The notes under the pieces: generated by a model
What the model saw: the letters and a program-made list of their open reading frames with translations, nothing else
What the model was told of the DNA's origin: nothing
Databases searched by the model: none
In this document: in pieces, positions 1-64,000 of the stretch
How positions within the stretch are numbered: position 1 is the first letter of the stretch
Layout of the letters: the number at the start of each line of letters is the position of its first letter
Made by a program: the position numbers and the translations under genes
NCBI GenBank assembly: GCA_034669905.1
Contig: JAXMOL010000001.1
Coordinates: forward strand, 128,001-192,000
Source: Candidatus Hydrogenedentota bacterium
GTDB taxonomy: Bacteria; Hydrogenedentota; Hydrogenedentia; Hydrogenedentales; JAEUWI01
Direction of reading: 5' to 3'
DNA length: 64,000 nucleotides

Positions 1-319
1 CGACGTCATGTATCTCGATGGGGAAGAGTTCCACTCGGGAGGCCCGGTCACGGGACGAAGCCGCACCTGGCCCCATCGCAAGGTCCACGCCGCCTCTCCC
101 GCCTGGCAGGAAGAATTGCTCCAAACCGTGGTGATGGACGGCAAGCGGATCCACGAATCGCCGCCTATTGCCGACATACGCGCCCGGGCCCTGGCCCAGA
201 TCGCCGCCTTGCCCGAGGAGTTCAAACGGATGCGTAATCCGCAGATTTACGACGTCATGCTCTCCGAATCCCTGGGGCAGCTGAAGGATTCGATGCTGAG
301 CAATCCCGACCTGGCGTGA
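1..319 (+). CDS. pncB: Nicotinate phosphoribosyltransferase, C-terminal part (5' truncated by window edge)
   Basis: C-terminus 'LLQTVVMDGKRIHESPPIADIRARALAQIAALPEEFKRMRNPQIYDVMLSESL' resembles the NAPRTase C-terminal domain; lies upstream of nadE. Confidence 0.75.
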   Translation, partial: DVMYLDGEEFHSGGPVTGRSRTWPHRKVHAASPAWQEELLQTVVMDGKRIHESPPIADIRARALAQIAALPEEFKRMRNPQIYDVMLSESLGQLKDSMLSNPDLA

Positions 320-428
320 AGTGCGTTCGGGGACGATGGGGGAGCTCGCGGGAATTTGTGGTCCTGAACGCGCTATACTTCCGGGGTAAAAACCTTTCCC
401 CAACGACCCGATTTGAGACCTGTACCCG

Positions 429-1022
429 ATGGAATCCCAATTACTTTTTCGTGAGGACCAGCGCTTTCGTAGCCCTTTTCTCTGGATCCCCCTCTTCGGG
501 GCCACTGCGTTTTGCTGCGGCACCATCCTCTGGATGGTTCAGCGTCAGGTCATTCAAGACATCCCCTTCGGGGAAGACGCCATGTCGAACAGCCAGATGC
601 TGCTTCTCGGCGGCGCCATCATTCTGCTTGATCTCTTGTTTCTCGGCTTTATGGCCTCGCTGAAACTACAAACCGAAGTCACGACAGAAGGTCTGTTCAT
701 CCGTTTCTGGCCCCTTCACCGGAAGACCCGCCTCATCGATATGGAAGACGTGGCCTCCATTGGTGCCGTCGAATACCGCCCTGCCATGGAATATGGCGGG
801 TGGGGTATCCGCTATGGGCGAAACGGCCGGGCCTACAACGTCACCGGCAACCTCGGTGTCCGCATTGACTACGGCAGTGGCTACCACCTCCTTATTGGCA
901 CCTGCCACCCCCAGGAGCTGGAAGCCGCCCTCGTGGCCATGATGGCAGCCCAGGGCAAAGAAGCGGTGCCGTCGGACGACGTGCCGGAGCTTGATGCCAG
1001 CGAAGGCCCCGACGAAGCATAA
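429..1022 (+). CDS. Membrane protein, DUF6141/bacterial PH-like family
   Basis: Two TM segments followed by 'EYGGWGIRYG...AYNVTGNLGVRI...LLIGT' motif. Confidence 0.6.
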   Translation: MESQLLFREDQRFRSPFLWIPLFGATAFCCGTILWMVQRQVIQDIPFGEDAMSNSQMLLLGGAIILLDLLFLGFMASLKLQTEVTTEGLFIRFWPLHRKTRLIDMEDVASIGAVEYRPAMEYGGWGIRYGRNGRAYNVTGNLGVRIDYGSGYHLLIGTCHPQELEAALVAMMAAQGKEAVPSDDVPELDASEGPDEA

Positions 1023-1068
1023 GCCGTGCGCCCGGGGGCGCATTTGAACATTTCGGAGAAGAGGACCC

Positions 1069-2994
1069 ATGCAACTGGTGCGAATCGGAACGGCCGCGGT
1101 TTCCGTCAAGGTAGGCGACTTCGCCTGGAATGCGGGTCGCCTTCGTGCGGCCATTGAAGCGGCGCGGGAACAGGGCGTTCACCTCCTGGTCACCCCCGAG
1201 CTGGCTATCTCGGGCTACAGCCTGGAAGACCGCGTCAGTTGGACGGATATCACCCGTCACAGCTGGGCCACCCTCGTGGAACTGGCGGAGCACTGCCACG
1301 ACATCGCCGTGGTCATCGGGCTCCCGGTTCGGGTCGGCCCTCTGATCTACAACGCGGCCGCCCTGGTGGCCGGTGGCAAGGTGCAGGGCCTGGTCCTGAA
1401 GCGCCACCTCCCGATGTACAGCATCTTCTACGAAGGCCGCAACTACACGGCCTGGACCGGTGGCACCACGACCATCAACGGCGTGCCCGCAGGCGATCTC
1501 ATCTTTGACCTGCCCTTTGGCATGGTTTCTGCCGAAATCTGCGAAGACCTCTGGTCCCCCAATTCTCCCGCGCGGGAGCGGGTACGGGCCGGTGCGGAAA
1601 TCATCTGCAACCCCAGTGCCTCACCTTTCATCCCCGGAAAGAATGAAGAGCGCAAGCGCCTCGTTCACCAAGCCGCTTCCGGCCTCAAGGCAGTCTATGC
1701 CTATGCCAACCTGCTGGGCTGCGACAACAGCCGCCTCATCTTCGATGGCGGGGGCCTGGTAGCCGACCCCGAAGGCCTGGTCGCCGAAGGGCGCATACTC
1801 AGCAAACACTCCTGGTCGGTCAGCAGCGGGGTCGTCGATTTGGACAACCTGGCCCGGATTCGGGGTGAAAACACGACGTGGCGGGAAGGCAACACCTTCG
1901 ACGAAGAGAACGCCCGCATCAAGGTCATCCCCGTCGAGATGCCCTTCACCCCCGCCCCGGTTTCGGCCTATGCTGACCAGCTCCCCGACAATTTCTATGT
2001 ACCCACCCTGACCGAACGACGCGCCGACCGAAACCCCTATCTCGACGATCTCTTTGATGCCCTCGTCCTGGGACTGCGCGACTATTTTGAGAAGGTGGGT
2101 GTCTTCGAACGATTCATCATCGCCTTGTCCGGCGGGCGGGATAGTGCCCTGTGCCTCCTTATGGCGGTGGAAGCCGCGAAAGCGCTGGAGGAAGGGCGTA
2201 AGGCCGATGCGTATGCCAAACGCATCAATACGGTCTACCTGCCTAATTCGAAATTCAGCAGCAGCGGCACAGAAAACGCCGCCCGGGATCTGGCCGAAGA
2301 ACTGGGCGTGCCCTTCCAGGTCGTGAGTATCGATGATGAGTCCCGCATTGCCTTGGAGAAACAGATCGAACTCCTGGGCGACAAATCGGCTATCCACCAC
2401 CTCGCCAAGCAGAATCTACAGGCCCGCGTCCGGGGCAATATGATTCTCAACTGGGCCAACAGTGCCGGCGGCCTGGTGCTGGTAACCTCCAACCTGAGCG
2501 AGATGGGCGTGGGCTACAGCACCACGGGCGGGGATAACCAGGGCGGTTACTCCCCCATCGCCAACGTGCCTAAGACCCTCGTTTCGGAGCTCCTCGACTA
2601 CATTTCCAAGCGGGACGGCATACAATCGCTGCAAGACGTGTTGGCCATGCCGCCCAGTGCGGAGTTGGCCCCCGACCAGCAGGACGAAACGGATCTCATG
2701 CCTTATCCCGTGCTGGACGACTTGCTCTACCTCTATGCCCGTCGCCGCATGTCTCTCGTGGATTGCTGGCGGGTGTTATGCACCCGTCATGAAGCCTATG
2801 ATGCCGAAGATCTCCGCTCGTGGGCACGGGACTTCGCGGTTCGCTTTTCCGCGAATCAGTGGAAACGGGACCAGCACCCGGTGGCGCTCAAAGTCATGGA
2901 CCTGGATCTGGATCCCAAGACGGGCTTCCGCTTCCCCGTGACCCAGAGCATTCAGTATGAGCTGGATGAGCTGAAAGACGCCCCGCGGGACTGA
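1069..2994 (+). CDS. nadE: Glutamine-dependent NAD+ synthetase
   Basis: N-terminal nitrilase/CN-hydrolase domain (PEL, K, EICEDLW) plus synthetase domain with SGGRDS, QNLQAR, PPSAEL..DQ.DE; AAGGA RBS. Confidence 0.95.
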   Translation: MQLVRIGTAAVSVKVGDFAWNAGRLRAAIEAAREQGVHLLVTPELAISGYSLEDRVSWTDITRHSWATLVELAEHCHDIAVVIGLPVRVGPLIYNAAALVAGGKVQGLVLKRHLPMYSIFYEGRNYTAWTGGTTTINGVPAGDLIFDLPFGMVSAEICEDLWSPNSPARERVRAGAEIICNPSASPFIPGKNEERKRLVHQAASGLKAVYAYANLLGCDNSRLIFDGGGLVADPEGLVAEGRILSKHSWSVSSGVVDLDNLARIRGENTTWREGNTFDEENARIKVIPVEMPFTPAPVSAYADQLPDNFYVPTLTERRADRNPYLDDLFDALVLGLRDYFEKVGVFERFIIALSGGRDSALCLLMAVEAAKALEEGRKADAYAKRINTVYLPNSKFSSSGTENAARDLAEELGVPFQVVSIDDESRIALEKQIELLGDKSAIHHLAKQNLQARVRGNMILNWANSAGGLVLVTSNLSEMGVGYSTTGGDNQGGYSPIANVPKTLVSELLDYISKRDGIQSLQDVLAMPPSAELAPDQQDETDLMPYPVLDDLLYLYARRRMSLVDCWRVLCTRHEAYDAEDLRSWARDFAVRFSANQWKRDQHPVALKVMDLDLDPKTGFRFPVTQSIQYELDELKDAPRD

Positions 2995-3016
2995 GCGAAA
3001 GGGGGCGGGTCCTTTT

Positions 3017-3376
3017 TCAGCTGAAGAAGGACACGATACCGTAGATGAAGAAGAATATCACCAGGAGGATGGCGATACAGCCACTCGCGCAGCAGCCCCG
3101 TCCATCGGTGTTGATGTTGTCGATACGGACACTGCGTCCCCAGACCTGATCGCCCGTTGCGGGTCCCTGGGCCTGGGGGTTGAAAAAGGGATCTTCTTCG
3201 TAGCGAAGGGTTTCTTCCTCGTCGCCCACGGCCTCGGCGTGCACTTCAATCACCTGGGCCGACGCGGGTACGGGGACCGTGTTAGACGCGCCGCACTGGG
3301 GGCAGATAACGATTTGGCCCGCCAGTTCTTCGGGGGCCTCCAGGAGGGCCTGGCACTGTGAACAAACTACTTCCAT
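3017..3376 (-). CDS. Zinc-ribbon domain protein with C-terminal TM helix
   Basis: CSQC...CPQC pair at N-terminus, hydrophobic C-terminus. Confidence 0.7.
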   Translation of the reverse strand: MEVVCSQCQALLEAPEELAGQIVICPQCGASNTVPVPASAQVIEVHAEAVGDEEETLRYEEDPFFNPQAQGPATGDQVWGRSVRIDNINTDGRGCCASGCIAILLVIFFFIYGIVSFFS

Positions 3377-3519
3377 GAATACATTCTCTTGGTTTAATAA
3401 CTAAGCCAGCCCCCGCGCATTAGACTATTCGCGGAGACCGGCTGTGTATTTCAATCCGAGGTGCCAAAGCACCGGCTCTGTAAGCTACCACAACGGGCAG
3501 GGGTTTATTCACCCTCGTG

Positions 3520-5220
3520 TCAGCTTCCGGGGGGCGTATTGTCGTAGCCATCCACCCGGAAGGACTGACCACCTGTCGTGCTGTAGATGCTGTTATCAAT
3601 ATAAACCGTGCTGAAAAGCGGGTCGGTTTCACCCAGCAGACTGTCGTAGGTAACCCGTAGCAAGGGGCCGAACGTGCCAAAGGGTATAGGGTTCCCGGGA
3701 CTCTCGAAAAAGAGGGTCACGCCCCCGTTCTCCGTATCGGGCGTCTCGGTCATGGTCCACCCGGCAAAGAGCCCGTCATTGTCCCCATCCACCGCGCTTA
3801 CCGTGAATCCCGTGTCGCTGTTCAGGTAGATGCTGAACTGGCGAATGAAGCGCGGTACGTAGTCGGCACGCAGGAAAACCGTGGTCGCCGTCTCACTGTC
3901 GGACGTCACAAAGCGCAGCCGGCCTTCCAGGACCCCGTTACCTGCGTAGCGGGTGGGCACAAAGTTGTCGGTGGCCGTATAGCTCACCGAGTCCCCCCGG
4001 AGGCTCAGGGTAAAACCGGGCATGAAGGGGTTGGCATCCCGCGCGAGGGAGGCCCACCGGATGGTGTATTGACCATCCAAATCCTGCACGATACGTTGGA
4101 AGGAGCTGTCCAACTCCGAGACGGACTCGGCGCTGAAGAGCATGCCCTCCGTGCGGGAGGTTAACTCCTGCAAGTCGGTCGCCAGCCCACCCGTTCCGAA
4201 ATTGATGGCGTAGATGCGCACGCCCCGGTTCGTCGCGAGATTCACCACGTCGTTGGTCGTGGCCACACTGGAGGTGTCATTGCCATCGGTGAAGATGATG
4301 ATATAGCGGTCTTCCTCCACCACCGAGCCCGCAGCAAAGGAACCCGCGGCGTCGAGCACCGCATCAAACATGCGGGAGGCGGCGGAGAATCCCTGCACCA
4401 CCTCGGATTGAATGGCGTCAATACGCTCCCGGGTATAGGCCCGATCCACGGTGAAGGGCACCACCTGGGTCGCCTGAAAATCTTCCCGGTGGAATTCGGT
4501 CACGCTAACCAGCGCATCTTCGTTGAGGGACGAGAGCAACGTGTCTTTCGCCGCCGCTTCCATGGCCGCAATGGCGCCATTGGTGGACTGCATGGAGAGG
4601 GTGTAGTCGAGCACCAGGGCCACCTTGAGCTGTCGGGCCGTGCCCCGCTGAATATGTACACCGGTCTCACTGCCTACTGCCCGGGAGCCTTCCCGGGCCG
4701 ACACAAAGAATTGCCCCGGATCCCGGACCACAGCATTGCCATCGGCATCGTGGAGCGAAAAGGCGAAGTCAATCAGATAAGGGGAAGAAAAGAGGACGAA
4801 AGGATTCACCACATTGAGGGTGTCCGTATTGCCATCCGTGTCCTGGGTAACCGTGACGGCCACTTCCTCGGTGACGATGCCGGGCGCGGCAAAGACGATA
4901 CTGCCCGTATGTTGCCCTGCCGTGAGCCGGCTCCGGTTGATAGACACCTGGACGGTCTGCCGGTTATTGGGCCCCGTACTGGTGACGGAGCCGGTATTCA
5001 CGATGATCCAGGACGCCGACGGTGTCACCGAAAGGGTGAGGGAATCCACATTGGGGTTGTCATTCCAAACCTCAAGGAACCGGGGCAACTGGCTGCGCTC
5101 GAAATCGAGGCTCGTGTTGGAAAAGGCAATGGCCTCCTGGGGCTCCGGCGGACAGCCGGCAATAAACAGGCCGAAGGAAAGCATCAAAACCACGTTGGCA
5201 ACTCGCATCAATGACGACAT
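3520..5220 (-). CDS. Lipoprotein with BACON/Ig-like domain and von Willebrand A domain
   Basis: Start moved to ATG 5220 (GAAAGGGG RBS); lipobox FIAGC; VWA motifs LVLDYTLSM and IIIFTDGND. Confidence 0.8.
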   Translation of the reverse strand: MSSLMRVANVVLMLSFGLFIAGCPPEPQEAIAFSNTSLDFERSQLPRFLEVWNDNPNVDSLTLSVTPSASWIIVNTGSVTSTGPNNRQTVQVSINRSRLTAGQHTGSIVFAAPGIVTEEVAVTVTQDTDGNTDTLNVVNPFVLFSSPYLIDFAFSLHDADGNAVVRDPGQFFVSAREGSRAVGSETGVHIQRGTARQLKVALVLDYTLSMQSTNGAIAAMEAAAKDTLLSSLNEDALVSVTEFHREDFQATQVVPFTVDRAYTRERIDAIQSEVVQGFSAASRMFDAVLDAAGSFAAGSVVEEDRYIIIFTDGNDTSSVATTNDVVNLATNRGVRIYAINFGTGGLATDLQELTSRTEGMLFSAESVSELDSSFQRIVQDLDGQYTIRWASLARDANPFMPGFTLSLRGDSVSYTATDNFVPTRYAGNGVLEGRLRFVTSDSETATTVFLRADYVPRFIRQFSIYLNSDTGFTVSAVDGDNDGLFAGWTMTETPDTENGGVTLFFESPGNPIPFGTFGPLLRVTYDSLLGETDPLFSTVYIDNSIYSTTGGQSFRVDGYDNTPPGS

Positions 5221-5641
5221 GAACACCCCTTTCTCTGGGAATACCGGCCCAACCGCAGACCACGTCATTATAGAGCAGCCTCCGCCTGGATAGCCACGCA
5301 GGTGGCTGGTCTCTATTCTACCCTTTCCCACGCGTTTCGTTGCTTTTTCCCGCACTGGCTCGGTATACTACCCGGACTTGATTTTGGAGGAAAGTATTCA
5401 AAATCAACGGGTCCGGGTTCCCGCGTGGTCACTATGACTCACGTCAGATACGGGGACAGACCCGGGCAGGAAGGCACGCCCTCTCTCTCACAACCCCTTA
5501 ACTCTCAATTGGTTAGGTGTGGAGTAGTGTGCAACCTTCCCGCTCAGGCTATCATTCATCGTTACCGGTGTGGTTCCTATTCTGCTCACGCAGCGGGCCC
5601 CCCACCACCAACCCGCAGTCAGCTGGAAGAAGGTTTTCGCC

Positions 5642-6658
5642 ATGATTATCATAATGGCCTCTCGCGAAAAAAAGGATGTCGACCACGTAGTGGAGAAGGT
5701 CGAAGCCTTCGGATATCGCGCCCATATCATTGAAGGGGTGGAGCGGACTGTGGTTGCTGCGGTCGGCGACGAACGGGGTAAAGAACGCCTCCATGCACTG
5801 GAGAGCCTGGCCCACGTGGAACAGGTCGTCCCCATCCTCAAGCCCTACAAACTGGCCGGTCTGCAGGTCAAAGCAGAGCGCTCGGTCGTCTCCTGCGGCT
5901 CCGTGAAAATCGGCGGCGGCAACTTTTGCATCGTCGGCGGCCCGTGCTCGGTAGAATCCCGCGAGCAGATCCTCGAAACGGCGGAAATCTGCAAGAATGC
6001 CGGGGCGAATATTCTCCGAGGCGGTGCCTACAAGCCCCGCACCTCGCCCTACAGCTTCCAGGGCATGGAAGAAGAAGGCCTCATCCTCCTCGAAGAAGCC
6101 GGCAAGGCCTTCGATATGCCTGTGGTGACGGAAGTCATGACCGTGGAACAGGTTCCGTTGGTAGAGAAGCACGCCGACATGTTCCAGATCGGTGCCCGTA
6201 ACATGCAGAACTTCGGATTACTCAAGGCCGTGGGCAAGTCCCGCAAGCCGGTCTTCCTGAAGCGTGGCATGATGTCCACCATCCAGGAATTCCTCATGTC
6301 CGCCGAATACATCATGTCGGAAGGCAACCCCAACGTGGTCCTCTGCGAACGGGGTATCCGTACCTTCGAAACCGAGACCCGAAACACCCTCGACATCCAG
6401 GCGGTGCCCGTGCTGCAGAAGCACACCCACCTGCCTGTGGTCATCGACCCCAGCCACGCCGCCGGGCAGTGGGACCTGGTCGCACCGATGTCGAAGGCCT
6501 CCGTTGCCGCCGGTGCCGATGGCCTGATGATCGAAGTACACCCCCGTCCGGAAGAAGCCTTCTCCGACGGCCCCCAGTCGCTCAAGCCCCAGCGCTTCGT
6601 CGATCTGGTAAACGACCTGAAGCCCTTCCTGGAACTCATGGGCCAGAAAGTCAGTTAA
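5642..6658 (+). CDS. aroF: DAHP synthase type I-beta with N-terminal ACT-like regulatory domain
   Basis: GPCSVES, RGGAYKPRTSPYSFQG, IGARNMQNF, LCERGIRTFE, DPSH motifs; start at ATG 5642 after GAAGG. Confidence 0.95.
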   Translation: MIIIMASREKKDVDHVVEKVEAFGYRAHIIEGVERTVVAAVGDERGKERLHALESLAHVEQVVPILKPYKLAGLQVKAERSVVSCGSVKIGGGNFCIVGGPCSVESREQILETAEICKNAGANILRGGAYKPRTSPYSFQGMEEEGLILLEEAGKAFDMPVVTEVMTVEQVPLVEKHADMFQIGARNMQNFGLLKAVGKSRKPVFLKRGMMSTIQEFLMSAEYIMSEGNPNVVLCERGIRTFETETRNTLDIQAVPVLQKHTHLPVVIDPSHAAGQWDLVAPMSKASVAAGADGLMIEVHPRPEEAFSDGPQSLKPQRFVDLVNDLKPFLELMGQKVS

Positions 6659-6767
6659 TTCCCCTTAGTTTTTGTTAGAATACCGCGGCAGCGGGCCATA
6701 GCGTCCGCTGCCCTTTTTGTTCCACTCCATACGGTAGTTGTTTACAACCAGCTAAGCGATTTATATC

Positions 6768-7973
6768 ATGGCACCTGCAGATGAAGAGACGGACGTAACA
6801 TCGGAATCCATCGACGATGAAGTCGCATCCCCCGAAGAGGTGGTAGCGGACGAGGCAGGCGTCTCCGAAGAAGCAGACGGGCTCGACGAGTCCGACGAGT
6901 CCGACGAGTCCGACGAGTCTGATGACGCCGATGACGCCGATGACGCCGGTGAAGCCGACGAGTCCGATGAGTCCGATGAGTCCGATGAGTCCGATGAGTC
7001 CGATGAGTCCGACGAGTCCGACGAGTCCGACGAGTCCGACGAGTCCGATGAGTCCGACGAGTCCGACGAGTCCGACGAGTCCGATGAGTCCGATGAGGCC
7101 GATGAGTCCGACGAGGCCGATGAGTCCGACGAGGCCGATGAGTCCGATGAGTCCGATGAGTCCGATGAGGCCGATGAGGCCGATGAGGCCGATGAGTCCG
7201 ATGAGGCCGATGAGGCCGATGAGTCCGATGAGTCCGATGAGTCCGATGAGGCCGATGAGTCCGATGAGGCCGATGAGTCCGATGAGTCCGACGAGTCCGA
7301 CGAGTCTGATGACGCCGATGAGGCCGACGAGTCTGATGACGCCGATGAGTCTGATGCAGCAACCAAGACCACTGCTGCGGACGAGGCAGAAGACGAAGAC
7401 ACGATGGACGGCGATGTAGACGACGAAGAGCCGGAGGAGCTGGGTCGGGACGAAATGCGTCAGGCCCTCTACGCGCTTCTTTTCGCGAGTGACCGTCCGA
7501 TGAACGCCACCCGTCTGGCAGAAGCAATCGCCGATGAGATGGATCCCGAAGTGGTGACTATGATCATCGAAGAGCTCCGGGACGATATCAACGGCCGCGA
7601 CGAGCTCCCCTATTTTCTGAAGGAAATCGGCGGTGGCTACCAGTTGATGACCAAATCGGCCTATGCGCCTTTCATCCGTCGCCTTTACCAGATCAAAAAG
7701 AGCAAACGGCTCTCCAAGGCCGTGTTGGAGACGCTGGCCATTATCGCCTACAAGCAGCCCACGACCCGTGCTGAAGTAGAGGCCATCCGTGGGGTAAGTG
7801 TCTCCCACGCCTTCGAGCAGCTCCAGGAAAAGCGCTTTATCAAAGTATCCGGCGTCGCCGACAGCCCGGGCCGCCCGAAACTCTACCGCACCACGGAAGA
7901 TTTTCTCCTGCAGTTTGGTATGGGCAGCTTGAAAGAGCTCCCCACCCTGGAAGAACTTCAGGAAATGCGCTAA
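6768..7973 (+). CDS. scpB: SMC-Scp complex subunit ScpB with long acidic N-terminal extension
   Basis: C-terminal half has GGYQL, LSKAVLETLAIIAYKQPTTRAEVEAIRGV, PGRPKLYRTT..FL..FG..SLKELP; next to rluB. Confidence 0.93.
   Translation: MAPADEETDVTSESIDDEVASPEEVVADEAGVSEEADGLDESDESDESDESDDADDADDAGEADESDESDESDESDESDESDESDESDESDESDESDESDESDESDESDEADESDEADESDEADESDESDESDEADEADEADESDEADEADESDESDESDEADESDEADESDESDESDESDDADEADESDDADESDAATKTTAADEAEDEDTMDGDVDDEEPEELGRDEMRQALYALLFASDRPMNATRLAEAIADEMDPEVVTMIIEELRDDINGRDELPYFLKEIGGGYQLMTKSAYAPFIRRLYQIKKSKRLSKAVLETLAIIAYKQPTTRAEVEAIRGVSVSHAFEQLQEKRFIKVSGVADSPGRPKLYRTTEDFLLQFGMGSLKELPTLEELQEMR
6885..7355 (+). repeat. In-frame 9-bp tandem repeat (GAYGAGTCC/GAYGAGGCC), about 52 units, encoding (DES/DEA/DDA)n
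   Basis: Directly visible tandem array inside scpB. Confidence 0.95.
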
Positions 7974-7976
7974 GCC

Positions 7977-8690
7977 GTGGAACGCCTCCAAAAATACCTG
8001 GCCCATTGCGGCGTCGCCTCCCGCAGAAACGCCGAAAAGCTTATCGAAGCCGGCCGGGTCACCGTCAACGGCGAAACGGCGACCTTGGGGTGCACCATTG
8101 AACCCCGCAATGACCTCGTCTTACTCGACGGGGAGCGGGTCGGCCGCGAGGCCCCGGTCTATGTGCTGCTCAACAAGCCTCCCGACGTGGTCACCACGGT
8201 CAAAGATACCCATGGCCGGGAAACCGTGCTGGATTGTCTCGAAGGGGTTTCAGCGCGGGTCTATCCGGTAGGTCGCCTGGACATGGATGTGGGCGGCGTC
8301 CTGCTGCTCACCAATGACGGCGAGCTTGCCAACCGACTCATCCACCCGAGCTACCAGATACCCAAGGTCTACCTGGCCTGGGTATGGGGACGGGTCGACG
8401 ACGAATCTCTCCAGCAGTTGCGTGACGGCGTGGAACTGGAAGATGGCAAAACGGCGCCGGCCCAGGCCCGCATCGTGGAGCGCGGTAAACGGCAGACCCT
8501 TCTTCGTCTCCAGATCCATGAAGGCAAAAAGCGGGAAGTAAAACGGATGTGTGATGCCGTGGGCCACCGGGTGGATACCATGAAACGCATCGTCTTCTGT
8601 GGCCTCCAGGTGCGCGATCTGGAGCCGGGTGAATGGCGCTACCTCACCGACGAAGAAGTCCAGGCCCTCCGGGACGCGACCGGCAGCTAG
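7977..8690 (+). CDS. rluB: Ribosomal RNA pseudouridine synthase (RluB/RsuA family)
   Basis: S4 domain RLQKYLAHCGVASRR, LLNKP, catalytic GRLD, EGKKREVKRM; GTG start. Confidence 0.9.
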   Translation: MERLQKYLAHCGVASRRNAEKLIEAGRVTVNGETATLGCTIEPRNDLVLLDGERVGREAPVYVLLNKPPDVVTTVKDTHGRETVLDCLEGVSARVYPVGRLDMDVGGVLLLTNDGELANRLIHPSYQIPKVYLAWVWGRVDDESLQQLRDGVELEDGKTAPAQARIVERGKRQTLLRLQIHEGKKREVKRMCDAVGHRVDTMKRIVFCGLQVRDLEPGEWRYLTDEEVQALRDATGS

Positions 8691-8825
8691 GCCCGGGACC
8701 GGCTCCGTGCCTCTCCGACCGTTGCGGATGACTTCTGGCAGTTTCTATTTCGCTTCGCTATAATCGGAGCATAGCGCTCCAACGCGCTGAGCGCCCATCT
8801 GGAAACCGCACGCGAAGGCCCCGCC

Positions 8826-9185
8826 ATGTTGAGCCCCGAAGACATTGAGCACTACAAGACATTGCTCCTCCAGCGCCAGCAGGAGATCTCGGACCAATTC
8901 TCTCAACTGGAGGAGATGTCTCAACCCGTCTCACCCGATCCCGCCATCGGGCGTCTGACCCGTCAGGACGCCATGCAGCAGCAACAAATGACCTTGGAGG
9001 CACGTCGCCGCCTCGAACTGCACGGCACCCAGTTGAAAACGGCACTCCAACGCATCAACGATCAAAAATTCGGGATATGCGTCCTCTGCAAGACGCCTAT
9101 CGCCACCGCCCGGCTTGAAATCGTCCCGGAATCCCCCCTCTGTGTCCCCTGCCTCGAAAAAAGAAGTAAGGAAAATCCCCGCTAG
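8826..9185 (+). CDS. TraR/DksA C4-type zinc finger protein
   Basis: GRLTRQDAMQQQ coiled coil, FGICVLC...IATARL...P...LCVPC. Confidence 0.9.
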   Translation: MLSPEDIEHYKTLLLQRQQEISDQFSQLEEMSQPVSPDPAIGRLTRQDAMQQQQMTLEARRRLELHGTQLKTALQRINDQKFGICVLCKTPIATARLEIVPESPLCVPCLEKRSKENPR

Positions 9186-9257
9186 TCGTCTTTACTATGT
9201 TCAGGTGACCCCGTTGTCACCTTGTTGCTATCCCCCGTCCTGAAGGAGTTGCCCACG

Positions 9258-11432
9258 ATGCCCCGTACCCCAGCCTTCATCGCCCTATTACTCGCGGTGT
9301 GTGCACTGAACCCCACCCCTGCCGAAGATCTTTCGGAATTACCCTTTCCCCTATGGAATGTGGTCCCGCCACTGACCTACAAACACGATGTCGCTATCGT
9401 GGAGTCTCGCCCCGCCGACCGCCTGCCCATTGTCGTCCCTCCCTTCGAGGAGCATGTCCGCCAGGCGGTACCAGATACCATTCCGGTGGCCCCGATCGAC
9501 GCGGTGACCTTGCAGAAAAACACCCTGGTCCTGGGCACGGGCGACAAGACCCTGACGGTCGATACGAGCACGTGGGCGCCGCCGGCTTCGGCCGAAGCGG
9601 TACCCGACCCCCTCCTTTCTCCCCGGGTGGCCATGGGATTAAGCGTGGACGGACGCACCCGCCTCGCCGCCCATCGGGAAGTCCTCGAATCGGAACCGGG
9701 ACTGCGCATCCTGGACAGCGCCGAAGACTCGGAATACGTGTGGCTCGCCACCAACCGCGGCCTTTATTGTCTGACCCGAAACGAACTGCAGTTCCACCCC
9801 GAATATGGAGTCGGTGGTCCGCTGGCCACCCACGTCACCGCGGTCTCCATCGACAACCGTGGTGCCCTTTGGACCGGATCGCCCCTGGGCCTCAGTGTCC
9901 GTGACGTAGACGGCACCTGGCGTGCCATTCGCGGGCGCGATGGCCTGCCCGTCGAATCCATCACGGCCATTGCCGTGGATGCCAATGACCGGCTATGGGT
10001 CGGCACGGGCCACGGGCTGGTGCACTATCGTCCCTACGAATCCGGTCGGCAGTGGTTCTATCGCGAGGGGCTCCGGTATCTTCCGGGCAATTCCATTCAC
10101 GATGTGGCGGTGACGCCGGAGGGGCGCACCATCTACACCGCCACCGACGCGGGCCTGGGCCGATTGGAAATCATCACCACCACGTTGCTCGAACGGGCGA
10201 GCACCATTGAAGAACGTATCAACACACACCATCGTCGCCTGGGCCTGGTGGCCGCCGCCGAACTGGCAGACAAGGAAGATCCCGATTCGTGGGTTATCCG
10301 GGATGATGATAATGACGGCCTCTGGACCTCGTACCACATCGTGGCCATGTCTCTTGCCTATGCCACGACAGGCGATGAGGCGGCCAAAGCGTCGGCCCGG
10401 GAAGGCATGCACGCCCTGTACATGTTGCAGAATGCCTCGGGCACGCCTGGACTCGTCGCCCGCACGGTGCTCCCCCTGGAGGAAGCGATCGCCGCTGGCA
10501 AGGACAAGGATGAGCAGTGGCGACTCACGCCCGATGGCCAGTTCTATTGGAAGAGTGACACGTCTTCCGATGAAATCGACGGTCACTACTACGCCTTCTA
10601 CACCTATTGGGAACATATTGCGAAGAACGACCCGGCAGAACGGGAACGCTGCATCAAGCAGGTTCGCGACCTGACCAATTACATCGTCGACAATGGCTAT
10701 GTCTTGCTGGACTGGGACGGCGAGCCAACCCGCTGGGGTATCTGGTCCCCGGAACGACTCAATGACGACCCAAACCGTTACCTCGAGAACGGGCTGAACA
10801 GCCTCCAGCTTCTCTCCTTTCTCAAGACCGCCTACTACATTACCGGGGATGAGAAGTTTCAGCAGCACTACATGAAACTGATTACCGAGCACCATTATCT
10901 CGCCAATGTGCTGCTGGAAAAGAAGGTCTTCCCCGATTCCGAAAACCACTCGGACAATCAGCTGGCCTACGTCGCCTGGTATCCCATTCTCCAGATAGAG
11001 CAGGACCCCGCTATCCGCGACACGTTACACAAGGCGGTGCGACGTCACTACAAGACCCTCGATCGGGACCGGAGCAGTTTCTTTTACTTCGTGACGGCCA
11101 CCATCGACCCGGGCATGGTCGATCTGGAGTCCGCCGCCTTGAATCTTCGCCGCATCCCCACGGACCGACGGCAGTGGCAGCAGTTGAACAGCCACCGGGC
11201 CGATGTGGTCTTTGACCCACGGATCGACCGTTTTGGTAAAGAACAGTTGATCACGGCGCTGCCCGTTGATGAACGTCAGTTTGGCCGCTGGAATCGGAAT
11301 GTCTACCTGCCCGAGGAAAAAAACTCCAATCACCGCATCGAGACGGGGGCCGATTTTCTCATGCCCTACTGGATGGGCCGCTACCACGGTTTTATCGCCG
11401 AAGCTGCCGTTGCCAAGACGCCGGAGCCCTGA
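9258..11432 (+). CDS. Secreted protein with N-terminal beta-propeller repeats and C-terminal alpha/alpha-barrel-like domain
   Basis: AAGGAG RBS, signal peptide, repeats 'D..G.LW.GT..GL'; acidic/aromatic C-terminal domain (DNDGLWT, SDTSSDE). Confidence 0.7.
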   Translation: MPRTPAFIALLLAVCALNPTPAEDLSELPFPLWNVVPPLTYKHDVAIVESRPADRLPIVVPPFEEHVRQAVPDTIPVAPIDAVTLQKNTLVLGTGDKTLTVDTSTWAPPASAEAVPDPLLSPRVAMGLSVDGRTRLAAHREVLESEPGLRILDSAEDSEYVWLATNRGLYCLTRNELQFHPEYGVGGPLATHVTAVSIDNRGALWTGSPLGLSVRDVDGTWRAIRGRDGLPVESITAIAVDANDRLWVGTGHGLVHYRPYESGRQWFYREGLRYLPGNSIHDVAVTPEGRTIYTATDAGLGRLEIITTTLLERASTIEERINTHHRRLGLVAAAELADKEDPDSWVIRDDDNDGLWTSYHIVAMSLAYATTGDEAAKASAREGMHALYMLQNASGTPGLVARTVLPLEEAIAAGKDKDEQWRLTPDGQFYWKSDTSSDEIDGHYYAFYTYWEHIAKNDPAERERCIKQVRDLTNYIVDNGYVLLDWDGEPTRWGIWSPERLNDDPNRYLENGLNSLQLLSFLKTAYYITGDEKFQQHYMKLITEHHYLANVLLEKKVFPDSENHSDNQLAYVAWYPILQIEQDPAIRDTLHKAVRRHYKTLDRDRSSFFYFVTATIDPGMVDLESAALNLRRIPTDRRQWQQLNSHRADVVFDPRIDRFGKEQLITALPVDERQFGRWNRNVYLPEEKNSNHRIETGADFLMPYWMGRYHGFIAEAAVAKTPEP

Positions 11433-11513
11433 AGACCGGGCAAGCACCTACTGAATTGATACCGCCAACGGGGTCGTTGACCCGCCCCGAAAAATTTCAT
11501 CTGAAATCAGATT

Positions 11514-11598
11514 TACTCCCCTCCTTGGAGGGGCTGGGGGTGGGTCAAGGCACGGACAACGTCGCGAACCCACCCCTGGCCCCTCCCGGGAGGGGAAT
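11514..11598. repeat. REP/MITE-like composite palindrome (CCCCTCCTTGGAGGGG type)
   Basis: Two hairpins CCCCTCC-TT/CG-GGAGGGG in inverted arrangement with 16-bp arms GGGGCTGGGGGTGGGT / ACCCACCCCTGGCCCC; related short copy at 25148-25170. Confidence 0.7.
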
Positions 11599-11763
11599 CG
11601 TCCTGGACGCCAGATGAAAGTCGCTGGTGTGATAGATGTGCCCATCGTTGCATCAAGCCAATCCCCCGGCCCGCCCGCACGCCACTTGGCCTTGCAGGCG
11701 GGTTCTCGCTATAGTAGCCCCTTCCAATCCAATCCTTGCGGCTGCCAAATGAAGGAGTTCCCC

Positions 11764-13251
11764 GTGTTCCGTCGAATCTATTTTACCCTTGCCCTCGTAG
11801 TCCTTTCCTGCCCCCCGGCCCTGGCCCAGGTCAACGATGTGCCGGGCCTCACCCCTGTCACACCCCTGATTCGGGTCGTCGATCTCAACGTGGGTGAGAG
11901 CACAATCGTAACCCTTCACGACGGCCGTAGCGTGACGGTCACCCTTTCACACCTGGCCGAGCATGCGGAGCCCATCCGCAAGGCCATCCACAGCAGCACG
12001 CTGAAGTTAAAGGTGGATGAAGAGGAAGTCACCCTGGAAGCAGGCCCCTACCGGTTGCCCGTTACAATCGGCCCGGTCCAGATCGATTGTTCGGTGACCA
12101 AGGGCCTGAATGGAAATGGCACGCCGGCCTTCTGGGGACTGGACAAAGACGCCCGCCTTCGCCTCTGGCCCAAGGACTCCCCCTACCTCCATCCCGGCTC
12201 CATGATTTACCCCGTGAAGCAGGGCTGGTACTCCACCCGCACCTGGTTCGACAACGAGCCCGTCCATGGTGGCAAGAGCATTCTCCCGAAGATCTATTAC
12301 CATGCGGGCATGGACATTGGCGCTTCCGAAGGCCTGGCCCCCGTCATTGCCGCCACCGATGCCCTCGTGGTCCAGCGGGGCATGGACGTGCTGGAAGGCC
12401 ATGGCGAAGACACGCCCACCAGCCCGCGCTATGATGTGGTCTATCTGATGGATGGTCGCGGCTGGTATTACCGCTATTCCCACCTGAAAGAAATCGCACC
12501 CAACATCCAACTCGGCGCCGTCATCAAGCAGGGCGACCCGGTCGGTATTGTGGGCAAAGAAGGGGCCAGCGGTGGCTGGTCGCACCTCCACTTCGAGATC
12601 AAGAGTCGTCAACCTTCGGGGAAATGGGGCAGCCAGCCCGCCTTTGCCTTTCTGCACGAAGCCTATGTAAACGAATTTGGTATGAGCCTCTATGCCAATG
12701 CGCGGCCTATGCAAATGATTACGGCGGGCGAGACGGCCCACCTCGACGGGCGGCGCTCCTGGAGTGCCAACGATTCGATTACTTCCTATGAATGGACACT
12801 CTTCGACGGCACCAAGGTGGCGGAAGCCTCGGTGAAAAAAGTCTACCCCACGCCCGGGTTTTACTGTGAGACCCTGAAAGTGACGGACCGCGCGGGTCAG
12901 GTGGCCTATGACTTCGCCTATGTCATGGCGCTCGATCCCGCGGACCTGGAACACTACACGCCCAACGTCAACATCAACTACTACCCCACGCGCAATCTGA
13001 AGCCCGGCGATCCCATCACCTTTAAGGCCCGTGCCTTCCGGATACAGGGCGGTGAAGAAATCTGGGACTTTGGCGACGGCAGCCCGACCCAGACAACCCG
13101 CTCGCCGGAAGACGCCAAGCCCCTGGCTCCCGAGGGCTATGTGGCGCTGGAACACCGCTACGAAAAGCCCGGCGATTACATCGTGAAAGTGTCACGAACG
13201 CACGACAATGGCCAGACTGCCCACGCGAAAGCCTGGGTGCACATCGACTAG
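11764..13251 (+). CDS. Secreted M23-family metallopeptidase with two PKD domains
   Basis: GTG start after AAGGAG; signal peptide; HAGMD and HLHFE zinc motifs; PKD motifs (YEWTLFDG..Y..PG.Y, WDFGDG..H.Y..PG.Y). Confidence 0.85.
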   Translation: MFRRIYFTLALVVLSCPPALAQVNDVPGLTPVTPLIRVVDLNVGESTIVTLHDGRSVTVTLSHLAEHAEPIRKAIHSSTLKLKVDEEEVTLEAGPYRLPVTIGPVQIDCSVTKGLNGNGTPAFWGLDKDARLRLWPKDSPYLHPGSMIYPVKQGWYSTRTWFDNEPVHGGKSILPKIYYHAGMDIGASEGLAPVIAATDALVVQRGMDVLEGHGEDTPTSPRYDVVYLMDGRGWYYRYSHLKEIAPNIQLGAVIKQGDPVGIVGKEGASGGWSHLHFEIKSRQPSGKWGSQPAFAFLHEAYVNEFGMSLYANARPMQMITAGETAHLDGRRSWSANDSITSYEWTLFDGTKVAEASVKKVYPTPGFYCETLKVTDRAGQVAYDFAYVMALDPADLEHYTPNVNINYYPTRNLKPGDPITFKARAFRIQGGEEIWDFGDGSPTQTTRSPEDAKPLAPEGYVALEHRYEKPGDYIVKVSRTHDNGQTAHAKAWVHID

Positions 13252-13295
13252 GCCCTGCCACCTGCAGACCTGTCGCTTCGTACAGAATTGGCTCA

Positions 13296-13328
13296 TTGGG
13301 AGCGCTGGCAAACCGCCTGCGCTCCCAA
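13296..13328. terminator. Hairpin between convergent genes (terminator or REP-like)
   Basis: Perfect 10-bp inverted repeat TTGGGAGCGC / GCGCTCCCAA. Confidence 0.45.
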
Positions 13329-13392
13329 GCCCCCATTCGAGAAGATGGCGGCCGAACGACCTGGAGAATGTCCGAGCTGACACTTCGCCTAT

Positions 13393-14025
13393 TTAGAGGG
13401 CGGATAGCATGCGGACTATCTGCTCGTGCCCCTCTTTCCTGGCGACATCGGCTGCCGTGTCGCCTTCGTTGTTCTTGATGGCGGTGTCGGCATGGTGATC
13501 GAGCAGGACCCGCACGACGCTTTGGCCTCCGTTGTGGGCCGCCCGGTGCAGTGCCGTATCCCCGGTCTGGGTCTGTGCATTGATAGCGGCCCCCGCATCG
13601 AGCAGCGTCTGGACGACCTTCGCGTTTTCCCGCGCGGCCGCATAATGCAACGCGGTCCAATTGGCGCGGGTGCGTGCATCGACCTCGGCACCATGTTCCA
13701 GAAGAAAACTGACATCGTGATCATGGCAACGGGCGGCGGAAATGTGGAGGGGAGTCAAGCCCCAGTCATTCACCGCATTCACATCTGCCTGCCGCTTCAT
13801 CAGATAGGCCATAATATCGAGATTGCCCCATGCGGCCGCAGAGTGCAGGGGCGTCATCCCATATTCACCGCGGCTGTCTATGGGGATACCTTCATCCAGA
13901 AGTGCCGCCACATCGCGGGGCGTACCATCCGTGACGGCTTCATGGATGGTCTCAAAACGCACTTCCGGAGTCACGCAACTGCTGAGCCCCAAGGCCAGCG
14001 CACCTAGTAGGACACGTGATTTCAT
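13393..14025 (-). CDS. Ankyrin-repeat lipoprotein
   Basis: Start ATG 14025 after GGAAAGGAG; lipobox LSSC; about 5 ankyrin repeats G.TPLH.AA..G. Confidence 0.9.
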   Translation of the reverse strand: MKSRVLLGALALGLSSCVTPEVRFETIHEAVTDGTPRDVAALLDEGIPIDSRGEYGMTPLHSAAAWGNLDIMAYLMKRQADVNAVNDWGLTPLHISAARCHDHDVSFLLEHGAEVDARTRANWTALHYAAARENAKVVQTLLDAGAAINAQTQTGDTALHRAAHNGGQSVVRVLLDHHADTAIKNNEGDTAADVARKEGHEQIVRMLSAL

Positions 14026-14112
14026 GACCACTCCTTTCCGCCCCAACCCGGGGCAACCGGGTATCGGAGGAGACGCCATTGCATTCCGCACGCCTCCATC
14101 GCTCAACCGCTA

Positions 14113-15549
14113 CTAAAGCCCCAGCACACCCAGTATCTCCGGATTCTCCTCCTGCCACGTAACCACGTTGTGGCAACTCGTGCAGTCCTGGCTGATGATG
14201 TTTGCGCCATCGCGGCTGCTGTGACCATCATCGTGGCACCGAAAGCAGCCATCGAACTGGGTATGCCCATTGTGGTCCGGATAGGTCCCCCAACCAATAT
14301 CCATTGCGGGAAATATATTCTTCCGATAAATATCCTGAATCGCACGAATCGCTTCGTCCAGGGACTCGGCCCGTTCTGCCACAATCTCACCGTGGTTCTC
14401 CGCATAGAAGCCTTCCAGATGGGATTGGATGAATACCGTGGCATCTTCGGCATCAAGCGCCCCCTCCAGGGCGGCCAGTCCCGCCATTTTTACAGAGGGC
14501 AAGGTCTTATCAATCCGTCCTTCATCCAGGGCCTCGTTGAGTGCGGGCCCGGGCATCTTGAAGCGGTGGGTGGCCCGATTATGGCAGTCCGTACAGTCCA
14601 TTTGGCGGAGCGCCTCTTCAGGAATCTCGTTGCCCTCCTGAGAAAATCCGTCGGCATAATATTCGACGACCGAGCCATCCGGATTTACCGAGCGTATGTA
14701 GCCGATTTCCTCCCGTTTGTCGTCGGTGGAGTAATAGCGTATTTCCCGGCCTGGCGCCAGGTGCCACGTATGAATACCGGAGCCCGCGGCGTCGCGGCCT
14801 CCCACGTGCATGAGCAGGACGGACGTCAGGGGCGTATTGTTTTCGTCGGAGGCATAATCCGTGGTCACCTTCAGCACATCGCCCAAATCCATTTCGGGAT
14901 TGTGACACTCCCCGCAGGTTTCCTCCGCCTGGGCCAGGTTGTGAACGGGCACGGGTATGGGGGTTTCGTAGCTTCCGGTAAGCACCCCATAGACCTGATT
15001 GAGCCCATTCAACTTCGCATGGACCAGTGCGGGTACCCCCGGCCCGATGTGGCAATCCACGCACTTGACCATGGCGTGGGGAGAATTCATATGGGCGGTA
15101 AATTCAGGTTCCATCACCGTGTGACAGGTTGTCCCGCAAAACGCGACAGACTCCATATAGACGGCCCCCTCGTAGCTGATAAGGGAGATCAACATGAAGT
15201 TGAAGGCGGTCAGAAAACCGACGATGATGGCGAGCCGTTGAATGCGCGGGCTGTTGAAATCCAGTTTGATGTGGGCGGGTTCGTCGCTGTTGAGCGCCCG
15301 GCGACGGCGGCGGTCCCACCAGGCCCCCACGGGGATTATCAGCAATCCCAAGACGAATACGGCGGGCAACAGCAGATAGGTCAGAAGCCCGATGTAGGGC
15401 GAAAGGGGCACGCCTAAAAGGGTCATCACCATAAATACCAGAATGGCAAGGGCGCTCACGGTGGTCAGGCTACTACCGAATAGGGTAATCCAGTTACGCC
15501 AAATCAACTGCCCTGCGGCTCCCAGCCAGCTTTTCTCTGGACGATTCAT
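14113..15549 (-). CDS. NapC/NirT-family inner-membrane multiheme cytochrome c, ImcH-like (3 TM, 6 heme motifs)
   Basis: Three N-terminal TM helices; CGTTCH, CVDCH, CGECH, CTDCH, CFRCH, CTSCH; NapC-type 'FC..CH.M.PE...H..SPH..V.C.DCH'. Confidence 0.85.
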   Translation of the reverse strand: MNRPEKSWLGAAGQLIWRNWITLFGSSLTTVSALAILVFMVMTLLGVPLSPYIGLLTYLLLPAVFVLGLLIIPVGAWWDRRRRRALNSDEPAHIKLDFNSPRIQRLAIIVGFLTAFNFMLISLISYEGAVYMESVAFCGTTCHTVMEPEFTAHMNSPHAMVKCVDCHIGPGVPALVHAKLNGLNQVYGVLTGSYETPIPVPVHNLAQAEETCGECHNPEMDLGDVLKVTTDYASDENNTPLTSVLLMHVGGRDAAGSGIHTWHLAPGREIRYYSTDDKREEIGYIRSVNPDGSVVEYYADGFSQEGNEIPEEALRQMDCTDCHNRATHRFKMPGPALNEALDEGRIDKTLPSVKMAGLAALEGALDAEDATVFIQSHLEGFYAENHGEIVAERAESLDEAIRAIQDIYRKNIFPAMDIGWGTYPDHNGHTQFDGCFRCHDDGHSSRDGANIISQDCTSCHNVVTWQEENPEILGVLGL

Positions 15550-15590
15550 CCGTCTATTTTCTCCCCGCGTTCCGTATGCTTTTAGGGGAA

Positions 15591-15617
15591 GGGGAAGGTG
15601 AACGAGTCACCTTCCCC
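15591..15617 (-). terminator. Intercistronic 11-bp stem-loop between decaheme and NapC-like genes
   Basis: GGGGAAGGTGA-acgag-TCACCTTCCCC, no clear U-tract. Confidence 0.5.
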
Positions 15618-15639
15618 ACACTCCATTAACCTTGTGCTA

Positions 15640-17751
15640 TCACGGCCCCATATTGTGGACATCAATGACGGCGAAGTCCGCGCCGCTGTCGTGACAAACG
15701 GAGCAGGATTCTACCCGTGCACCGGGATCCGTATTGAGGATGGCGTGCACTTCGGCCACCAGACTATCGTGACAGGATGTGCAGGAGGCGCGCTCCGGCA
15801 ACTTCTCGGAGACGATTGTGGTGCCGTCAGAGATAACGGTCGAGATGGCATCCATGGACAGGGGAATCTCGAAAGAACCGTCCACGTGACACATCTCACA
15901 GTTTCTCAAATCACCGGGGAATTCGATCTCGGTGAAGTCGTGGGCCGTACCGCCGAATCCGAAGACCGTAAACGCCATCTCCAACTCGGAGCCACGGTGA
16001 ATCTTATGGATCATGTCTTTGAAGTTAATCGTCTCCGGCGGCAATTGCTCCTCCGTGCGCCGTGCGATATCGGTCCCATTGGGGTTGTGGCACATCACAC
16101 AGCTATCCACACCGACCCGAAGGCTTCCGTGGAACCGCAGCTCGCTGTGACAGGCGTTGCACTTGGCGTCATCGATGATCTGACGACGTTCCACCGGCTC
16201 ACTATTGTTCACCGTGAAAATCATCCGTCCATTGGACGCCGTCCCCTGGGTAATCGTCTCTCCCAGGAGGTCAAAGCGCACCCGACCTTCCATCGCTACC
16301 GCGAAGGTCGCTTCGCTGTCGACCGGCACCTGTTCTGTGAACGTGTAGCTGAAGGTGCCATCCCCGTTGTCCGTCGCGTTGGCCGCTGTGATCGTTTCGC
16401 GGAAAGCCTGTTCATAATCGCTTACCGGATAGGCCAGGGTCGCGGCAACGGTAGCCAGCTCGCTCAGGTCGCCATAGGCTTCCCCAGCGCCATTTTCCGC
16501 CGTGAAATTTATCGTAACTGCAGCACCGGTCTCCAGGGCTTCGGTGGTCACGCTATTCACGGTCAAGGACAGGCCCGGAGCAATCGGGCTATCGGTAGCA
16601 AGACGGTGGGCCTCCAGAATGGGGGCAGGCCCCGGGGCCGTGGGGGTGTGACACAGTGCGCACAGACTGTTGTCCACCTGCTGGCCCGCCACGTGGTTGG
16701 TGAAGCCCTCCGGCGTGGCCAGGGGCTCGCCAAACCAGGCGCGATCATGACAGGAAGCGCAGCCTTCGATGGTCGGTGTCGTCATGTAAATGTCGGACAT
16801 GGCCGCATCGGTATGACACGCCGTACAATTCTCCACCGGCTGGGGAAAATGCACGTCGGAATAGTCATGCACCGAATTGCGGAAGCCAATAATCTGATAG
16901 GCCACACCTGCCTGCACGCTTGGCAGACCGGCGCCCTGGTGAATCTTGTGGATCATCTCGGCAAAGTCAACGCTATTGCCGGAATTCGCATCCACGGAAC
17001 CCTGATTATGGCAGAGGATACACAACTGGACTTCCCGACGGGCACCGCCGTGGATTGCCAACCGGGTATGACATACGTTGCAGGTCTCGGTATTCACGAT
17101 CTCCCGTGAACCCAACGCTGTGCCTCCATCGGGACGGAAAGCCAGTACCGGATTGGCGGGATACTCTAATTCATCAATCGGGAACAACCGTTCCAACTGT
17201 CCCCCCACCTGATGCGTCGCATCCCGCGGGTAGTCGGCGGGCAGGCTGCTTGCAAAGCGGTAGGAAAATTCCCCGTCATCGCCCTGGACCACTCCGCCCA
17301 GTCGGGCGCTGTCGTAGGTCGCTTGCGTGCCCTCGTCACCGGTCCCCGCGGTCCCGTCGGGGTCTTCGGTTTGGGAAATGTAGCTCACATACCGCGCGCT
17401 ACTGCCTTCGGGCGGTGCCTGCTCCAGATAGGCCAGAATGAAACGGACGTCGGAAAGCTCACGAAGGGGAATCGGTTCACCCGCGTCATCCTGCGCCGTA
17501 AAGTGCACCACCGGGCGCAAGTCAGCGGGAATCTCGACCGACAGGATATCCACCTGTAGCCCCGGCGAAGTCGAAACGGGCGTTACCATCACCGGATCCG
17601 GGTCGGGATCGGGGTCGGGATCAGGGTCCGGATCGGGGTCGGGGGTCGTTATCAGAGGACACCCGGCCAGTAACAGGACCGCGAGCAACGGGGTCCAGAG
17701 GCCCCACCATCCCCCGTTGCGTTCATGTGTTTTCGGTGTATACCCAATCAC
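15640..17751 (-). CDS. OmcA/MtrC-family decaheme c-type cytochrome lipoprotein
   Basis: GTG start after GGGAGG; lipobox LAGC; (PD)n linker; 2x5 CxxCH motifs separated by beta-rich domains; 'MIHKIH' and 'R.IV....CN.CH..L..HGG' signatures. Confidence 0.92.
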   Translation of the reverse strand: MIGYTPKTHERNGGWWGLWTPLLAVLLLAGCPLITTPDPDPDPDPDPDPDPDPVMVTPVSTSPGLQVDILSVEIPADLRPVVHFTAQDDAGEPIPLRELSDVRFILAYLEQAPPEGSSARYVSYISQTEDPDGTAGTGDEGTQATYDSARLGGVVQGDDGEFSYRFASSLPADYPRDATHQVGGQLERLFPIDELEYPANPVLAFRPDGGTALGSREIVNTETCNVCHTRLAIHGGARREVQLCILCHNQGSVDANSGNSVDFAEMIHKIHQGAGLPSVQAGVAYQIIGFRNSVHDYSDVHFPQPVENCTACHTDAAMSDIYMTTPTIEGCASCHDRAWFGEPLATPEGFTNHVAGQQVDNSLCALCHTPTAPGPAPILEAHRLATDSPIAPGLSLTVNSVTTEALETGAAVTINFTAENGAGEAYGDLSELATVAATLAYPVSDYEQAFRETITAANATDNGDGTFSYTFTEQVPVDSEATFAVAMEGRVRFDLLGETITQGTASNGRMIFTVNNSEPVERRQIIDDAKCNACHSELRFHGSLRVGVDSCVMCHNPNGTDIARRTEEQLPPETINFKDMIHKIHRGSELEMAFTVFGFGGTAHDFTEIEFPGDLRNCEMCHVDGSFEIPLSMDAISTVISDGTTIVSEKLPERASCTSCHDSLVAEVHAILNTDPGARVESCSVCHDSGADFAVIDVHNMGP

Positions 17752-17892
17752 AACGACCTCCCTTCACAGAATCACTATCTGATTCTCGTAGTGCCAAGAT
17801 TCGCTCTCAGCGCGGCGATTAAACGGCTCCCGGGCTCTGGAAAGTGCCCACACGAACGACCTTGAGCATCTCCCTACTGTCATATAGAGGAA

Positions 17893-17910
17893 AGCTTAAG
17901 TCGTGCCAAC
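17893..17910 (-). promoter_or_regulatory. Candidate sigma54 (-24/-12) promoter for the decaheme/NapC operon
   Basis: Minus strand GTTGGCACGACTTAAGCT has GG-N10-GC spacing; AA in place of consensus TT before GC. Confidence 0.45.
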
Positions 17911-18015
17911 TTTCCTGATATACCCCGATCTCGTTCCGGACCCTGCGACATCGCCCAAAGAAGGGGCGATGCCATGGCATTGGCGGAACGTCCGGGTGTG
18001 CCAAGAGTGTCCATT

Positions 18016-18031
18016 AGTACAGTACTGTACT
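18016..18031. promoter_or_regulatory. Perfect 16-bp palindrome, candidate transcription-factor site
   Basis: AGTACAGTACTGTACT near the centre of the divergent intergenic region. Confidence 0.5.
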
Positions 18032-18081
18032 GCCCACAATTGCGCAAGTACCATCTTAAGCCGATGCGCGGAGGGAAGCCC

Positions 18082-18110
18082 TTGACAGCATACCCGAACC
18101 GTGATAGCGT
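18082..18110 (+). promoter_or_regulatory. Candidate sigma70 promoter for the porin-cytochrome operon
   Basis: TTGACA-17 bp-TAGCGT with extended -10 TGn. Confidence 0.55.
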
Positions 18111-18284
18111 GAGTGGACGTTACAGGCGGGCGCACCAGTGTCCTGTTGGCACGGAATTCTCTATAGCGACTTACAGATCGACGTACGCCACGTGATATTT
18201 CACGATACTCGGAAGTCTTTTACACGACCGAATCGGAGGTTGTCGTGTCAATGTGTCGGTACCACGTAGAGGGAATGGTGTGCC

Positions 18285-19325
18285 GTGAGCAATACAGCTG
18301 ACAAGCGAACTGGACGGGCCATCGCTTCGGGGATTCGCCGGGGGAGTTGGGTCCTTTGCCTGCTCGTTCTGGGAGTCTTTTCCCTGGGGGCAGACAGCTG
18401 TCAGAACTCTTCGCTCGGGCCCGGCGAAGTGGGTAGCGCCACCTGTCTGGCCTGTCACGATGGCCGTAGCGCCAGTAACCACCTGGAATTTCTGGACAGC
18501 CCTCACCAGGGTTTGTCGTGCGAGTCTTGCCATGGCCCCGGCCTGACCCACGTGCAACAGGGGGGCCGATTGGGGCTCTTCATCGACAATCCCAATCGTT
18601 ATCCCTTTGACACGCGGCACACGGCCTGCATCACCTGCCACAGCGACATCGTCTCGCCCGTTGGAATCGGTGCCCAGGGCTTTCTTGCGACCAACCATTT
18701 CCTGGAAGGCGCCGCAACCTGCACCGATTGCCACGATGTGCACAAGCAGGGGGGCATGCTGATCAGCAGCACGTCACCCGCACGGTTCGGGAATGCAAAC
18801 TACGCCACCCTCTGCGGGAGCTGTCACGTCGATCAAGTGGAACAATTCTCGCTGAGCGGCCATGCCCAAAAAGACGTCGCGACGTGCTCCAGTTGCCACG
18901 ACATGCACGCGGGTGACATGTTCCGTGCAGACCCCACAACCAATCGCCTTTGCCTCCAATGCCATCAGAGTTTTGCCCTGGGATTTCAACGGGATGTGGA
19001 CGTGGATTTCCATACGGGCGACATGCACCCCGTCGATCCGGCAGGTTCCGGTTCAAGCCGATGCACCGGGTGTCACTTGCCACCCAACGCAGGCAGCTCG
19101 GCGGTTCAGCCAAGCCATGATCACACCCTCTTTACAATCCCGCCGATTGCCAGTAATGACGCCGTCGCAATGGGTGTGGAACCCGCTCCCCCCAATTCCT
19201 GTGCAGGCGTAACGGGGTGTCATGATCCCGTACAGCCGAATTCCGGTCCCCCTTACGACGAAAATGACCTGGAAAGCAATACGCGACTGCAGTCGCTCTA
19301 CGAAATCATCGGAGCACGGCCATGA
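18285..19325 (+). CDS. Multiheme cytochrome c (8 CxxCH + 1 CX5CH), MtrA/DmsE-like N-terminus, possibly a lipoprotein
   Basis: CLACH, CESCH(GPG..H), CITCH, CTDCH, CGSCH, CSSCH, CLQCH, CTGCH, CAGVTGCH; hydrophobic signal followed by GADSC. Confidence 0.85.
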   Translation: MSNTADKRTGRAIASGIRRGSWVLCLLVLGVFSLGADSCQNSSLGPGEVGSATCLACHDGRSASNHLEFLDSPHQGLSCESCHGPGLTHVQQGGRLGLFIDNPNRYPFDTRHTACITCHSDIVSPVGIGAQGFLATNHFLEGAATCTDCHDVHKQGGMLISSTSPARFGNANYATLCGSCHVDQVEQFSLSGHAQKDVATCSSCHDMHAGDMFRADPTTNRLCLQCHQSFALGFQRDVDVDFHTGDMHPVDPAGSGSSRCTGCHLPPNAGSSAVQPSHDHTLFTIPPIASNDAVAMGVEPAPPNSCAGVTGCHDPVQPNSGPPYDENDLESNTRLQSLYEIIGARP

Positions 19326-20977
19326 AGGGTGTCCCAAGCCCACTATCCCCGAGGAGACCCTTTGGCAGAAAAATCGTTACGGAGCTGAACGCCCTGAACT
19401 CGTACCTGGGAAAAGGATTGGGGGCCATACTGCTTTGCCTGCTCCTGCTTACCTGCTCCCCCGCGCCGTGCTTCGCCGAGGCGGAAGACGGGGCGCCCGC
19501 AGCGGAGGCCACAGAAAACACCCAGGACGACACCGCCTCGGACACAGCGGAGGAGGAGGCCGTGCTGCCAACGGACTCGGACACTGCGGCAGGCAACGGA
19601 ACACGACGTTGGTACCGGGGCACCTTTGAAACGGAGATGGACACGGTTTTCTCTCGCAGCGACGAGGACATCGATTTCAGTCAGTTTCTCCGGTTAGAGG
19701 TAGACCCCCCTCAATACAGTCGCCTGCACCTCCGGGGCTCGCTCTGGCTACATCAGGATTTGAGTTCGGATAGGGACAAACCAAACACACTGCGGGACAT
19801 CAACGATGCTTCGAGTGCCGATGTTCAGGCGCGCTTGCTCTATCTCTACGCGAAGATCGACGATGCCCTGGGTACCAACTCCGAGTTAAGAATCGGACGT
19901 CAGCGGATCCAGGAGGGCGCCACCTACAATCGTATCGACGGGCTCTATGGCCGAAAGCGCGTCGGGCAGTGGGAAGGCTATGCCTTTGTGGGAGCCCGCG
20001 CCTCGATATACCGGGACACCACCGATGATCTGGTGCTCGGTGGTGGCCTTGCATGGATCCCCACGCCCCATACCCGTATTGCCCTGGATGGTTACTATGC
20101 GGAGGAAAGTCGCTACGGAGTATCCGACAGAAGTCGCCGGTTCGGGGGCTGGATACGCCCGGTGGCGTCGGAGCTTAATGACAGTAAGACGACCCTGAGT
20201 CTGTGGCACAATTTCGGTGTGAACACCCGGCTCTTCGCCCGTATCGGTATGTTGGGTAGTGACGTGGACGAGCTGTCGCTGAGTCTGAATGGGTACATAC
20301 CCCGGCTGGACCTCCTCTACGACCTCCACTACCGCCAGCTGTTTGAAACGACGGGCGACACCACGGCCGACCTCTCCCCCTTCTACCAGATTCTCGGTCA
20401 GTACCGGGAACACCAGACCCTCTACCTGGGCCTCCACCGCCCCTTGACGGAGTCGGTCACCCTTACCCTGGAAGGTGAGATTCGCAATGCAGAGAACGAT
20501 GACTTTTACTCGGGAAACCGAGACTATGTTCGGGTTGGCACCGTGTTGTACGTGGATGACGTCTTTCAGGAGGTCGACGTCTCGACTTCCCTGGAGTACT
20601 GGGATGTCTCTGGCGGTGAAGGCACCTGGACAGTGACCGGAGAAATAAGCCGCTCGTGGGGCACCGTGGACGGGCGCTTCGGCGTCGATTACGTCCGCTA
20701 CAAGGATCGTGTCGTGGAGTATGACCAGCGCGCGGCCCTGGTAGACGCGGCCCTGGTGGCCTTTGTACCCGGCATCTATCCCGGCTTCTCTTACGCGGCC
20801 CGCAGGGCCAGCACCCGGATTGTGGATACCCGGGAAAATGTCTACAGCGTGTATGCCGAGGTGGAGTGGGCCTTTCAGGAGGATCAGGATGTCTACACCA
20901 AGATTTCCTTTGAAGAGGACGATAGCCCCGATTCGCCCTATTGGCGAATCCGCGCCGGCTATCGGCTGCGTTTTTAG
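19322..20977 (+). CDS. Outer-membrane beta-barrel protein (porin of a porin-cytochrome complex)
   Basis: Signal peptide, amphipathic beta-strands, 'LRIGRQRI...IDG' motif, C-terminal YRLRF barrel signal; sits between multiheme cytochrome genes; ATGA overlap (true start uncertain). Confidence 0.8.
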   Translation: MKGVPSPLSPRRPFGRKIVTELNALNSYLGKGLGAILLCLLLLTCSPAPCFAEAEDGAPAAEATENTQDDTASDTAEEEAVLPTDSDTAAGNGTRRWYRGTFETEMDTVFSRSDEDIDFSQFLRLEVDPPQYSRLHLRGSLWLHQDLSSDRDKPNTLRDINDASSADVQARLLYLYAKIDDALGTNSELRIGRQRIQEGATYNRIDGLYGRKRVGQWEGYAFVGARASIYRDTTDDLVLGGGLAWIPTPHTRIALDGYYAEESRYGVSDRSRRFGGWIRPVASELNDSKTTLSLWHNFGVNTRLFARIGMLGSDVDELSLSLNGYIPRLDLLYDLHYRQLFETTGDTTADLSPFYQILGQYREHQTLYLGLHRPLTESVTLTLEGEIRNAENDDFYSGNRDYVRVGTVLYVDDVFQEVDVSTSLEYWDVSGGEGTWTVTGEISRSWGTVDGRFGVDYVRYKDRVVEYDQRAALVDAALVAFVPGIYPGFSYAARRASTRIVDTRENVYSVYAEVEWAFQEDQDVYTKISFEEDDSPDSPYWRIRAGYRLRF

Positions 20978-20994
20978 TGAGTAAAGGAGCAACC

Positions 20995-22068
20995 ATGACG
21001 CACAGGCCTGGATTTCGCGGGATCGCGTTGGCGATGATCGCATTGTTTGGCGTCACCGTTGCCTCCGATGCGGCCCTGTTCGGCCGATCGGGGAAATCGG
21101 TGGACCGCGGCCTGAAATCGGGCCACAATGCCCACATCGAGCAGCAATTGGACTGTGCCACCTGTCACGTGTGGGAAGAAAACCGGCATGTAATGCCAGG
21201 ACACAACCTGTGCAGTATATGCCACGAGATCGATGAAACTGCGACCGACAAGGCTTCCTGTAACTTCTGCCACACCCGGGAGGACCAAAGTGTCGGTCCC
21301 GTCATCAAACGGATGAGTGTGGAAACGATTTTTGGGCATGAAGCCCACCTGGACGTTTCTCTGGATTGTATGGAATGTCACAAGACGCCCGGTGAAATAC
21401 CGGATCTGCCGAAGGGGCCACTCATGCCCTGGTGCATGACCTGCCACGCGACGTCAGAACCACCCAAGCTGGAATCGGGCCTGCCCGACCGGGCCTTTGC
21501 GTCGAATGACTGTGCCGTCTGCCACCGCGAACTCAGCCTGGAAACGCGGCCCCAGTTTCGGGGCGGCGCCCGGATCGCCCACGATGCACCCGATATCTGG
21601 TTGAAGACCCACGGCCGGGAAGCCCAGTTTGACCCCCAGTATTGTGCGATGTGCCATGATACGGTCGCGACCTGTGAAGATTGTCACAGCCGCATGAAGC
21701 CCGACAACCACACGATAGCGTGGCGCCGTAAACCCCACGGATTGCGGGCGGTCATCGATCAGAACAACTGTGCGGTTTGCCATGAAGAAGATTCGTGTAT
21801 CAAGTGCCATGAAAAAACCAAACCGACCAGCCACCGGGCTGGATTCGGCGGCTCGCTCAACCGACATTGTGTCTCGTGTCACTATCCCCCCCAGGAAAGT
21901 TCCTGCACCGCATGTCACCAGAATATCGAGCACCGTAAGGCCCGCCGGTCGCCCCATGGACTGGGCATCTACCCGGTCAACTGTGCCGCCTGCCATCCGG
22001 GCGGCCTGCCCAACCGCGCGCCCCATCTTGTAAACAATTCGGTAAGCTGCCGGACCTGCCATGAATAG
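20995..22068 (+). CDS. Periplasmic 14-heme cytochrome c (two c7-like domains plus 'H..W...HG..A' repeats; ExtA-like)
   Basis: ATG 20995 after AAAGGAG; Sec signal; 14 CxxCH motifs in about 357 aa. Confidence 0.88.
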   Translation: MTHRPGFRGIALAMIALFGVTVASDAALFGRSGKSVDRGLKSGHNAHIEQQLDCATCHVWEENRHVMPGHNLCSICHEIDETATDKASCNFCHTREDQSVGPVIKRMSVETIFGHEAHLDVSLDCMECHKTPGEIPDLPKGPLMPWCMTCHATSEPPKLESGLPDRAFASNDCAVCHRELSLETRPQFRGGARIAHDAPDIWLKTHGREAQFDPQYCAMCHDTVATCEDCHSRMKPDNHTIAWRRKPHGLRAVIDQNNCAVCHEEDSCIKCHEKTKPTSHRAGFGGSLNRHCVSCHYPPQESSCTACHQNIEHRKARRSPHGLGIYPVNCAACHPGGLPNRAPHLVNNSVSCRTCHE

Positions 22069-22138
22069 CTTGTTACTTAGTTACCGCGTCTGCCCTGCGG
22101 GACTGCCCGCTCGGGTCGGCGCCAGGAAAGGAAAACCT

Positions 22139-22738
22139 ATGCATACGCTTTCACGGAATGCCCTCATCACCCTCAGCCTCCTGCTTGCTGCCAGCCTGGT
22201 CCAGGCCGAGGAGGCCAAAGACTTCATTGGCCATGACCAATGTAAAGTCTGCCACAACAAGAAGCCGGAAGGAGCCCAGTGGGACGTCTGGAAGGCGATG
22301 AAACACGCCAACGCCTTTGAAGCCCTCAAGAGTGATGCAGCCAAGAAAATTGGGGAAGAGCGGGGCCTCGCCAAGCCCCCCCACGAAGCCCCGGAATGCG
22401 TGAAGTGCCACGTGACGGGCTATAATCTGGAAAAAATGGAAGTGCCCGCCAAGATCAAGATGGCCGACGGCGTCCAGTGTGAAACCTGCCACGGGGCGGG
22501 GGCCGCGCATGTGGCCGACGGTCGCGATGTAATGTTTAAGAAGAAGACCGCAGACGAAATCGACTGGACGGCCCACCTGAAGAAGGTGGAGGAAGCGACC
22601 TGCCTGGCCTGCCATAACGAAGAGAGCCCCACCTGGAACCCGGAACAATTTACCCGGGAGGATGGCACGAAGGTGGGATTCGACTTTGAGCAGGCCAAGG
22701 AAATCGTTTCCCATCCCAACCCAACCAAGGCCAAGTAA
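22139..22738 (+). CDS. Cytochrome c554-family tetraheme periplasmic cytochrome
   Basis: ATG 22139 after GGAAAGG; signal peptide; FIG...CKVCH, W....HA.AF..L, CVKCHVTG, GVQCETCHG.G..H, CLACH. Confidence 0.88.
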   Translation: MHTLSRNALITLSLLLAASLVQAEEAKDFIGHDQCKVCHNKKPEGAQWDVWKAMKHANAFEALKSDAAKKIGEERGLAKPPHEAPECVKCHVTGYNLEKMEVPAKIKMADGVQCETCHGAGAAHVADGRDVMFKKKTADEIDWTAHLKKVEEATCLACHNEESPTWNPEQFTREDGTKVGFDFEQAKEIVSHPNPTKAK

Positions 22739-22910
22739 AAGGTGGTCAGGCCCCTCGCGGAGCGATAGGGCGACGGAACGCCGGACGGACGGGCTAAGTG
22801 GCGCATGCCCGGGTCCGGCGGGGCGAACACGCATTTCATGGATAGTTCAAGCGGCCAAGGTACGCAACCGTTACCTTGGCCGCTTTATTCATTAAGGTCG
22901 CGAAAGCGTA

Positions 22911-23900
22911 TCAGGGGAAATCACTTCCCGGCCACATCACGCTTTGATAGAACCCACTGGCAATACCCTCCTCGCCGGGTGCGAAGATGTGGTTCGCAAT
23001 GTGCAGAGCGATGCCTGCCGCATTGATGGGGAACTGGCCGCCGGTGGGCAGGGGCGCGCTTTCGAATACCACCGTACCCGTCGATTCTCCCGGATACTTG
23101 AAGAAGGCCACGTGCCCGTCGGCAAAGAGCACATTGGCACCACCCGGCACATGGTTGAAGCTCTCGGCCGCATCCGCAATGTTGTCAAGCATAATTGCCA
23201 ACGTCGATTGCGAAGCTGCCGACGCAGCAGGGTTATTGATGTCGGTTATGAAAAACCGTTCAACCCCTTCCCGGAGCCGCAGCGCGCGATCGTAGCCACC
23301 GGGCAAGGGCACCGCGAAGTCCCAGTCTTCCTCGACCCGATAGACATTCTCGTAGATGCGCGCACCGAAGTCCTGCACACTGGCGTAGAACGCGGCCGAC
23401 TGGGCCGGCGTTTGAACCATTTCGTTACTGATGGCCCATCCCAGGTAGGTGTAGGGATGACCCAGGAACTCACACGGCTCAATGGCGCCACTGTTGGTGA
23501 ACCCGGGCGTATCCACGTAATTATCGGAACCCACGTTTCCCCCATCATAGGTGCTCAGTGCATCGCCGGTCGTTGAGGCGGCACTCGGGCAAATGAGGAT
23601 GTTGGCATCATTCATGTATTCGGGATAGACCTGCTCTCCATCGAAGATGGTGTCGAGGGAAGAGACAGTACCATCGCATCGTCTGGTCTTAATGGCGGGA
23701 AACTTTTCTCCCCGGCTTTCGTTGGCATACATCTTAAAGATGATCCCAAACTGCTTCAGGTTATTCTGGCAGCTTGCCCGACGGGCTGCTTCCCGGGCAC
23801 GGGCCAGGGCCGGCAGCAGGATGGCTGCGAGAATTCCAATGATGGCAATGACCACCAACAATTCGATCAGGGTAAATCCCCGGGTGGAATGTTTCTTCAT
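22911..23900 (-). CDS. DUF1559 / prepilin-type N-terminal cleavage-methylation domain protein (H-X9-DG C-terminus)
   Basis: [60 protein letters not shown]; start ATG 23900 after AAGGAAG. Confidence 0.93.
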
Positions 23901-24013
23901 GAAATCGCTTCCTTGGAAATAGCCGTGCGGACGCACCACGGTTCCATACCCGTGTTGGTCGACGTTACGCACGGCAGACGATCGGACCCAAGATGGTCCG
24001 GCAAGTGAATAAA

Positions 24014-24502
24014 TCAGCGTGTCTGCATCCAAAGAGAAGCGGGTGGTGCCCGGGCCTGCCGGGCTGTGGAAACGCCCCGGCCCCGGTGGTCGACATAAGC
24101 CCCGTGTCCGACTGGGCCAACGTCTATGGCCGCCGTTGCCACCGTGCCCGCACCGACGTGCAAGACCATGGTGGCCGCACTGAAATAGGTGTTTTGCAAG
24201 GGCTCGGGTGTAGGCTCCGGCGTGTCCTCCCGGGCTGGAGTTGTGGGCTCCGGCGCGTGATGGTGGTGGGGCTCGCCCTCCCCATGGCGGTGCACCATGC
24301 CCCCGGCACCATGTTCGTGAACCAACGCGCCGTGGTGGTGGGGCGTGGAAAAGAGCGAGAATCCCGTAAGAATCCGAAACGCCAGCAGGACCACGACCAG
24401 GAAAACAATGTCGGAGAAGTCAGCGCTGCCCGCACGCGCCCTGGCCCCACGAAGCATCGTGGACACGGCAAGGGTAGTACGGGGGACAAATTTCAAGGTC
24501 AT
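24014..24502 (-). CDS. His-rich exported leader protein with C-terminal RAPP arrest motif (DUF2946/CruR-like architecture)
   Basis: ATG 24502 after AGAGAGG; hydrophobic segment, HHH..VHEH....VHRH....HHHH cluster, Pro-rich linker, QARAPP near the C-terminus. Confidence 0.65.
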
Positions 24503-24971
24503 GCCTCTCTGGATGGCGCACACGTGGTCTTCATGCGGGGCGGGTTGGTTTTTCCACTCTGCCGGGGTGGAACGGGACGGGCTCGCTGAACCACCCTCCC
24601 CTAAACTGTATCGGCACGTCAGCGATGCGCCGTGCTCCGACGCGAATCGCCACCGTATTCTGAAAAATTCGAAGGGGTGCCCACCGGGGTGTAACACAGC
24701 GCCCGGGTGGGTGCACTACCTTGTAGAACGCAGCGAAACTTTAGCGACGCTGCGGGGATAAATAACCCAATACAACACAAAATTGAATCGACACCATGCA
24801 CCCGCTTTCCGTACCGCGGGTTTCTCCAAACAACGCCTGCCGTATGCAGGCTAACGGGCAGACCAGTCCCTTCGACGTCTCTCCAGGCAGGGGTTCGGCC
24901 TATCTCCACCGACTCCCCTGTTGACGTGTGTACTGGCAACGCTTGACCAGCGTGTTGCTGCCCACATCCCC

Positions 24972-25026
24972 GCCTGGCTCCGGTACTCCTCCCCCTCCCG
25001 TACCCACACCACCGCCGGAGCCAGGC
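24972..25026. repeat. 12-bp inverted repeat
   Basis: GCCTGGCTCCGG ... CCGGAGCCAGGC. Confidence 0.5.
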
Positions 25027-25147
25027 ACTCCCTTTTCAGGCAAGGAGGTGCCATCCATTAGCGACGTAGAGGATGCCCGCGCTAGTGGTTTGAATCATGC
25101 GGATGAGCGATTATTTTGCGGCGGAGCATTCACCAAATTCGATAATA

Positions 25148-25170
25148 TACTCCCCTCCTTGGAGGGGAAT
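25148..25170. repeat. Short copy of the CCCCTCCTTGGAGGGG palindrome
   Basis: TACTCCCCTCCTTGGAGGGGAAT matches the left and right ends of the element at 11514-11598. Confidence 0.65.
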
Positions 25171-25232
25171 GGTTAGGCGGGTCGAATAAACGCTGCTGGC
25201 AGAATAAACTCCCCTGACTTTGATTCAGACCA

Positions 25233-26171
25233 TTAGTCTGACTTCAGCAAGCCCGCTTTACGCTTGCGCCAGGTGTCGTAGAAGACCAGCGCCACAATCA
25301 ACACGCCCACCAGCACTTGCTGCCACGACGTGTCGATATCTTCCAGGTTGCAAAAATTCTGCAAGACATACATGATCAGCGCACCGGCCACGGCCGCGAT
25401 GGCTCCGCCTTCACCGCCCATGAGACTGGCCCCACCAATGACGCAGGCCGCAATCGTATGCAGCTCGTACATTTCGGCCGCCGTGGGTGAGCCAATACTG
25501 GTCTTGGCGGCCAACATCATGCCGCCGAAACCGGCCATCAGGCCACAGAGCGTATAGGCCCGAATCAGCACCCAATCCACCGGGATGCCCGAGAGCCGTG
25601 CGGCCTGTCGGTTCCCCCCCACGGAATAAAGAGAACGGCCGAATCGGGTGAAGGCGAGCATGAGGGCATAGCCCGTTGCGAAGACGGCCACGATGACCAC
25701 CGGAATACGCCAGTCGCGGGTCTCACTGAGCCAACTCAGCGAGTCGGGCAATCCGAAAACCGGGTTGCCGCCAGAGACCCAGAGGGCGAGGCCCCGGGCC
25801 ACCATCATCATACCCAGCGTAACGATAAAGGGTGCAATGCGGCCCTTCGCCACCAGGACGCCGTTGGTGAGGCCACAGGCCGCCCCCACGCCGCAGCCGG
25901 CGAGAACACCCACGGGCATGGGCATACCGGATTTCATGGCCAGACAGCCCACCACACCCGCCAGCGCCGCCACACTCCCGACGGACAAATCGATGCCCGC
26001 CGTGAGTATGACAAGAAGCTGGCCAAGGGCGATAATGCCCACCACCGACGCCCGGCCCGCCACGGACTGGAGGTTGCCGCTGGTGCGGAAACTCTCCGAG
26101 TACAGGGCCAGGCAAATACAGAGACCCGCCAGGATAAAGAGCGGCGAGTGTTTGGCTATAAACTGCTTCAT
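25233..26171 (-). CDS. Monosaccharide (CUT2, RbsC-like) ABC transporter permease
   Basis: GIDLSVGS, IAPFIVTLG, TRFGR..Y..GGN..AARLSGI, IAACVIGGASL.GG. Confidence 0.93.
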   Translation of the reverse strand: MKQFIAKHSPLFILAGLCICLALYSESFRTSGNLQSVAGRASVVGIIALGQLLVILTAGIDLSVGSVAALAGVVGCLAMKSGMPMPVGVLAGCGVGAACGLTNGVLVAKGRIAPFIVTLGMMMVARGLALWVSGGNPVFGLPDSLSWLSETRDWRIPVVIVAVFATGYALMLAFTRFGRSLYSVGGNRQAARLSGIPVDWVLIRAYTLCGLMAGFGGMMLAAKTSIGSPTAAEMYELHTIAACVIGGASLMGGEGGAIAAVAGALIMYVLQNFCNLEDIDTSWQQVLVGVLIVALVFYDTWRKRKAGLLKSD

Positions 26172-26196
26172 CGAATGGGTTTAACCTGTACGTCCG

Positions 26197-27225
26197 TTAG
26201 TTGAAGGGGAGGGCGACGGGTTTGCCCGTTTCACCGGACTGGTCGGCCGCGTAGCAAATCTCGTGCGACTTGAAGGCGTCGGCGATGTTGGCGTGGGACT
26301 CCACATTATTCTCGATGCAGTCGACCAGGTGAGAAGCCAGATCGCTGAAGGGGTGGTGGGTCACGTCGCCGCTATCGGGCATGATGGTGGGTACGGTCGC
26401 CCAGGTGGTCTGTCCCGGAAACTTGGTAGGAGACCAGATCTGGTTGTTCTTAATGGTGCCGTGGGTACCCACGAGATTGATGTTAAACACATAGGGCTGG
26501 ACACACTCGATGCAGGAAGCCACCTTACCAATCCGGCCGTCCGCAAACTTGAGGATGGTGCAGGTCGTGGGAGGGTATTCGTAGGCCTTGAAATGTTCGC
26601 CGCCGCCCGAGGTGGCATACTGGGACACTTCGGCCACTTCGCCGCCCATGAAGAAACGGAGCGCGTCCAGGGCATGGCAGCCGGCGGAAAGGAGGGAGCT
26701 CGCGCCCACTTCCTTCTTCACGTTCCATGCGTATTGGCCATACCAGGGGCCGATGCCGTGGAAGTAATCCACTTCGCCCATGAACACCTTACCGATGCTG
26801 TCATCTGCGATTTGCTTGCGAATAATATCGAAGAGGGGATTCCAGCGCAGCACAAAGCTTACGGCGGATTTCACGCCGGCTTCCGCCACGGCATCCCGAA
26901 TGGCCTTGGCATCGTCGATGCCCGTGGCCATGGCTTTTTCAAGCAGGATGTGTTTCCCCGCCTTGGCCACGGCGACAGCCTGGGCCTTGTGCACGTGGGG
27001 CGGCGTGGCGACTACCACGATATCGATGCCGTCCTGTGCGAGGAGGGCGTCCAGGTCGGTGTAGGTCTTGCACGTGAGGCCGAGCCCATCGGCGAAGGCC
27101 TGGGTACGCCCGGCATCCCGACCACAGACGGCCCGCACTTCGGTGCGCGCGTCGGCGTGAAAGGCTTTGACATGCTCTCCGGCGACCCATCCGGTCCCCA
27201 GGATTCCAACACCTAATTTTTCCAT
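26197..27225 (-). CDS. Gfo/Idh/MocA-family oxidoreductase
   Basis: GILGTG Rossmann motif, TPPHVH, GKHILLEK, GCHALD. Confidence 0.92.
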   Translation of the reverse strand: MEKLGVGILGTGWVAGEHVKAFHADARTEVRAVCGRDAGRTQAFADGLGLTCKTYTDLDALLAQDGIDIVVVATPPHVHKAQAVAVAKAGKHILLEKAMATGIDDAKAIRDAVAEAGVKSAVSFVLRWNPLFDIIRKQIADDSIGKVFMGEVDYFHGIGPWYGQYAWNVKKEVGASSLLSAGCHALDALRFFMGGEVAEVSQYATSGGGEHFKAYEYPPTTCTILKFADGRIGKVASCIECVQPYVFNINLVGTHGTIKNNQIWSPTKFPGQTTWATVPTIMPDSGDVTHHPFSDLASHLVDCIENNVESHANIADAFKSHEICYAADQSGETGKPVALPFN

Positions 27226-27461
27226 GGGTCTATCTCCTTAAATTTTCTGACGACGAGCGCCACGTTATCGTTCCGCTAAAACACCGAGTGTACCATTCGA
27301 CGCCGTGTCAACACATCCCCGCCCCGATGCCTCCTTGTTTACCTTATCAATCGGCAATGTTCCTGTAAGGTATTGGCCCCCCTGGCCCCTGTATGCTCCC
27401 ATCAAGATACTGGAACCCGGAATGAAGACCCATCCCTGCTGCGCACACGGTGGTACCCCCA

Positions 27462-27756
27462 ATGCACGACGAATCCCCTTCCCCCCAGAAGATGCTCCTG
27501 CTGGCTCTTGGACTGACCATACTGACAGCCCTTTCCTTCCAAGGCAGCCGTGGTCTCTACGAATCCACCGAAGGACGCTATGCCCAGCACTCTCCCTTCG
27601 GGCACGCTCCTTCTCGCCCGGAGCAAGCACCTTGATGCAGTGTCGGCCTATCTCCCTGAAGACGCTTTTTCCACCCGCTACGAAGATTCCTACTGGTGCC
27701 TGGCCCAACTGAATCGCCCCCTCGTATCGGAAAAACTGGGTACTTGGTTGAAATAG
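27462..27756 (+). pseudogene. Remnant of an ArnT/GT39-like glycosyltransferase gene
   Basis: 'LLLALGLTILTALSFQGSRGLYESTEGRYA' resembles the ArnT N-terminal TM plus (D/E)EGRYA motif, but the frame ends at 27635. Confidence 0.5.
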
Positions 27757-28146
27757 ACTTTCCAGGTAAGCGTTGGTGTAAGCCTCTGTCCTCAGGCGTC
27801 TGCATCGGCCGCTTTCCATCGGCAGGTTCCGTGTCCCATCCCGGGGAAAGTTTTTTGTGACAGGGTCGCCAAGGTTGATGACCCATTTCCGAGATCAGGA
27901 CCAGCCACCCATGCGTATCCAATCGGCGCCGCAGTAGAGGAGCCCGAAAACGTCCCCATCGCCGATTTCCCTGGTACCGGGCATCGCAATGCGGCGTGCT
28001 CAACCTGCCAGGAACCTGCAAGTAAATCACGAATTGCCCTGAGGCGGTATCCATGGCATAATGCGTTTTACGTGGGTGCTCATCGCAGTATTAATTGGGT
28101 AGTGGCCAAGGGGGCCATACGGTGAGACTCTCAGGAGGCAATCGGT

Positions 28147-30072
28147 ATGCGGCAGGTATTTCTCGGGCAATTCAGGGGTATTCCCTCTAAGTCCTTACTC
28201 CTATGTAAGCGATGTCATATCGGCATAATGCTCAGCCTCTTATTGAGCATCGGTGTTATGCCAGACGTTTATGCACAGGATTTGTTGTTGGGTTTTGCGG
28301 GATCGATTGGCGGGAGCGGCACCGATTTAAGTCAGAGTGTCGCCGTCGACAGTGTGGGGGCGGTGTATGTAACGGGTAGATTTCAGGGCACGGTGGATAT
28401 GGACCCCGGCCCAGGCGTGTTAACCGTTACAAGTGCCGGTGACTACGATATGTTCGTGTACAAACTGGACGCTGCGGGCGTCTTGCAGTGGGCGACAACT
28501 TTTGGTGGAACTGGCCGAGACGCAGGCTTAGACATTGCCGTGGATGATTTCGGCGGGGTTTACCTCACGGGCACCTATGTCGGACCGGTGGATTTTGACC
28601 CGGGTGCGGGGGTTTACGAACTTTCGAACATCGGGGGCTTTGTCCTGAAGTTAGACGCTACGGGAAATTTTCATTGGGTTGGCAATTGCGGCACTGAACC
28701 CAATAGTCTCGCCCTGGATTCATCCGCGAACGTCCATGTTGCGGGATCATTTCGGGGCGCAGCCGACTTTGATCCCGGGCCCGGTCTGGCGAAGTTAACG
28801 AGCGCGGGTATGAACGACAGTTTCGTATGCAAGTGGGATACCTCGGGCACGTTTCAATGGGTCGGGGCCATTGGCGGGAGCAACATCGTCCTTGGCACAG
28901 GCATATCCGTTGATGCCTCCGGGGGCGTTTACATCACCGGGCCATTCACCGGTACGGTGGATTGCGATCCCGGAGTCGGAACCTCCTTCCTCACCAGCGC
29001 ATCAGGCTTCGAGACATACATCAGCAAACTGAATGCTACGGGCGCATTTCAATGGGCCGGCGCTATGGGGGGCGTTGCAAACAGCTATGGGTCGGCGATT
29101 GCGGCAAGTAGCGCGGGTGACGTCTATGTCACCGGCGGGTTTAGCGCGACGGTAGACTTCGACCCCGGTCCTGGAAACTTTTTCCTGTCGCACAGCGGCG
29201 GAAATCAGGATAACTTTATTTGTAAGCTGGACGCCTCCGGCGCGTTTCAGTGGGTCCGCTCCCTGGGGGGCAGTGGGGAAGAAATCGGCCGAGGCATCGC
29301 CCTGGATTCCGCAGACAATGTCTATTGTGCCGGGCTTTTTTCCGGCACGGCAGATTTTGATCCCGGACCGGGAGTTTATTCATTCACGAGTGTTGGCTGG
29401 GATCATTTCGTCTGGAAGTTGGATTCGGCGGGCGCCCTACTGTGGGCCGGGCCAATGGGCGGGGGACGGGACGGTTTGCTCACCGGGGCCACGGGACACG
29501 CCGTAGCGCCTGGGGCCGCTGGTAATGTCTACAGCATAGGCTGGTTCAAGGGCACGGCCGACTTCGACCCCCATTCGGGTGTGTATAACCTCCGTGGCGC
29601 CGGAGGCTTTGATGGCTTTGTGTTGAAGCTCGAGCCCCAATCTATACCGGTTGCCACAGACGACATGGGAGAAACGGACGCCAATATACCGCTCTCCAGA
29701 TTAAGTATGCCCACGAATTCCAGCGTCCTGGCGAATGACACGGACCTGAACTCCCTCGCCGCGCTCTACGTGTCTGCCTACGACGCGACGAGTGTGTTGG
29801 GAGCGCGTGTCACCGTCAACCCAGATGGGACTTTCAATTATGACCCGACTGCGGTCGGCGCACTACAAGCCATGAGTTCCGGGGATTCGATGACCGACAG
29901 CTTCACCTATACCGTCAGTGATTCTATGGACACCGCAGTTGCTACTGTGACGATTATCGTTTACGGGCCCGGAACCTCGCTGCCTGCCACGTCGATGGGG
30001 ACCACTGTTCTGTTGTGCCTGGTATTGGTACTCGCAGCGATGTGGACACAGCGTCGGGCCTCGTCATCGTGA
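28147..30072 (+). CDS. Surface protein with beta-propeller (SBBP-like) repeats, cadherin/Ig-like domain and C-terminal sorting/anchor signal
   Basis: About 7 repeats 'G..IAVD..G.VY.TG.F.GT.DFDPGPG'; 'VLANDTD...VN.DGTF.YDP...DSFTYTVSD'; LPAT + TM + RR tail; start may be downstream (e.g. 28228). Confidence 0.8.
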   Translation: MRQVFLGQFRGIPSKSLLLCKRCHIGIMLSLLLSIGVMPDVYAQDLLLGFAGSIGGSGTDLSQSVAVDSVGAVYVTGRFQGTVDMDPGPGVLTVTSAGDYDMFVYKLDAAGVLQWATTFGGTGRDAGLDIAVDDFGGVYLTGTYVGPVDFDPGAGVYELSNIGGFVLKLDATGNFHWVGNCGTEPNSLALDSSANVHVAGSFRGAADFDPGPGLAKLTSAGMNDSFVCKWDTSGTFQWVGAIGGSNIVLGTGISVDASGGVYITGPFTGTVDCDPGVGTSFLTSASGFETYISKLNATGAFQWAGAMGGVANSYGSAIAASSAGDVYVTGGFSATVDFDPGPGNFFLSHSGGNQDNFICKLDASGAFQWVRSLGGSGEEIGRGIALDSADNVYCAGLFSGTADFDPGPGVYSFTSVGWDHFVWKLDSAGALLWAGPMGGGRDGLLTGATGHAVAPGAAGNVYSIGWFKGTADFDPHSGVYNLRGAGGFDGFVLKLEPQSIPVATDDMGETDANIPLSRLSMPTNSSVLANDTDLNSLAALYVSAYDATSVLGARVTVNPDGTFNYDPTAVGALQAMSSGDSMTDSFTYTVSDSMDTAVATVTIIVYGPGTSLPATSMGTTVLLCLVLVLAAMWTQRRASSS

Positions 30073-30680
30073 TGTGAGGCGTGAGGTCAATGTCGGCCCG
30101 TGACCTTCACTCCTGAAAACTCCGGGGAGCACATGCGCGTGGCACATTCTGAAGGGTGCCCACTGCACCGATAAGCTCCAGAGCGGGCATCTATTCCGGG
30201 GCCATGACCGTGTGCCTGGGGTGAGTGCGTGGAATGCGCGGCACGGGTCGCGGGCGCCCTTTTGAGGGAGCAAGTGCTTCCGAGCCATTCTTACCGTTGG
30301 ACGCTCGACGCGCTGGGAAGATGGCCGAGCGCGCCCGGCCGCCCCGTCACCACACTTGCCAAAAGAAAGCAAACATTCCTGTTGTTTTTTATGCTTAACA
30401 GGTGTATACTTTCACAATTCTATGTTAACAACCACCCCATGCGACAAGAGGATTAAACAGGCGGGCACGTCGCACCCCACCCGGGAAGCCTCGGAGGAGT
30501 CCCCACCCCGGCCTTGAGACAATTGCGCTAACGGCCCGTGAAGCCTGGCGGCAGCGTCTTCCAGGCCCTATCACAAAACAACTACCCTCAAAAAAAGTAG
30601 CCGAGCCTGCGGCCACCCATTGCGATCCGGCAAGACTTCAATGGAATGGTACGTGCAGGCCCGACTGGGAGAACGTAATT

Positions 30681-31652
30681 ATGAAGATCCAACGTGGATT
30701 CACGCTGATCGAGTTGTTGGTGGTTATCGCCATTATAGGCATTTTAGCCGCCATCCTTCTACCTGCCCTCGCCCGCGCACGGGAAGCCGCACGCCGCGCC
30801 TCCTGCCAGAACAACCTCAAACAGTGGGGCCTGGTCTTCACCATGTATGCCAACGAGAGTGAAGGCGAAACGTACCCCCGCATGCAGACCTCGTGGGAAG
30901 CCATCCATGACTGCGACACGGACACCGAGGTGTATCCGGCCGTCCCCTTCGTCGGCGCACCGACCCATTGGCTCAATCCCCAGTTTGATTCGGTCTACCC
31001 CGAATACCTCAGCGATGGGGGTATCGTGGTCTGCCCCTCCAATTCCAGCTGGAGTCCCGACGACTTCTTCCAGGGCGCCCGTGGCATCAATGAAGTCAGC
31101 AAAGTCTGCTTTGCGCCCAATCCCGGACCCAGCTTTGGCCAGTTTGACAATAAACGGGGCCTGGCCCAGGTGGCGGAAAATTATTTCTACACCGGCTATG
31201 TGCTCGACCAGGTCGATGATTTCTCGCCCCAGGAAGCCATTTCGGTCCTCGAACCAGCCTCCACGGAAACCGGTCCGGCCCAGCTGATCTGGACCATGAA
31301 CCTGGCCATTGGCCACTTCTTCGGCGACGTGGTCGGACAGGACATTGAGCTGGGCACTACGGCGCCAGGTGCGGGTAACGCAGGGGGCGACACGGTCTTA
31401 CGCCTCCGCGACGGCATCGAGCGCTTCCTCATCACCGACATCAACAACCCGGGTGCCAGCGCGCAGGCCCAGAGCACGGTGTGGGTCATGGGGGATCGAC
31501 TGAGCACCTATGCAGCCGAATTCAACCACATCCCCGGTGGGGCTAACGTGCTCTACATGGACGGCCATGTGGAATTTATTCGCTATGAAGACGCCGCCCC
31601 CGCCGTTTCGGGTGTCGCCAAGGTCTTCGGCGAGCTTTCCCTTCACAGCTAA
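30681..31652 (+). CDS. DUF1559 / prepilin-type N-terminal cleavage-methylation domain protein
   Basis: [85 protein letters not shown]. Confidence 0.93.
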
Positions 31653-31662
31653 GGACACCATC

Positions 31663-32538
31663 ATGCATTACCCCTCCTTCTATCGCCTTGTCGGCTTCGC
31701 GGCCCTCTCAACCCTCATGGTGGCCCTGCCTGCCGCAGCAGCCCACCGGATCATCAGCACGGACGGCATTACCACCGAAATCCTGTTCGCGCTGGGCGCC
31801 GGTGATCAGGTGGTGGGCCGTGACTCGGGCTCCCTCTACCCGGAAGCGGCCGCCCAATTGCCCGATATCGGCTTGGGCCATCAGGTCAATCCGGAGTCGA
31901 TCCTCCAGATGAAGCCCACCATCGTCATCGGGCGGGATCGCCCCATGAGTCAGCCCGCTTTTCAGGTCCTGGAGTCTACCGGCCTGAAGGTCTTCCGCAT
32001 CCCCTCCGATCCCGGCCTGGATGTGGCCCGGAAGAATATCCGTACCCTGGCCAAATTCCTGGGTAAGGAAGACGCGGGCGAAGCCTTGATTGCCACGTTG
32101 AATAACGACGTGGCCAAGCTGGAAGCAAAGCAGGAGGCACAAAAGGACGTGGAGGCGCTGAAGCTTCTTGTGGTCTACCTCCGCCCCAACGCCACGCTCA
32201 TCATGGGCGAAGACAGCAATGCCACGGCGCTGGCCCACCTGGCGGGTGCCAAGAGCGCGCTGCCGGGCATCACGGGCTATAAGCCCCTTAATGCCGAGGC
32301 GGTGGTTCAGGCACAACCGGACGTTATCCTTTGCTACAAGAAGGGGCTGGAATCGGTGGGCGGACTGGAGGCCCTGTACAGTCAACCGGGCATTTCCGAA
32401 ACCCCGGCGGCGCGCAACAAACGCGTCATCGCCATGGATGATCTCCTGCTCGGTGGCTTTGGCCCCCGTAGCGGAGAAGCCCTCCTCGAATTGCACCATG
32501 CCCTCTACGACGTGGAAGGTCCCTATACAGGGAAATAG
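31663..32538 (+). CDS. hmuT: Heme ABC transporter periplasmic binding protein (HmuT/ShuT-like)
   Basis: ATG 31663 after AAGGA; TEILFALGAG.QVVGRD..S.YP, GYKPLNAEAVV.AQPDVIL, GFGPR. Confidence 0.85.
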   Translation: MHYPSFYRLVGFAALSTLMVALPAAAAHRIISTDGITTEILFALGAGDQVVGRDSGSLYPEAAAQLPDIGLGHQVNPESILQMKPTIVIGRDRPMSQPAFQVLESTGLKVFRIPSDPGLDVARKNIRTLAKFLGKEDAGEALIATLNNDVAKLEAKQEAQKDVEALKLLVVYLRPNATLIMGEDSNATALAHLAGAKSALPGITGYKPLNAEAVVQAQPDVILCYKKGLESVGGLEALYSQPGISETPAARNKRVIAMDDLLLGGFGPRSGEALLELHHALYDVEGPYTGK

Positions 32539-32547
32539 GACCTGCTC

Positions 32548-33558
32548 ATGCTCCGTGGTAAATACAGATTCGCCCTGATTGCCCTGGGCATTTCCTTGCC
32601 CATTATCCTGGCGTTGGCCGCCGGTCTGGGCGCGTACTACATACCCCCATGGAAGATTCCATGGATACTTTGGCACCGCGCGGAGGAAGACGGTTATCGT
32701 GTCCTGGCTTACATCCGTTTTCCCCGCGTGGTGCTCGCAGCAATCGTCGGTGCATCGCTGGCCTGCTCGGGGGCCTGTCTGCAGGGGCTCTTTCGCAATC
32801 CCCTGGCCGACCCCCAGTTGGTGGGTGTCACCGGTGGTGGGGCCCTCGGTGCGGCCTTGTGGCTCATGTTTGTGAGTTCCCCCGTGCTGGGCATGTGGGG
32901 CCTGCCCCTGGCGGCCTTTGTCTCCAGCGCGGCAGTGGTTTTCCTGGTGTGGCTCATCGCCCAACGGACCCACGCCAATGGGATGGTGACCATCCTCATG
33001 GCGGGTATCGCGGTGAACAGCATTGCCTTCGCGATTATCGGACTCCTGACGACCCTGGCCGACAACGAAAAGTTGCGCAGTTTCACCTTCTGGCAACTGG
33101 GCAGCTGCGGCTATGCCACCTGGCCCCTTACCTTCTGGACCCTCGGCCTCTCGTGCATCGGGCTCGCGCTCCTGCTTCGGGCAGGCAACGCCCTGAATGC
33201 CTTGGCCCTGGGCACCACGGAAGCCTTCAACCTGGGCATCGCGCCCAACCGGGTAAAGCGCCAGATCATTCTGGGCTGTGCCCTGTCCGTTGGCGCGTCG
33301 GTGGCCGCATCCGGGGGCATCGGTTTTGTCGGACTGGTCGTACCCCACCTCATCCGCATTGCCGTGGGCGCCGATCACCGCTGGTTGCTTCCCGCCTCGG
33401 CATTGGGCGGCGCGTCGCTGCTCGTCCTCGCCGATCTGGGGGCCCGGACTATCGCCATGCCGGTGGAACTCCCGGTGGGTGTCATTACGGCGTTGGTCGG
33501 CGGTCCGTGGTTTGTATGGCTCTTGATTCGAACCCATAAGGAACACGCCTATGCTTGA
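32548..33558 (+). CDS. hmuU: Heme ABC transporter permease (FecCD family)
   Basis: IRFPRV, QGLFRNPLADP, FWQLGS, IGFVGLVVPHLIR, ELPVGVIT. Confidence 0.9.
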   Translation: MLRGKYRFALIALGISLPIILALAAGLGAYYIPPWKIPWILWHRAEEDGYRVLAYIRFPRVVLAAIVGASLACSGACLQGLFRNPLADPQLVGVTGGGALGAALWLMFVSSPVLGMWGLPLAAFVSSAAVVFLVWLIAQRTHANGMVTILMAGIAVNSIAFAIIGLLTTLADNEKLRSFTFWQLGSCGYATWPLTFWTLGLSCIGLALLLRAGNALNALALGTTEAFNLGIAPNRVKRQIILGCALSVGASVAASGGIGFVGLVVPHLIRIAVGADHRWLLPASALGGASLLVLADLGARTIAMPVELPVGVITALVGGPWFVWLLIRTHKEHAYA

Positions 33559-34363
33559 GGCAAACGCATTGTCCTACCGCATTGGCACGAAGTTGCTCCT
33601 GGATGACTTTAATCTGACCGTCCATCCGGGGGACTTCGTGGCCCTCATCGGCCCCAATGGCGCGGGAAAATCCACGGCCCTCCGCTTACTGGGTGGCGAG
33701 CTACTTCCCGACAGTGGCACCGTCACGTTGGAGGGAGAAGGGCTTTCTGAACTGTCGCCCACCCAGTTGGCGCGAAAGCGGGCCTGCTTCCAGCAGAACC
33801 CTTCGGTGGACTACCCTTTCACGGTGCGCGAGATCGCCGACCTGGGGCGCCAACCCCATCGCCTCGGCCTGTTCGAAAGCCCCCATGACCGCCGTGTGGT
33901 GGACCAGTCCCTGGCGGCGGCGGGCATCACCCATCTGGAAGGCCGACTCCAAACGACCCTGTCCGGCGGAGAAGCCACCCGGGCCCATCTGGCGCGGGTG
34001 CTGGCCCAGGAACCCCGCCTGCTCCTGCTGGACGAGCCCACAAACCATCTGGACATCCACTACCAGCAGGAAATCCTCCAGGTTTGTCAGCAGCGTCGCC
34101 AGGAAGGCTGTGCCATTATCGCGGTGCTCCACGACCTCAACCTGGCCTCCCGCTTTGCCGACCAACTGGTGCTGCTCCACGAAGGGCGCACAGCGGCCCA
34201 GGGCACACCGGAAGAAGTCCTGACAGCGGCTTGTATCCACGACGTGTATGGCATTGAGAGCGTGGTCTGGAAACACCCCTGCGGGTGCCCCTGGGTCGTG
34301 CCCCTGTTGGACAGTCACCCCATTGAGACCCCAGAGGCCCTGCCCCTTGCAGCGGCCCATTAA
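33551..34363 (+). CDS. hmuV: Heme ABC transporter ATPase
   Basis: GPNGAGKST, LSGGE, LARVLAQ, LLLDEPTNHLD, VLHDLNLA. Confidence 0.9.
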   Translation: MLEANALSYRIGTKLLLDDFNLTVHPGDFVALIGPNGAGKSTALRLLGGELLPDSGTVTLEGEGLSELSPTQLARKRACFQQNPSVDYPFTVREIADLGRQPHRLGLFESPHDRRVVDQSLAAAGITHLEGRLQTTLSGGEATRAHLARVLAQEPRLLLLDEPTNHLDIHYQQEILQVCQQRRQEGCAIIAVLHDLNLASRFADQLVLLHEGRTAAQGTPEEVLTAACIHDVYGIESVVWKHPCGCPWVVPLLDSHPIETPEALPLAAAH

Positions 34364-34491
34364 ACCCGTTCTAGCAGCGCCCCACCTAGTCGTCTGATTT
34401 AGACAGATGGGCTGGTATTTCCATGGTAGATCTTAGTTCATGACCGGAATTCCGTGTCGCCCTTATATTTCGGCGTCTCTGCGAAGGGCGA

Positions 34492-34705
34492 TGGAACGGG
34501 CTTTCAGCCCTGTACGAATTTATTCGTCCCAAACATGGGGCGTTGCCCCATGCTGATATGCTTCCGGGCCGTTGGCCCTACAAAAGTCTTCCACCATGGA
34601 ACCAAGGCTGCTTCCATAGCGCCAAAGGCGTGCGACATACCAACCTGGGGCGAAGCCCCAGGAAACCAAGGTGTTAATTACGATAAGGGCTGAAAGTCCG
34701 ATCCA
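34492..34705. repeat. REPIN/MITE-like long inverted element built from three hairpin units
   Basis: Arms TGGAACGGGCTTTCAGCCCT / AGGGCTGAAAGTCCGATCCA; inner GGGGCGTTGCCCC / GGGGCGAAGCCCC; GGGCCGTTGGCCC / GCGCCAAAGGCG. Confidence 0.75.
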
Positions 34706-34773
34706 AGACGGTTAACAAAAACACCCACAACTTTCAATCAAATCATTTGGAAGCTATCGAAAGGAACACAAAT

Positions 34774-35820
34774 ATGAATACGGCAGAAGCTACCCAAAAC
34801 ACCCTGAGCACACGTTGGAACGCCTACCGGGCAGAACACCCGCGGGCCCGCATCTATGATGCCGCCATCGCACTCGAAGTCAGCGAAATGGAGTTACTCG
34901 CCACCGACTGCGGTGAAACGGCGACGCGCTTAAATGGCCCGTGCGGGGATATTCTGAAAGCCCTCGAAAAGGCGGGACCCATCATGGCCTTGACCCGTAA
35001 CCACTGGGCCGTCATCGAGAAGAAGGGGCAGTATAGCCCGGTCTCTTTCCACGGCCCGATGGGCCTCGTTTTGGATGAGGGCATCGACCTTCGCCTCTTC
35101 ATGACGACCTGGACGAATGCCTTCGCCGTCTACCACCCCAGCCACCCCCATTACAGCTACAGCATCCAATTCTTCGATGGCAGTGGCAGCGCCCTTCACA
35201 AGGTCTACCTGCCCCCGGAAGCATCGGGTGCCTGGCAGGACATTGTGGCCCAATTCAAGAGCGACGATCAGTCGAAAGAAGCGGAAGTCAGCCCGGCGTC
35301 CCCGGCGCCCGCCATCACCCCCGATGAGGATGTTGATCGGGAGGGCCTCCTGGAAGCCTGGGGCGCGCTGAAAGACACGCACGATTTCCACGGGATGTTG
35401 AAAAAGTTTGGCGTGGCCCGCACCCAGGCCATTCGCATGGCCGAGGGCACCTTCACCCGCCGCCTTCCCGTCTCGACGCACCGCACCATATTCGAGACGG
35501 CCGCGCAGGATGAACTCCCCATTATGGTTTTCGTCGGGAACAACGGCTGCATCGAAATCCACACCGGCCCCATCGAAAAAGTGCTGGAAGCCCGCGGTTG
35601 GTACAACATCATGGATCCCGACTTCAATCTTCATTTGCGCGAAGAGGGGATTCACGAAACCTGGCTGGTCCGGAAGCCCACCGAAGACGGCGTGGTCACC
35701 TCGGTAGAACTCTACGATGAGACCGGTAAGGAAATCGCCCAGATCTTTGGCAAACGTAAGCCGGGCATACCGGAATTGGACGCCTGGCGGACCCTGGCCG
35801 AGTCTCTCCCGGGACTCTAA
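34774..35820 (+). CDS. hemS: Hemin-degrading/trafficking factor HemS/ChuS/HmuS
   Basis: MALTRN..AVIEKKG.Y, IDLRLF, SIQFFD..G.ALHKVY, DTHDFHGML, IMVFVGN.GCIEIHTG, FNLHLRE, FG.RKPG.PE. Confidence 0.93.
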   Translation: MNTAEATQNTLSTRWNAYRAEHPRARIYDAAIALEVSEMELLATDCGETATRLNGPCGDILKALEKAGPIMALTRNHWAVIEKKGQYSPVSFHGPMGLVLDEGIDLRLFMTTWTNAFAVYHPSHPHYSYSIQFFDGSGSALHKVYLPPEASGAWQDIVAQFKSDDQSKEAEVSPASPAPAITPDEDVDREGLLEAWGALKDTHDFHGMLKKFGVARTQAIRMAEGTFTRRLPVSTHRTIFETAAQDELPIMVFVGNNGCIEIHTGPIEKVLEARGWYNIMDPDFNLHLREEGIHETWLVRKPTEDGVVTSVELYDETGKEIAQIFGKRKPGIPELDAWRTLAESLPGL

Positions 35821-35838
35821 GCCGAAACTGGCAGGGGT

Positions 35839-35886
35839 GGGAACGTGCAGCGGACCTGGTGCGAAGAGGCACCGTTGCACGTTCCC
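35839..35886 (+). terminator. Long hairpin downstream of hemS (terminator or REP-like)
   Basis: GGGAACGTGCAGCGG / CCGTTGCACGTTCCC, 14 of 15 pairs. Confidence 0.5.
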
Positions 35887-36026
35887 GATGATGCGCCGGG
35901 CAATGCCCCCCGGTGAATCGAGGCGAGAAACAGAACCTCGGCGGGGAACGAGGCGCACCTTGGGAAAACAGCGCCCCTGCGCGCGGCAGGGGCGAAGAAC
36001 GGGTAAGAAATCCGTCGGGGCGTCGA

Positions 36027-36197
36027 CTAGATCAGGTTGTAGTTATCCAGCAGGACGTACGTCACGAAGAGCGCGCTGAGAAAGGAAAACCAGAACGCGG
36101 GCAGACGACTTGCGTGGGTGCCGCAGTGGATGCAGAGTTTGGCATTGGCACGCATCGATTCGTTACAGGATCGGCATTTAACGTAGTAGACTTTCAT
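36027..36197 (-). CDS. Small zinc-ribbon membrane protein (56 aa)
   Basis: GAGGAGG RBS; MKVYYVKCRSC...CIHCG followed by a TM helix. Confidence 0.7.
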   Translation of the reverse strand: MKVYYVKCRSCNESMRANAKLCIHCGTHASRLPAFWFSFLSALFVTYVLLDNYNLI

Positions 36198-36541
36198 GGG
36201 CTTAATCCTCCTCTTCTGGGCCTGCCCCGGGGCGCCCCCTCGGTAACGCAAGGCTTGTGCCAACCCCCCTGAAACGACGTAACCTATGCATTACGTTCTT
36301 CTTAGGGCACATTCCCGGCCGCAACCCGTTGGGAAAGATGACGAAAAACTGTCACGTTGACCAATTGAAGTGCCGAACATTGGTCAACGTGCTCCGTCGC
36401 GAAGGGATTGCACCCGACGCCTTCAGGCCCGTCCCCCCCCTGCGGGACCCCGTACACAAATTGACTCCCCTCCTGTGACATGCTACGCTGACAGATCGAA
36501 CTGAATACTGGCTGCGAATCGATACGTCTACGAGGAAACTC

Positions 36542-38956
36542 ATGTACCGAGCGTTCTATGGCTTGCGGGAAAAGCCGTTTAATCTGACCCCAGATCCCCG
36601 CTTTCTCTACTTGAGCGATAAGCACAAGGAAGCCTTTGCACACCTGCTCTACGGCATTCGCAGCCGAAGCGGCTTCGTCATGGTGACGGGTGAGATCGGC
36701 ACCGGCAAGACAACCATTTGCCGCAATCTCCTCAACCAATTGGATGAAGATACGGAACTCGCCTTCATCTTCAACCCCATGCTCAGCCCCTTGGAATTAC
36801 TGAAGAAGATCGCCTCGGAATTTGGCGTGGACACCAAGGGTTCAAACACGCTGGAATTGACCGAGGAGCTGAACCAATATCTCCTCGAAGCGGCGGCCAT
36901 GGGAAAGAATTGCGTCCTGCTCATTGACGAGGCGCAGAATCTTGACCCCCAGGTCTTGGAACAGATTCGGCTCCTTTCCAATCTGGAAACCGAGACCGAG
37001 AAACTGCTCCAGATTGTGTTGATTGGCCAGCCCGAGTTGGCTGAAAAACTGGCCCTTCACGAACTGCGCCAGTTAAACCAGCGCATCACGGCCCGCTACC
37101 ACCTGAAGCCCCTGAGCGAGAAGGAGGTCATGCAGTATGTGGCCTACCGCCTCCATGTGGCCGGTGGACGACGGAAAGTAAAATTTGCCCGCTCAGCGGT
37201 GCGGGCCATCTACAAGATATCGGGCGGTACCCCCCGGGTCATCAACGCTTTATGCGACCGGGCCTTACTCGTAGGCTTCACGAAAGAGGTCCACACCATT
37301 ACGGCCTCTATTGTGCATCGGGCCTACCGGGAAATACGGGGCGACGATATTTTCGGCCAGCGGGGCGCGCGGAATTCTCTGGGCCGTCTGCTCTGGAATC
37401 CGATCACGGCCATCTCGGTGGTCCTTCTGATTGCCATTGTGTTCGCCAACTCAACCGTATTGCGACAACGCACCCAGGGCTACCTCAATTGGCTCGCCGC
37501 CAAGCTACCCGAGGCGGCGCCCGTTCCGGTAGCCCCCCCCGCTCCCCCGACGTCCGTGGCCCCCACAGCGGCCGCGATCTCACCGTCCGTGGGAGCGACA
37601 CCGGCTCTCCCGACGGAAAACGCCACGGAAGCGGCACTGCCCACGGAGACAGCCACCCCACCTGCCCTGTCCCCCGCCGCGCCTGCCAGCGCCATTCCGG
37701 ATGCCCTGTTCAGTGCGTCGGAATCGGCCAGTAACGAAGCCGCCCTTCGGGCCATGCTGCAGGCCTGGAACAAGACAGTCACCGGGCCGGTACCCGAACA
37801 ACTGGAAGGTGACGCGCTGGCGCAGTTCGCAGCGACCCATGGCCTGGCCGTCGAGTTTCTGAATCCTGCGGTGGACCAATTGCTCGCCCTGGATCTGCCC
37901 GCGGTGGTACAACTGCAACACGGGGAGGCAACCCGCTCGGCGCTGCTGAACGGCGTGAACGAAGACGTCTTGACCCTCGTCGCCAAGGACACCACGTGGA
38001 CCATGGATCGGGGCCGCTTCCGGGCGGCCTACACCGGCGAAGCCATTGTCATGTGGGACGATCCGGCACCCACGGCATCGGCCTTACTGCCTGGTGCGCG
38101 CAATGCCAACGTCCGGACACTTCGAACCCAGTTGGCGGCCCTCGGCCGTATCCCGGCGCCCGACAATGGCGATACCTACGATGGCATGGTCTCCAAAGCC
38201 GTCGCCCGTATTCAGGCGGAGACCAGTCTCGATGTAGACGGTATCGCGGGCAAGCAGGTCCGTATGGTGCTCCAGAGCTGGTCGAATTCACCCGGAACGC
38301 CCAACCTGGGTAGTCCGATAACCCGAATTGCCTCGGCGCCGATTGTGACAACAGCCCCCGCCACCCCGACCGTGGAACCCACCGTGGCCCCGGCGAAAGA
38401 TGGGCCCCCAACCCCGCCGGCTGTGGAAGCCTCCGAAGAGCAGGCGGTGCGTAGGGCGACGCCCCCGGCACCCGCTGCGGAGTCGGTCCCCGAGAAGGTG
38501 GCTACGAAGACGCCTGAGCCTGCGGAATCGACCACCCCCGAAACGACCACCGAGGAGCCGGTGCCGGAAGTTCAGCCCGAAGAGGAGCAAGCGGAGCCCC
38601 TTCAGACCGCCGAAGCGCCGGAAGAAACCCCGGAGGCGGAGGACCGGCCAGCCCCGGTAACCCTGACCAATGTGGGTGTTCCCCCGGCTGCGGAAACGAC
38701 GGCGGACAGCACGTCGGAAGCGACCAAAGAGACGCCTGAATTGGCGCCGTCTCCCCCAGAAGCGCCCGAAGCGGATAGCGCAACGACCTCGGAGGCCCCA
38801 TCGGCACCGGCAGGCACGGAAACCGAAGGAGCCCCGAGCGAACCCGCACCTGCGGCGACTGGCCCTCAATTGACCGTCGTGGAACTGGGAGACCCCGGGA
38901 CCGAGTCACCGGAAGCACCTGCCGAAGTTCCCGCACCGGCCCCTTCCGCCGGCTGA
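36542..38956 (+). CDS. exeA: ExeA/GspA-type AAA ATPase with TM, peptidoglycan-binding domain and Pro/Glu-rich tail
   Basis: MY..FYGLREKPFNLTPDP.F, GEIGTGKTT, LLIDEAQNL, LIGQPEL, GG.PR.IN.LCDRALL; PG-binding 'AVARIQ...LDVDGIAG'. Confidence 0.9.
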   Translation: MYRAFYGLREKPFNLTPDPRFLYLSDKHKEAFAHLLYGIRSRSGFVMVTGEIGTGKTTICRNLLNQLDEDTELAFIFNPMLSPLELLKKIASEFGVDTKGSNTLELTEELNQYLLEAAAMGKNCVLLIDEAQNLDPQVLEQIRLLSNLETETEKLLQIVLIGQPELAEKLALHELRQLNQRITARYHLKPLSEKEVMQYVAYRLHVAGGRRKVKFARSAVRAIYKISGGTPRVINALCDRALLVGFTKEVHTITASIVHRAYREIRGDDIFGQRGARNSLGRLLWNPITAISVVLLIAIVFANSTVLRQRTQGYLNWLAAKLPEAAPVPVAPPAPPTSVAPTAAAISPSVGATPALPTENATEAALPTETATPPALSPAAPASAIPDALFSASESASNEAALRAMLQAWNKTVTGPVPEQLEGDALAQFAATHGLAVEFLNPAVDQLLALDLPAVVQLQHGEATRSALLNGVNEDVLTLVAKDTTWTMDRGRFRAAYTGEAIVMWDDPAPTASALLPGARNANVRTLRTQLAALGRIPAPDNGDTYDGMVSKAVARIQAETSLDVDGIAGKQVRMVLQSWSNSPGTPNLGSPITRIASAPIVTTAPATPTVEPTVAPAKDGPPTPPAVEASEEQAVRRATPPAPAAESVPEKVATKTPEPAESTTPETTTEEPVPEVQPEEEQAEPLQTAEAPEETPEAEDRPAPVTLTNVGVPPAAETTADSTSEATKETPELAPSPPEAPEADSATTSEAPSAPAGTETEGAPSEPAPAATGPQLTVVELGDPGTESPEAPAEVPAPAPSAG

Positions 38957-39075
38957 TTCCCTGACGGATACCCGTAGGGAGAAAGCTGGCACACCGGGCT
39001 CTGAAACAGTACAATAGACCGCATGAAAATTCTTCCGCTCTTATCTATTAACGCCACCGCGAAAAGGGGCCGCGC

Positions 39076-39933
39076 ATGAGTTCTATCCTCGAGGCGCTGA
39101 AGAAGCTCGAAGCGGAGAAAAACGCCCCGCTGCCCCAGGATCCCCTGCCGCTGGACGACGTCCCCGACTATGGCGGCGGCTCCTTCCTGGCAGACAGCTC
39201 CGATACCTTCCCCAAACGGCGCCGCGCATCTATTGCGCCGCTCTTGTGGGTTCTTGGTGGGGGCATGTTTACCCTCATGGTCATTGGCGTGGCGGTGTTG
39301 CTGGTCATGCTCTTGTTGCAGAACCCATCCGGCACCTCCGGCTTGACGGCCGTGGCGCCCACCACCCCCCCGGCAACAGCCCTGACAAGCCCCGAGCCCG
39401 TGGCACCCCCCGCGGAAACCCCTGCGCCCGCGGAAGCGTCGGAAAACGCAGACACCACCGAACTGGCCAATTCGGAAGCCACGTTGAGTGAATCGGTGGA
39501 AGCGGTCCCCAGTGCCTCGGAAGCGCCCATGGTGGTCACGCGCGTTGCCCCGACGCAGCCCACACCACCGCCCCCGGCTCCCGTAGAAGCGCGCCCTGCG
39601 CCCGAACCTGAACCCGCACCCATCGTCGCAACAGCACCCCGAAAACCGGTCTTGCCTGTCACGATCAATACGGAGCCACTTCCGCTGGAGATCCGAAACC
39701 TCCCCATGCTGTCGCGCACCCAGCGCACCCAGTATCGATTGGATGGTGTCCAGCTCAACATGCTGAATCCAGCGGGCCCCACCCGCCCCCTTGGCAATGC
39801 CTTTATCAACCTGGAGAAAGTTTTCGTGGGCGAATTTCTCCCCGGGTCCAATGCAAAACTAGTCGACGTAACCAGCCATGGTATCGCGATTGAAATCCAG
39901 AGTACGGGACAACGCTACTACATTCCGCGCTAG
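39076..39933 (+). CDS. exeB: ExeB/GspB-type secretion accessory protein
   Basis: MSSILEALKKLE N-terminus, single TM, Pro-rich linker, C-terminal 'A.IN.....GE' domain; follows exeA. Confidence 0.78.
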   Translation: MSSILEALKKLEAEKNAPLPQDPLPLDDVPDYGGGSFLADSSDTFPKRRRASIAPLLWVLGGGMFTLMVIGVAVLLVMLLLQNPSGTSGLTAVAPTTPPATALTSPEPVAPPAETPAPAEASENADTTELANSEATLSESVEAVPSASEAPMVVTRVAPTQPTPPPPAPVEARPAPEPEPAPIVATAPRKPVLPVTINTEPLPLEIRNLPMLSRTQRTQYRLDGVQLNMLNPAGPTRPLGNAFINLEKVFVGEFLPGSNAKLVDVTSHGIAIEIQSTGQRYYIPR

Positions 39934-39994
39934 GCCCTGAGAGCAGGCCGACGGAATGGACGTAACAGGCACAATGACGGAAGGACCTCCTATC

Positions 39995-41053
39995 ATGCGG
40001 GCAATCACGCAGCTTTTTTCCTCGAAACACACCCCCACCCTCCGACAGGGAATGACCAGCATCACCCTGGCCCTGGGCCTCGTCCTGATGGCCGGATGCA
40101 GCGGACCCGCTGAACCGGTACAGACGGATACAGAATCGAAGGAGGCCATGCCCGCCGCCGAGACCCCGGAGCAGGCGACCCTCCGCATTGCCGTCATCCC
40201 CAAGGGCCTGGCCCACCAGTTCTGGCTGACCATTAAGGCCGGTGCGGAAGCGGCGGCGGCGGAAGGAGGCGCGGAAATCCTCTGGCAGGGCCCCCACAAG
40301 GAAACGGAAGTCGAAAAGCAGATCAACATCGTCCAGGATATGCTCAACAGTGGCGTGGATGGCCTCGTGCTGGCAGCCTGTGATGAAAATGCCCTTATCC
40401 CCATGGTGCAAAAGGCCACCGACGCGGGCATCCCCGTGGTGACCATCGACTCCGGCGTGGCTTCGGACCTCCCCCTTTCTTTCGTGGCCACCGACAATGT
40501 GGCGGGTGCCGAAATGGCGGCCAAGACCCTGGCCGACCTGATTGGCGAGGAAGGCAACGTGGGGCTTATTCCCTTCATCAAGGGTGCCGCCACGTCCAAC
40601 ATGCGGGAAGAAGGCTTCCTGAAGGGCATCGCGGCCTATCCTGACATCAACGTAAGCGCCACCCTCTATTGCCAGAGCGACGTCGCCAAGGCCATGGAAG
40701 TCACGCAGGACATGCTGACGCGCAACGCCGATCTGAAGGGCATCTTCGCCACCAACGAACCGGCAGCCATTGGTGCGGCCCAGGCCCTGAAAGCGGCGGG
40801 AAAGCAGGATCAGGTCAAGCTCGTGGCCTTTGACGCAGCCGAAGAAGAGATCACCGCGTTGCAGGAAGGCTCGGTCCAGGCGCTCATCGTGCAGAACCCC
40901 TATCGCATGGGCTATGCCGGCGTGCAGGCCGCCCTCGATGCCATCGCCGGTAAGCCCGTCGAAAAACGCATCGATACGGGGGTGACCGTCGTTACGATGG
41001 AAAACTTCAATGAGCCGGAAATTCAGGAACTGCTGTACCCCCTCGGAAAGTAG
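39995..41053 (+). CDS. Monosaccharide ABC transporter substrate-binding lipoprotein (RbsB-like)
   Basis: Lipobox MAGC; IAVIPKG..HQFW, GIPVVTIDS, FVATDN..G, QNPYRMGY; start uncertain (39995 or 40052). Confidence 0.9.
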   Translation: MRAITQLFSSKHTPTLRQGMTSITLALGLVLMAGCSGPAEPVQTDTESKEAMPAAETPEQATLRIAVIPKGLAHQFWLTIKAGAEAAAAEGGAEILWQGPHKETEVEKQINIVQDMLNSGVDGLVLAACDENALIPMVQKATDAGIPVVTIDSGVASDLPLSFVATDNVAGAEMAAKTLADLIGEEGNVGLIPFIKGAATSNMREEGFLKGIAAYPDINVSATLYCQSDVAKAMEVTQDMLTRNADLKGIFATNEPAAIGAAQALKAAGKQDQVKLVAFDAAEEEITALQEGSVQALIVQNPYRMGYAGVQAALDAIAGKPVEKRIDTGVTVVTMENFNEPEIQELLYPLGK

Positions 41054-41145
41054 CCATTTTCGGTGACCGCCCGTGACTGGCCTGGTCCCTGTTCAGAAGG
41101 AATACAGCCCATGATGATGCCCCACACGCCGTCGGCCTTTCGCCC

Positions 41146-42657
41146 ATGAGCACGGTAGCCGAGTTGCAGGAAGCCACGTTGCGGGAACGCGCGGAAGCCG
41201 AAAAACACTATGGGGACCTCCTCTACTTCTACGGTGTCCAGCGCAATCTGGAGGCCATGGACGCGCTCCTGCCGGATATCGATCCGAAAAACCAGTCGGA
41301 CCTGTTGGTCTTTGAACTCTTCCAGGGGACAGAGGCCACGGCCCTGGTGGCGATGCTCCAGGACGACGCGGCGGACTGGGTTCGCTACAGCCTGCTGAAG
41401 GGCCTGCTGAAAGCCGGTGCCTTCGATAGCGCGATGGACGTGTGGCGGAAAGCCATCCAATGGCAGAATCCGGATCTGCTCCTCGCCAACACCCTGCTGC
41501 AATATGCATTGAAGAACGGGCGCTTTGACGTTGCCGGTCAGCTACTGTCCGCATCGGAAACACTTGCACCAGCCCAGGCTGAATTGGATGCCTGGCGGCA
41601 ACAGATACAGTCCAAAACCACCAGCGGCACCCGGGTCCTTTGCCTGGAGCCCCTGCCATCACCGACTGCCGTGGCCTTTCTCTTGAGCACGCGGGATGCT
41701 GCCCCCTATCTGGCGGACACCCTCGGCGGCATTTGCGCCCAGAGTCACCCCATTGCCGACATCCTCGTGGTAGACGACGGTGCCATCAAAGAGCTGGCGG
41801 CGCTCCAATCGACCTATCCCTTTCGCATTCTCCGAGACGAAGGAGGCAGTATGCCCGCCGACGTGACGGCCACCCATTTCGCGTCGGTACCTGCGAATGC
41901 GGCACCCGCCGTCGACTTCGTACAACAGTTTGTACTGGCACTGGAAAACGGTCCCGAGCATATCCGTAGCGCTTCAGGCCGCATCGAAGACTTCTACCAG
42001 GATTCCCCGGGCGACCGCTGGCGGGTTATTCGCATGACCCACGCCATGCCGGAAAAGCGGGCGACCGGTACCGATGCGCCCCACAGCGAAGCCACCTTTC
42101 AACCCCGCACGGCCAATCCAGCGGGCACGCGACTCTATCTTCCCGAGGCCGTGGCCTGTGGCTTACAACAGGACACGGTCGATAGCGCCCTCACGGCGCG
42201 GTGGAAATCCCGCCTTCCGGAACGGAACGAAGCCGGTCACTTTAAGGACGGTGCGGCCCTGGTGGCTTCCTTCGACGAGCACCTGAAGCAGTGTATCGCC
42301 TTTATCAGTGACGACGTGGACGAGGGCCGTACGAGCCTGGTCTTCCCCGATTTTCTCTCGCTCTATCATGCCGTGGCGATGGATGCCCAGATTGCTATGG
42401 CGCGGGGCCTTTTTGATGAGGGGACGGCCGCCTATATCCAGCAACAGGTCATTCTATCCATCCAGGAACTGGATAAGGAATACCAGCGTAATTTGGTTAA
42501 GAAAGTGCGGGAGGCCCTCGGCGAGCGGCTGCTGAGCAGCACCCAGGCGCCCGACGTCTCCCCCGCGGTGTCGCAGGCCCTCGCGGCCTTCATACAGGAT
42601 CTGAACGCCCTCTACAACGGCGTTCCCCAGGACCTCTATCTCGCGATTTACGGCTGA
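41146..42657 (+). CDS. Protein with a degenerate glycosyltransferase family 2-like domain
   Basis: 'STRDAAPYLADTLGGICAQSHPIADILVVDDG' GT2-like segment after a helical N-terminus. Confidence 0.55.
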   Translation: MSTVAELQEATLRERAEAEKHYGDLLYFYGVQRNLEAMDALLPDIDPKNQSDLLVFELFQGTEATALVAMLQDDAADWVRYSLLKGLLKAGAFDSAMDVWRKAIQWQNPDLLLANTLLQYALKNGRFDVAGQLLSASETLAPAQAELDAWRQQIQSKTTSGTRVLCLEPLPSPTAVAFLLSTRDAAPYLADTLGGICAQSHPIADILVVDDGAIKELAALQSTYPFRILRDEGGSMPADVTATHFASVPANAAPAVDFVQQFVLALENGPEHIRSASGRIEDFYQDSPGDRWRVIRMTHAMPEKRATGTDAPHSEATFQPRTANPAGTRLYLPEAVACGLQQDTVDSALTARWKSRLPERNEAGHFKDGAALVASFDEHLKQCIAFISDDVDEGRTSLVFPDFLSLYHAVAMDAQIAMARGLFDEGTAAYIQQQVILSIQELDKEYQRNLVKKVREALGERLLSSTQAPDVSPAVSQALAAFIQDLNALYNGVPQDLYLAIYG

Positions 42658-42809
42658 GGGATTTGGTCAGCACTACGTTTTCGACTTACAGGGCAAGACT
42701 ATGCCACGTTGATGTTGAATCTGGCTCGTTTTAACAAGGCGGCAATCACATTCCGCAAGATAGGACCGATATCCGATTGGAGAGTTCGCTTTTACCAACT
42801 ATCTAAAAC

Positions 42810-43011
42810 CCCGTGCCACGCGATGCCGAGTATTACGAGGTTTCGTGTGCGTGGAGGAAAGGCGTACTTCGCTCCATAAGACCCAATGAGTGCGGGCGTC
42901 CGAAACCGCTCGGAGGGAAAGACGCCCGAATTGAATCATCAACTGTGGCCCACGACCACCAGGGCTCCATGCACACGAAATCTCGCAGGGCTCGCTATCG
43001 CGTGGCACCGG
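42810..43011. repeat. About 200-bp element bounded by ~45-bp imperfect inverted repeats
   Basis: CCGTGCCACGCGATGCCGAG...GGTTTCGTGTGCGTGGAG vs CTCCATGCACACGAAATCTCG...ATCGCGTGGCACCGG. Confidence 0.65.
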
Positions 43012-43099
43012 AACAACCAATACAACGCATTGGCATACCACCACCTGCTTGGAATGTTTACTTTGACCAATCGTACAGGCATTTTTAAGGAAGTACACC

Positions 43100-43723
43100 A
43101 TGGAATCATCGCCCCCGCCTCGCCGCTTTGCGTGGAAAACCTTGCTCATCGGGGCCCTCATCGGCATGGGTCTCGGCGGTGTCGGCCTGGCAGCCCTGCT
43201 TCTCGGCTCCTATGCCTTTTTCAACCAGCAATCCGTCAAGAAGATCGCCGATACCAAGGAGTTGAAGCCCCTCCTGCTCCGGGCCGATTTTGATTGGGCC
43301 GTAACCGACCTGCAGGGGCAGACCGTAGATCTGAAGCAGCAGGTTGGAAAAACGACCTTGCTCCACTTCTGGAATCCCACCTGCGTCTCCTGCATCGCCG
43401 AAATTCCGAGTCTGAATACCCTCTATGACACGTTCGCGCCGCAGGGGCTGGAAGTCGTGGCGGTGGCGCTCCATGGCGAAGGCGATTTGGCGGGCGATGT
43501 GGCCATGCACAACATCCGTTTTCCCGTTTACACGGTGGACCGGAGTGTCATCCCGCCGGTATTCAACACCCGCGCCCTGCCCACCACCTACCTCATCGAC
43601 ACCGAAGGCTTTGTGGCCCTCCATCACACGGGGGCCGTGGACTGGTCGGAGGGCGATGCCGCTGCCTTCCTGGAACGACTGCTGGCCCCCCCGGAACCCC
43701 GCGCTGACGTTGCGTCAAACTGA
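43100..43723 (+). CDS. Membrane-anchored TlpA/ResA-like thiol-disulfide oxidoreductase
   Basis: AAGGAAG RBS; N-terminal TM; HFWNPTCVSCIAEIP; LPTTYLID. Confidence 0.88.
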   Translation: MESSPPPRRFAWKTLLIGALIGMGLGGVGLAALLLGSYAFFNQQSVKKIADTKELKPLLLRADFDWAVTDLQGQTVDLKQQVGKTTLLHFWNPTCVSCIAEIPSLNTLYDTFAPQGLEVVAVALHGEGDLAGDVAMHNIRFPVYTVDRSVIPPVFNTRALPTTYLIDTEGFVALHHTGAVDWSEGDAAAFLERLLAPPEPRADVASN

Positions 43724-43736
43724 GACAGGCAACCCC

Positions 43737-44102
43737 ATGAAAATCGAAGAACTACGCAGTGAAATACTTCGGGTAAGTACAGAAGATGGTCACCCCGCGA
43801 GCGTCTTTGACGCCTTGGTCTGTGACTGTGGCTCCGAAACCTTTACCCTCTTCTCTGATGAGAAGGTGGGTGGGGCGCTGGCCGTGTGCAGTGAATGCGA
43901 AGCCAACCACTCCATCTACGATACGGCGGACTTCCTGGAGGACATCGGACAAAACATCTGCGCCTGTGAACACGATGTCTTGCGCCTGATGGTGGGATTC
44001 ACCCTGGATGGAGAGGGGGAAAACGCCGACTGGGTCTATGTGGGCGCGGAATGCACCCACTGCGGCCTCGTCGGGGTCTTCGTGGACTGGGAAGAAGTCT
44101 AG
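43737..44102 (+). CDS. Cys-rich hypothetical protein (probable metal binding)
   Basis: CDC, CSEC, CAC, CTHC motifs; WVYVG..C..CG..G...DW. Confidence 0.65.
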   Translation: MKIEELRSEILRVSTEDGHPASVFDALVCDCGSETFTLFSDEKVGGALAVCSECEANHSIYDTADFLEDIGQNICACEHDVLRLMVGFTLDGEGENADWVYVGAECTHCGLVGVFVDWEEV

Positions 44103-44117
44103 GCGGCGCAGCGGCCC

Positions 44118-44873
44118 TTACGCGGGCACGAAGGGCTGCCCGACGTTGTGTTCGATGAAGGCGTCCACGAGGTCGGCGTTGAAGCGTTCGCCCCGCTCTT
44201 CCTTCAGATGGGCCAGGGCATCCTCGTGGCGCGCATGTTTACTCCGATAGTGGCGGGGACTCGTCATGGCGCAATACACATCGAGAATTTTCATCATAAG
44301 GGCCAATTTCGGTACGGCCTCTTTCTCCAGGCCTTCCGGATACCCTTCGCCATTCCAGCACTCGTGGTGGTAACGCACAATCTCAACCACATCCGTATGG
44401 CATCCGTGGGCCACCAGCATGTCCGCACCCATGGTGGTGTGGGCCTGCAACAGCAGCCAGTCGTCGTAGCTGAGTACCGATTTCTTTAGCAGGACCTCGT
44501 TGCTGATGAGAATTTTCCCCACATCGATGAGCAGGGCGCCCCGTGCCAACGCGGAAAGTTCATCATCGTCCAAGCCCACGGCCTGTCCAAAACGAAGGGC
44601 ATGTTCCTGAAGTCGTTTTGCCGAACCCTGGACCCGCCCCTCGCGGCAGTCGACCGCTTCGGCCAGCAGGTGGAGCACCCCGTCATTGGCGGTGGCTACG
44701 GCCAGGGCAGCGGAAAGCGAATCAGCGTCTGCAGGCCCCAACACAGCACTGCTACCCGGGGGCACGACCCCGCCCGCGTCTGCAAATTTCAGCTGGGCCC
44801 CCTGGGCGTCGGCGGCTTTGATGAGGGCTTCATGTGCGCTGGCGTCACCAATCACTGCAATACGCTTCAACAT
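44118..44873 (-). CDS. HD-GYP domain protein with degenerate HD motif
   Basis: HHECWNGEGYPEGL and D.Y.AMTS.R.Y present; HD replaced by ID (LLIDVGK); start ATG 44873 after AGGAG. Confidence 0.85.
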   Translation of the reverse strand: MLKRIAVIGDASAHEALIKAADAQGAQLKFADAGGVVPPGSSAVLGPADADSLSAALAVATANDGVLHLLAEAVDCREGRVQGSAKRLQEHALRFGQAVGLDDDELSALARGALLIDVGKILISNEVLLKKSVLSYDDWLLLQAHTTMGADMLVAHGCHTDVVEIVRYHHECWNGEGYPEGLEKEAVPKLALMMKILDVYCAMTSPRHYRSKHARHEDALAHLKEERGERFNADLVDAFIEHNVGQPFVPA

Positions 44874-45023
44874 CCCGTTCTCCTGTAGCAATCTGCGGGT
44901 ACGACGTGTCGGGCCATGGTAGCAAGCTGGAACGTAAACAGCAACTTGAATTCACCCCGTGGCTGCCGTAGGATCATAGCTTCGCCGCTCCCGGCACCCC
45001 CTCCATTGACCAGGTAGTACCCC

Positions 45024-47162
45024 ATGATTTCACTAAATCCAGAGCAACAGGCGGCCGTGACGGCACCCGATGGCCCCAATCTCGTGCTGGCCGGTGCCGG
45101 CAGCGGGAAAACCCGCGTCATCATTGAGCGTATGGCCTGGCTCGTGGAAGAGCAGGGCATCGACGCCCGCTTCATCCTGGCGCTCACCTTTACCAACAAG
45201 GCAGCCGCCGAAATGAAGGAGCGGCTCCAGCAGCGCCTCGACGTCGATCGGGTGGCTTCCTGGCTGGGCACCTTCCACAGTTTCGGGCTCTTCCTGCTCC
45301 GTCGCGAGATGGAAGTGCTCGGACGAAAGCGCCATTTCACGATTTTTGATAGTGCCGACCAGCTGAGCCTGATGAAACGGCTCGTAAAGGACCTCCCCGC
45401 TAATCTGGAGAAAGTATCCCCTCGGGATGCCCTCAACTGGATTAGTCGGCTCAAGCAGGATGTGGAAGGCCCCGATATGGCTTCGGAGCCGGAAGATGCT
45501 GCGGAGGAAAGCTATCGCCACCTCTGGACGGCCTACCACACCGCGTTGGAAGGGGCCTCGGCCGTCGATTTCGACGATTTGCTGGTGTTGACCGTGAAGG
45601 TACTCCGCGATCACCCGGAGGTGCGGGAAAAATACCAGCGCCGCTACCGCCATGTGCTCATCGATGAGTATCAGGACACCAACCGCGCGCAGTACCTAAT
45701 CGCCCGCTTCCTCTGCGAGGGACATGGCAATATTTTCGCCGTGGGTGATGAAGATCAGAGCATCTACTCCTGGCGCGGTGCCGATATCAACAATATCCTC
45801 GACTTTTCGGAAGACTTTCCGGAAGCTACTGTGGTGCGCCTGGAGCAAAATTACCGCAGCACGCGGGCCATCCTCGACGTGGCGAACAATGTGGTGAAGC
45901 ACAATGTGAATCGCCTCGGGAAGAAGTTGCGCACGGACAATGACACGGGAAGTCGGGTCGGGTTCTACCGCGCGGAAACGGGCGAGGATGAGGCCCGGTT
46001 CGTCTTGCAACATATCATCAAGAACGATTATCCCCCTGCGGACGTGGCCATTCTCTACCGGACCAATAACCAGGCAAAGCTGATGGAAGATGCCCTGCTG
46101 AGCAAGGGCCTCCACTACACCATCGTCGGCGGCATCAAATTCTACAGCCGCAAAGAAATTAAAGATGTCCTTGCCTATCTGCGGGTACTCGCCAACCCCG
46201 ACGATGACGAAGCGCTGCGCCGTATTATCAACGTGCCGGCCCGCGGCATCGGGGCGACCACCCAGCAACGGCTGGAGGAGTATGCCAAGGCCCGCAATTG
46301 CACGGTGCTGCAGGTCATGCGCGACATAGAGCTCGATGAAACACTGCCCGGGCGCGCCCGCAAGTCTTCGGCGGAACTGGTCCAGCTGATTGACGATTTG
46401 GCCATCGAAGCGAAGGGAGGCGACCTGGCCCCCCTGGTCGAAAAGCTGCTCGAAGAAACGGGCTACCGCGATTTTGTGCAGCAGAGCGACGAGAAAGACT
46501 ACCGCACCCGCCTGGATACGCTGGATGAGTTTGTGGTTTCCTGCAGCACCCACGACGCCAAAGGGGGCAAAGGGCTCCTGCCCTTTCTCCAGGATTTGTC
46601 GCTCCTGTCGGATGTGGATGGCTGGGATGAACAGGCCCCCGCCGTGACGTTGATGACCTGCCACAGTGCCAAAGGGCTGGAATTCGACTATGTCTACCTC
46701 ATCGGGCTGGAAGAGGGACTCCTTCCTTTCGGGGTGGATTTTGACGAAGAAGCGGATCTGGAAGAAGAACGGCGACTTTGCTATGTGGCCATGACCCGTG
46801 CGCGCAAGGGCCTGGTGCTGACGGCGGCCGAGTCGCGCATGATCTATGGCCGCACCCATAACAACCGGCAACTCTCCCGTTTCATTGGGGAGGCCGGCAC
46901 CGATCGGCTGGAGCCGCTGAATGAAAAGAAACGGTCCGCCCCCCGGAAAACGCCCCCCGCCCGCAGCACGGAACCGGCACCGGAAGGGGCCTACAAGGTA
47001 GGCACCCGGGTCCGACATGCAAAGTTCGGCCCCGGTACGGTAATGTACACGGCGGGATCGGGTGCCAAACTGAAAGTACGGGTTCGTTTCAGCACGGGAC
47101 GAACCGCCATGTTGCTGGCCAACATGGCCCCCCTGGAAATTGTGGAAGGAAAAGGCCGCTGA
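45024..47162 (+). CDS. pcrA: UvrD/PcrA ATP-dependent DNA helicase
   Basis: AGAGSGKT, TFTNKAA, DEYQDTN, VGDEDQSIYSWRGA, LEQNYRST, HSAKGLEF, EERRLCYVAMTRA; C-terminal Tudor-like VRHAKFG. Confidence 0.95.
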   Translation: MISLNPEQQAAVTAPDGPNLVLAGAGSGKTRVIIERMAWLVEEQGIDARFILALTFTNKAAAEMKERLQQRLDVDRVASWLGTFHSFGLFLLRREMEVLGRKRHFTIFDSADQLSLMKRLVKDLPANLEKVSPRDALNWISRLKQDVEGPDMASEPEDAAEESYRHLWTAYHTALEGASAVDFDDLLVLTVKVLRDHPEVREKYQRRYRHVLIDEYQDTNRAQYLIARFLCEGHGNIFAVGDEDQSIYSWRGADINNILDFSEDFPEATVVRLEQNYRSTRAILDVANNVVKHNVNRLGKKLRTDNDTGSRVGFYRAETGEDEARFVLQHIIKNDYPPADVAILYRTNNQAKLMEDALLSKGLHYTIVGGIKFYSRKEIKDVLAYLRVLANPDDDEALRRIINVPARGIGATTQQRLEEYAKARNCTVLQVMRDIELDETLPGRARKSSAELVQLIDDLAIEAKGGDLAPLVEKLLEETGYRDFVQQSDEKDYRTRLDTLDEFVVSCSTHDAKGGKGLLPFLQDLSLLSDVDGWDEQAPAVTLMTCHSAKGLEFDYVYLIGLEEGLLPFGVDFDEEADLEEERRLCYVAMTRARKGLVLTAAESRMIYGRTHNNRQLSRFIGEAGTDRLEPLNEKKRSAPRKTPPARSTEPAPEGAYKVGTRVRHAKFGPGTVMYTAGSGAKLKVRVRFSTGRTAMLLANMAPLEIVEGKGR

Positions 47163-48229
47163 TGTTAGAAGAGTGTCGCAACGAAATTGACCGCATCGAC
47201 GGAGAAATTGTACGTCTGCTGAATGAGCGGGCGGGATTCGCTCAGAAAATCGGCGATATTAAGAAAGAGGCCAATGCGCCCATCTATGTGCCGGAGCGCG
47301 AAAAGGCGGTGAAGGACAAGCTGGCGGCCCTCAACGGGGGCCCCCTGCCCGATACGGCGATGCAAGCCATCTACCGCGAGATCATCAGCGCCATGATCGC
47401 CCTGGAGCGCCCCATTAGTGTGGCCTTCCTGGGGCCTCGGGACACCTTCAGCCACATGGCGGCCACCAATGTCTTCGGCGGTTCGGCCGAATACCATCCC
47501 CTGCCCTCTTTTTCCGACATATTCACCGAAGTGGAGCGCGGGCGCATCGACTATGGCATTGTGCCCGTGGAAAGCTCCATGGGCGGCTCGGTGAGTGATA
47601 CGCAAGACCGTTTTATCACGTCGGATCTCAAAATCATCAACGAGATCATGCTCCACATCACGCAGAACCTCCTCTCCAACACGCCGTTGGGTGAGGTGAA
47701 ACGGGTCTACTCGAAAGACAATGCGCTGCTCCAGTGCCGCAACTGGCTGCGCGCCAACGTGCCCATGGCAGAGCTCATTGAGACGTCCAGCACGGCGGAA
47801 GCCGCTCGGCGCGCGTCCAATGAAGCGGGTGCGGCCGCGATAGCGAGCAAAATGGCCGCCGAAACCTACAATCTGGGACTTGTCGCCGAGCGCATTGAAG
47901 ATGCCCCCCACAATTTCACCCGATTCCTGGTCTTAGGCCGACAAATCGTAAAACCCACGGGCGACGACAAAACGTCGCTGATGGTATCTATCAAGGACAA
48001 GCCCGGGGCCCTTTTCAACTTGTTGACCCCCTTTTCCGATGCCGATATCTCGTTGACCCGCATTGAGTCACGCCCTTCTCAGAAAAAAGCCTGGGAATAT
48101 GTCTTTTTCATCGATTTGCTGGGCCATATCGACGACGAAAAGGTGCGGGCCGTCATCACCCATCTGGAAGAACAGGTGCACAGCCTGAAGGTCCTGGGCT
48201 CTTTCCCCCGGGCCACGACCATCTGCTGA
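47162..48229 (+). CDS. pheA: Bifunctional chorismate mutase / prephenate dehydratase (P-protein)
   Basis: CM domain R.EID.ID..IV.LL.ER; FLGP..TFSH, VPVESS.GG, NFTRF, LTRIESRP, WEYVFFID. Confidence 0.95.
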   Translation: MLEECRNEIDRIDGEIVRLLNERAGFAQKIGDIKKEANAPIYVPEREKAVKDKLAALNGGPLPDTAMQAIYREIISAMIALERPISVAFLGPRDTFSHMAATNVFGGSAEYHPLPSFSDIFTEVERGRIDYGIVPVESSMGGSVSDTQDRFITSDLKIINEIMLHITQNLLSNTPLGEVKRVYSKDNALLQCRNWLRANVPMAELIETSSTAEAARRASNEAGAAAIASKMAAETYNLGLVAERIEDAPHNFTRFLVLGRQIVKPTGDDKTSLMVSIKDKPGALFNLLTPFSDADISLTRIESRPSQKKAWEYVFFIDLLGHIDDEKVRAVITHLEEQVHSLKVLGSFPRATTIC

Positions 48230-48430
48230 GACCACACCCATGCGATAGATGCCAGAGGCCCCCGTCAGAGCAAGGGGGCCTTGGCCGACTTTCCCTGCCC
48301 CCCACGCAGGCGTCCGGGCCGCTCCCCATACGCGTGTCTGCGGCCCCCGGTCTGCCGAACGTCTCCTGAGGCCCCCGCCACGCTGCTGTGACCGGGGCGG
48401 GTGCTCTCTCTCTCTCCCCCCTCCAGACAC

Positions 48431-48473
48431 AAAAAAACCGCCTGAGGCAGTCACAGGGACTGCACAGGCGGCT
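48431..48473 (-). terminator. Rho-independent terminator of the 48-aa peptide gene
   Basis: Minus strand CCGCCTG-TGCAGTC-cctgt-GACTGC-CTCAGGCGG followed by T7. Confidence 0.8.
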
Positions 48474-48490
48474 TTGTAATCGTATTGATC

Positions 48491-48637
48491 TTAGGCTTCG
48501 ATGGCGGGGAAGCCGATGCCCGTAAGGATCGGATTCAGGATGCCAAGGATGAGGCCCGTGATGAAAGCCGTAAGGCTAACCAGGAAACCGTCAGCAACTG
48601 CGCCAGCAATACCGTTCAGAATACCGTTTTCGTACAT
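48491..48637 (-). CDS. Small hydrophobic 48-aa protein (below the ORF-track cutoff)
   Basis: MYENGILNGIAGAVADGFLVSLTAFITGLILGILNPILTGIGFPAIEA*; strong AAAGGAG RBS; own terminator. Confidence 0.75.
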   Translation of the reverse strand: MYENGILNGIAGAVADGFLVSLTAFITGLILGILNPILTGIGFPAIEA

Positions 48638-48822
48638 GTCGTTTCTCCTTTAGTAACTTGATTGTTCCGTACTTCTAGTGTCAACGCCTCCAGAGCGCTT
48701 TCACCATACCTTACCAACGTAGGGTGCAAACGTTACATCCGCTCCGTTAATAATGTTACTGCAAAGCAACGGTCGCATGATGTGGTGTACAGATACGCCA
48801 CAATCACTAGACCTTGCGGAGT

Positions 48823-48852
48823 AGCTTACACGAAAGTTGTCTAAAAAGTCAA
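48823..48852 (-). promoter_or_regulatory. Candidate sigma70 promoter for the 48-aa peptide gene
   Basis: Minus strand TTGACT-18 bp-TAAGCT in an AT-rich region. Confidence 0.4.
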
Positions 48853-49136
48853 TAGTAATTGGAACTTTTTTTCAGATTACGTCATAGTGCCGCCCGCGCA
48901 GGGCGGCACAACTTGGCTTCCTGCCTATGGTTAACGAAACGACGCGGCGATTCTGCCCCAGTGCCCCCGGCTGAAAGCGGGCAGGCGCTCCCATTCAGGA
49001 GAACGGGGTGCCGCCCGGCCAGGGAACCGCCGTTGTATGGCGTTGTGCCCTCCGTTATAATCGCAGGGAGCGCTTGGCAACGAGTTTTTCGGGTCCGGCG
49101 AGACGAGAGAGCACAGAGTAACCAGATGGGGTCGAG

Positions 49137-50648
49137 GTGAGCATGGGTGAGTTTATTCTTGAAATGAAGGGCATTACGAAGCGTTTTCCCGGCGTCCTCG
49201 CGCTGAACGACGCCCATTTATCGCTCCGTCCGGCGGAAGTGCACTGTTTGCTCGGAGAAAACGGAGCGGGCAAGTCGACCCTGATGAAGATTCTGGCAGG
49301 TGCCCAGCCGCTGGATGAGGGCGAAATCCTCATTGACGGCGAGCCCGTCACCATCCAATCGCCCAACCACGCCCAGGAATTGGGCATCAGCATGATCTAT
49401 CAGGAATTTAACCTGAGCCCCTACATGAGTGTGGCGGAGAATATCTTCCTGGGACGGGAGCCGGTAAAGGGCAAGTCACCCATTATCGACTGGGCCCGCC
49501 TCTATGCAGACGCAGAGGGCATCTTAAAGCGCATTGGCGTTACCCTGGATGTACGGCGTCCGGTTCATGAACTGAGCATTGCCCAGCAGCAGATGGTCGA
49601 AATTGCCAAGGCCCTTTCCATTGACGCCCGGATCATCGTGATGGACGAGCCTTCGGCCACCCTGACGGATCACGAGCTGGAAGCCCTGTTTACCCTGATT
49701 CGCACCCTGAAACACCAGGGTATTGCCCTGGTCTATATTTCCCACCGCATGGAGGAAATCTTTGAGATCGGGGGCCGGGCGACCATCATGCGGGATGGAG
49801 CCCACATCGTCACCAAGGACCTGTGCGACCTGAGCCGGGAGGAAATTATCCAGAAGATGGTCGGCCGGGAATTGAAGGATGAGTTCCCGAAGGAGGTCTT
49901 TCCTGTGGGCACGGAGCGGCTGCGGGTTGAAGGCCTGACCCGTACCGGCCATTTCGAGGATGTGAGCTTTTCACTGCATGAAGGCGAGATCGTTGGATTG
50001 ACCGGATTGGTCGGCGCGGGGCGCACGGAAGTGGCGCGGGCGATTTTCGGGGCCGATCCGGTGGACCGGGGCACGGTGTACCTCAACGGTGAGGCCGTGC
50101 ATATTGCCAGTCCCCGCGATGCGATTGCCCGGGGCATCGGACTCCTTACGGAAGACCGGAAGGGCCAGGGGCTGGTGCTGGGTATGTCGGTGGCAGAAAA
50201 CACCACCCTGGCCAACCTGAAGGCCCTGGTGGGCCGTTTCTTCATGGACCGGAAGCAGGAACGGGACGTAACGAAACAATATATTCAGGAGCTGGCCATC
50301 AAGACCCCCAGCGGTGCCCAGATGGTGCAGAATCTTTCGGGGGGCAACCAACAGAAGGTGGTGTTGGCCAAATGGCTGTATACGAAATCGCGCTTGCTGA
50401 TCTTCGATGAGCCCACGCGGGGCATTGACGTTGGCGCCAAGGTGGAAATCTACAAACTGATGAACGAGCTGGTACGGCAGGGCGTGGCCATCCTGGTGAT
50501 TTCCAGCGAGTTACCGGAGATTCTGGGCATGTGCGACCGTATCCTGGTCATGCACGAGGGACAATTGGCGGGCGAGCTACACCGTGATGGCGCGACGCAG
50601 GAAGACATTATGCGCCTCGCCACGGGGGCCGCGGCCCTATCCGCCTGA
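49137..50648 (+). CDS. Monosaccharide ABC transporter ATPase (RbsA/MglA-like, two NBDs)
   Basis: GENGAGKSTL, QQMVEIAKAL, MDEPSA, YISHR, GAGRTE, LSGGNQQKVVLAKWL, DEPTRGIDVGAK. Confidence 0.95.
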   Translation: MSMGEFILEMKGITKRFPGVLALNDAHLSLRPAEVHCLLGENGAGKSTLMKILAGAQPLDEGEILIDGEPVTIQSPNHAQELGISMIYQEFNLSPYMSVAENIFLGREPVKGKSPIIDWARLYADAEGILKRIGVTLDVRRPVHELSIAQQQMVEIAKALSIDARIIVMDEPSATLTDHELEALFTLIRTLKHQGIALVYISHRMEEIFEIGGRATIMRDGAHIVTKDLCDLSREEIIQKMVGRELKDEFPKEVFPVGTERLRVEGLTRTGHFEDVSFSLHEGEIVGLTGLVGAGRTEVARAIFGADPVDRGTVYLNGEAVHIASPRDAIARGIGLLTEDRKGQGLVLGMSVAENTTLANLKALVGRFFMDRKQERDVTKQYIQELAIKTPSGAQMVQNLSGGNQQKVVLAKWLYTKSRLLIFDEPTRGIDVGAKVEIYKLMNELVRQGVAILVISSELPEILGMCDRILVMHEGQLAGELHRDGATQEDIMRLATGAAALSA

Positions 50649-50672
50649 GCAGGTCACTCCCCCCCATTCACC

Positions 50673-50708
50673 AAAAACGCCCCGACTCGAATGCTTCGAG
50701 TCGGGGCG
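50673..50708 (-). terminator. Rho-independent terminator (minus strand, possibly bidirectional)
   Basis: 14-bp perfect stem CGCCCCGACTCGAA-tgc-TTCGAGTCGGGGCG with A5 on its left. Confidence 0.8.
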
Positions 50709-50741
50709 ATGTCATTTCAAATCAGGGGGTAAGGCGGTACC

Positions 50742-52397
50742 TTACTCCCGGTCACGGCCACCTGCGCGGGCGGCGGGGGCGGCAGGGGCGGCTGCCCCAC
50801 CGGGACGACCGGCATTCTTCATGGCCTGTTCGTAGGCCGTCTTGGCGCTGCGAGCCTTCGCGATCTTGGCCTCGGCCAGGGCGATAGCGTCGAGCTTGCC
50901 CTGCTTGGCGCTGGCCGTATGGTCATCGGGAATGACGGTCACGATAACCGGTACACGCTCGTACTCCCGAATGGCTTCTTCGTACTTGTTGGTTTCTTCC
51001 AGCCGTTCGCCTTGCTCGATGGCGGCGCTGGCCTGCTCTTGCACGTCTCCAATGGTGGAAGAAATGCTCTGCGTAACGTTGCGTTTCATTTCTTCCGCCA
51101 GGTCGAACTGGTCGGTAAACTCATCGTCGACGCCCTGCAGCAGGTTCAAGACCTGTTGATAGCCTTTGATTGCCAGGCCGAAATTACCGCCGGTGCCATT
51201 GTTTTCCGCTTCTTCGCGGGCACTTTCGGCCTTGGCGATAATATTGACGATCATGCTACGATGTTCGTCCCGTTCCTTCTTACGCTTGTTGGTTTCCTGA
51301 ATCAGGTCCACAGCCACCTGGCTGGTGCGATCGAAACGAAGGGCCTGCTGGAAGGATGCCAGGGCATTGGGCAACTCCGTCTCTCCCTTACCCTTTATCT
51401 CGGCTTCGGCCAGGAAGTCCCGGCCTTCTTTGAGATAGTGTGCCGCCAGTTTACCGGCCACACGTTCCCGACCGGGTCCGCCGAGTTCATACGCGTTGCG
51501 CCACTCTTTGACGCTCCGCTCAATACTCTGACGGGTTCCGAAGGCGTAGTAGTGGTCGGCCACGGCCTCGAAGACTTCGGGGTCGGAGGGAGCCAGTTCA
51601 GAAAGGTTTTCGTAGACAATGCCTGCCTGATGAAAGTTTTCTTTTTCAGAAAGCAGGTAGGCAATTTCTTCCACGTAGTATTGCTCCATCAGGGAGCCCG
51701 TCACGGCGCTGCCCAAATCGCTGGGCTGGGGACGAATAATGGTGTACCACGCATCGGCCGTCGTCTCCACCGCCTTGGTAAAGTAGGTGGCGACACTTTC
51801 CTTCAGGAATCCGTCGTAGCCCCGACCACGGCGATAGTCATCGGCGATGAGCATCTCGTTATCACCATAAAAGGCCAACTGGGTGCGAAAATGCTGGTCC
51901 ACGTTGGTGATAGCCGTCCGGGTTGTGTTGGAGCTGATGTATTCGAAAAGTTTCAGATGATCGTTGATATCCGCCTCCACCTTCTTCTGCATGGCTTCTT
52001 CCTCAGGCGTCCAGGCGAGCCCGTAGGGAAGGAAGATATCCGAGATAAGCGCCGAAAGGGCACCCATGCGGAATGCGAAATAGGAACCTGCACCGCTCGG
52101 GCGGATGTCGCGCAGCAACTGAATCTGAATTCCCACCGCCTGAATTGCTTCTTCGTCCGAGTGAATCGGAAGGGTCTCGGCAATAATCGCCGCACCCGCT
52201 TCCGCACCCCGAAGCACATCCGCCTCATATTTCGCGTCACCAGGGCGAAAGGTGTCCGGATACTTGTGTTGAATTACCTGCATCGCCATTCCCGTAATGG
52301 TCCGCTGCGCCCGAGGTCCCCATGCAGTCGCATGGGTCGAGGCCAGCACCATAGTGAGAACGACACCGAATCGAATGATAAACGTTGTGCCAGTCAT
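50742..52397 (-). CDS. Secreted protein with degenerate Zn-phospholipase C/S1-P1-like N-domain and TPR-like helical repeats
   Basis: ATG 52397 after AAGGA; signal peptide ending ATA|WG; 'FRMGALSALISDIFLPY'; TPR-like C-terminal half. Confidence 0.6.
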   Translation of the reverse strand: MTGTTFIIRFGVVLTMVLASTHATAWGPRAQRTITGMAMQVIQHKYPDTFRPGDAKYEADVLRGAEAGAAIIAETLPIHSDEEAIQAVGIQIQLLRDIRPSGAGSYFAFRMGALSALISDIFLPYGLAWTPEEEAMQKKVEADINDHLKLFEYISSNTTRTAITNVDQHFRTQLAFYGDNEMLIADDYRRGRGYDGFLKESVATYFTKAVETTADAWYTIIRPQPSDLGSAVTGSLMEQYYVEEIAYLLSEKENFHQAGIVYENLSELAPSDPEVFEAVADHYYAFGTRQSIERSVKEWRNAYELGGPGRERVAGKLAAHYLKEGRDFLAEAEIKGKGETELPNALASFQQALRFDRTSQVAVDLIQETNKRKKERDEHRSMIVNIIAKAESAREEAENNGTGGNFGLAIKGYQQVLNLLQGVDDEFTDQFDLAEEMKRNVTQSISSTIGDVQEQASAAIEQGERLEETNKYEEAIREYERVPVIVTVIPDDHTASAKQGKLDAIALAEAKIAKARSAKTAYEQAMKNAGRPGGAAAPAAPAARAGGRDRE

Positions 52398-52613
52398 GAC
52401 TTTCCTTATCCACCTTTCCCGGCCCCTGTTTGGACTCGGGTCCAACAACCTGCTGATGTAGCCGTACCCCGTAATGGAGTTATCCACGAAGCGGCCTTCG
52501 AAACTACGAAAACCTATCGGGCACCGATTGCCCACAATCGTGCTAAATCCAGTGATCACGGTAACATAAGGGGAAAGAAACTGTCAACGAATTCCCTTGA
52601 CGAGCTTTTCCCA

Positions 52614-54839
52614 TTATTCTTGCGACGTCCGCACACCTTCCTGCTCTGCAATTTGGACGATCCCGTGATGGGGGGCCCGTCCCAGAAAATGTTCTACATG
52701 TGAAAAGACATCCTCTCGCCCTTCCCCGTTCACAATACCATGCCGATCGCGTGCTAACACAATCAGTTCTTTCACCGTACTGCCCAATTTCTCGAAAATC
52801 AATTGACCACTGACGGGCGCTACGGTAGGGTCGTTGCCCGCCTGAATGATCAGCGTTGGCACGGTCACGTCCGGCAGAACACTCTCCGTCATGTTCATGG
52901 CGGCGACCAGTTCACGCACCCCCGTCAGGGGATTCTTCTTATAATTGATGTGGCTGTTTTCCGGCTCGTTGACCACGTAGTCCCAGGACTCCTTGCCCTG
53001 ACCCAGTGTTTTCAGCAGGGAGTTGAGCGTTACGATAGAGGGTACGAGCCGGATGGAATAATTGTTTACCTGGAGCGGTGCACAGATGCTGAACGCTGCC
53101 TGCACCTTGATGCCCTTTCGGGCTGCTGCGATGAGGGCGAGACATCCCCCGGTAGAGAAGCCGCCCACGATAATATTATCGGTCACACTCTTGATCACCG
53201 CATAACCGCGATTGTAAGCGTGGTACCAGTCCTCCCACTGGCAGTTCGCCAGGTCTTCGGGCGCGGTTCCGTGGCCCCGGAGCCGGACCCCATAGACGGC
53301 ATAGCCCCGCTGGAAGAAATATTCGGCCATGGCGCGCACTTCTTCGGGGGCCGCGAGGTAGCCGTGGGCCAACACGATGCCGGCCTTGGGGCGACGGGGA
53401 CACAAGAAGAAGGGCCGTCCGATCTCCGGGCCGTGACTTTCTTCAGGATCATAGTATTGGGCGTAATCTTCTTCGAAATAGCGTTGGTCTTCCTCCAGAA
53501 AGATCTCACGGATACGCTTGGAGAGTTGTGCCCGGGGCATCCTGGCCACTTTTTTAATCAGCTCGGTTGCTTCCGTCAACGGCTCCAGTTCGTTGGCAAT
53601 GACATTGGTCAATTCGCTGAACCGAGCCGTATGGAAATCCGCGCTTCCCTGTTCGATATCGGCGTTTTTTCGGTAGTTATTCCCTTCGCGAATAATGAGC
53701 CCCTCGTCCAGACACAGGGTAGCGAAGTCGTGAAACTTCTCGCTGGGGTCTTCGAAAACGATATCGCGGAAGGTCCGTTCCAACAAGCTGTGCAGGCGGT
53801 GCCTCCCCAGTTTTCGCAACTGGTAGGCGCAGAGAAAAATGCGGTTCCGGTAGGCCCGTTCCGTGGAGTAGACCCCCTGCTGATGGCGGATGAGGGTCGC
53901 AAAAATATGATCGTAGTTGATCGTGGTCAGTTGATAGATCTCACGCATATAGTGGAGCATCAACTCCCGGGCAGCCTTGTTGAACAGGGAACCGGAATCC
54001 ATCTCAAGGGATTCCATGTCGTTGAGGCCGCAGGCCATCACGGAGGCGAATTCGGGCGCATTCAGATAGTCGAGTACATCGATGGGTTCACCCAGTGTTA
54101 TATCAATATCCGTATCTTCGGAGAGTACGGTACCTTCCACCGACAGCTCTTCCAGCGCCCGTTTATTGAGATCTTTGGCGAAGCGCTTGGCCATGCGCAG
54201 GACGACATTGTCGCCGGCCCGCATGGGGAAGTAGGTAATATTCACCGGGATAATTACCGTGCGCTTATTCAACACATCGGCTTCGGGGGGCAGGTCAAAG
54301 AGGGCCAGGGCCTTGATCAGGCTTTCCTGGTTGTCCGGTCTATCGGCGAGACAGGCGAGCTTGTGGCGGTAGAATCCTGCGCGGAGTGCGAGGACCGCGG
54401 CGCCCGTGTGGGGCGGGCGGCGCACACCGCTGTTGTAGACACTGAATTCGCCTTCCGGATCAACGACCTTCTTGTCTTTGATCATGGCCCCTTCGGGAAA
54501 AATCATCCAGGGGTGCTCGCCCGTCAGAAGGGAGTGCACAATGATGCGGTCCCGGTCCGGGTCGGCCGTGGATACGGTGCCCGTGGACTGGAGGTACTTT
54601 CCGAGCCGTCCCTTGAAGAGGTCGGCCGCCGCGAGGCCCCAGATTTCCTTTCCCGTGTACTTGTGGATCACATAGGGGAGGAGCAGGGTTTCGAGGCGTG
54701 TGAAATGATTCACCACAAAGATGATGGCCATATCATCTTTGATGGTCTCGTAATTGTGTAATCGCACATCGGCGCGAATCAGTTGAGAGGCCAGATCCAA
54801 GGACCACTTGGTCATGGTCAAGGCAACTGTTGAGGCCAT
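52614..54839 (-). CDS. Fusion of glycerolipid acyltransferase (PlsB/PlsC-like) and alpha/beta-hydrolase (carboxylesterase)
   Basis: NHFTRLE, IFPEG, IIPVNITY; C-terminal HGYLAAP.E, GFSTG nucleophile elbow, DPTV, H. Confidence 0.85.
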   Translation of the reverse strand: MASTVALTMTKWSLDLASQLIRADVRLHNYETIKDDMAIIFVVNHFTRLETLLLPYVIHKYTGKEIWGLAAADLFKGRLGKYLQSTGTVSTADPDRDRIIVHSLLTGEHPWMIFPEGAMIKDKKVVDPEGEFSVYNSGVRRPPHTGAAVLALRAGFYRHKLACLADRPDNQESLIKALALFDLPPEADVLNKRTVIIPVNITYFPMRAGDNVVLRMAKRFAKDLNKRALEELSVEGTVLSEDTDIDITLGEPIDVLDYLNAPEFASVMACGLNDMESLEMDSGSLFNKAARELMLHYMREIYQLTTINYDHIFATLIRHQQGVYSTERAYRNRIFLCAYQLRKLGRHRLHSLLERTFRDIVFEDPSEKFHDFATLCLDEGLIIREGNNYRKNADIEQGSADFHTARFSELTNVIANELEPLTEATELIKKVARMPRAQLSKRIREIFLEEDQRYFEEDYAQYYDPEESHGPEIGRPFFLCPRRPKAGIVLAHGYLAAPEEVRAMAEYFFQRGYAVYGVRLRGHGTAPEDLANCQWEDWYHAYNRGYAVIKSVTDNIIVGGFSTGGCLALIAAARKGIKVQAAFSICAPLQVNNYSIRLVPSIVTLNSLLKTLGQGKESWDYVVNEPENSHINYKKNPLTGVRELVAAMNMTESVLPDVTVPTLIIQAGNDPTVAPVSGQLIFEKLGSTVKELIVLARDRHGIVNGEGREDVFSHVEHFLGRAPHHGIVQIAEQEGVRTSQE

Positions 54840-54932
54840 AGAGACGTTCTCCCAATTACACTGCGCGTCGGTCAATCGACTATATCATGCCCGTTGGGAG
54901 TACCGCTAGAACGAACCCGCCCCGGGCGGCGC

Positions 54933-57900
54933 TTATTGACCGACGAGTCGTTGGGTACCGCGCAGGAGGCTGCGCGCACCGCTCTCAAGACTCTTCAGGG
55001 GCCCCAACTTCCCGGCCCGGAAGGTCGGGTCAGTGGCCGCCCCCCCGAGTCGCAATTCCACGCCAAATGCCTTGTTCATCATCTCGGCGGCATCGCCCAG
55101 GAGCGGTATGTTGCTGGCCACCCCCGTCACGCCCTCCAGGATCTGAAGGTCAATGTGCCCCTCCGCCGTATCCTTTGGAAAATCGAGTATGGCTTCGGCG
55201 TCGATCACGTAGGTGGAATCCTCCATGTGGTAGGGCGACAGGTGGAACACGCCCGACTCGATGCTCAGATCGCCTGCGAGGGCCGTGAAGGTCACCCCCT
55301 TATCTCGTAGAGAAGGAATACGCAGCCGCAGGATATCGGTCGTACGCAGGGCCGTCAGAAACTTCGAGGCCAGCCCCGCTTTTCCCAGGGTTCCGTTCCG
55401 GGCACTGAAGGAAACGGTGCCGTCCATGCCATTCAAGGAGGGCGTATCGTCTTCGTAAAGCGGGATGGACAAGACCGCCCGGCCATCGACTGCGCCACGC
55501 ATATCGCGGGTGCTTTCACTGAGCAGCGACTCGATCAGACCCAAATCAATGGACATAAGCACGAGGTCAAGATCGATGCGGTCGGTCTTTCCTGCGCCAT
55601 CCCCCCCTTGCCAAACGACCGTGCCGGTTCCGCGGCCATCGCCGCTCTTGAACTGGAGATTCGAAAAAGTCGTGTCGTCGCCCGCCTGTGTGAGTACCCC
55701 GCGCACATCGCTCACTACCGCGTCGCCCCATCCCAGCGTATCGAGGGCTACGTCGATGGTGCCGATGGTGAAGGACGGGGTGTCCTCCTTCGGTGCTACC
55801 CCTTCGTCGCCTGCCCACCAACTGTTCCAGGCGGCATAGTCGGCGGTGATCTGGTCCAGCTCGAGTGCCCCACCTGTGAGAGAGCCCGACCAGCCATCCG
55901 AACCGTTATCCAGTATCACGCGGGTAACATGGCCCCGGTAACTAAGGTCCAGCCCTTCGACCGCCCCGTGCCTACCGTTCCATTTCACCGGCCCATGGAG
56001 CCCCAATGGCGGCACGGATTCCCCGAGTTTCACGAGAACGTTCACCGCGTCGAGGGTAGCGCGTGCGCCATTGGCCTCGAAGCCTCCGTTCACCGTCCCA
56101 CCAAGCGCCGCCCCCGCCGGAAACAGCCCGGCCAATTCCACCAGATTGAGCGACACGGCATCACTCCCCACGCCCTCACTGCCCAGATAGAACGGGGTTC
56201 GGGTGCCGCCGAGTTGAAGCGTACCGGTGCTCAGGTCATTATTCCCGTCCGCCAGACTTCCAGAAATCTCGACGATTGCGGGAAAGCCGGAAGGCTTCGT
56301 AATCACCTCCCACGCAGCCGTAACGGGCGTAAAGTCCAACGCGATATCCATGGCATCGCGGGACGGTTCGTAGTGCAAATCCACCCCAACGTCACCGGTC
56401 GCCGTGACGCCTTCCGGAATCCATTCCGGGACCAGGCCCATCGGCACGGTGGCCACGGCACGCACCGCGGCAAGCTTCGTGGCTTCGGTCAACCCCACCG
56501 TGCCCGAGAAGGCGAGGGGCGTCTCGGAAGAAAAGCTGAGTTGACGGCTCTCCCGGGTGTATTGCGCCTGAAGGGTCACCCTATCGAGCCGCTTCAGGAT
56601 GTTATCCAACGACGGGTTTTCGGCGGTTTCCACCCCCAACGCCCTCGCGGCCTTCGCAACCTGGAGCACGACCTCCCCCTTCAGGAGGCCCTTGTCCGGG
56701 GCGTAATCACCCTTCGCCTGGAGGGGACCCAAGGTGTCACTCTGTCCCTTCAGGGCATAGGTGACCCGGTTCTCTGCCGCCGAAAGGGCCACAGAATCGA
56801 TGTGTACGGCGTCGACATAGTGGGCAAAGCTCAAGCCCAGGTCGAGCCCCGTGACCTGACCGTCTACGCGCAAATCATGGACCTCCCCGTCGCTCCGGGA
56901 AAAACGACCGGATACCTGGGGACAGTTCAAGGTGCCATTGGATACCGCCACATGGGTATCGGGATAGAAAGGTCGCCAGATAGGGCTGATAAGTTCACTA
57001 CGAAACGCGGCGGCAAAAGTCCAGTTGTCGAAGTGTTCGTCCCACTGCACCTCCGCCGTGACTTCACTCCCCAAGGCGACCAATCGATTGAGGCACAGGG
57101 CGCTGTCCTCCAATGAAATATAGCCACCAATATGATCGAGCGGCGTGAATTCCTGGCGATCCCGGTTCCACAGCGCGATGGCACCATCGCGCAGTTCGGT
57201 GTCCAGAAAGGTGGCCGAGAGCAGGGGCTGCCCATCGAGGAGCGTCGTGGTACAGCGAAGCACCTCGACCGTACCCCCTTCGAGCTTCAACCACTCCTGC
57301 CACGCGGGCAGCAGGGGCACCGTGGGCCCCAGATACAGTTGGCCCGTCAGATCCAACTGCATGGTACCCCCGTCCGATTCCACGAGCGTCCCCGACAGAT
57401 TCAGAAAGTCGCCGGACAGGTCCCGGATCTCGTAGCGCCCCGGGCTGATGGCCACGTGACTCCGCAACCCGGACACGGCAAAATCGGGCCCGTCGAGGAG
57501 GAGATCGACGCCGTCGGTGCGCACAACGCCCGAATCGAGAAAAAACTCCCCTCCCTCATCCACCCCAAGGCGCAGGGTCTCCAGGGCACCCCGTGCCATG
57601 CCATCGCTACCGGCGCGCAGGGGCAACTCCGGCACGAAGGCCAGCACCCAATCAACCCCCTCTCCCTCCAGAGAAGCCCTATCCACATGCAGGGCCCAGG
57701 CCGCATCGGAAGCGAGGGTCAGGGCTGCCTCTGCGACTACGGGCGGGGTATCGATTTCGAGGGTGGTGATGTCGAGGGTGCCCCCCTCGTAGGTAGAAGC
57801 CAAGGCAAAGGTTCCCAACGGCGCAGGCCGGGACGGCGCATAGATGTCGCCCGCTGCGGTCCAGGTAAGTCGGTCGTCCTGCGAAAAGGAGTACTCCAGG

Positions 57901-58649
57901 TCACCGTCGAGGCGAAAATCGGGGAGCCGGCGGTCGTCTGTGATTTCAGCGAGGGGCAATCCGGAAACCGATGCCACGCCCGCCAGAAGGGGCTCTTCGT
58001 TCACGGTCAGGGTGAGGGCACCCTCCAGTTCCGGCGTACCGGCAATCCCCACCACGGTAGCGGTGAAGACAAACTCCGGGGCCCCCTCCGTAACCTCCGA
58101 GACCGTCAGGGCCGCCTCCCCATAGCGCCAGTCTCCCCGGTAGATCGTAATTTCTGGCGCGGCTATCTCGGCCAGGGTCACCTTGAGCATGGGTTTTCCG
58201 GTCGTGGGGTCGGGCGTGTTGAGGTCCAGCATGTAGTCCGACCAGCGCTCACCAAAGTCGGCGGCCGACGCGGGAAGCTGGATACGGGCTTCCTCAATCA
58301 GGACCGTCCGCAGGTCAAGACGGCGCTGGAGCAACGCCCCGAGGTGGGCAGTTACCGACACCTGGGGCGCGGTGACCATGAAGCCGGGTTCTCCCAGCGT
58401 CACATCGTTGACCACGAGTCGGGGCGTCGGAAAGAGACGGAGGTCCATGGCACCAAATTCGAGGGGCAACTCAATGAGCAACTCAAGCTCTTTGTCGATG
58501 ATGGGTCGGTAGCGCTCGATATCGATGAATTGTTTGACCACCTGCCAGCCCCCCACCAGGAGGAGGAGGGGAAGGAGGAGCAACACGATGCGACGGCGGC
58601 GGCGTTTGCCCGGCGCCGCAGACTGGGTAGTGGGGGTAGAGGAAGCCAT
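54933..58649 (-). CDS. AsmA-like family protein
   Basis: N-terminal TM plus 'D.ERYRP.I...L', long beta-rich body, C-terminal 'G...F..L.G.L.I..G' AsmA-C-like region. Confidence 0.78.
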   Translation of the reverse strand: MASSTPTTQSAAPGKRRRRRIVLLLLPLLLLVGGWQVVKQFIDIERYRPIIDKELELLIELPLEFGAMDLRLFPTPRLVVNDVTLGEPGFMVTAPQVSVTAHLGALLQRRLDLRTVLIEEARIQLPASAADFGERWSDYMLDLNTPDPTTGKPMLKVTLAEIAAPEITIYRGDWRYGEAALTVSEVTEGAPEFVFTATVVGIAGTPELEGALTLTVNEEPLLAGVASVSGLPLAEITDDRRLPDFRLDGDLEYSFSQDDRLTWTAAGDIYAPSRPAPLGTFALASTYEGGTLDITTLEIDTPPVVAEAALTLASDAAWALHVDRASLEGEGVDWVLAFVPELPLRAGSDGMARGALETLRLGVDEGGEFFLDSGVVRTDGVDLLLDGPDFAVSGLRSHVAISPGRYEIRDLSGDFLNLSGTLVESDGGTMQLDLTGQLYLGPTVPLLPAWQEWLKLEGGTVEVLRCTTTLLDGQPLLSATFLDTELRDGAIALWNRDRQEFTPLDHIGGYISLEDSALCLNRLVALGSEVTAEVQWDEHFDNWTFAAAFRSELISPIWRPFYPDTHVAVSNGTLNCPQVSGRFSRSDGEVHDLRVDGQVTGLDLGLSFAHYVDAVHIDSVALSAAENRVTYALKGQSDTLGPLQAKGDYAPDKGLLKGEVVLQVAKAARALGVETAENPSLDNILKRLDRVTLQAQYTRESRQLSFSSETPLAFSGTVGLTEATKLAAVRAVATVPMGLVPEWIPEGVTATGDVGVDLHYEPSRDAMDIALDFTPVTAAWEVITKPSGFPAIVEISGSLADGNNDLSTGTLQLGGTRTPFYLGSEGVGSDAVSLNLVELAGLFPAGAALGGTVNGGFEANGARATLDAVNVLVKLGESVPPLGLHGPVKWNGRHGAVEGLDLSYRGHVTRVILDNGSDGWSGSLTGGALELDQITADYAAWNSWWAGDEGVAPKEDTPSFTIGTIDVALDTLGWGDAVVSDVRGVLTQAGDDTTFSNLQFKSGDGRGTGTVVWQGGDGAGKTDRIDLDLVLMSIDLGLIESLLSESTRDMRGAVDGRAVLSIPLYEDDTPSLNGMDGTVSFSARNGTLGKAGLASKFLTALRTTDILRLRIPSLRDKGVTFTALAGDLSIESGVFHLSPYHMEDSTYVIDAEAILDFPKDTAEGHIDLQILEGVTGVASNIPLLGDAAEMMNKAFGVELRLGGAATDPTFRAGKLGPLKSLESGARSLLRGTQRLVGQ

Positions 58650-58702
58650 AGCCCCCAATTTTAGCAGGGTTGGTAGTGGCCATCACAGTACCACGACATC
58701 CC

Positions 58703-60562
58703 TCAGGGCGACGGCTTTACGCGGTAGACGGCCCCCCGCCCTTCGTGCCGCACGGCCTCCAGCCAGGGGGTGACATCCAAGGCAGTGCGCGTGTCTTCGG
58801 CTACCGGCCAGGTATGGGGGAGGTAGATCCAATCCACGCACCAGGTGTCGGCAATCTGCTTGCGTGTCGCCTCCGAACTCGTCGGGTCGAGGAAGGCCGC
58901 CACCGTTTCGGCAAGCATGGGATAGGCCTGGTCGGTCAGATTGAAGGAGCCAACCCCAAAAACGACGGGATTTCGACGCTGGCGGACGACCACATCGCTC
59001 GCCGGCGCAGGGGCCAGGACCGTGCCTGCACCGAGGTGTTCCAGGAGCCGTTGGTCGATCAGGGACATGGACTCAGCGTGCAGCGCCGGCCAGGGGCCTT
59101 CCGCGTTGTGGCGCCCGAGCGCAGTCTGAAAGGCGATCAGCGCCACTCCCATGGAGGTGAGCCCCATCCCCAGCACGATGCCTTGGGCGACCATGCGGCG
59201 TGACGGCGCCATCCAGATCAAGCCCTGGGCCGCGAGAATGGCCAGGGGCAACCAGAGAAATATCTGGAGACGTTGGGGGCCGAATCGGAGAAACCACCCC
59301 TGACCGAATCCCGATAGGGACAGGGCGGTAAAGCTGAGAAACCAGAGCAGGATCCAGTCGGGCACGGCCGGTACGGAGGCGGCGTCTCCCCGGTGTCGCC
59401 ATCCCCATAGCAGCCCAGGCAACGCGCCCAGCAGGGCCCCATCTGAAATCGCGGCCGCAACGGCACCGTCATTCCCCCTCAGCAGATTCCCATAGTAGCC
59501 CTGGTAAAGGAGGTAGCCTATCGCATAGGCCACGAGATAGCCCACCGTGGCCGAGAGCAGGATACGAAGGAGCCGCTGTGCGCCCTGGATACGCTGGTAG
59601 ATATAGGGAGCGCCAATGAGCAGGGGGCAGCCCGCCACCAGAATAAAGGGAGAGAACCACATGGCCATGTTGCCCACGACCACGTGATTTTCCACCACGG
59701 CTGGATTGCTCCGAAGCAGTAGGAAGGCCAGTCGAACGCCCAGGCCGCTGACCAGCGGAAAGTACCCCGCCGCCAGAACCCGCCGTTTTGGGGTGGCCGT
59801 GCCTTCCAACAGCAAGTACATGAGCATGAGTATGCTGGTAAAGGTCCCGTAGCGGGCATTCAGGAAGCTGGCGAGCAACAAGGCCACCAGCCCCCCCCAG
59901 GGCAGTCGACTCCCCGCTCCCCGGGTCCACCGTATCAGACTGGTCAGTGCGGCCAGGCAGCCCGCCAGCGAGAGCGTGTAGTAAAGCCGTGGCCCGTAGA
60001 GCACCGGATTAAAATGGGGACCTTCCATGAGGTCATAGACCGCAAAACGAAAGAACCCGGCCTCGAAGTCAGGTGCATCGTGCATGCCCAACAACCCCGT
60101 CAGCAGGTAGAGTATCCCCCCCGGTCCGCCCCCCAGGGCAAAGAGGACGAAGGCGGTGGTGGCCAGGCGGGGCACCACCACACCCAGAAAGCGGTAGGTT
60201 ACCCAGAGAAAGCAGGCCATACCCATCCCATTGGCGAGTCCGTAGAGTAAAAACGGAGGTATGGGAAGGAATCCCTTCAGGAGTCCCAGCAGCCCGTAGA
60301 GCCACAGATGGGGTACGCTATAGTAGACCCTGGCCTGGTCGCCTTGAGAGGCCTGACAGGTCGCATAGGGCGACGCAAAGCCACTGGGAAACATGTCCAT
60401 GCTCTCGATAAAGAGGGCACTGTCGGGGATGTGCAGCCCCGTGGGGACGGTGCCGGGTGGGGGCGCCCAGAGAATGAGGGCATGCACAAGGGGCTGCAGG
60501 GCCGCCAGGAGCACGATGAGCACCCCAATCGCCCGTGGCATCGGACGGCTGTCAGCGGTCAT
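58703..60562 (-). CDS. Polytopic membrane protein, possibly GT-C-fold glycosyltransferase
   Basis: More than 10 TM segments plus a C-terminal soluble domain; near a GT4 gene. Confidence 0.5.
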   Translation of the reverse strand: MTADSRPMPRAIGVLIVLLAALQPLVHALILWAPPPGTVPTGLHIPDSALFIESMDMFPSGFASPYATCQASQGDQARVYYSVPHLWLYGLLGLLKGFLPIPPFLLYGLANGMGMACFLWVTYRFLGVVVPRLATTAFVLFALGGGPGGILYLLTGLLGMHDAPDFEAGFFRFAVYDLMEGPHFNPVLYGPRLYYTLSLAGCLAALTSLIRWTRGAGSRLPWGGLVALLLASFLNARYGTFTSILMLMYLLLEGTATPKRRVLAAGYFPLVSGLGVRLAFLLLRSNPAVVENHVVVGNMAMWFSPFILVAGCPLLIGAPYIYQRIQGAQRLLRILLSATVGYLVAYAIGYLLYQGYYGNLLRGNDGAVAAAISDGALLGALPGLLWGWRHRGDAASVPAVPDWILLWFLSFTALSLSGFGQGWFLRFGPQRLQIFLWLPLAILAAQGLIWMAPSRRMVAQGIVLGMGLTSMGVALIAFQTALGRHNAEGPWPALHAESMSLIDQRLLEHLGAGTVLAPAPASDVVVRQRRNPVVFGVGSFNLTDQAYPMLAETVAAFLDPTSSEATRKQIADTWCVDWIYLPHTWPVAEDTRTALDVTPWLEAVRHEGRGAVYRVKPSP

Positions 60563-60947
60563 ACCCGACTCCGACCCCCAGCAGGGCTAAGGCCAGGGCC
60601 GTCGTCACCGCACCGGACACGTAAATAAACCATTGGGTCGGGCGGGACCAGGTGCTGTATAGGCCCCGGAGGGCATAGCGCCAGATAGTGGCCGCAGCCA
60701 GGCCGTTGCTGAACATTCCGATGACCACGATCCCAATGACATCCTCACCGCGATAGGCCCGGTGCAGTCCAAACACATAGACCATCGTCAGGGCCAGATA
60801 GGCCCCACCCAGGAGGCGAACAAACAAGATGGGCTCTGCGATAGGGAGTCGGTAGCGTACCATCAGGGCGTGGGGCAAGAAGAGCATGGGCACACTCCAC
60901 CCCAGGAAGGTAACCACGATCGTAATCCAGAGCAGGCTGATGAGCAT
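60552..60947 (-). CDS. Small four-TM membrane protein
   Basis: Four hydrophobic segments; overlaps the next gene's start; start may be 60959. Confidence 0.65.
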   Translation of the reverse strand: MLISLLWITIVVTFLGWSVPMLFLPHALMVRYRLPIAEPILFVRLLGGAYLALTMVYVFGLHRAYRGEDVIGIVVIGMFSNGLAAATIWRYALRGLYSTWSRPTQWFIYVSGAVTTALALALLGVGVGYDR

Positions 60948-61096
60948 GGGGTGATCCAACGTTGGTACGTGCCACTGTGGAGACCTTACCCCGTGGAAGC
61001 CGATGGGGTCAACCGCTCCCCTTTTCCGGCCTGTCCCAACTGGTGTATGCTCGGGGTCTTGGAATGAATGCAGCTAACCTGGCAGGATTAAGACCT

Positions 61097-62311
61097 ATGA
61101 AGACCTCACACCCCCTTTTCGTATCGACCCTGGCGCTCTTGTCTGGCATTGTAGGTGCCGCCCACGTCGGTGCCGCGCAACCCACTTTCGTGGATGTGGA
61201 CCCGGATTCGGGCCTCTCCGCGGCCGTCGTCGTGGAAGACAAGGCCCTGGCCCACACGACCCAACTCTACCCCCTGAATGCAGCGGGTGTGGTCGTGGGT
61301 GCTACCTTGGATGAACAATTGGGCACGGTCGTCGGCCACGTGGAAACCGCCCTGAGCGAAGTGGGATCCAAGCTGTCCCTTATCGCCCGGCTCAACGTCT
61401 ATGTAAGCAGCGACGCACTGGCCCGGGAAGTGGAGGGGCTCCTGGCGGGGAACCTGGGTCCCGACAGCCACCCGGCCTGTACGGTGGTGGTTACACCGCT
61501 GGCCGATCCCAAGGCCCTGGTGGCCCTGGATGCCGTTGCGGCCGTTGTAGATGACCGGGCACCCAAGATGGTGCTGCGGCACGCCAGCCCCAATCTTCCC
61601 CCCCGTCGCGGTGGGGCCCATGTCACGGTATTGCCCAAGGGACGTACGCTCTACATTTCCGGCATGGCCGAGTCGACCCCCGATCTGGTCAAAGCAACCG
61701 TGGGCACCATGAAGCAACTTCACCGCGTCCTGGCGCTGAACAAGACGACCGATGCCGAGGTGGTCCATCTGAAAACCTACATGAAGCCCATGTCGGAAGT
61801 GGACACCGTCGAGAAAATCATGGCCGCCTACTATCCGGACAGCCCCGCGCCGGGTATGAGCTATGTGGAATGGCGCAACGGTCTGCCCATTGAAATCGAA
61901 TTGATTGCCCACCTCCCCACCCCCGGCGATGGCACGGAAACCGTGGCACTGCGTTGGCAGCCCGAGGAAAAACGTTCTCCCGTGTATTGCCGCTTCGCCG
62001 TGGTGGACAGCCCGACCCGAATCTACACCAAGGGTTTTCTCGCGGAAGAAGCGAGCGATGCAAACAGCCAGATTCACAGCATCTACCGTCAGTTGACCGA
62101 CGTCATCACCCCGCTGGGCAGCGATCTGCGCCACCTGGTCAAGGCGACCTATTACCATTCGGCCGATGACACGAGCGTGGCGCTGAATGAAATCCGCCCC
62201 GAATACTACGACCCCGAGCGCCCGCCAGCCGCCTCCAAGGCGCTCATCACGGGCACCGGGGACGCGAAGCGCAGCATGCTTATCGACATGATTGCCGTAC
62301 CCAAACCCTGA
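61097..62311 (+). CDS. Exported protein with three tandem RidA/YjgF-like domains
   Basis: Signal peptide; repeated 'L..ARLNVYV', 'LYISG...VVHLKTY...IEIELIA', 'L.HLVKATYY...IDMIAVP'. Confidence 0.8.
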   Translation: MKTSHPLFVSTLALLSGIVGAAHVGAAQPTFVDVDPDSGLSAAVVVEDKALAHTTQLYPLNAAGVVVGATLDEQLGTVVGHVETALSEVGSKLSLIARLNVYVSSDALAREVEGLLAGNLGPDSHPACTVVVTPLADPKALVALDAVAAVVDDRAPKMVLRHASPNLPPRRGGAHVTVLPKGRTLYISGMAESTPDLVKATVGTMKQLHRVLALNKTTDAEVVHLKTYMKPMSEVDTVEKIMAAYYPDSPAPGMSYVEWRNGLPIEIELIAHLPTPGDGTETVALRWQPEEKRSPVYCRFAVVDSPTRIYTKGFLAEEASDANSQIHSIYRQLTDVITPLGSDLRHLVKATYYHSADDTSVALNEIRPEYYDPERPPAASKALITGTGDAKRSMLIDMIAVPKP

Positions 62312-62347
62312 TTTCATGCCCGTCGTCGTGGGGGTGCGGACGGCTAT

Positions 62348-63514
62348 TCAGTCCGCACCCACCACACGCCGGTAAATCTCCAGATGTCCTTGGGCACTCT
62401 CCGCCCAGGAAGGGCCCGCGTGCTCTCCCCCACCCCCGACCACTTCCTCGGATTCGAGCAGGGCCACCAATGCCCGCGCCAACGCTGCGGGATCCTGGGG
62501 TGGCACACAGTAGCGCGCATCGTGATGCACCAGTTCGGGCAATCCCCCGGTTTCCGTCACGAGGAGTGGCCTCCCAAAACCCAGGGCCTGCGCACCGACC
62601 GCACTCTGGGCATCGAAATGGGTGTAGGGCAGCACGACCAATCGGGCCGCCGCGAAATAATGGGGCACCGCAGTTTCCGGGACGTAGTCCAGCACGCAAC
62701 GCACGTGGTCACCCAAACCCCGCTCCGTGATGATGGTTTCGTAGGGTGTCCAGGCCCCCCAAGGCTTCCCTGCGATGACCAGCAGCACATCGGGGTGGGT
62801 GCGGCGCACCGTATCGAGGGCCTCCAAGAGCACGGCCACCCCTTTGTAGGGTCGGATTATCCCAAAAAACAAGAGGATAGGACGCACCGCAGATAATCCA
62901 AGCGTCCTGCAGGCTTCCTCCCGACCTGGCAACGCGGTCGTGCTTTTCGTAATACCCATGGGCACGTGGGAACTCCGATCCGATGGGATGGCGTAGTCCG
63001 TTTGTAGTTGCCGTAGGTTGGCGTCACTGTGCACCACGATATGACCTGCCAGGGCATAAATCATCCGGCTTGCCCACCGGAAGGGCCAACTCGGTTCGTG
63101 GGGCCGCACATTGTGGGCCGTCACCACGACCGGGATTCCGCGAAGGCGGGCAACGAGGGCAAAGACCACACACACCGGCGTGAGTGCCAGACTCCACCAT
63201 TGGATATGGAGCACCTCGCTACGCAGTCGAAAGGCCTCGATAAGCCACCCGACCGGGTTGTACCAGACGAGCGCATGCCGCAGCACCAACCCGTCCGCTG
63301 CCGGTGCCGCAACGGTGGGATCCATGACCTGGGAGACGCCGGGAAAGAGCCAGGAAGGATACATCGCGCGAAACCCCAATGCGTCCACAGGGGTGCGCGC
63401 CGCCAAGGCCTCGGCCAGGGCACCGCAGTATCCGGAAACACCCTGGGTCTGGGGCGGGAAGGAGCCAAGCAGGGTGACGGAAGGGGGTGGTATTTTGCGG
63501 GTCGTGTTCGGCAC
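62348..63514 (-). CDS. Glycosyltransferase family 4
   Basis: VVVTAHN..PHE, LFFGIIRPYKG, VVLPY...QSAV...A..FGRP..VT..GGLPE. Confidence 0.92.
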   Translation of the reverse strand: MPNTTRKIPPPSVTLLGSFPPQTQGVSGYCGALAEALAARTPVDALGFRAMYPSWLFPGVSQVMDPTVAAPAADGLVLRHALVWYNPVGWLIEAFRLRSEVLHIQWWSLALTPVCVVFALVARLRGIPVVVTAHNVRPHEPSWPFRWASRMIYALAGHIVVHSDANLRQLQTDYAIPSDRSSHVPMGITKSTTALPGREEACRTLGLSAVRPILLFFGIIRPYKGVAVLLEALDTVRRTHPDVLLVIAGKPWGAWTPYETIITERGLGDHVRCVLDYVPETAVPHYFAAARLVVLPYTHFDAQSAVGAQALGFGRPLLVTETGGLPELVHHDARYCVPPQDPAALARALVALLESEEVVGGGGEHAGPSWAESAQGHLEIYRRVVGAD

Positions 63515-63526
63515 GGAAAGGGGCGC

Positions 63527-64000
63527 CTACCCGAGGACGGCCTGCATCTCCGCCCATTGGGCCCGTCCCACCTCTTTGATACGTTCGTCGGGCCACGTCT
63601 CGAGCTTGGAATAGCAGGGGTGTTCATGTTCTTTGTAGGGGTTGTTCCGCGCCGCGTTGTAACAGCAAATGAGGGACCAGCGGGGGTTGTCGCTCAGGTT
63701 GGCGTCAGAACGATGGAGCACGTTGCTGTGGAACCAGAAGGCGTCGCCCGGCTCCAACTCGCAATACACCACTTCCATACGCTCCAGAATCTTTTCCATG
63801 CGCTCCAGGTCGGCACCGGTCTGGTTGCCGACGACCCCGTGATTGATGCGGCCCAGGTGATGGGAACCCGGAATCGCCTGGAGACAGCCATTGGCCTTCG
63901 TCGCGGCGTCAATACCGATGAGACAGCTGGCCATGAGGGGGTAAAGGCAGCCGTTGTTGTACCAGTAGCCATAATCCTGGTGCCATTCCCAGGCCCCGCC
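63527..64000 (-). CDS. Phytanoyl-CoA dioxygenase (PhyH) family Fe(II)/2OG enzyme, 5' truncated
   Basis: WEWHQDYGYW at the window edge, NGCLQ.IPGSH, PGDA.WFHSN.LHRS..N.S..PR. Confidence 0.9.
   Translation of the reverse strand, partial: GGAWEWHQDYGYWYNNGCLYPLMASCLIGIDAATKANGCLQAIPGSHHLGRINHGVVGNQTGADLERMEKILERMEVVYCELEPGDAFWFHSNVLHRSDANLSDNPRWSLICCYNAARNNPYKEHEHPCYSKLETWPDERIKEVGRAQWAEMQAVLG

Follow-up and report, generated by a model that had tools for sequence, protein, structure and literature searches.

An MtrC-family decaheme beside an anammox-type porin and 14-heme gene pair: a candidate extracellular electron transfer locus in Hydrogenedentota

Porin-cytochrome conduits, swapped surface cytochromes and genomes that mix Mtr, Pcc and ImcH components are all known in print, and the locus reported here is no new type of mechanism. 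Porin-cytochrome (Pcc) systems range from 18 to 22 strands and from 5 to 14 hemes, and not every organism with such a cluster reduces solid Fe(III) or Mn(IV) (Shi 2014, PMC4245776). In Geobacter conduits the surface lipoprotein is commonly replaced by a non-orthologous one, and ExtB and ExtE have 18 and 21 transmembrane segments, respectively (PMC6148476). Candidatus Kuenenia stuttgartiensis has a two-gene Pcc cluster with no outer cytochrome, in which a porin only 12-14% identical to ExtB/ExtE (GSU2644, GSU2726) and OmbB is followed by a cytochrome of 338-344 aa with 12-14 hemes (Shi 2014, Table S1, PMC4245776); the anammox pair is reported to be expressed on electrodes (Shaw 2020, PMC7188810). 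ImcH proteins have three N-terminal transmembrane helices, an adjacent CX3CH motif, 5-9 CX2CH motifs and similarity to NapC/NirT, and a survey recovered 71 homologs from 12 phyla, with Hydrogenedentes unlisted and no mtrAB or mtoAB beside imcH (Zhong and Shi 2018, PMC6295460). In Desulfuromonas acetexigens, MtrC-family, Pcc-type and ImcH genes share one genome, in separate loci, with mtrAB, CbcL and Omc also present and mtrC sometimes apart from the porin genes (PMC12133095).

Here, we describe a locus within a 64,000-nucleotide stretch of a Candidatus Hydrogenedentota genome (the window) that resembles each of these systems in part. As in Geobacter ExtABCD, ExtEFG and OmbB-OmaB-OmcB, a barrel in the 18-22-strand range is flanked by large multiheme and lipoprotein cytochromes, but gene order and heme counts differ when compared with the published descriptions. 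As in Shewanella MtrCAB/OmcA, an MtrC/OmcA lipoprotein, a porin with a putative periplasmic wire and surface cytochrome, and a nearby candidate quinol oxidase gene are present; however, MtrB was not found, MtrA was not found at cut-off, and a 14-heme cytochrome stands in place of decaheme MtrA and an ImcH-type protein in place of CymA. The order of porin and then 14-heme cytochrome is that of Kuenenia, to which a lipoprotein hexa- or octaheme, a c554, MtrC and the ImcH-type protein are added here. An earlier note on this DNA had proposed a mixture of Geobacter and Shewanella parts; mixing of Mtr, Pcc and ImcH in one genome has already been published for Desulfobacterota, although, unlike in D. 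acetexigens, MtrAB is absent here and the parts lie in one locus in 30 genomes (PMC12133095). MtrC without MtrAB beside such a conduit was not found in the literature, nor was a description of the cluster in connection with Hydrogenedentota and extracellular electron transfer in the portions available to us, in both cases with subscription journals thinly covered. A survey that searched only for clustered mtrC, mtrA and mtrB (Baker 2022, PMC8805035) would not list such loci.

Layout and heme content of the locus

Six genes in two divergent groups encode five multiheme cytochromes and one predicted outer-membrane barrel. On the minus strand are an ImcH-type inner-membrane multiheme cytochrome (14113..15549; 478 aa, five CxxCH and one CX3CH, three hydrophobic helices), a predicted quinol oxidase, and an MtrC/OmcA-family decaheme lipoprotein (15640..17751; 703 aa, ten CxxCH), a predicted surface terminal reductase. 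The plus strand carries a predicted lipoprotein cytochrome, octaheme or possibly nonaheme (18285..19325; 346 aa, eight CxxCH and a possible CX5CH at 306-313), the barrel (19322..20977; 551 aa, 22 predicted strands and no heme motif), a 14-heme cytochrome c that is predicted to enter the barrel from its periplasmic side (20941..22068; 375 aa as listed, 14 CxxCH) and a c554-family tetraheme with a signal peptide and a predicted role as periplasmic shuttle (22061..22738; 225 aa, four CxxCH). In the window, mtrC and the porin gene are encoded on different strands, which counts against an outward chain. The earlier note had described a porin and cytochromes in two divergent operons with 6+10+8/9+14+4 hemes, or about 42-43 motifs, and all six open reading frames were recovered, with 41 canonical CxxCH motifs over the six proteins and 43 motifs when two atypical ones are included. 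A six-frame count across 14113-22738 gave 42 CxxCH motifs, whereas 200 mononucleotide shuffles averaged 0.45 and reached at most 3.

The two groups are separated by a predicted divergent control region (17752..18284) with a sigma54-like site at about 17892-17909 on the minus strand, facing mtrC, and a sigma70-like -35/-10 pair at 18082-18110 that points toward the octaheme gene, both recognized from sequence and partly kept in three close relatives. A sigma54-like site precedes 10 of 45 mtrC genes against 1.1 expected from shuffling, a pattern that was set after the alignment had been viewed and that comes from related genomes. Directly downstream of the ImcH-type gene, a minus-strand gene (13393..14106) encodes an ankyrin-repeat protein with Pfam Ank matches. 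The two genes adjoin in the window and in its closest relatives, L001, L003, L025, L078 and L079, but in 0 of the 47 other mapped loci, and the ankyrin-repeat protein is probably accessory to the cluster.

Cytochromes, barrel and their closest relatives

The helices of the ImcH-type protein, located by hydropathy scan only, are at 31-49, 53-71 and 103-121, and its CX3CH motif is CGTTCH at 138. It matches PF03264 (NapC/NirT) with an E value of 5.5e-7 and scores 55.9 bits, under the cut-off, with TIGR03153 (NrfH), while a PDB search returned 0 matches. Judged by these features, the protein fits the published ImcH pattern, in agreement with the architectural part of the earlier note's ImcH-like quinol oxidase (three helices, CX3CH and five CxxCH; PMC6295460). 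It shares with G. sulfurreducens ImcH the three transmembrane helices, a CX3CH next to the membrane domain and NapC/NirT similarity, and is set apart from Geobacter ImcH, through the published description, by five rather than six CX2CH motifs and by a length of 478 aa versus 495-519. Among the best 120 of 7283 matches, the 5+1 motif count is identical in 120 of 120, no Geobacter sequence occurs, and the named matches outside Hydrogenedentes are Acidobacteriota. The idea that ImcH is a part of Geobacter alone falls, given these matches and the 12 phyla of the published homologs. A second quinone-linked type, CbcL-like multiheme-cytochrome b genes, lies within the cluster in L017 and L026.

By sequence, the 703-aa protein is a true MtrC/OmcA-family lipoprotein, as had been proposed: it scores 445.9 bits with TIGR03507 against a curated cut-off of 209.3, contains two PF22113 domains (Pfam), and has MtrF (3pmq, E 3.3e-35) as its best PDB match. 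The CxxCH motifs form two pentaheme blocks, at 224-364 and 531-683, with a heme-free domain between them. A lipobox, LAGC at 28-31, is followed by an Asp-Pro linker, and Cys31 is the sole non-heme cysteine, such that the CX8C pair of domain III that is found in the Shewanella protein is absent. The domain III pair is also missing in 41 of 42 MtrC homologs. In Shewanella MtrC this conserved disulfide limits peroxide formation (PMC9973256), and given that the source genome encodes two heme-copper oxidases, the MtrC described here may work differently. Genes for futalosine-type menaquinone synthesis and for the assembly of cytochromes c are also present in that genome, and an ActA-like pentaheme adjoins one of the oxidases.

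The earlier note had called the 551-aa protein a beta-barrel porin. AlphaFold2, using a 49-sequence alignment, modelled it as a 22-strand barrel with a mean pLDDT of 77. The segment from the signal to the first strand is short, some 45 low-confidence acidic residues, and a plug domain is absent. One homolog (P0025) is named by NCBI as a TonB-dependent receptor, a reading rejected because the N-terminal plug is lacking and there is no Pfam match. No sequence match to the porin was found in Pfam, NCBIfam or the PDB, and NCBIfam porin models gave 0 matches to 49 porin homologs. Its fold matches (Foldseek, VIA-align) are generic large barrels, such as FimD (Z 19.1, rmsd 4.9, 333 aligned), with MtrB (6r2q_B; Z 15.3, rmsd 6.5, 341 aligned) at rank 21; no Geobacter-type Pcc porin is among the fold matches listed, which is uninformative for excluding one. 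The solved structure of MtrB has 26 strands. In the earlier prediction MtrB had 28, compared with 22 here (Shi 2014, PMC4245776), and 22 strands together with 14 hemes fall inside the Pcc range of that study.

MtrB (PF11854) was found in 0 of 135 phylum genomes, with a Photobacterium mtrCAB replicon matched at E 2.3e-153 as positive control, and TIGR03509, in a search without any positive-control match, found nothing in the source genome. Direct comparison of the porin with Photobacterium MtrB gave a blastp E value of 0.78, and a wide porin profile gave a weak, biased 26 bits over one 93-residue stretch, with an unrelated ORF at 22 bits. From the model, the 551-aa protein is predicted to be an outer-membrane beta-barrel, and by these searches it is not MtrB; PF11854 gave sub-threshold matches to 2 of 50 distant porin homologs, and a remote ancestry shared with MtrB may exist despite no detectable MtrB. 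MtrA/DmsE exceeded the cut-off in 1 of 135 genomes, and the 95.7% complete source genome contains no other MtrA-sized decaheme. A 13-motif ORF on contig C14, considered as a paralog, was rejected as a simple-repeat artefact.

The Ext-like label of the earlier note is not supported: the traceable relative is in Brocadiales, and the low identity of the Kuenenia porin to ExtB, ExtE and OmbB given above is indirect evidence of distance from them. Alignment of the porin with Brocadiales porins by hhalign gave P=100 and E 6.4e-49 over 416 columns, and the 14-heme cytochrome shares 34% identity over 354 columns (E 9e-59) with K. stuttgartiensis CAJ74788.1, a protein of 338 aa and 14 CxxCH. Hence, at the sequence level, the porin and 14-heme pair is homologous to an adjacent Brocadiales gene pair. 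The latter is probably the published anammox porin-cytochrome pair kuste4024/kuste4025, tags that are named without accessions in a preprint (Shaw, bioRxiv 10.1101/855817). The searchable supplements of Shi 2014 and Shaw 2020 gave neither a tie of CAJ74788.1 to kuste4025 nor a fold change for the pair; the size and heme count of CAJ74788.1 agree with those of kuste4025. Across the two phyla the barrel gene is tied to a 13-14-heme gene at porin identities of 23-26%, and a frameshift-like fusion (P0127) from a large Planctomycetota-like porin group joins the porin to a 14-heme homolog downstream (E 6e-62). None of three start variants of the L067 porin was present as an entry in the protein collection. 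Neither MtrC nor a full-length ImcH-type gene was found near the Brocadiales pair in any of 16 loci, within flanks of which many are short, which suggests that the conduit does not need MtrC. NrfH/NrfA-like genes, named by eye, follow the pair in several of these loci.

The octaheme protein appears distantly MtrA/DmsE-like, with 71 bits for TIGR03508 (cut-off 192), 94 bits for NF041028 (cut-off 325) and an E value of 3.8e-8 to 6r2q_A, and its counterpart in many relatives is a hexaheme. It is a predicted lipoprotein: in each of 23 homologs inspected by eye the signal region ends in a cysteine, within a box that is often non-canonical. The 14-heme protein, whose true start is probably the later Met17, has, besides its 14 CxxCH motifs, 14 further histidines of which 13 are invariant and one nearly so in 34 sequences, fitting the bis-His hemes expected of a wire. 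A lipobox-like cysteine is found in 19 of 24 of its homologs and not in the window copy, which blurs which cytochrome faces which side. The model of this protein is of low confidence (mean pLDDT 57), and a fold search with it returned nothing at E <= 0.001, the best match being ActA of alternative complex III (E 0.03). The c554 tetraheme matches PF13435 (E 3e-19) and scores 52.6 bits, under the cut-off, with NF043010; its gene lies 3' of the 14-heme gene in many relatives, not all. Modelling of the porin with the 14-heme protein, which the earlier note had suggested, gave weak support, at 0.60 versus 0.00 for the best of three controls, and no interface (contact agreement between runs of at least 42%, partner pLDDT 64). 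In the benchmark, 116 of 157 solved complexes attained this mark, against 2 of 215 mismatched pairs; those that attained it with a score of 0.60 or less were only 18 of the 157, but both mismatches. These counts are rough when applied to our own alignments.

Distribution and linkage across the phylum

Among 135 phylum genomes, the porin is present in 61, MtrC in 57, the ImcH-type protein in 59 and the 14-heme cytochrome in 58. Porin, MtrC and ImcH-type protein are found together in 52 of the 64 genomes that have any of them, and 71 of the 135 have none. The suspected Hydrogenedentota lineage is borne out, 17 of 26 porin-bearing genome loci, including two of the closest, being titled Hydrogenedentes, Hydrogenedentota or Hydrogenedentales. 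The arrangement, for which the earlier note had advised a synteny check, is conserved and linked across the phylum: the three genes lie less than 15 kb apart in 30 genomes, in several orders and orientations. A hexa- or octaheme gene is 5' of the porin in 23 of 26 loci and a 14-heme gene 3' of it in 24 of 26, while the remaining two loci stop at the porin. MtrC and porin occur together in 55 genomes, with porin only in 6 and MtrC only in 2; mtrC is linked to the porin in 33 of the 55 and unlinked in 22, many assemblies being fragmented, and in L101-L110 mtrC has no porin nearby. In L097, mtrC stands directly before the porin and 14-heme genes, at the usual place of the octaheme gene. Gene trees from 25 loci have 10-12 of 13-16 supported splits in common, as kin would share too, and moderate distance correlations (Spearman 0.36-0.67), consistent with joint inheritance of the cluster genes and no proof of co-evolution. 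At least half of the sequence words searched were present in 4 of 14 DNA runs, which come from plastic and sediment metagenomes of two studies, small shares being no evidence; no RNA run was among those listed, which says nothing for or against expression.

Proposed direction and route of electron transfer

Taken at the level of sequence, the cluster likely encodes a full set of carriers for moving electrons outward, from the quinone pool to extracellular acceptors. The ImcH-type protein, judging from its family, would oxidise menaquinol, the c554 tetraheme would ferry electrons over the periplasm, and the 14-heme cytochrome, predicted to sit inside the barrel with weak complex support, would conduct them across the outer membrane. 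On the cell surface, the MtrC decaheme, the octaheme lipoprotein or both would then accept the electrons and pass them to Fe(III)/Mn(IV) oxides, humics or another cell. Within this outward chain, there is somewhat less than an even chance that MtrC is an OmcA-like accessory in transient contact with a conduit composed of the lipoprotein hexa/octaheme, barrel and 14-heme cytochrome, which would alter only the claim of a hybrid complex. The fixed three-gene core beside a mobile and frequently unlinked mtrC points that way, as do the Brocadiales pair without MtrC nearby and the precedent of Shewanella OmcA, which acts through MtrC; against it are the near-perfect co-occurrence of MtrC and porin, the replacement of the octaheme gene by mtrC in L097, and the fact that non-orthologous swapping of surface lipoproteins is usual in Geobacter-type conduits.

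An inward conduit, in which Fe(II), reduced minerals, cathodes or partner cells would supply electrons for quinone reduction and the terminal oxidases, is unlikely. Porin-cytochrome chains are reversible, the genome has two heme-copper oxidases, one of them next to an ActA-like pentaheme, a lack of flavin reduction could explain the missing CX8C switch, and Hydrogenedentota MAGs have been proposed as possible iron oxidisers via Cyc2 homologs (PMC9769843). However, ImcH homologs have been reported from Fe(III) reducers only (PMC6295460), and the mtr/mto clusters of Fe(II) oxidisers tend to lack mtrC, which is kept here. Less likely still is that no electrons cross the outer membrane, the cytochromes serving as a periplasmic electron store or feeding a reductase of periplasmic or soluble substrates and the barrel being some other channel or an anchor. 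Lipoproteins can face the periplasm, the barrel fold resembles generic transport barrels only, the complex with the 14-heme protein is weakly supported, and the NrfH/NrfA-like genes of Brocadiales would suit such a role; yet the barrel has no plug or transporter domain, its gene is tied to a 13-14-heme gene in two phyla at low porin identity, and an MtrC at cut-off level co-occurs with it.

If the outward chain holds, a widespread uncultured phylum would join the organisms that respire on minerals or electrodes. More tentatively, and short of an even bet in our view, Hydrogenedentota may be an overlooked electroactive phylum in which MtrC, lacking MtrAB and the disulfide switch, docks on an anammox-type 22-strand porin and 14-heme wire to which ImcH and, in some cases, CbcL-like quinol oxidases deliver electrons; this would be a third type of conduit, chimeric in build, in about 40% of phylum genomes. 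Such clusters escape screens that depend on mtrCAB clustering or on known porin models, as no Pfam or NCBIfam model matches the porin. The locus makes it testable whether MtrC can function without MtrAB, what role the anammox porin and 14-heme pair has, here beside a candidate quinol oxidase and a surface-type cytochrome, and how an MtrC without the CX8C switch is tolerated alongside oxygen reductases.

Gene set and control region

All six genes of the earlier note are present as open reading frames, encoding proteins of 478 aa (14113-15549) and 703 aa (15640-17751) on the minus strand and of 346 aa (18285-19325), 551 aa (19322-20977), 375 aa (20941-22068) and 225 aa (22061-22738) on the plus strand. 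In that order they carry 5, 10, 8, 0, 14 and 4 CxxCH motifs, 41 in all. The 478-aa protein also has a CX3CH and the 346-aa protein may have a CX5CH, in line with the 42-43 heme motifs originally counted. A six-frame count finds 42 CxxCH in the region, versus an average of 0.45 and at most 3 in 200 shuffled sequences. The 478-aa protein, proposed to be ImcH-like, has three hydrophobic helices, a CGTTCH and five CxxCH, a motif count common to all 120 of 120 homologs among the matches listed. It fits the ImcH-homolog pattern in the accessible text of Zhong and Shi (PMC6295460), as judged by pattern. Assignment of the 703-aa protein to the MtrC/OmcA family is borne out by TIGR03507 (445.9 bits versus a cut-off of 209.3), and its best solved relative is MtrF (E 3.3e-35). 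It has a lipobox (LAGC) and 5+5 hemes, and no non-heme cysteine follows the lipobox; the domain III cysteine pair is absent in 41 of 42 distinct MtrC homologs. In Shewanella MtrC this pair, a CX8C, restricts flavin-driven peroxide formation in air, according to the available part of PMC9973256.

By sequence, the 346-aa octaheme protein is only distantly MtrA-like (71 bits versus a cut-off of 192; 6r2q_A, E 3.8e-8), and in 23 of 23 homologs a cysteine closes the signal region. With four hemes, the 225-aa protein belongs to the c554 family. An alignment of 34 sequences of the 14-heme protein (375 aa) shows 14 further conserved histidines besides the 14 motifs, which would fit the bis-His hemes of a wire. 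A lipobox is absent in the window's copy, and a lipobox-like cysteine is present in 19 of 24 homologs.

Between the divergent genes, a sigma54-like site (17892-17909, minus strand) faces mtrC and a sigma70-like -35/-10 pair (18082-18110, plus strand) faces the octaheme gene, with a perfect 16-bp palindrome near 18016-18031; RpoN is encoded in the genome. Using a pattern chosen after viewing an alignment of close relatives, and in genomes that are related, sigma54-like sites were found upstream of 10 of 45 mtrC genes (1.1 expected), 5 of 38 octaheme genes (1.0 expected), 5 of 37 imcH genes (0.9 expected) and none of 39 porin genes. The upstream regions concerned belong to loci L001, L003, L025, L078, L079, L084, L085 and L088-L091. 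Elsewhere in the window, a His-rich ORF with a RAPP end (24014-24697, minus strand) immediately precedes a DUF1559 prepilin-like gene (22911-24032, minus strand). A long low-complexity repeat at 6675-8006 reads (GLI)n on the minus strand, and repeats of a similar short unit on contig C14 produce a false 13-motif ORF.

The porin and its 14-heme partner

The 551-aa protein has no sequence match in Pfam, NCBIfam or PDB. AlphaFold2 predicts the barrel proposed for it, with 22 strands at a mean pLDDT of 77 and no plug. A signal region and a short acidic linker, which is disordered, come before the first strand. Its structural neighbours are generic large barrels such as FimD (Z 19.1, rmsd 4.9, 333 aligned), with MtrB at rank 21 (Z 15.3, rmsd 6.5, 341 aligned). 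By sequence the barrel is not an MtrB (blastp E 0.78), and a wide porin profile yields one weak 26-bit stretch against MtrB, near background. The porin profile search returned 528 clusters at E <= 0.001 and 48 at E <= 1e-30, the named distant members including Brocadiales, a Planctomycetota bacterium, SAR324 and a deltaproteobacterium.

This core had been called Ext-like, a label that probably does not apply. The porin alignment matches that of Brocadiales porins with probability 100 (E 6.4e-49, 416 columns), and the gene after the Brocadiales porin encodes a 14-heme homolog in 13 of 16 metagenome loci (the remaining three end in the porin), with 13-14 motifs where complete and ~30% identity. 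The L067 cytochrome groups with CAJ74788.1 of K. stuttgartiensis, a protein of 338 aa and 14 motifs that shares 34% identity with the 14-heme protein of the window (E 9e-59). The accessible portion of Shi 2014 (PMC4245776) reports a Kuenenia porin-cytochrome (Pcc) cluster of two genes, assigns its cytochrome to a group that spans 338-344 aa and 12-14 hemes, and credits Pcc porins with 18-22 strands. Its Table S1 lists identities of 12-14% between the Kuenenia porin and GSU2644, GSU2726 and OmbB. Given the porin match, the CAJ74788.1 identity and these descriptions, the porin and 14-heme cytochrome are probably the anammox-type pair rather than homologs of Ext, with CAJ74788.1 presumed to be the cytochrome of the published Kuenenia cluster. 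An ortholog is expressed in electrode-grown Brocadia, in work that, in the part available, includes no genetic test (Shaw 2020, PMC7188810). At Brocadiales loci L059 (10664-12659), L061, L064-L066 and L073 a NapC/NrfH-like tetraheme comes next after the porin and 13-14-heme pair, and three of these loci add a 484-aa pentaheme, NrfA-like by eye.

Complex prediction for the porin with the 14-heme protein scored 0.60, versus 0.00 for the best of three controls. Among solved complexes 116 of 157 attain that mark, as do 2 of 215 mismatched pairs, yet only 18 of the solved complexes and both mismatches lie at or below 0.60, and these counts apply only approximately to the alignments made here. Contacts agree by at least 42% between runs, partner pLDDT is 64 and no interface was returned. 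The modelling lends weak support to a complex.

Distribution and gene order in the phylum

The cluster is real and conserved. Of 135 phylum genomes, 61 encode the porin, spread over 36 of 66 genera, and 58 encode the 14-heme protein. The ImcH-type protein occurs in 59 genomes and MtrC in 57, scoring above the cut-off in 56 of them. The porin is found together with MtrC in 55 genomes, leaving six with the porin only and two with MtrC only, and porin, MtrC and ImcH co-occur in 52 of the 64 genomes having any of them; because kin genomes are not independent, no P value is given. Porin and MtrC lie within 15 kb in 33 of the 55 genomes, and all three in 30. MtrB was found in none of the 135 genomes by a search that detects MtrB of the Photobacterium mtrCAB replicon at E 2.3e-153. 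MtrA/DmsE exceeds the cut-off in one genome, on a 2.3-kb contig (L111, G032:C522) whose downstream gene lies off the contig, possibly representing an mtrAB pair or contamination.

Conservation of the arrangement was observed for a fixed unit of hexa/octaheme, porin and 14-heme genes (23 of 26 and 24 of 26 loci), around which c554, mtrC and imcH take at least six orders and orientations. At L097 mtrC directly precedes the porin gene and the octaheme gene is absent; at L015 a cytochrome with at least 21 motifs takes its place. In gene trees of 25 loci, from which two duplicates and a locus whose mtrC is frameshifted were left out, 10-12 of 13-16 supported splits are common and distance correlations are 0.36-0.67, which is consistent with joint inheritance, short of proof of co-evolution. 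Titles of the 26 porin loci name Hydrogenedentes, Hydrogenedentota or Hydrogenedentales in 17, Nitrospirales or Nitrospiraceae in five, the FCB group in one and no taxon in three; some of the non-Hydrogenedentes titles look like labelling differences, because identities equal those of loci from the window's own phylum set.

At L017 (3154-8329) and L026 (9243-11228) the cluster contains CbcL-like multiheme-cytochrome b genes. Proteins of this CbcL/MtrH-like type, in or beside the cluster, bear 11 or 19 hemes and a cytochrome b561 domain, Pfam-checked at these two loci, and proteins of similar sizes occur at L076, L083, L099 and L100. An Ig/PKD-domain 8-9-heme cytochrome (L020:6427-9003), with similar 858-898 aa proteins at L100, L105 and L108, lies beside the cluster or mtrC and is possibly a further surface cytochrome. 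One genome has a tandem mtrC duplication (L106, G012:C400) and another an apparently frameshifted mtrC (L090, G106:C34).

Direction of electron flow

Porin-cytochrome conduits are already known. In the accessible sections of the respective papers, their surface lipoprotein undergoes replacement (PMC6148476), Mtr, Pcc and ImcH are combined in single genomes (PMC12133095), and clustered mtrC, mtrA and mtrB are required in a survey that lists three other phyla (Baker 2022, PMC8805035). Our literature search, which covered few subscription journals, returned no account of the Hydrogenedentota cluster or of MtrC beside a non-MtrB porin.

We consider it likely that the cluster forms an outward electron-transfer chain. 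Menaquinol would reduce the ImcH-type protein, the c554 tetraheme would carry electrons over the periplasm, the 14-heme wire would conduct through the barrel, and the octaheme, MtrC or both would be the surface recipients. Within outward transfer, it is about as likely as not that MtrC docks stably on the conduit, and an accessory MtrC is equally plausible. Several observations count against this overall reading: mtrC is unlinked to the porin in 22 of 55 genomes, no MtrC is seen in the flanks, many of them short, of the Brocadiales loci, the CX8C pair is lost from MtrC, the sidedness of the two cytochromes flanking the barrel is uncertain, and Pcc clusters also occur in non-metal-reducers in the portion of Shi 2014 available (PMC4245776). 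Inward electron flow is improbable in our estimate, and a purely periplasmic role slightly more so.

The host genome (7.44 Mb, 95.7% complete) holds a single copy of each cluster gene. Other multiheme loci, named by eye, are a 5/4/10-heme group (G000:C44:21932-33899), an octaheme with a tetraheme (G000:C36:27915-32215), an octaheme-TPR protein (G000:C14:116081-118477), an ActA-like pentaheme close to one of the heme-copper oxidases (G000:C26:52258-63858) and a tetraheme adjoining a molybdopterin enzyme (G000:C6:86506-89195). Futalosine-type menaquinone genes and cytochrome c assembly genes are present, as are two heme-copper oxidases and four molybdopterin enzymes, a complement that would suit a versatile respirer.

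Follow-up and report, generated by a model that had tools for sequence, protein, structure and literature searches.

The nearest described counterparts of the leader studied here are CruR, CutF and the ApdA/ApdP and SecM peptides, which are summarised below from the available parts of the respective sources. CruR of Bordetella pertussis (Bp2923; DUF2946, PF11162), whose output is Rho-dependent termination, is a small exported uORF with RAPP near its C-terminus, a motif about 45 residues upstream and a long spacer before its target; the number of intervening residues, 45, varies by no more than one or two, and regulation suffers when five residues are inserted (PMC9426467). CutF, the exported leader of cutO in Rhodobacter capsulatus, has an extracytoplasmic CxxxC metal site, a PPP motif and EF-P dependence; it stalls with Cu, and the stalled ribosome melts a stem-loop that hides the Shine-Dalgarno (SD) sequence (bioRxiv 10.1101/2025.02.05.636593). 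ApdA/ApdP and SecM combine RAP/P arrest chemistry with an N-terminal localisation signal, monitor Sec/YidC function and precede localisation genes (PMC10951233).

The pairing of RAPP leaders with DUF1559 genes is already present, undiscussed, in the source data of Fujiwara 2025 (PMC12992588). In the source table of its Fig. 4B, the downstream group 'DUF1559 domain-containing protein' ranks 21 of 30 (112 RAPP versus 68 AAPP, fold 6.46, adjusted p 1e-31), and rows 2689 and 3597 are His-hairpin leaders of the type described below. The available part of that study proposes His-based metal sites for two Streptomyces peptides; its main text makes no mention of DUF1559 or pilin, and in the main text and source table we found no analysis of the leader subtype, the spacing ruler, the RNA structure or the His-tailed clade. 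Literature searches among openly accessible papers found nothing on this leader subtype, on a metal role for DUF1559 or on any tested DUF1559 function. What is new here is thus a ruler-preserving His leader subtype together with a metal-binding hypothesis for one DUF1559 clade.

The locus lies in a window of 64,000 nucleotides, the whole stretch of DNA that was analysed, and its features are collected in Table 1. On balance we favour the reading that shortage of a divalent transition metal makes a CxxC-less, His-type RAPP leader stall its own ribosome, which would switch on a DUF1559 gene with a predicted metal-binding product. The leader shares with CruR the exported-uORF build, the position of RAPP, the motif spacing and the long spacer; unlike CruR, it has TYFS in place of CxxC, no DUF2946 match, an added His hairpin, a pilin-like target and a predicted SD-masking helix instead of or besides Rho termination. 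With CutF it has in common the export segment, an extracytoplasmic metal site (here a candidate) and, as computed for this locus but not for three of four orthologous ones, an SD-hiding stem that a stalled ribosome would weaken, but it is His-only and carries RAPP. The resemblance to ApdA/ApdP and SecM lies in arrest chemistry and localisation signal.

Table 1. Features of the leader-DUF1559 locus (positions in the window)
Feature	Position	Strand	Details
Leader ORF, 162 aa	24502-24014	minus	ATG 24502, stop 24016-24014; orthologs in G063, G061, G060, G070
Hydrophobic helix, leader residues 29-47, likely signal anchor	24362..24418	minus	AlphaFold helix 29-47
His hairpin H55-x-H57-G58-x3-H62-x-H64-x2-G67-G68-x2-H71-x-H73, candidate metal site	24284..24340	minus	alignment conservation
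T105-Y106-F107-S108, degenerate CxxC position	24179..24190	minus	45 residues before Arg of RAPP
RAPP arrest motif R151-P154	24041..24052	minus	eight codons before stop
Anti-Shine-Dalgarno arm directly after RAPP	24028..24041	minus	MFE fold, ensemble pairing
Nested spacer hairpins (24000-23983 and 23975-23922) that bring the two arms together	23922..24000	minus	MFE fold
Shine-Dalgarno region of DUF1559 gene, pairs with anti-SD arm	23906..23917	minus	
Prepilin-type DUF1559 / H-X9-DG gene, 329 aa, type IV pilin core fold	22911..23900	minus	ATG 23900
C-terminal helix with H300 and H304 (HIANH), candidate metal site	22986..23021	minus	helix 286-297 of model = 294-305 of protein

The first-pass annotation had described a 162-aa ORF with a hydrophobic segment, a His cluster and RAPP codons at 24052-24041, and all of these are present. 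From N- to C-terminus the leader consists of a basic N-terminus, the hydrophobic stretch, the His cluster, an acidic Pro-rich linker, RAPP and eight further residues, which places it within the broad RAPP class (<300 aa, localisation signal, R[AG]PP near the C-terminus and a same-strand gene downstream); it is very probably a functional arrest leader. Its start is uncertain, because the SD before 24502 is badly spaced, a second ATG lies at 24457 and neither candidate is in register in the ortholog. The hydrophobic segment, preceded by a basic stretch of 28 residues, looks like a signal anchor and not a cleaved signal peptide, and the basic N-terminus suggests an N-in, C-out topology. It is also the best-predicted block of the AlphaFold model (pLDDT 86), in which the leader as a whole (64.6) and a beta-hairpin at residues 53-64 are of low confidence. 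The leader gave no family match in Pfam, including DUF2946 (PF11162), or in NCBIfam. Look-alikes in the ESM Atlas (0.96) are unnamed, one cluster having DUF6769 in 35% of its members.

Whereas a homolog search with the single leader sequence returned one relative only, a profile built from nine His-type leaders and searched against 1.84 billion proteins returned 34 representatives, 33 of which end in R[AG]PP; the one without RAPP was left out, so that the subfamily comprises 33 members. In the alignment of 39 rows, H55, H57, G58, H71 and R151 are invariant, while H64 is kept in 36, H73 in 33, H62 in 30 and the PP of RAPP in 38. None of the 33 members has CxxC, and the leader studied here contains no Cys at all. 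An aromatic-aromatic-Cys/Ser motif is found by pattern in 32 of the 33, at 45 (20 cases) or 46 (12 cases) residues before the Arg, a spacing measured on matches of a profile which itself favours it; the second Cys position is Cys in 19 members and Ser in 14. The distance of the His hairpin to the Arg, unlike that of the 45/46 motif, varies from 86 to 155. For comparison, the first Cys of the CxxC leaders stands 46-51 residues before the Arg in 65 of 66 cases, and TYFS aligned without gaps to CWYC of a paralogous CxxC leader (probability 33%). The profile-profile match to CxxC leaders was weak (15%) and covered RAPP alone, and a sub-threshold DUF2946 match (17.4 bits) occurred in one of nine His-type leaders scanned. 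The fixed spacing, which the first-pass annotation did not note, links the leader to DUF2946, and the His-type leader may be DUF2946-derived, having lost CxxC by decay and gained the His site. Decay of CxxC to xYYC or xYFS at an unchanged distance from the stall site, with gain of a His hairpin, would amount to a natural experiment in RAPP ligand sensing, and ribosome arrest may on this account also respond to metals besides copper.

To judge how often such leaders precede DUF1559 genes, we counted upstream ORFs in which R[AG]PP is preceded by 70 codons or more and followed by a stop within 14. In this genome (7.4 Mb, 96% complete), such an ORF stands before 5 of 47 DUF1559-like genes, where the genome-wide rate predicts 0.06. 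A stricter genome-wide filter, which also took in the hydrophobic segment and required a terminal R[AG]PP, retained five ORFs, four of them before DUF1559 genes and one at the head of an ABC-type operon whose own last members are a leader and DUF1559; control motifs under the same filter gave 1, 1 and 4 ORFs. That operon type is conserved with two arrest leaders in one transcription unit in L015 (G000:C43:211-5640), L174 and L175, where the gene order is CxxC RAPP leader, unknown membrane protein, ABC ATPase, ABC-2 permease, unknown protein of 335-342 aa, His-type leader and DUF1559.

Across the class, the bare DNA pattern was found in 117 of 133 genomes versus 71 of 133 for a reordered control and is thus partly due to chance. 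Since bare pattern counts are therefore a poor test, the sites were filtered on ORF anatomy. The class-wide set took in 110 of 224 pattern matches, none from families f10-f13. Full leader anatomy is shown by 93 of 122 distinct candidate sites (51 RAPP and 42 RGPP), although these and the other class-wide counts overstate independence because the sequences are related. All 93 have the hydrophobic segment and all have Arg, with no Ser although the pattern permitted it; 67 carry CxxC, and 19 of 61 scanned leaders match DUF2946 weakly (E<=0.05), two of them above cut-off. His-type leaders occur at 12 loci in seven genomes, all of one family, and 11 of these precede a DUF1559 gene. RAPP leaders thus precede other DUF1559 genes as well, in this genome and in its relatives, and the results support a leader of the CruR/CutF kind, His-based, CxxC-less and conserved together with its DUF1559 gene. 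A third subtype with neither CxxC nor His hairpin (L059, L061, L062, L090, L093 and L094) carries an LHG...GPFR motif and heads a separate DUF1559 clade.

The downstream gene had been called pilin-like, and its product indeed scored above cut-offs in Pfam and NCBIfam for N_methyl (36.6 bits), DUF1559 (PF07596, 48.1 bits) and H-X9-DG (TIGR04294, 27.7 bits). Its model (pLDDT 85, pTM 0.84) has a long N-terminal helix (3-53). The best 15 rows from VIA-align are all pilins or pseudopilins, the best with a modest Z of 6.0 (rmsd 3.5, 118 aligned), and Foldseek gave no match at E<=0.001. In a FastTree phylogeny, 72 of 86 leader-led proteins fall in one clade of 76 (0.988), two led genes carrying an unled label owing to cut-offs. 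When led proteins were compared with the 41 unled paralogues of this genome, His300 stood at 0.79 versus 0.02, and His247, Glu301, His304, Glu144, His148 and a Cys75/Cys143 pair were also enriched. At least two His follow the H-X9-DG motif in 64 of 85 led versus 1 of 41 unled proteins, and HExxH occurs in the tail of 33 led and no unled ones; the led tails include HEATHGHDHHH and His/Met runs. These figures overstate the significance since the led sequences are kin; within this genome alone two or more His in the tail are seen in 4 of 5 led versus 1 of 41 unled proteins. The protein studied here has only H300/H304, with Ser at the clade's His247 and no poly-His tail, and the paired His are missing in 2 of 10 complete genes behind His-type leaders. 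One paralogue within the His-bearing clade (HTMLH; G000:C13:122159, plus strand) had no RAPP leader within 1.5 kb, and repeat-like sequences lie upstream of it. Planctomycete genomes likewise hold dozens of DUF1559 copies, 41 or more (PMC8567305, in its available part).

With regard to the RNA between RAPP and the DUF1559 gene, an 11-bp helix with a 2-nt bulge and one G-U had been proposed between the segment just after RAPP and the SD, together with three nested stems. The MFE fold of 24070-23880 contains this helix and all three stems, and a 12th pair uses the final base of the second Pro codon. Stability of this fold gave a z of -1.82, with 9 of 200 shuffles as stable. Ensemble pairing probabilities between the SD bases and the post-RAPP segment are 0.92-1.0; when the 20 nt after RAPP were shuffled, 53 of 5000 versions paired equally well with the ribosome-binding site (RBS). 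With a stalled ribosome modelled as a 13-nt footprint from the first Pro codon, opening the SD costs 3.3 instead of 6.9 kcal/mol (4.6 for a footprint of 9-11 nt, 2.0 for 17 nt), and 3.1 instead of 8.1 kcal/mol in a longer folding context. The anti-SD probe was the standard 16S tail, from which the host's own 16S end may differ. The stall position in the model was that given for ApdA/ApdP in the available part of PMC10951233. A ribosome on the leader stop codon opens the SD as well (2.6 kcal/mol), so that dwell time must make the difference. Both spacer hairpins recur with changed pairs in the G063 ortholog (two sequences compared), and three strain variants (one contig, depth 3.8) fall in predicted unpaired places of the spacer. 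No sigma-70-like promoter or intrinsic terminator was predicted in the spacer, and Rfam gave nothing near gathering score in 22600-25300.

Release of the SD by a stalled ribosome, as the first-pass annotation had it, is thus upheld by the computations at this locus. Pairing in homologs, which had been set beforehand as a test, failed at three out of four orthologous loci: a complement of ten bases exists in G063 in a shifted register (7 of 5000 shuffles), yet with an ensemble P of 0.11, and G060 and G061 have no anti-SD helix (P 0), while in G070 the helix has P 0.78 with little predicted opening by the ribosome. Folding tests covered 90 of the 93 class loci (L075 was left out as spurious, and two had no start found), with window positions numbered from the start of the Arg codon. 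Pairing of the +6 to +32 window is stronger with the RBS of the same locus than with those of other loci (-9.7 versus -7.8 kcal/mol, permutation p 0.0005); the excess is seen in windows starting at +6 to +12 and is gone from +24 on, though the -20 window also shows it. Against shuffles, 21 of 78 non-redundant loci reached p<=0.05 at +6 and +12, versus 2-4 of 75-77 beyond +24, and the modelled stall opens the SD by >1 kcal/mol in only 35 of 90 loci and closes it in 6. SD masking is therefore a tendency of the class as a whole, shown by roughly one quarter to one third of its loci; that it is the main output at this locus we regard as slightly better than an even bet. The spacers of the G060, G063, G064, G065, G066 and G067 leaders share a recurring motif ending in GAAGTGTGTC, which in several loci complements the bases just after RAPP and could form a conserved alternative helix.

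The same metal-released arrest could instead act through Rho-dependent termination as in CruR, with the SD helix as a local add-on. Such termination may be the shared output because the helix is weak or absent in most orthologs, and because the genome has a rho gene and C outnumbers G at RAPP in 84 of 90 leaders and, over the mostly non-coding +30 to +60 window, in 69 of 90; G061, which lacks the helix, has 39 C versus 18 G after the Arg. Against this, the skew comes partly from the Pro codons and is mild at this locus (25 C and 19 G in 78 nt), where the spacer is structured and the SD helix near-certain in the fold, and we think termination with a merely local helix unlikely here. With either output, a stall quite probably means that the DUF1559 gene is on.

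The signal is likely a metal, and this view gains independent hints from the His-rich tails of the led proteins and from G071, where the one His-type leader that does not precede DUF1559 heads a TonB-dependent receptor gene with a TonB protein gene behind it and a strong SD-masking helix. A site made of His alone, without Cys, would suit Ni, Co or Zn better than Cu(I). A scan of 72 neighbours found no conserved metal-gene neighbourhood, and none of ten sampled TonB-receptor loci showed a leader within the flank retrieved. The one clear metal neighbour is in G061, where a heavy-metal P1B ATPase of the cadmium family and efflux type (above cut-off) lies between two leader-DUF1559 units; this supports the metal link and not the uptake direction, and fits induction by excess. 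The response could then run as in CutF, which stalls when metal is present: periplasmic metal would induce the stall, and a His-bearing pilin would be made in metal excess to bind and detoxify it. The importer behind the same leader type in G071 and the CruR-like ruler speak against this direction, and RAPP arrest is described as robust and EF-P refractory in the available part of PMC12992588, unlike that of CutF; we consider induction by excess improbable.

Somewhat less probable still is an export monitor of the SecM/ApdP type, in which the stall would signal how active Sec or membrane insertion is, the His hairpin serving as no more than a folding handle. The RAPP peptides ApdA/ApdP do monitor protein localisation, and the DUF1559 product is a membrane-inserted prepilin, but leaders stand before only the few His-tailed paralogues of this genome, most sister leaders carry CxxC, and four to six His are nearly invariant in the leader. 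That the leader is decaying, its regulation lost or constitutive with the loss of CxxC, is very improbable: the leader region is 57-73% identical to G063, near the third-position identity of 0.61-0.68, and lacks any Cys, but 33 relatives retain the frame, the His hairpin, the spacing and RAPP, and 14 of them have Ser at the second Cys position.

Under the favoured reading of arrest in metal scarcity and release by metal binding, the leader helix would sit in SecY; the His hairpin, which is 80-96 residues away from the P site, would then lie in the periplasm, and YFS would be at the mouth of the tunnel. The arrested ribosome would cover the 5' half of the anti-SD arm, for which the computed SD opening cost falls from about 7-8 to about 3 kcal/mol, and would also shield the C-rich stretch from Rho. 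Metal binding would fold the His hairpin, pull on the chain and release the stall, upon which the SD helix would re-form. The DUF1559 product may be a minor pilin that captures metal via its His-bearing C-terminal helix. A profile search found no TonB-dependent receptor in this genome, whose matches above cut-off include Omp85, seven secretins and ten of the PilT family; one to four receptor matches occur in 43 of 133 class genomes. We put forward, speculatively, that leader-gated His-tailed DUF1559 proteins are metal-scavenging minor pilins on retractile pili, which catch Ni/Co/Zn/Cu outside the cell, bring it in through secretins and occupy the genomic and regulatory place of TonB receptors where these are few or missing, the His-hairpin leader being a periplasmic non-copper sensor that replaces CxxC and keeps the ruler. 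If this is true, the dozens of DUF1559 paralogues per genome would by extension form a pilus-borne solute-capture repertoire; a metal-type arrest leader marking one His-tailed clade would offer the DUF1559 family a concrete first ligand class.

The DNA around the locus has further features. Upstream of the leader, 24700-25080 of the window is non-coding and 76-94% identical to G063, compared with 61-68% at third codon positions of the flanking genes; it has frame-breaking indels, a plus-strand fold z of -2.9 and no Rfam match, and G067 shares a long hairpin of this region (25030-24968), which there too follows the same permease gene. The region is a possible structured RNA or regulatory region. 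Next to it, 25082-25230 is a dispersed repeat of about 150 bases with an internal inverted repeat, MITE- or REP-like; BLAST placed 11 pieces of it in this genome and several more in G063. On the other side, a strong hairpin at 22839-22891 between converging genes has a U-rich tail on the plus strand and is likely a terminator, though terminator prediction did not call it. Converging on the DUF1559 gene, 18285-22738 (plus strand) holds three multiheme cytochrome c genes around a 551-aa protein without Pfam match, possibly a porin-cytochrome conduit.
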